DNA of 15,982 nt from Bdellovibrionia bacterium (lineage in GTDB: Bacteria; Bdellovibrionota; UBA1018): assembly GCA_045805065.1 (NCBI GenBank), contig JBJMMA010000205.1, positions 1-15,982 on the forward strand, in the 5' to 3' direction. This document shows positions 1 to 15,982 of this stretch, in pieces. Positions within the stretch are counted from its first letter, which is position 1. Each line of letters starts with the position of its first letter. The notes beneath the pieces are model-generated. The model was not told where the DNA came from. It was given only the letters and a program-made list of their open reading frames with translations, and ran no database searches. The position numbers and the translations under genes are program-made.

Positions 1-90
1 AATGATGCGATGAGCGTGAGCTGCATAGCAGCCCGCTTGGATTCATGGCTGTTCGCTCAGGCGGCACGGGCACGCGCATTGTATGTTCAA

Positions 91-1953
91 ATGACTCTTC
101 AACAGCACGTCAGCTCAAGTCGATCCGATATTCATCCCAATCCACAATTTCGCCGCCCCGAGTGGCAGTCCCTGAACGGGCCCTGGCGATTTGCTTATGA
201 CGACAGAATGGAGTTTCATATTCCTTCTGAAGTAAAGGCATGGACTCATACGATCGAAGTGCCGTTTGCTCCAGAAGCTCAACTGAGCGGCATTGGCGAT
301 CAGAGCTTTCATCGCTGTTGCTGGTATCAAAGAGAGTTCTCAGCCAATGCTGGCGATGGTTTGATGATGGTGCACTTTGGAGCGGTGGATTATTCGTGCC
401 GTGTCTGGGTGAACGATCACTTTGTGGGTTCGCACGAAGGGGGCCACTCCCCGTTTACTTTTGATATCACGCCCTATCTGAATGATGGAGATCAACAGAC
501 CATCACGGTCTGCGCGAATGACGATCCCGCGGATTTAGCCAAGCCAAGAGGAAAGCAAGACTGGCAACTCGAGCCGCACAGTATCTGGTATCCTCGCACG
601 ACAGGCATCTGGCAAACGGTCTGGCTTGAAAGAGTTCCAAAAGTTTATATCGATCGCATCCGCTGGACGCCGCATCTGGAGCGCTGGGAGATTGGATGCG
701 AGACTCATATTTCGGGTGCGACAAACCCTAAGGATCGGCTTGAGCTCAGGGTGAAAATGACCCAGGGGGAGCATTTGCTCGCCAACGATTCCTATCAGGT
801 GATCCTGGGTGAGGTGACGAGAAGAATAGTTCTTTCTGACCCTGGAATCGATGACTTTCGAAACGAGCTTCTCTGGAGTCCTGAAAGACCTACTCTCATT
901 CAATGCGTAGTTCAGCTCTGTAGAGAGGGTCAGGTTATTGATGAAGTTCATTCGTATACGGCTCTTCGGAGCGTGGGAGTCAGCCGCGATCGCTTCATGC
1001 TCAATGGCCGGCCTTACTATCTGAGATTGGTCCTGGACCAGGGATATTGGCCCGAGAGCTTAATGACCGCTCCAACAACCGAGGCGTTCAAAAAAGACAT
1101 CGAACTTACCAAAGCCATGGGCTTTAACGGAGTCCGAAAACATCAAAAGGTCGAGGATCCTGTCTATCTCTACTATGCGGACCTTTTCGGGCTTCTTGTC
1201 TGGGAAGAGATGCCCAGCGCGTATCGCTTCACTCATGACGCCACGGAAAGGATCATCAAGGAATGGACTGAAGTCATCGATCGCGACTACAGTCATCCTT
1301 GCATTATTACATGGGTGCCATTTAATGAATCCTGGGGTGTGCCTGACCTGGCTGAAAAGGTGGAGCATCAGTCCTGCGTTCAGGCCCTCTATCATCTGAC
1401 TCGTACGCTGGACCCAACTCGACCTGTCATCGGAAATGATGGCTGGGAGAGCACTGCAACTGACATCATCGGAATCCACGATTACGACGCCAATCCAGAG
1501 CGAATGGCAAAGCGCTACGGCCCAGAGATGACGACCGCGGATATTCTCGGGCGTCGCCGTCCCGCCGGAAGGCTACTCACGATCGAGGGTCATCCTCATC
1601 GCGGGCAACCGATTATGCTCACTGAGTTTGGCGGAATCGCATTTGCGAAAAAGGAAGGCGATCAGGAAAATCGGATGTGGGGTTACTCGGTCTCGCAATC
1701 TGTGAACGAATTCCAGACGCAGTATCAGAATCTGCTGACTGCGGTGAACCAGATCGAGTTCTTCAGCGGGTTCTGCTACACGCAGTTGACTGATACGTTC
1801 CAGGAGGTCAATGGTCTTCTTTTTCCCGATCGTACTCCAAAAGTCAGCGTGCAGGCGATCGCAGCAGCGACGCTCGGAACTGGCTTTGAGCGCGAAGAGC
1901 GTGTGGCCAATATCGTTGGAGTAAACAATCCGCTCCTTTTAGGAAATGCATGA
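91..1953 (+). CDS. Glycoside hydrolase family 2 (beta-galactosidase/glucuronidase-like, possibly beta-galactofuranosidase)
   Basis: The ORF is open from 10. ATG at 91 (MTLQQH) is preferred because the family-like sequence starts at HPNPQFRRPEWQSLNGPWRF. It has the sugar-binding domain motifs HFGAVDY and HEGG, plus RGKQ, GIWQTVWLE and LDQGYWP. The acid/base motif is WVPFNESWG and the nucleophile-type motif is LTEFGG. No signal peptide is evident. The start is uncertain. Confidence 0.92.
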   Translation: MTLQQHVSSSRSDIHPNPQFRRPEWQSLNGPWRFAYDDRMEFHIPSEVKAWTHTIEVPFAPEAQLSGIGDQSFHRCCWYQREFSANAGDGLMMVHFGAVDYSCRVWVNDHFVGSHEGGHSPFTFDITPYLNDGDQQTITVCANDDPADLAKPRGKQDWQLEPHSIWYPRTTGIWQTVWLERVPKVYIDRIRWTPHLERWEIGCETHISGATNPKDRLELRVKMTQGEHLLANDSYQVILGEVTRRIVLSDPGIDDFRNELLWSPERPTLIQCVVQLCREGQVIDEVHSYTALRSVGVSRDRFMLNGRPYYLRLVLDQGYWPESLMTAPTTEAFKKDIELTKAMGFNGVRKHQKVEDPVYLYYADLFGLLVWEEMPSAYRFTHDATERIIKEWTEVIDRDYSHPCIITWVPFNESWGVPDLAEKVEHQSCVQALYHLTRTLDPTRPVIGNDGWESTATDIIGIHDYDANPERMAKRYGPEMTTADILGRRRPAGRLLTIEGHPHRGQPIMLTEFGGIAFAKKEGDQENRMWGYSVSQSVNEFQTQYQNLLTAVNQIEFFSGFCYTQLTDTFQEVNGLLFPDRTPKVSVQAIAAATLGTGFEREERVANIVGVNNPLLLGNA

Positions 1954-3032
1954 ACGAGATTGAAACAAAACTCAAAATGATCAGGACCTTTCTTGAGCAA
2001 AGCCCATGCGCTGCCGTGCGGCTTCGTGGCGTGGATTGGTTCAGCTGGTGTACGGGTGGTGGGACCAATCGCATGCTTCTGAGCGCGGAGACGGGCGTTG
2101 CTGAAGTACTAGTGACTGAAAAAGAGGCTTGGATTCTGACGGACATCATTGAAGCTGATCGACTCAGGAATGAGCAAATTCCTGCAGGGTTTGAGATCTG
2201 GATCGGACCTTGGCAAGATTCTGATAAGCGCGAGAAATTTGTATCGGAGCTTTCCGGAAGAGCCCTGGTTGCATCAGATCGCCCTGTGGCGCATGAAAGA
2301 GCGCTTGGAAACGATCTCATTCGAGCAAAGCGTCGTTTACTTCCTGAGGAAATCGAGCGCTTCAAGCAGCTTGGACGTGATGCTGCTGAAGCCATGACAG
2401 AAGCTCTCTCGCTTGCGCAGCCAAATTGGAGCGAGTTTGAGCTCGCGGGACAGGCAAGCCTGGCGCTTCAAAAACGAGGGATTGATCCAGCATTGGTTCA
2501 AGTGGGAGGTAGCGAGCGAATCAATGCGTATCGACACCTTTTACCGACAGATAAGAAAATCGGCAACCGCGCGATGATGGCGTTTTGTGCGAGAAGGCAC
2601 GGTCTTTACGCCAGTCTCACTCGGTATGTGTTTTTTGATAAGCCTACTTTAAGTCAGCGCAGAAGCTTTGAGGATGTGGCGCAGATTGAGTGCGTCACCT
2701 TGAATGCGTCTCGTCCGGGAGCCGCACTTGATCAGATCTACCATCAACTGACCAGCGCCTACACTCAGCATGCCTATCAAAGCGAGATTAATAAACACCA
2801 TCAGGGCGGTACGACGGGATATTTAGCACGAGAAGTGATCGCTCAACCCAGTTCAAAAGAGCTGATCGAAGCCAATACCGCGATTGCATGGAATCCAAGT
2901 CTAGTGGGCGCAAAGATCGAGGATACCTTTTTATCTACGGACCAAGGTCTTGAGCTTCTGACGCTGGATTCGAACTGGCCAACTATCGAAGTCGATGGGA
3001 GAAAGCGTCCTGACATATGGGTGAGAACATGA
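1950..3032 (+). CDS. M24 (Xaa-Pro peptidase/creatinase) fold protein with degenerate metal site
   Basis: 360 aa, ATGA overlap with the GH2 stop. Pita-bread fold landmarks are LLPEEIERF, WSEFELAG, GLYASLTR, HHQGGTTGY, WNPS and KIEDT. Most metal ligands are substituted. Confidence 0.85.
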   Translation: MNEIETKLKMIRTFLEQSPCAAVRLRGVDWFSWCTGGGTNRMLLSAETGVAEVLVTEKEAWILTDIIEADRLRNEQIPAGFEIWIGPWQDSDKREKFVSELSGRALVASDRPVAHERALGNDLIRAKRRLLPEEIERFKQLGRDAAEAMTEALSLAQPNWSEFELAGQASLALQKRGIDPALVQVGGSERINAYRHLLPTDKKIGNRAMMAFCARRHGLYASLTRYVFFDKPTLSQRRSFEDVAQIECVTLNASRPGAALDQIYHQLTSAYTQHAYQSEINKHHQGGTTGYLAREVIAQPSSKELIEANTAIAWNPSLVGAKIEDTFLSTDQGLELLTLDSNWPTIEVDGRKRPDIWVRT

Positions 3033-4096
3033 AAACAGTGATTGCCAGCGCTCCAGGAAGAGTCAATCTGATTGGCGAGCATACCGATTACAATGCAGGT
3101 TTTGTTTTGCCGACGCCGATTCCACAGTCAACCCGGGTTCAATTACGCGTTCGAAATGATCGGATCATCAGTTTGAGAAGCTCTCTCAGCCCTGAAGCAT
3201 CGCAGGGAATGCAATACGAACTTGAGAGTGAAAAGCCCGGTAGAGGATGGATTGATTACGTCCAAGGGGTTACCCACATATTGCGCGCCGAAGGATTTCC
3301 TATTTCAGGCTTTGATATTCGAATTGATTCTGATGTTCCGGTTGGGAGCGGCCTCTCCTCGAGTGCAGCGCTGGAAGTTGCGCTGATGCGGGCGATCCGG
3401 GAGGCTTTCGCGCTGAACCTGGATGACGTGACGATTGCAAAGCTTGGGCAGCGCGTGGAAAACGAGTTTGTCGGCGCGCGGGTTGGAATCATGGACCAAA
3501 TGGCCTCCAGCGTCGGACGTCCTGGCGAGGCGCTCTTTCTGGATTGCAGGGATTTGTCGTATCGTCGCGTTCCATTGCCCTTCAAGAAACTGGACCTCGT
3601 AGTCATTCACTCGGGTGTGTCTCATGGACATGCTGGAGGCGAGTATAATACGCGGCGCGCTCAGTGCGAGGAAGCTTGTCGTACCCTGGGCGTGCAGAGT
3701 TTGCGCGAACTGAGTGAAGCAGACATTCCTAGAATGGAGAGTCTTTTGACAGAACGCCTCCTGCGACGTGCGCGACATGTTGTTACCGAAAATGCACGAG
3801 TGCTTCGGGCTGTTGCTGCGATTGAGTCAGGTGACGCAGAACAGCTTGGACAGCTTTTCTATGCTTCTCATAACTCGATGAGAGACGATTATGAAGTGAC
3901 TGTCCCTGAGATCGATCTTCTTGTGCAACTAGCGTCACAAGATTCGGAAGTCTTCGGTGCTCGCATGACTGGCGGCGGATTTGGCGGTTCTGTAGTGGTG
4001 TTGACCCATCCCAAACGCGGACAGGAAGTCGCGCGTCGAATTGTCAGTTCATATGATGCTGCAACAGGACGTTCTGGTTTAGCACTGGTTTCGTAG
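3029..4096 (+). CDS. galK: Galactokinase (GHMP kinase)
   Basis: Galactokinase signature APGRVNLIGEHTDYNAGFVLP, ATP motif PVGSGLSSSAA, GIMDQ and GARMTGGGFGG. ATG at 3029 overlaps the upstream TGA (ATGA). Confidence 0.95.
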   Translation: MKTVIASAPGRVNLIGEHTDYNAGFVLPTPIPQSTRVQLRVRNDRIISLRSSLSPEASQGMQYELESEKPGRGWIDYVQGVTHILRAEGFPISGFDIRIDSDVPVGSGLSSSAALEVALMRAIREAFALNLDDVTIAKLGQRVENEFVGARVGIMDQMASSVGRPGEALFLDCRDLSYRRVPLPFKKLDLVVIHSGVSHGHAGGEYNTRRAQCEEACRTLGVQSLRELSEADIPRMESLLTERLLRRARHVVTENARVLRAVAAIESGDAEQLGQLFYASHNSMRDDYEVTVPEIDLLVQLASQDSEVFGARMTGGGFGGSVVVLTHPKRGQEVARRIVSSYDAATGRSGLALVS

Positions 4097-4199
4097 GCGT
4101 TGTATTCATTTGAATTCAAGTCCTGGTCTCGAGCTGGCGGGCAGCTGGCACAAAGAGTGAAGATTAGCCCCCGCGTTCAGAAGCGCAGGGGACAACTTT

Positions 4200-5351
4200 A
4201 TGAACTCGAGACAACAACAAAAATGCGATCTGATTGTATTATCTCACCTTCGCTGGGACTTTGTCTTTCAGCGTCCGCAACATCTATTGACACGATTTGG
4301 AAAGCACACACGTGTGTTCTTTGTTGAAGAGCCGGTCTTCGACACTGAAATTCCTGGCCTCGAGGTACTACCAAGGCAGACGGGTGTTTGGCGAATCGTT
4401 CCTCATCTTCCTCAGGTGGACGACGAAGCCGCGCTTCATGATCTTCTGGGAGGCATGATCAATCGCCTGATCTCAGAACAAAGCATCGATGAGTACGCTC
4501 TTTGGTACTACACGCCAATGGCAATGCCTTTTACGCGCCATCTCACGCCATCCGCAGTCGTTTATGATTGCATGGATGAGCTTTCACTTTTCAAAGGTGC
4601 GCATCCTGAGCTCCTCAATTATGAAAACGAGCTTCTTGATCTGGCCGATATCGTATTCACAGGTGGCCATAGCCTCTATGAGTTTAAAAAGGATAGGCAT
4701 CCGAACGTTCACTCGTTCCCAAGCAGCATCGATTATCATCACTTCTTCCAGGCCCGCTCCAGCGCGATGACTGATCCAGAAGATCAGCGCAACATTCCTC
4801 GTCCTCGTATGGGATTCTTTGGCGTGATCGATGAGCGAATGGATATCAACCTTCTTGCCGGCGTCGCCAAAGCAAGGCCTGATTGGCAATTTGTGATTTT
4901 GGGACCGGTGGTGAAGATCAATCCGGACTCACTCCCCAGATATGAAAACATTCACTATCTGGGACAAAAAAGCTACGCGGAGCTGCCATCCTATATCGGC
5001 GGCTGGGATGTGGCTTTGATGCCTTTCGCCAAAAATGAGTCCACACGTTTCATCAGCCCTACGAAAACTCCCGAATACCTTGCAGCCGGAAGACCTGTGG
5101 TCTCGACGTCCATTCGTGATGTGGTTCGCCCTTACGGCGAGAATGAGCTCGTGTTCATTGCAGACACCCTAGACGACTATGTTCGTGCGATTGAGTCTGC
5201 GCTTGAACTCAAAAGTGGAAACACATCTTGGCGCGAAAAAGTGGATTCATTCCTTGCTCAAACGTCCTGGGACAAGACCTGGCATCAGATGTCAGAGCTT
5301 CTCCAGACCGCAATCACCAGGAATTCGGCGCTCAAACTCGAAGCTTCGTGA
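4200..5351 (+). CDS. GT-B fold glycosyltransferase (GT4-like, type commonly linked to glf)
   Basis: 383 aa with motifs SHLRWDFVFQRPQHL, VYDCMDELS, GFFGVIDERMD and ISPTKTPEYLAAGRPVVST. SD-like AGGGGA at 4187-4192. Confidence 0.9.
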   Translation: MNSRQQQKCDLIVLSHLRWDFVFQRPQHLLTRFGKHTRVFFVEEPVFDTEIPGLEVLPRQTGVWRIVPHLPQVDDEAALHDLLGGMINRLISEQSIDEYALWYYTPMAMPFTRHLTPSAVVYDCMDELSLFKGAHPELLNYENELLDLADIVFTGGHSLYEFKKDRHPNVHSFPSSIDYHHFFQARSSAMTDPEDQRNIPRPRMGFFGVIDERMDINLLAGVAKARPDWQFVILGPVVKINPDSLPRYENIHYLGQKSYAELPSYIGGWDVALMPFAKNESTRFISPTKTPEYLAAGRPVVSTSIRDVVRPYGENELVFIADTLDDYVRAIESALELKSGNTSWREKVDSFLAQTSWDKTWHQMSELLQTAITRNSALKLEAS

Positions 5352-5365
5352 GCAGGAACCCAAGC

Positions 5366-7627
5366 ATGAAAAAAATTGAAATCTGGGGTGGTGTCGAGTG
5401 CACATATAATCGTGTAGGCGACACTTACTTTGATCAATTGAAGTATAATGGTCATGATCACCGCATTGAGGATCTGGATCGCTTTGCTGAATACGGTTTT
5501 ACGGCATTGCGATACCCGTTCATCTGGGAGCGGATCGCCCCCAATGGCCTGAATAGCGTGGATTGGTCATGGGCCGATGCCAGGCTCAAGCGCCTTAAAG
5601 AACTCAACATTCGTCCGATCGCTGGCTTTGTGCATCACGGAAGCGGTCCAAGAGATACCAGTCTTCTGGATCCGGATTTTGGCCCTAAGCTCTCCAAGTA
5701 CGCAGCACTTTTTGCCCAACGCTATCCGTGGGTCGAGGACTACACTCCAATCAATGAACAATTCACAACCGCGCGTTTCAGTGCGCTGTACGGCGTCTGG
5801 TATCCTCACGCGAAAGATAATTTAAGCTGCTTTCGTGCTCTGATGAACGAGTGCCGGGGAACGATTCTCTCCATGCGAGAGATCAGAAAAGTAAATCCCA
5901 AGGCGCGTCTCATTCAAACTGACGATCTTGGGAAGGCTTCAGGAACTGCCATTACCCAACATCAGGTCGACTACGAGAACGAGCGGCGGTGGATCGGTTG
6001 GGATCTCTTGTGTGGTCGGGTGAACCCGGAACACTTCATGTGGAAGCATCTTTTGAACTTTGGTGTTCAGGAGCACGAGCTTCGCTGGTTTGAGGAAAAT
6101 GCTTGTCCACCCGATATTCTGGGAATCAACCACTATCCGCTCAGTAACCGTCATCTCGATGAGAGAATGGAGCGCTATCCTGCCTGGTCTCACGGTGGGA
6201 ATGGACGCGATACCTACGCGGATGTGGAGTCTGTAAGAATCGCCGACGCAAGCTTCATTTCTCCTGAGACCATCTTCCGGGAAGCCTGGCAGCGTTATCA
6301 GATTCCCATCGCCATTACTGAAGTTCACATCGATGCGGCAAGAGAAGACCAGATGCGCTGGTATCAAGAGATCTGGTCCAGTGCTCAACGATTGAATGAG
6401 GAAGGCGCCGATATCCGGGCTATCACGGCCTGGGGACTTCTTGGCCACTTTGACTGGCATTGTCTGGTCTCGCGCTGCGAAGGGTACTACGAATCCGGAG
6501 TATTTGATCTCCGTTCGCCTAAGCCACGGCCTACAGCGCTGGCGAAGATGCTTCATTCGCTGTCGACGTACCAAGAATATCAGCACCCACTTCTGAGCGT
6601 GCCTGGTTGGTGGCGTCGCCCCGATCGTATCCGGCATCCTCAGCAAGTGCCATCATTTGAGCCATCCAGCTCGGAAAGCTACGGCAATCCACTGAGCGCG
6701 AACGGTCGGCGCGCACGGCCGATTCTGATCACGGGCGCAACAGGCACACTGGGAAATGCTTTTGCGAGAATCTGCGAAAGGCGTGGAATTCCTTATCGCC
6801 TGGTCTCAAGACAACAGATGGACATCAGTGATCCGCAGAGTATTCAAAAGATGCTTGAGGCTGAAAAACCCTGGGCAGTCATCAATACGGCAGGGTACGT
6901 TCGTGTTGATCAAGCAGAGTCGGACGCCGATCGATGTTTCCGCGAGAACGTCGATGGACCTGCAAATCTTGCTCATGCATGCGCGGATCGTAACATCCGA
7001 TTTGTGCACTTCTCGTCGGATCTCGTGTTCGATGGAGAGTCTGATCGCCCTTATGTTGAGAGTAGTGCCACATCGCCACTCAGCGTTTACGGGCAAACCA
7101 AGGTGGCTTCAGAGAGCGCGGTTCTTCGGGCCCACGTTGATTCGTTGGTCATTCGAACGAGCGCATTTTTTGGCCCATGGGACGAACACAACTTCTTGCA
7201 TCATGCACTCAGTACTTTGGTCAAAGGAGCGCCATTCTACGCCGCAGCCAACGTATCGGTATCTCCGACCTATGTACCGGACTTGGTGGATACCACGCTT
7301 AATCTTCTCATCGATGGTGAGCGCGGCATCTGGCATCTGGCAAATCCAGGAGAGATCAGTTGGGCGGATTTGGCGAAAGAGGCCGCGAAAGAAGCAAAGC
7401 TTGATCCTTCAAGTGTGATCAGCCGGCCAGCAAACAGCATGGATTGGATCGCGCCTCGGCCCAAATACAGTGTTTTAGGAAGTGAGCGAGGAGTGCTCCT
7501 TCCCACCTTGGATCGCGCTCTCGCGCGTTATTTCGAAGAAAGTCAATGGAGGACACAGAGATGGCAAAGAAACGGATTGGATTCGCAGGAGCAGGATTCG
7601 CATGCGCAGTCCTCGCGCGTGAGTTAG
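5366..7627 (+). CDS. Fusion of an N-terminal GH1-like beta-glycosidase and a C-terminal RmlD-like (dTDP-4-dehydrorhamnose reductase family) SDR
   Basis: ATG at 5366 follows AGGA. The GH1-like part (~5366-6630) has LRYPFIWERI, TPINEQ (acid/base), GINHYP and ITEVH (nucleophile). The SDR part (~6716 onward) has ILITGATGTLG, INTAGYVRVDQAE, FSSDLVFDG, YGQTK (YxxxK) and SPTYVPDL. It is a single uninterrupted frame. Confidence 0.9.
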   Translation: MKKIEIWGGVECTYNRVGDTYFDQLKYNGHDHRIEDLDRFAEYGFTALRYPFIWERIAPNGLNSVDWSWADARLKRLKELNIRPIAGFVHHGSGPRDTSLLDPDFGPKLSKYAALFAQRYPWVEDYTPINEQFTTARFSALYGVWYPHAKDNLSCFRALMNECRGTILSMREIRKVNPKARLIQTDDLGKASGTAITQHQVDYENERRWIGWDLLCGRVNPEHFMWKHLLNFGVQEHELRWFEENACPPDILGINHYPLSNRHLDERMERYPAWSHGGNGRDTYADVESVRIADASFISPETIFREAWQRYQIPIAITEVHIDAAREDQMRWYQEIWSSAQRLNEEGADIRAITAWGLLGHFDWHCLVSRCEGYYESGVFDLRSPKPRPTALAKMLHSLSTYQEYQHPLLSVPGWWRRPDRIRHPQQVPSFEPSSSESYGNPLSANGRRARPILITGATGTLGNAFARICERRGIPYRLVSRQQMDISDPQSIQKMLEAEKPWAVINTAGYVRVDQAESDADRCFRENVDGPANLAHACADRNIRFVHFSSDLVFDGESDRPYVESSATSPLSVYGQTKVASESAVLRAHVDSLVIRTSAFFGPWDEHNFLHHALSTLVKGAPFYAAANVSVSPTYVPDLVDTTLNLLIDGERGIWHLANPGEISWADLAKEAAKEAKLDPSSVISRPANSMDWIAPRPKYSVLGSERGVLLPTLDRALARYFEESQWRTQRWQRNGLDSQEQDSHAQSSRVS

Positions 7628-8718
7628 CGCAAACTGGCAACTTTGAGTGCGTTGTATTTGATGAGCGAAACCATGTTGCAGGAAATTGCCACACGTCACG
7701 TGATGCCTCGACCGGAGTCATGGTGCATGAGTATGGCCCTCATATCTTCAATACGAGCCGCGAGGACGTATGGGAGTATGTGAACCGCTGGACTAAGTTC
7801 GGCCCTTACGTCAACCGAGTCAAGGCCGTGACCGAGCGTGGGGTATACTCGCTTCCAATCAATCTTCTGACGATCAATCAGTTTTTTGATAAGCGCATGA
7901 ACCCCGCGGAAGCTCGCGAGTTCATCGCATCGCTCGGAGATTCAACGATAGCCGAGCCTGAAAGCTTCGAAGAGCAGGCGCTCAAATTCGTGGGCCGTGA
8001 GCTTTATGAGAATTTTTTCCTGGGCTACACAAAAAAGCAGTGGGGTGTGGATCCTAAGCGACTTCCAGCCGCTATTTTGAAGCGCCTACCTGTTCGCTTT
8101 AATTATGATGATGGCTACTTCAATCAAAAATATCAGGGCATTCCACTCGATGGATACACTGCTATCGTCGAAAAGATCTTGGACTGCCCAGGAATCGAAG
8201 TGAAACTCGGAACCCGGTTCGATCCTAAATCTAAAGACGAATACGATCACGTTTTCTGGAGCGGCCCTCTGGATGCGTATTTTGACTATAAGCTCGGTCG
8301 TCTTGGATATCGCACGCTTGTGTTCGAAAAGCTCCGGGCAAAGGGCGACTATCAAGGCAATGCAGTCATTAATTACTGCGAAGAGAAGGTGCCTTTTACC
8401 CGCATTTCCGAGCATAAGCACTTTACGCCCTGGGAAGAGCACGAAAACACGATCTGTTTCAAGGAATTCAGCAAGCTCGCCGAGGAAGGCGATGTGCCTT
8501 ACTATCCTCTGCGCCTGAACGATGACAAAGCGATTCTTCAGGACTATGTGAGACTTGCCGAGTCTGAAGAGAAAGTTACTTTCTGCGGACGCCTGGGAAC
8601 CTATCGATATCTCGATATGCATCAGGTGATCGGAGAGTCATTGGATCTTGCTCAGATGTGCCTTCGCACAAATCTGGAAACGAGTCGCTGGCCAAGCTTC
8701 AGCGTCCGCCCGCTCTAG
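7561..8718 (+). CDS. glf: UDP-galactopyranose mutase family flavoenzyme
   Basis: FAD-binding GAGFA, RNHVAGNCH, HEYGPHIF, YTKKQWG, RLPVR, YQGIP, RISEHKHF, YYP and GRLGTYRYLDM. GGAGG at 7548-7552 supports ATG 7561, which overlaps the upstream gene by 67 nt. Confidence 0.95.
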   Translation: MAKKRIGFAGAGFACAVLARELAQTGNFECVVFDERNHVAGNCHTSRDASTGVMVHEYGPHIFNTSREDVWEYVNRWTKFGPYVNRVKAVTERGVYSLPINLLTINQFFDKRMNPAEAREFIASLGDSTIAEPESFEEQALKFVGRELYENFFLGYTKKQWGVDPKRLPAAILKRLPVRFNYDDGYFNQKYQGIPLDGYTAIVEKILDCPGIEVKLGTRFDPKSKDEYDHVFWSGPLDAYFDYKLGRLGYRTLVFEKLRAKGDYQGNAVINYCEEKVPFTRISEHKHFTPWEEHENTICFKEFSKLAEEGDVPYYPLRLNDDKAILQDYVRLAESEEKVTFCGRLGTYRYLDMHQVIGESLDLAQMCLRTNLETSRWPSFSVRPL

Positions 8719-8733
8719 AAAGGATTAAGGACC

Positions 8734-9744
8734 ATGAAGGTATTAGTTGCTGGAGGCGCCGGTTATATTGGAAGCCACGCTGTCAGGAAGCTTTTGAAAG
8801 AAGGCCATGAGGTCATTGTCCTCGATGATTTCTCTCATGGGTATCGGAGCGCCGCTGAGAATGCGGCAAGCGGACTCGAGAGACGCGCGCAAATCATCGA
8901 AGGCAATATCGCGGATCGCGCCCTTCTGACAAATGTGCTTCGCCAGAACAAGATTGAAGCGGTCATGCACTTTGCCGCTTTCATTGAGGTCGGCGAGAGC
9001 GTGGCGGATCCTGCCAAGTATTATAAGAACAACTTCTCAGGTGCGCTTGAGATGATGGAAGCCATGCGTGAAGCTGGCGTTAAGCGTCTGGTTTTCTCAT
9101 CGACTGCCGCTGTCTATGGCAATCCCAAGAAGACACCTATCACCGAGGACCAGGACCTGGCGCCAATCAATCCCTATGGTCGGTCCAAGATGATGGTTGA
9201 GCTTGCGATCGAGGACTATGCGGGCGCTTACGGATTGGGCTACGCTATCCTTCGTTATTTCAATGTTGCGGGAGCTGATCCGGATGGACTGATTGGAGAG
9301 AGCCATGAGCCTGAAAGCCATCTCATTCCAAGAATTCTGGATGCAGCCATCGGGCGCGAAAACGCGATTGGAATTTTTGGTACTGACTATCCGACAAAGG
9401 ATGGAACCTGCGTTCGCGACTATATTCACGTTGAGGATCTTGTCGAAGCTCATATCCTGGCCATGAACGCGATTGAGCCTGGGCAAGGCGACATCTTCAA
9501 TCTGGGAAGCGAAACGGGTTTCACCGTACGTGAAGTGATTGAAGCCTGCGCAAAGGTAACGGGCGTTAAGATTCCTGTTACCGAGAAACCACGAAGAGCC
9601 GGAGATCCGGCCGTTTTGGTGGCCTCAAGCGAGAAGATCAGGAACACGCTCGGATGGAAGCGCAGGTATCCTGACCTCGAGACCATTGTAAGTCATGCCT
9701 GGAACTGGCATCAAAAGCGCCGAGAGCAGAGAAAAGCCTCTTAG
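8734..9744 (+). CDS. galE: UDP-glucose 4-epimerase
   Basis: GGAGYIGSH, HFAAFIEVGESV, FSSTAAVYG, YGRSK, LRYFNVAGA, DGTCVRDYIHVEDL and RRAGDP. SD-like AAGGGA upstream. Confidence 0.96.
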   Translation: MKVLVAGGAGYIGSHAVRKLLKEGHEVIVLDDFSHGYRSAAENAASGLERRAQIIEGNIADRALLTNVLRQNKIEAVMHFAAFIEVGESVADPAKYYKNNFSGALEMMEAMREAGVKRLVFSSTAAVYGNPKKTPITEDQDLAPINPYGRSKMMVELAIEDYAGAYGLGYAILRYFNVAGADPDGLIGESHEPESHLIPRILDAAIGRENAIGIFGTDYPTKDGTCVRDYIHVEDLVEAHILAMNAIEPGQGDIFNLGSETGFTVREVIEACAKVTGVKIPVTEKPRRAGDPAVLVASSEKIRNTLGWKRRYPDLETIVSHAWNWHQKRREQRKAS

Positions 9745-10949
9745 CGAATAGATTGGGCCAAAGGCAGATTGACCCGGATGCGGTTTTGATCCTGCGTCGA
9801 TGCTTCAACCCAGATTTCCCCCTTGTGCGCGTTAATGATCTCCTTAGCCAGGCAGATCGCCAGTTTCGCGCCTCGATTGGGAAGAGACGGGCTTTTGACA
9901 AAGCGGTCAAAGAAGTGGGCAATGTCATCCGATGTGAACGGCGGACCCTGGTCTAAGATCTCGATGCAGAGATACTCAGGCGAGTTTTGCGTCTGAATGG
10001 TAATGACTTTATCTCCGTCCGACCTTCTGGCCATAACCGCAACAAGATCGTTCAAGGACTGCGTGATTCTATCACGATCGCAATTGATCAAAACCGAGTC
10101 CTCACCCACGTGAGTAATTTTAGCGTCAACCTGGTTCGCTACGGCCGTGACTTTCGTTATGACGCTGCTGATGATTTCTCGCGAGCTATAACATGCTAAG
10201 TTTAAGGGGAGGTCGCCCTTTTCTAGTTGGCTCAAGTCGCCAATATTCTGAATAATACCTTTCATGCACTCGGATGAAGTCCTTAACATGTCGAGATTTT
10301 TGTAAAGTCCGGGATTATGCACATCTTTGATCTTCTTGATGGCAAGGTAAGTATTCAGGAGATTCGTGTTGAGCAGATTTTTCAAATCGTGAATAACCAA
10401 GTCAAAGAGCTCTTCTTTTGCTGCCATCATCAATCGAAGATCAATCTCAGCCATGACAGAGTCGGCGATATCAGAGAGCAGCCCGATCTCGTCCTTATGC
10501 CAAATTCGGGGCTTGTGATCGATAACGCAGAAAGAGCCAATGCATTGTCCGTTGGACAGCAGGAGTGGCATGCCCGCGTATGCGATCACATGCAACGCGC
10601 CTACAGCGAGATTTTTCTTAACCAGCGGATGTGCTTCCGCGTCTTCGATCAAAAGAGGTTTCTGAGTATCTACGACATGTCGACAAAAGGAGTACGTGAG
10701 CGGAGTTTCTCGCATCGAAAGCCAGGGTTCGGGTAGCCCAAAGGCGCTTTTAAAGAATTGTCGCTCTCGATCGACTAGAGAAACCAAAGAGACCGGCGCG
10801 TGGATAGTTCGCGCTGCTAAGCTGGTCAGCCGCTCAAACGCTGCTTCGACCGGACCGTCTAAGAGACCCGTATTCACCAAAGCAGATAGCCGACTGGGAT
10901 TTGAGACCGAGTTTGATTTTTGAGCCTTAAGTCCACGTGCATACCCCAT
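9741..10949 (-). CDS. GAF-domain sensor histidine kinase-like protein with degenerate HATPase domain
   Basis: N-terminal GAF (RLSAL...LLD...FERLTSLAAR, SLVSLVD, SFCRHVV, AYAGMPL, IGSFCVID) and H-box HDLKNLL. The C-terminal HATPase-like region (DRDRITQ, DQGPP, FFDRF) has altered N and G2 boxes. No TM segments. The stop overlaps the galE stop. Confidence 0.85.
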   Translation of the reverse strand: MGYARGLKAQKSNSVSNPSRLSALVNTGLLDGPVEAAFERLTSLAARTIHAPVSLVSLVDRERQFFKSAFGLPEPWLSMRETPLTYSFCRHVVDTQKPLLIEDAEAHPLVKKNLAVGALHVIAYAGMPLLLSNGQCIGSFCVIDHKPRIWHKDEIGLLSDIADSVMAEIDLRLMMAAKEELFDLVIHDLKNLLNTNLLNTYLAIKKIKDVHNPGLYKNLDMLRTSSECMKGIIQNIGDLSQLEKGDLPLNLACYSSREIISSVITKVTAVANQVDAKITHVGEDSVLINCDRDRITQSLNDLVAVMARRSDGDKVITIQTQNSPEYLCIEILDQGPPFTSDDIAHFFDRFVKSPSLPNRGAKLAICLAKEIINAHKGEIWVEASTQDQNRIRVNLPLAQSIR

Positions 10950-11018
10950 GTTTTATGGGTCGATGCAAATTAAGATCCTCAGTATTTTCAGGTCGGATTC
11001 CTGCTTGCTCCAAATGGC

Positions 11019-11036
11019 GGAGGTATAGGAGGTATA
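11019..11036 (+). repeat. Perfect tandem 9-mer GGAGGTATA x2
   Basis: Read directly in the divergent intergenic region between the sensor and heme oxygenase genes. Confidence 0.8.
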
Positions 11037-11103
11037 AATGATGCGATCCGTAGCGCAGCTTTTTGCTTGCCGCCTAATGAACCTCTATGCGAGGTTCGTG
11101 GCC

Positions 11104-11703
11104 ATGATTCGTGAGCTACTGCGTGAGCACACTCAGGCATCCCATCAACGACTCGAGCACAAGCTGGACCTTCTCAAAATTGTAGACCTGAACACATATA
11201 GCCGCGTCGTCGCACGATTTTATGGCTTTGTGGAACCGTTAGAAGCAGAGCTCAGCCGAGTGTCTGCCAAGCATTCGATGGTCGGAGTATTGTTCCAAGA
11301 TGAGCGGTTGTCTTTTGCTGAGCGAATGAAGACTCAATGGCTCAAAGCGGATCTAGACTATTTATCACGCCGTCTAGGTGCTTCCTGCAAAGCTTTAGAA
11401 AAGGCGCCTCATTCTGCTCTTCCTTGTTTTAGATCTCCTGCCTCCGTTTTGGGATGTCTATATGTCATGGAGGGATCTACTCTTGGCGGGCAGTTCCTCA
11501 GCGCACATTTTGAAAAGTCCTTAGGTTTGAACTCTGAAGCAGGCTTGAGCTATTTCTCTGGCTATGGCGCTCAGACTGGAAAGATGTGGAGAAGCTTCTT
11601 GTCCTTTTTGGAAGAGCACGCTCAACGTTATCCTGAGTGGACAGATGAGATTCTATCCTCGGCGAACGAAACCTTCGAAAAAATGGAAAATTGGCTGACG
11701 TAA
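11104..11703 (+). CDS. Biliverdin-producing heme oxygenase (BphO/HemO-like)
   Basis: Proximal His motif LREHTQASHQRLE, signature GCLYVMEGSTLGG, YFSGYG..TGKMWRSF and C-terminal ANETF. Start 11104 (GAGG upstream) fits the family length. Alternative starts at 11038/11041 have a strong AGGAGGT. Confidence 0.9.
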   Translation: MIRELLREHTQASHQRLEHKLDLLKIVDLNTYSRVVARFYGFVEPLEAELSRVSAKHSMVGVLFQDERLSFAERMKTQWLKADLDYLSRRLGASCKALEKAPHSALPCFRSPASVLGCLYVMEGSTLGGQFLSAHFEKSLGLNSEAGLSYFSGYGAQTGKMWRSFLSFLEEHAQRYPEWTDEILSSANETFEKMENWLT

Positions 11704-11711
11704 TTCCAGTC

Positions 11712-11733
11712 AAGAGTCATCCCTATGGCTCTT
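11712..11733 (+). terminator. Stem-loop after the heme oxygenase gene (possible terminator or stabilising hairpin)
   Basis: AAGAGTCAT-CCCT-ATGGCTCTT gives a 9-bp stem with one G-U pair, 8 nt after the stop. There is no clear U-tract. Confidence 0.4.
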
Positions 11734-11790
11734 CGGCGCAGGAACAAGGTTCTGGTTCGCCCTTGAATGCGACAATCAGCTTTAGCAGCC

Positions 11791-11807
11791 CTGGGCTCCG
11801 GTTTGCA
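11791..11807 (+). promoter_or_regulatory. Candidate sigma-54 promoter for the SnoaL gene
   Basis: CTGGGCTCCGGTTTGCA has GG-N10-GC spacing with TTGCA at -12, about 48 nt upstream of ATG 11855. Confidence 0.4.
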
Positions 11808-11854
11808 GGATTAAGGCATAGAAATCTTAAATCGAGCAACCTTGAGGAAATCCC

Positions 11855-12382
11855 ATGACGGCGCCACTCATCCAACGTTTTATTGATGCACTTCATAAGA
11901 CTGATCAGTCCCGTGATACCCAGCAAATGGTGGATCTGTTCGCGGATCATTGCGAGATCAGCAATGTCGCGATTAAGCCGATGAGCGGAAAAAAAGGCGT
12001 GGAGCGATTCTGGAACGACTACTGCGCGACTTTCAAGGACGTTAAGACAAACTTCACTCGTGTTTCAGAATCAGACGGCAAAGCCATCCTGGAGTGGGTT
12101 TCAGAAGGAGTGCTTCAGTCAGGCCGTCCGATTGTTTATGAGGGAGTCACTATTCTGGAATGGAGCAACGGGGACCACATCGAGCGATTTAAGGCTTATC
12201 ATGATTCCGCGGCCTTTCTGAAAGAGGGAGGAAAGCATGCTGATGTCACCTCACATGAATCCAACGTGCATCCGATCTCAACGAATAAGGTCATGGAAGG
12301 CGGACCCAAGCGGGATGTCTCAACGCCTGGTGAAGGAGTTCTGACTAGTAGTTTAAAAGATCGTGACGCTGCGACTGGGTGA
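11855..12382 (+). CDS. SnoaL-like / NTF2-family protein
   Basis: 175 aa with the NTF2-like pattern FIDAL...MVDLFAD...GKKGVERFW..Y...F, AILEW.SEG, YEGVTILE and IERFKAYHD. It ends in a ~50 aa polar tail. SD GAGGA upstream. Confidence 0.85.
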   Translation: MTAPLIQRFIDALHKTDQSRDTQQMVDLFADHCEISNVAIKPMSGKKGVERFWNDYCATFKDVKTNFTRVSESDGKAILEWVSEGVLQSGRPIVYEGVTILEWSNGDHIERFKAYHDSAAFLKEGGKHADVTSHESNVHPISTNKVMEGGPKRDVSTPGEGVLTSSLKDRDAATG

Positions 12383-13643
12383 CAGGGACGCGGCTTACGA
12401 CAGGCTCAGTGACGTAAATCCGGCTGAAGCTCAGGGCGAATAGCAGCATGAAGCCGATGAGCTGTGATGAGTTCCACGGCTCAGGCAGCATGATCGGATA
12501 AGCGGCAATTCCTTGCACCTGAATGATTCCGGCAGGGAAATACATCAGCACCAATGATGTGATGGCACATATGCGTCGCCATCCAGGTTGCATCGCTTCC
12601 CAAAGAACCCAGCCCCACACAGGACAAAGAAAGAGTGCCCAGTGCTCCCAGGCGACTGGACTGAATACCAACAGCCAGCTGATAAGAAGTGCGGCCGCAG
12701 CCAGCATATTGATCGGGGTTTGAGCTTCCTTAGGTCTGAGTCGAACAAGCCCGAAAACGACGCAAGTCAGTGCCGCGATCCGAAGATTACTCAGAATTTC
12801 CGAGAGAAACGGCGTCAATGGGCGGCCGTAGGCGCGAGCCAGCATGCCCGCAAGTGTTTGATTGCCTAAGTAAGCCGAAGGACGTGACAAGGTCGGCATG
12901 ATGATGCGGACGTATTCGTAGAATGGCCTTGTGCCCGCAATCAACACAGTAACCGCAAGTATAACTTCCCCCAGTGCCACGCTCCATGCGATCAGACGCC
13001 AACGTCTTGTGACGATAAGCAAGGGTGCAAGCACGAGCGTCGCGTATTTGAGGAGAATGCCCATCACCAAGGCAAGCCCGCCCCGGTAAGTCTGATCGCG
13101 CAGCAGCGCACGCAATAAAATAGCGATACAGAGCGCAATAAAAGGTGTGACGTTCGCAATCCGGATTGATCGGGCAGTCATGGGCGAAAGAACAATGAGC
13201 AGCATCAGGAGGCCTTCCCAGCGGGAGGGCTTTCCAAGAACTTCACGGAGCAGCTCGGCCGAAATCCACGCAACTCCTAAAACGGAAGCAGAAAGCAAAA
13301 GCGTCCAGATCCAGAACGCTTGGACATAAGTCAGAAAAGAGAGCGGAACGAAAGCAAGAGCCGATGGAGGCGGTAGGATAAAGTGAGTGTAATCAGGAGC
13401 GCCTCTTCTTGCGCTCATGAGTACCCAATCGTTCTTGCCGTTGGAGTGCAGCCCTGCATTATCGAGGCTGCCTCTCCAGGGAGTGGGATAAAGGGCATTC
13501 CAATTTCCCATGCCGACGAGAGCTCCACCTGTATAAAACTGACTGAAATCCGGAATGGTAGGACGAAGAATCAATCCTGCCGGGACGGTGACGCTGAGCC
13601 AAAAAAGCGCAATAGTGAAGCAAGTTCGATTGAAGCGAGTCAT
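12345..13643 (-). CDS. GT87 / DUF2029 family membrane glycosyltransferase (GT-C fold)
   Basis: Many hydrophobic segments, with DFSQFY after TM1, FILPPPSALAFVPLS, LLKY, NQTL and SPVAWEHW. The start at 13643 (MTRFN) lies just downstream of the gtrA stop. The longer ORF start at 13781 overlaps gtrA. Confidence 0.8.
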   Translation of the reverse strand: MTRFNRTCFTIALFWLSVTVPAGLILRPTIPDFSQFYTGGALVGMGNWNALYPTPWRGSLDNAGLHSNGKNDWVLMSARRGAPDYTHFILPPPSALAFVPLSFLTYVQAFWIWTLLLSASVLGVAWISAELLREVLGKPSRWEGLLMLLIVLSPMTARSIRIANVTPFIALCIAILLRALLRDQTYRGGLALVMGILLKYATLVLAPLLIVTRRWRLIAWSVALGEVILAVTVLIAGTRPFYEYVRIIMPTLSRPSAYLGNQTLAGMLARAYGRPLTPFLSEILSNLRIAALTCVVFGLVRLRPKEAQTPINMLAAAALLISWLLVFSPVAWEHWALFLCPVWGWVLWEAMQPGWRRICAITSLVLMYFPAGIIQVQGIAAYPIMLPEPWNSSQLIGFMLLFALSFSRIYVTEPVVSRVPVTQSQRHDLLNY

Positions 13644-13663
13644 ACGTGCTGCCTTCAGATTGT

Positions 13664-14071
13664 CTATTGTAGGGCGAAGACGAACTTCTTTCGCATCCCG
13701 AAATTCCAGATCAGAACAAGAAACAGCGCGATAATCTTTCCAAGCATCACGGGGGTCTTGGCCATATCGACCGTCGCCCACATAATGAACTCGGTCAGAA
13801 CCAGGCCTCCCGCGCCGATGAGAGCAAACAGGATCATCTCCTGCCTGTAACGCCCATTGCTCTCAAAAACCCAGGCGATGCTGATGAAGTAATTGACGAG
13901 CAGTCCCAGAAAAAAACCGAGCGCGGCTGCGATCAAATGATTCACCCCGAGGCGCACGCTCAAAAAATAGAGGGTCCCTGCGTCGAATGCAGCCGCCAAT
14001 CCGCCAACAAAAAGGTAGCGTAAGAACTGCAAGGCCGTGCTCTGAGTTTTGCCGATGAATAGGTGTTTCAT
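13664..14071 (-). CDS. GtrA family protein (putative polyprenyl-P-sugar flippase)
   Basis: 135 aa, four hydrophobic helices, with QFLRYLFVGG, NYFISIAWVF and WNFGMRKKFVF. Confidence 0.9.
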   Translation of the reverse strand: MKHLFIGKTQSTALQFLRYLFVGGLAAAFDAGTLYFLSVRLGVNHLIAAALGFFLGLLVNYFISIAWVFESNGRYRQEMILFALIGAGGLVLTEFIMWATVDMAKTPVMLGKIIALFLVLIWNFGMRKKFVFALQ

Positions 14072-14098
14072 GCTTAAGCGGGTTCCTGCTCGGGCCTC

Positions 14099-14114
14099 TG
14101 CATCCCCCGGACCA
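14099..14114 (-). promoter_or_regulatory. Candidate sigma-54 promoter for gtrA-GT87
   Basis: Minus strand TGGTCCGGGGGATGCA has GG-N10-GC spacing, in the intergenic gap about 28 nt upstream of the gtrA ATG. Confidence 0.3.
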
Positions 14115-14127
14115 TTGATTCATTGCG

Positions 14128-14625
14128 CTAGCCAAGCTCTCCCAGATGAGAAAATTCTTTTGTGCAGCTGAAGTCGCAGGGCGGCTGGATTTGAACGTGC
14201 CAGATTTCATCAAACCCCTCGTCTTGTGTTGGCGGGATGAGCTTCTTTGCGGTCGTATAGATGGCAACATCGGGAACGCAGGATTTTCCGTATCGGAACC
14301 GATTCCGTCTCAAATTGTCTCGAATGTCCGATGTGAAATAATAGGCAATGACTCTCGCGCCATATTGCCGACCAATTTCGATGGCCCGCGCTCGATCTTC
14401 GATCGTGGGATTCGTGTTATCCAAGACAACAGAGTGCCCCAAGCTGAGTGCCGCATGCAGAAGTCGCTCCTGGCGAGCGCTTTTTCTGGGTTTGTTTCTC
14501 ATCAGATCTTTGCTGACAATCTGATGGGACTTTTCAAAGTATCGCCGATAGAAAGTGGATTTGCCGGAAGCTTGAATTCCGATGAAGATGACCAGCTCAA
14601 GGGAGCGGGGGGCTGAATGAGGCAT
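14128..14625 (-). CDS. Small P-loop kinase (AAA_33 / polynucleotide-kinase-like)
   Basis: Walker A IGIQASGKST, plus VSKD, VVLDNTN, RRNRFR and EGFDEI. AGGAG lies upstream on the minus strand. Confidence 0.88.
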   Translation of the reverse strand: MPHSAPRSLELVIFIGIQASGKSTFYRRYFEKSHQIVSKDLMRNKPRKSARQERLLHAALSLGHSVVLDNTNPTIEDRARAIEIGRQYGARVIAYYFTSDIRDNLRRNRFRYGKSCVPDVAIYTTAKKLIPPTQDEGFDEIWHVQIQPPCDFSCTKEFSHLGELG

Positions 14626-14659
14626 GTCTGTTGCTCCTGAAGCTTGAGGAGATCAAGCT

Positions 14660-15031
14660 ATGGATAAATCCGATAACATTACAATTCATGAGCCGAAGGG
14701 TGGTCAGGGAGGAACAGCTCGTGGAGGGCATCCAGGCGCAAACCTCGCACCGCCGCTCTCATCTGATCAGATGGATACCTTTCATATTGTCGAGCCTGCC
14801 GGTCACTCAGCCAGTAGCGCACAGCCTGAGCACGTTGTGACGTCTTCTGGTGAAAAGAGCTGGCTTGGCTTGAATAAAAAGTGGGTCGGCATTAGCCTGG
14901 TTGCTACAGGAGCAATGGCGTTGATGTACTTCAGCCGGTCCCATAAACGTTCTGAGATTCAGCAGGAAATACCACGTGGCCGGCCATGGAACATCAACCT
15001 CGATCGACATGAGTCAGGAATGGCAGTCTGA
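14660..15031 (+). CDS. Hypothetical protein with one predicted TM helix
   Basis: SD GAGGAG at 14646-14651. The N-terminus is Gly/Ser/His-rich and polar, followed by the hydrophobic segment WVGISLVATGAMALMYF and basic residues. Confidence 0.6.
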   Translation: MDKSDNITIHEPKGGQGGTARGGHPGANLAPPLSSDQMDTFHIVEPAGHSASSAQPEHVVTSSGEKSWLGLNKKWVGISLVATGAMALMYFSRSHKRSEIQQEIPRGRPWNINLDRHESGMAV

Positions 15032-15974
15032 TAGCGAAACGCTTACTTTGTGCGAGTACAATCTGGAGAATCTTTTTATCTCCATGGAGTATTACGCAGG
15101 CCAGGACTTGAGAACAGTCTCAGAAAATGAGTGGAGAAGTTTTGCGCTTGCTCAGTTTCAGAGAAAGCAAAAGCCCTTATCCAAACTCTTCGGGATTGCA
15201 GAGGCGATTGAGGAGGTCGGTGCGGATATTCTGATGCTGACTGAGGTTGGCGGGAAGGATTCGCTTGAGTTCCTCAATCGCTATTTTCTTCAAGGTCGGT
15301 ACGAGGTCTATTTCGTTGAAGGGAACTCCACTCGCGGCATCGATCTGGGTTTTATGGTCAGAAAGGGTCTGCCCTTTGAGGTTGAAGCGCGATCCAATCG
15401 AGATACACCTGTTGAAGTTCATACGTATCGGGGAAAGTACACGACAAGGTTCTCACGTGATGTTGCGGAACTGAGGCTTTCTCGCAATAAGGTGCTAAAA
15501 TTCATCTTACTGCTTGTTCATCTGAAATCCATGATCAGTACGGAGCAGGATTATAAGGGGAAGGATGTTCGAACAGCTGAAGCGATGGCCTTAGCCGAAC
15601 TTTATCAAAAGTTAAGAGGTGAGCATCCCGCGGTTCCTATCGTGGTGGGAGGCGATTTCAATACCGAACTCTCGAGCTTGGAACTGGAACTTCTACAAAG
15701 AACGGATCTCACCGACTTTCATGATTGTCTCAAGACTCCTTATGAGGAACGAGTATCCCTGGTCCACTTTGAAGTTGATGGGACGCCTCGACCGCACGTG
15801 TTGGACTATCTTTTGATCTCTCCACACCTCTGTGATCGCATCTTGAAAGACAAGTCCTATACCTATCGTTACAAGACCTTTTACAACGTTCCTGAGCCGC
15901 TGCCCGATCAGCCGCAAACAAGATATCGTAATCCTACAGACCATTACCCTTTGTTTCTCACACTTCAAGTTTAA
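15009..15974 (+). CDS. Endonuclease/exonuclease/phosphatase (EEP) family protein
   Basis: EEP motifs YNLENLF, DILMLTEV, HLKS, GGDFN, LDYLL and TDHYP. The ORF is open from 14976. ATG 15009 is preferred because it gives the smaller overlap. Confidence 0.88.
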   Translation: MSQEWQSDSETLTLCEYNLENLFISMEYYAGQDLRTVSENEWRSFALAQFQRKQKPLSKLFGIAEAIEEVGADILMLTEVGGKDSLEFLNRYFLQGRYEVYFVEGNSTRGIDLGFMVRKGLPFEVEARSNRDTPVEVHTYRGKYTTRFSRDVAELRLSRNKVLKFILLLVHLKSMISTEQDYKGKDVRTAEAMALAELYQKLRGEHPAVPIVVGGDFNTELSSLELELLQRTDLTDFHDCLKTPYEERVSLVHFEVDGTPRPHVLDYLLISPHLCDRILKDKSYTYRYKTFYNVPEPLPDQPQTRYRNPTDHYPLFLTLQV

Positions 15975-15982
15975 GTCATTCA

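Follow-up and report, generated by a model that had tools for sequence, protein, structure and literature searches.

A pita-bread-fold protein family of galactose and arabinose operons, without the dimetal peptidase site, as a candidate mutarotase-type enzyme for free aldoses

Why is a protein with the fold of a metallopeptidase encoded, in frames that overlap on both sides, between a glycosidase and a galactokinase? The question is raised by M24L (P0001), encoded in the window, by which we mean the whole stretch of 15,982 nucleotides that was analysed. A sequence-only reading of this DNA had noted that the gene overlaps both neighbours by ATGA, and these overlaps are real: 1950-1953 joins the GH2 stop to the M24L start, and 3029-3032 joins the M24L stop to the galK ATG at 3029. 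An in-frame galK ATG at 3017 would give a 16-nt overlap instead. The genes of the locus are as follows.

10..1953, forward strand: GH2 glycosidase of the furanosidase clade (GH2 group III), with Pfam GH2 N, middle and TIM-barrel domains
1950..3032, forward strand: M24L, a 360-aa M24B-fold protein without the dimetal site
3029..4096, forward strand: galK, galactokinase (TIGR00131, 310.3 bits versus 226.65; Pfam GalKase_gal_bdg and GHMP N/C), starting at ATG 3029 (ATGA overlap) or 3017
4200..5351, forward strand: GT4 (TuaH-like) glycosyltransferase, from Pfam/NCBIfam profiles
5228..7627, forward strand: GH1-like and RmlD-like fusion protein, from PF00232 (weak), PF04321 and PDB matches
7546..8718, forward strand: glf, UDP-galactopyranose mutase (PF03275, E 4.4e-77; TIGR00031, 289.5 bits, just below the cut-off of 303.75)
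8734..9744, forward strand: galE, UDP-glucose 4-epimerase (TIGR01179, 451.7 bits versus a cut-off of 262.3)

The GH2 enzyme is probably a cytoplasmic beta-D-galactofuranosidase. It contains the strings FNES and TEFGG, which we take to be the acid/base and the nucleophile, respectively, and translation may really begin at the ATG at 91. Its best PDB relatives are 7xyr (E 1.3e-92), 7sf2 (E 1.5e-81) and 9j6n/9j6m (E 3e-64), the last pair being the Streptomyces JHA19 beta-D-galactofuranosidase; in the accessible text of PMC12243196, 7XYR (GH2_19) and 9J6M (GH2_18) fall in the GH2 group that alone contains furanosidases. Orthologues with 59-68% identity accompany M24L in other phyla. The GT4 protein is probably a galactofuranosyltransferase; Nostocales encode it together with Glf as one fusion protein (816 aa, L085:988-3438). 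The GH1-RmlD fusion, whose real start probably lies further downstream, adjoins glf/GT4 in 12 of the 80 M24L loci. The gene set looks like salvage or recycling beside galactofuranose biosynthesis (glf, galE, GT4) rather than the plain catabolic arm assumed by the sequence-only reading.

The AlphaFold2 model of M24L (pLDDT 93.9, pTM 0.91) confidently shows the two-domain M24B (prolidase/creatinase) fold. Its top Foldseek matches in the PDB are YpdF, prolidases, creatinases, EutD/DoeA and DddP (TM 0.74-0.79 over about 360 columns), with Spt16 domains also among the matches, so that creatinase and EutD/DoeA, cited earlier as repurposed-fold precedents, are indeed fold neighbours. Agropine synthase, cited along with them, had no mention in the papers that our literature search listed. 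At the sequence level the only PDB matches are prolidases and YpdF (E 6e-7, or 1e-10 with the family profile); creatinase and EutD are absent from the matches at E<=1, or E<=0.01 with the family profile, and the likeness to them is one of fold only. The sole Pfam match, a weak one, is PF00557 (E 3.3e-11, 43.8 bits against a cut-off of 23, residues 137-330). The N-terminal domain PF01321 is undetected by Pfam in P0001 and detected in the relatives P0191 and P0202. Homologues extend down to E 1e-130, and 815 clusters at 50% identity with E<=1e-30 span cyanobacteria, Myxococcota, Chloroflexota, Armatimonadota, Planctomycetota and Verrucomicrobiota. All of these clusters are labelled 'M24 metallopeptidase', the ESM Atlas offers relatives only the generic name 'M24 family metallopeptidase', and our literature searches found no published characterisation of the family.

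The replacement of the metal ligands, proposed earlier by eye, is borne out by profile alignments. The relevant strings are MAFCARRHGLYASLTR (residues 210-225), HHQGG (283-287), ARE (293-295), WNPS (314-317) and KIED (322-325), and the positions of interest are:

2580..2582, forward strand: A211, at the position of the first metal-ligand Asp (HMMER alignment to 5giu)
2613..2615, forward strand: S222, at the position of the second metal-ligand Asp (HMMER to 5giu and hhalign), Asn in most relatives
2796..2810, forward strand: HHQGG 283-287, with G287 at the ligand-His position in a gapless alignment
2829..2831, forward strand: R294, in place of the HE/HD-motif His that binds substrate (HMMER to 5giu)
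2889..2900, forward strand: WNPS 314-317, with N315 at the position of the iEPG ligand Glu (hhalign)
2913..2924, forward strand: KIED 322-325, with E324 the only retained metal-ligand residue

HMMER alignment to the Deinococcus radiodurans prolidase 5giu/5cdl (E 6.4e-7) pairs Asp1 with A211, Asp2 with S222, the GHG ligand His with G287, the HE/HD His with R294 and the last Glu (riED) with E324. Aligning the family profile with a genuine M24 protein (locus L144), hhalign pairs Asp2 with S222, the iE(P/L)G Glu with N315 and the last Glu with E324. Four of the five ligands are therefore replaced (A211, S222, G287 and N315), or possibly three, because hhalign opens a 6-residue gap that seats H284 under the ligand His; the gapless HMMER register agrees with the modelled strand 286-289. 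At WNPS the 5giu alignment has instead a 5-residue deletion, which leaves the register of N315 uncertain by 1-2 residues.

The replacements are themselves conserved. All substituted ligand positions are invariant in the 30 aligned close relatives (set A1), as are H284, Q285, G286, G287, R294, N315, P316 and S317. Among 28 members with 32-46% identity (set A2), Q285 and G286 do not vary, and each of H283, H284, G287 and R294 is kept in at least 90%. Across the family the motifs YRHP, HHQGGxxGYxxR and AWNPSxxGxKxEDT are nearly invariant, and some 20 polar residues around the former active site hardly vary even at 32% identity. This conservation is far beyond chance and indicates an active pocket rather than decay. 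The cysteine that had been singled out together with HHQGG and WNPS fared less well than these motifs: C213, like R215, both near A211, is invariant in the 30 close relatives and not in the wider family. As a catalytic nucleophile C213 was rejected, being A, G, M or S there. P0001 thus belongs to a large, uncharacterised pita-bread (M24B) family in which a conserved polar pocket (R195, H196, H283, H284, Q285, Y291, R294, W314, N315, S317, K322, E324 and D325) has been formed out of the dimetal peptidase site. From the lost ligands, M24L is probably metal-independent, and H283 and H284 are candidate acid/base residues.

Could M24L nevertheless be a genuine Xaa-Pro peptidase with an alternative metal site? 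The M24B fold and the above-threshold PF00557 match speak for it, a single metal could conceivably be bound by E324, D325, H283, H284 and H196, and the hhalign register would restore a ligand His. However, conserved residues unable to act as ligands stand in for three or four of the five, the PepQ equivalog model NF040821 gives 20.4 bits where its cut-off is 630, and the genes are consistently placed in sugar operons, with a genuine M24 peptidase standing apart in L144. We regard a peptidase as extremely unlikely, in agreement with the sequence-only reading; the label 'M24 metallopeptidase' is probably wrong for this protein, and the family clusters so annotated are almost certainly not metallopeptidases.

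The suspected tie to sugar genes holds across many phyla. We searched around M24L for GH2, galT, galK, GT4, GH1-RmlD, glf, galE and the UDPGP domain, and a gal-type gene lies within 7 kb in 71 of the 80 closest loci (galT 51, galK 44, GH2 36, glf 15, UDPGP domain 7). Ten core loci without a gal match have uninformative neighbours, several being short contigs or having M24L at the contig edge; one of them (L037) has an adjacent UDPGP gene. The core order GH2-galT-M24L-galK recurs in cyanobacteria (Nostoc), Oligoflexus and Rubricoccaceae. M24L is present in 18 of 201 genomes of the Nostoc phylum, and these 18 hold galK (18), galT (17), glf (16) and the GH2 orthologue (15), compared with 39, 48, 53 and 2, respectively, among the 183 genomes without M24L. 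One genome (G106) keeps GH2, galT and galK without M24L, which is therefore dispensable there.

In seven Myxococcota proteins of about 740 aa, M24L is fused to UDPGP (PF01704, UDP-sugar pyrophosphorylase), and galT or UDPGP (58/80) and galK (44/80) are the tightest neighbours. Non-catalytic M24 folds exist in Ebp1/PA2G4 and the Spt16 N-domain. M24L could be a non-catalytic sugar-binding protein that regulates, scaffolds or channels the Gal-1-P uridylyl-transfer step or the kinase, and the fusion, the neighbours, the Spt16 fold matches and the loss tolerated by G106 would all fit such a role. The UDPGP fusion and galT adjacency, together with several invariant Arg/Lys that would equally suit an anionic substrate, are also consistent with an enzyme whose substrate is a sugar phosphate or nucleotide sugar from the Leloir route (Gal-1-P, Galf-1-P or UDP-Gal).

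Both readings have to be weighed against a second genomic context. In Chloroflexota, distant M24L members lie inside complete L-arabinose operons, in which a GafA-type transporter or GH51 is followed by M24L and AraB/AraD/AraA. The order is LacI-GafA SBP-ATPase-2 permeases-M24L-ZnADH-AraB-AraD-AraA in L160, AraA-M24L-(ZnADH)-AraB-AraD in L131 and L153, and AraA-GH51 arabinofuranosidase-M24L-AraB in L144. In six Armatimonadota loci galK is directly upstream of M24L. GafA-like genes occur in 9 of 160 M24L loci, and the sugar-binding proteins beside M24L in L002 and L160 best match GafA/YtfQ (E 3e-99 and 6e-78), described as furanose-specific in the accessible text of PMC10191376. The distant subfamily is less uniform: 54 of its 80 loci had no match to the sugar-gene queries, some have unrelated neighbours (SMC, LeuA, Ham1, TilS), one member (P0191) is fused to prephenate dehydratase-ACT, and in the Chloroflexota sample AraA and M24L are adjacent in only one of six genomes having both. 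A role of M24L as a replacement for AraD was rejected, as class II aldolase (AraD) genes are found in the same operons.

The arabinose operons bear on several alternatives. They hold M24L without GalT, UDPGP or GalK, which makes a partner-specific regulator unlikely, and the roughly 20 near-invariant polar residues are typical of catalysis; a non-catalytic role is accordingly distinctly unlikely. The Leloir-sugar reading is set aside as very unlikely, since the same motifs are shared by the members in AraA/AraB/AraD operons, a route without a sugar-1-phosphate or UDP-sugar. The sugar-amine or sugar-amino-acid conjugate suggested by the sequence-only reading is likewise unsupported: the isomerase pathway includes no such conjugate, and no amino-acid- or amine-handling gene recurs beside the family. 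The only thing common to the contexts is a free aldose, D-galactose or L-arabinose, often delivered as furanose, which makes this sugar the candidate substrate.

A metal-free hydrolase of the creatinase/EutD type could also act on a small sugar derivative, as a D-galactono- or L-arabinono-1,4-lactonase or as a hydrolase of glycosylamines or sugar conjugates. The catalytic pita-bread enzymes among the fold matches are all hydrolases or a lyase, which also counts against an isomerisation, and we know of no isomerase precedent on this fold. A Zn-dependent alcohol/sugar dehydrogenase-like gene lies directly 3' of M24L in nine Chloroflexota loci (11 of 80 loci by tblastn) and could make a lactone, and the invariant Arg/Lys would suit a carboxylate product. 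Against this, the core loci (GH2-galT-M24L-galK and the UDPGP fusions) lack any dehydrogenase, dehydratase or aldolase that would serve an oxidative route, the Chloroflexota operons contain the full isomerase route AraA/AraB/AraD, and genes for handling amines or amino acids are not recurrent neighbours. Overall, a hydrolase appears unlikely.

What, then, would act on a free aldose between its release or uptake and GalK or AraA? In the accessible text of PMC2996990, a Shewanella ara cluster with a YtfQ-like transporter carries a GalM-family mutarotase, 'AraM', at this place. M24L occupies the same operon slot, from which GalM is locally excluded: none of the 160 M24L loci has a GalM-family (PF01263) gene, and galK has a GalM gene within 5 kb in none of the 18 Nostoc-phylum genomes with M24L, versus 13 of 39 with galK and without M24L. 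The genome of the window itself (94% complete) has no PF01263 match. The exclusion holds at the operon level only, as no genome-wide anticorrelation was seen: all 18 M24L-bearing Nostoc-phylum genomes hold a PF01263 paralogue elsewhere (312 bits in G001), and in Chloroflexota PF01263 occurs in 7 of 29 genomes with M24L and 35 of 122 without. M24L can be at most a functional analogue of GalM, as P0001 matches PF00557 and not PF01263.

By elimination we propose, with moderate confidence and from genomic context, that M24L is a cytoplasmic, probably metal-independent mutarotase-type enzyme of new fold, which converts free aldoses of galacto/arabino configuration between furanose and pyranose, or between anomers, ahead of GalK or AraA. 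The comparative evidence thus favours galactose ring-form interconversion, which had been listed earlier among activities to assay. The upstream GH2 would release beta-D-galactofuranose, on which M24L would catalyse hemiacetal ring opening and re-closure. The His pair and E324 are the putative general acid/base catalysts, and the sugar hydroxyls are predicted to be held by Trp, Asn, Gln and Arg. Faster formation of alpha-D-galactopyranose would supply the translationally coupled GalK, and Gal-1-P could then return via UDP-Gal to the adjoining glf/GT4 galactofuranose pathway. Distant members may act likewise on L-arabinofuranose before AraA takes over. Furanose converts to pyranose fairly fast even without an enzyme, which makes the physiological benefit uncertain.

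More tentatively, the family may supply the partner that furanosidases and Gaf-type furanose transporters have been missing in the cytoplasm, and be the first enzyme dedicated to turning free D-galactofuranose and L-arabinofuranose into the pyranose, with a pita-bread fold that has lost its metals. Microbial and plant glycans are built in large part from galactofuranose and arabinofuranose, and furanosidases and furanose-specific transporters are known; M24L offers a directly testable candidate for the free-furanose step between them. A literature phrase search found no furanose, arabinofuranose or galactofuranose mutarotase, and the accessible text of the furanose-transporter work (PMC10191376) neither addresses the fate of the free furanose in the cell nor uses the word 'mutarotase'. 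If the proposal is true, M24L represents a new mutarotase/pyranase family and the first isomerase of the M24 superfamily, and would be a case in which the scaffold of a dimetal peptidase was remodelled to handle sugars without metal.

With M24B prolidases and aminopeptidase P (5GIU/5CDL; E. coli YpdF, 5CNX) M24L shares the two-domain pita-bread architecture (TM 0.75-0.79), the last Glu and two of three substrate-His positions (H196, H283), whereas it has A211, S/N222, G287 and N315 for the ligands, R294 for His361, a loop five residues shorter after the EPG position, and a gene in sugar operons rather than peptide contexts. Creatinase (1CHM, 1KP0, 7YTO) and the ectoine hydrolase EutD/DoeA (6TWJ) are non-peptidases of the same two-domain fold (TM 0.74-0.78), and creatinase works without metals, with His as general base. 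Unlike these, M24L has gal and ara neighbours with no creatine or ectoine genes nearby, its own HHQGG, AWNPS and YRHP motifs, and a predicted isomerisation instead of C-N hydrolysis. GalM and Shewanella AraM share with M24L the operon slot between sugar delivery and GalK or AraA, but their fold is unrelated, there is no homology, and the two families coexist in many genomes; available descriptions of GalM have it interconverting pyranose anomers and give it no furanose role. In yeast Gal10p, a mutarotase is joined to an epimerase, which acts on nucleotide sugars in that pathway, and the UDPGP fusions of M24L are comparable by analogy only, both halves being different domains. RbsD (D-ribose pyranase) and FucU are known enzymes that switch a free sugar between pyranose and furanose before its kinase acts. 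Although they have a small, different fold, act on other sugars and favour the reverse direction, from pyranose to the furanose used by ribokinase, they provide the closest functional analogy to the reaction proposed for M24L.

We hold with roughly even confidence that M24L, the family of the protein P0001 and an M24B (prolidase/creatinase-type) fold without the dimetal site, comprises mutarotase-type enzymes acting on free D-galactose or L-arabinose, most likely in the furanose-to-pyranose direction. P0001 is encoded in the following setting:

10..1953, + strand, GH2
1950..3032, + strand, P0001 (360 aa; PF00557 only)
3029 or 3017..4096, + strand, galK
5228..7627, + strand, fusion of a GH1-like TIM barrel (PF00232, weak, E 5e-8) and an RmlD-like reductase (PF04321, E 2e-63), 799 aa
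9741..10949, - strand, GAF-domain histidine kinase, divergent from the heme oxygenase gene
11038..11703, + strand, heme oxygenase, divergent from the kinase gene
12345..13781, - strand, GT87-family membrane glycosyltransferase (PF09594, E 2.7e-23)

The overlaps with both neighbours described in the sequence-only reading are present, as ATGA between GH2 and P0001 (1950-1953) and at the galK ATG (3029-3032). Downstream of galK, a GT4 glycosyltransferase gene, the GH1-RmlD fusion, glf and galE follow on the + strand; in 12 of 80 loci, from cyanobacteria, Myxococcota and Oligoflexus, the fusion recurs as a neighbour of glf and GT4 at 51-58% identity. The first ATG of GH2 lies at 10, but solved GH2 enzymes match from about residue 41 onwards, and the ATG at 91 may therefore be the true start; the GH1-RmlD frame probably also starts further downstream, because its 5' end overlaps the GT4 gene. 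The contig begins within or shortly before the GH2 gene (window 1..100), and sequence further upstream, such as galT or a regulator, is unassembled. The kinase/heme oxygenase pair is reminiscent of bacteriophytochrome operons, GAF being the sole domain detected in the kinase. The GT87 gene, whose family is best known from mycobacterial mannosyltransferases, is separated from the galactofuranose genes by a few kb.

The only Pfam match of P0001 is weak (PF00557, 43.8 bits), and its score against the PepQ equivalog is 20.4 bits (cut-off 630). The M24 fold itself is confirmed by an AlphaFold2 model with the two-domain M24B architecture (pLDDT 93.9, pTM 0.91), whose top Foldseek matches are YpdF, prolidases, creatinases, EutD/DoeA, DddP and Spt16 (TM 0.65-0.79). 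All motifs quoted in the sequence-only reading occur in the protein, and the proposed loss of four of five metal ligands is borne out by two alignments except for uncertainty at one position. When aligned by HMMER with the Deinococcus radiodurans prolidase 5giu (E 6.4e-7), the ligands Asp, Asp, His, Glu and Glu correspond to A211, S222, G287, a five-residue deletion around W314-N315, and E324, and the substrate His corresponds to R294. Profile-profile alignment to a genuine M24 protein from the arabinose locus L144 agrees on S222 and E324 and places N315 under the Glu of iE(P/L)G; a gap in this alignment brings H284 beneath the ligand His, so that this position appears ambiguous between G287 and H284. 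P0001 shares fold and descent with M24B but lacks the ligand set that defines it. A word-indexed search returned 1264 proteins at E<=1e-3 among 8000 candidates scored, and among the best 120 listed (50-81% identity to P0001) nearly every named entry is an 'M24 family metallopeptidase' or 'Xaa-Pro aminopeptidase', with a few 'hypothetical protein' entries. The fold speaks for a real peptidase, which we find hardly credible given the ligand positions.

The family is large: counted as representatives of 50%-identity clusters, an exhaustive profile search gave 3737 at E<=1e-3, 1658 at 1e-10 and 815 at 1e-30. Among 30 close relatives, C213, R215, H284-Q285-G286-G287, Y291, R294, N315-P316-S317, K322, E324 and D325 are invariant, and 28 members at 32-46% identity keep YRHP (R195, H196), HHQGGxxGYxxR and AWNPSxxGxKxEDT, along with the N-domain residues W33, G37, E68, R71, E75, W88 and D110. 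Of the motifs proposed for a conservation check, HQGG (of HHQGG) and NPS (of WNPS) are kept in both sets, whereas C213 is confined to the close relatives: neither C213 nor R215 is retained among the 28. Because the motifs persist to 32-46% identity, they indicate a working pocket with a predicted new chemistry rather than a decayed peptidase. Beside this conservation we rate a non-catalytic binding partner as rather improbable. In one distant member, P0191 (666 aa), the M24L part is joined in a single protein to prephenate dehydratase and ACT domains (PDT-ACT-M24L); such a context is at odds with a sugar reading and may reflect a gene-calling artefact or another use of the family.

Neighbours were counted by tblastn within 7 kb, with the window's proteins and Oligoflexus GalT as queries, in a core set of the 80 best loci from species-representative genomes (mostly cyanobacteria, plus Myxococcota, Chloroflexota, Oligoflexus and Rubricoccaceae). 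The linkage to GH2 and galK suggested earlier recurs in this set: galT occurs in 51 loci, galK in 44, GH2 in 36 (35 at 60-68% identity, one at 32%), glf in 15, GT4 in nine and galE in three, and at least one gal-type gene is found in 71 of the 80. The remaining nine, some of them short contigs or contig edges, give no clear signal. Of the 75 loci with room for it, 30 have galK on the same strand no more than 400 nt after M24L; upstream, the end of galT is no more than 1 kb away in 39 of 68. What stands between GH2 and M24L in Oligoflexus and Nostoc is a genuine galT (TIGR00209, 168-170 bits, cut-off 102), and the order there is therefore GH2-galT-M24L-galK. A search for longer forms found seven UDPGP (PF01704)::M24L fusions of about 740 aa in Myxococcota; a UDPGP domain is fused to or directly upstream of M24L at L004, L005, L007, L010 and L015 and adjacent at L006 and L037, and in the PDB this domain is related to UDP-glucose and UDP-GlcNAc pyrophosphorylases of the eukaryotic type.

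Co-occurrence was examined in a sample of 201 genomes belonging to the same phylum as the Nostoc genome G001; 18 of them carry M24L.

Genes in M24L-positive and M24L-negative genomes of the Nostoc phylum (Fisher p, not corrected for phylogeny)
galK: 18/18 and 39/183, p 1.5e-11
galT: 17/18 and 48/183, p 1.3e-8
glf: 16/18 and 53/183, p 8.5e-7
GH2 orthologue: 15/18 (one with TAA stops) and 2/183, p 6.8e-18

The GH2 orthologue with stops, in G168 (C173:4220-5573), has three TAA codons across two matched pieces and is probably a pseudogene. Of the two genomes with GH2 and without M24L, G106 has galK, an SBF-family transporter, galT and GH2 (L084, G106:C42:40500-50000), and a gene-poor stretch of about 1 kb in place of M24L suggests its loss or rearrangement; in the other, G184, the contig stops 370 nt past galT.

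The closest solved relatives of the window's GH2 are 7xyr (E 1.3e-92), 7sf2 and the Streptomyces JHA19 beta-D-galactofuranosidase 9j6n/9j6m (E 3e-64), compared with E 1e-17 to 1e-25 for classical beta-galactosidases and beta-glucuronidases; 7XYR and 7SF2 are named as Galf-ase structural neighbours (PMC11627007), and 7XYR (GH2_19) and 9J6M (GH2_18) are assigned to the sole GH2 group that includes furanosidases (PMC12243196). In Nostocales, a TuaH-like GT4 is fused to UDP-galactopyranose mutase (Glf) in a protein of about 816 aa (L085:988-3438, - strand, G184), with frames of 819-873 aa also in G001, G034, G100, G055 and G106, and the GT4 is for this reason likely a galactofuranosyltransferase. 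Since glf adjoins as well, the window is most simply read as galactofuranoside synthesis (galE, glf, GT4) together with its recycling (GH2, M24L, galK). The window's own genome (G000, 94% complete) has galK, and searches of it for galT (PF01087), the myxobacterial UDPGP orthologue and GalM (PF01263) found none. Two UDPGP-family proteins of 650 and 604 aa (C172:5387-6316 and C219:3676-4431; L082, L083), about the size of UDP-sugar pyrophosphorylases, may supply its Gal-1-P to UDP-Gal step.

The distant subfamily is decisive for the predicted substrate. Its 80 loci, from Armatimonadota, Chloroflexota, Planctomycetota, Verrucomicrobiota and other groups, were retrieved with aligned remote family members as query, and 26 of them have a sugar-query match: AraA in 11, a Zn-dehydrogenase in 11, an FGGY kinase in eight, galK directly upstream of M24L in six, a sugar ABC permease in four, a fucose-isomerase-like gene in four and GH51 in three. 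Four arabinose operons are ordered as follows:

L160: LacI, binding protein, ATPase, two permeases, M24L, Zn-dehydrogenase, AraB, AraD, AraA
L131: AraA, M24L, Zn-dehydrogenase, AraB, AraD
L153: AraA, M24L, AraB, AraD
L144: LacI, AraA, GH51 arabinofuranosidase, M24L, AraB

A separate gene at L144 encodes a genuine M24 peptidase (PF00557, 132 bits). Neither a sugar-1-phosphate nor a UDP-sugar occurs in the arabinose route, and therefore the element common to the gal and ara contexts is a free aldose with the galacto/arabino configuration. Action on phospho- or nucleotide sugars, to which the UDPGP fusions would point, is on the same ground very unlikely. At L002 (Vitiosangium) and L160 (Chloroflexota), the binding proteins encoded next to M24L have their best matches in furanose-specific GafA/YtfQ (5ocp, 2vk2, 6hbd; E 2.9e-99 and 5.7e-78), and GafA-like genes occur in nine of the 160 core and distant loci (L002, L004, L005, L015, L139, L141, L144, L152, L160). 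These proteins bind L-arabinofuranose and D-galactofuranose (PMC10191376), in a paper whose main text does not contain the word 'mutarotase'. The Zn-dependent dehydrogenase (ADH_N, ADH_zinc_N, Glu_dehyd_C) directly follows M24L at L112, L119, L120, L122, L131, L135, L141, L142 and L160, in Chloroflexota arabinose operons that already have AraA/AraB/AraD; polyol use or a sugar 1-dehydrogenase could be envisaged.

Locally, M24L and GalM exclude each other. A profile built from ten PF01263 hits, all matched by construction, gave no match at E<=1e-3 in six-frame translations of the 160 loci. Among the galK-positive genomes of the Nostoc-phylum sample, 13 of the 39 without M24L have a PF01263 gene no further than 5 kb from galK, as against none of the 18 with M24L (p 0.005), and M24L abuts galK in nine of those 18. 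In Shewanella, a GalM-family arabinose mutarotase, 'AraM', is encoded in the ara cluster together with the YtfQ-like transporter AraUVWZ (PMC2996990), in the slot that M24L takes in Chloroflexota. However, whole-genome counts speak against the mutarotase reading. All 18 M24L-positive Nostoc-phylum genomes have at least one PF01263 paralogue elsewhere, mostly weak (105-131 bits) and one strong (312 bits in G001). In a set of 151 genomes of Chloroflexota, PF01263 is present in 7 of 29 with M24L and 35 of 122 without (the 42 positives, and so the 35, include G350, flagged as unpublished and used for no other claim), and AraA adjoins M24L in just one of six genomes holding both. Hydrolysis of some sugar derivative by a metal-free enzyme, for instance an aldonolactonase, is to our minds unlikely.

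In a mutarotase-type M24L, hemiacetal opening and re-closure would draw their general base and acid from E324 (or D325) and the H283/H284 pair, and the sugar would be held by W314, N315, S317, Q285, Y291, R195, R294 and K322, roles that we infer from location in the M24 pocket. GalM/AraM and RbsD/FucU, whose folds are unrelated, would be functional analogues of such an enzyme. No paper on the family was found in searches of the open literature, judged by listings and abstracts.
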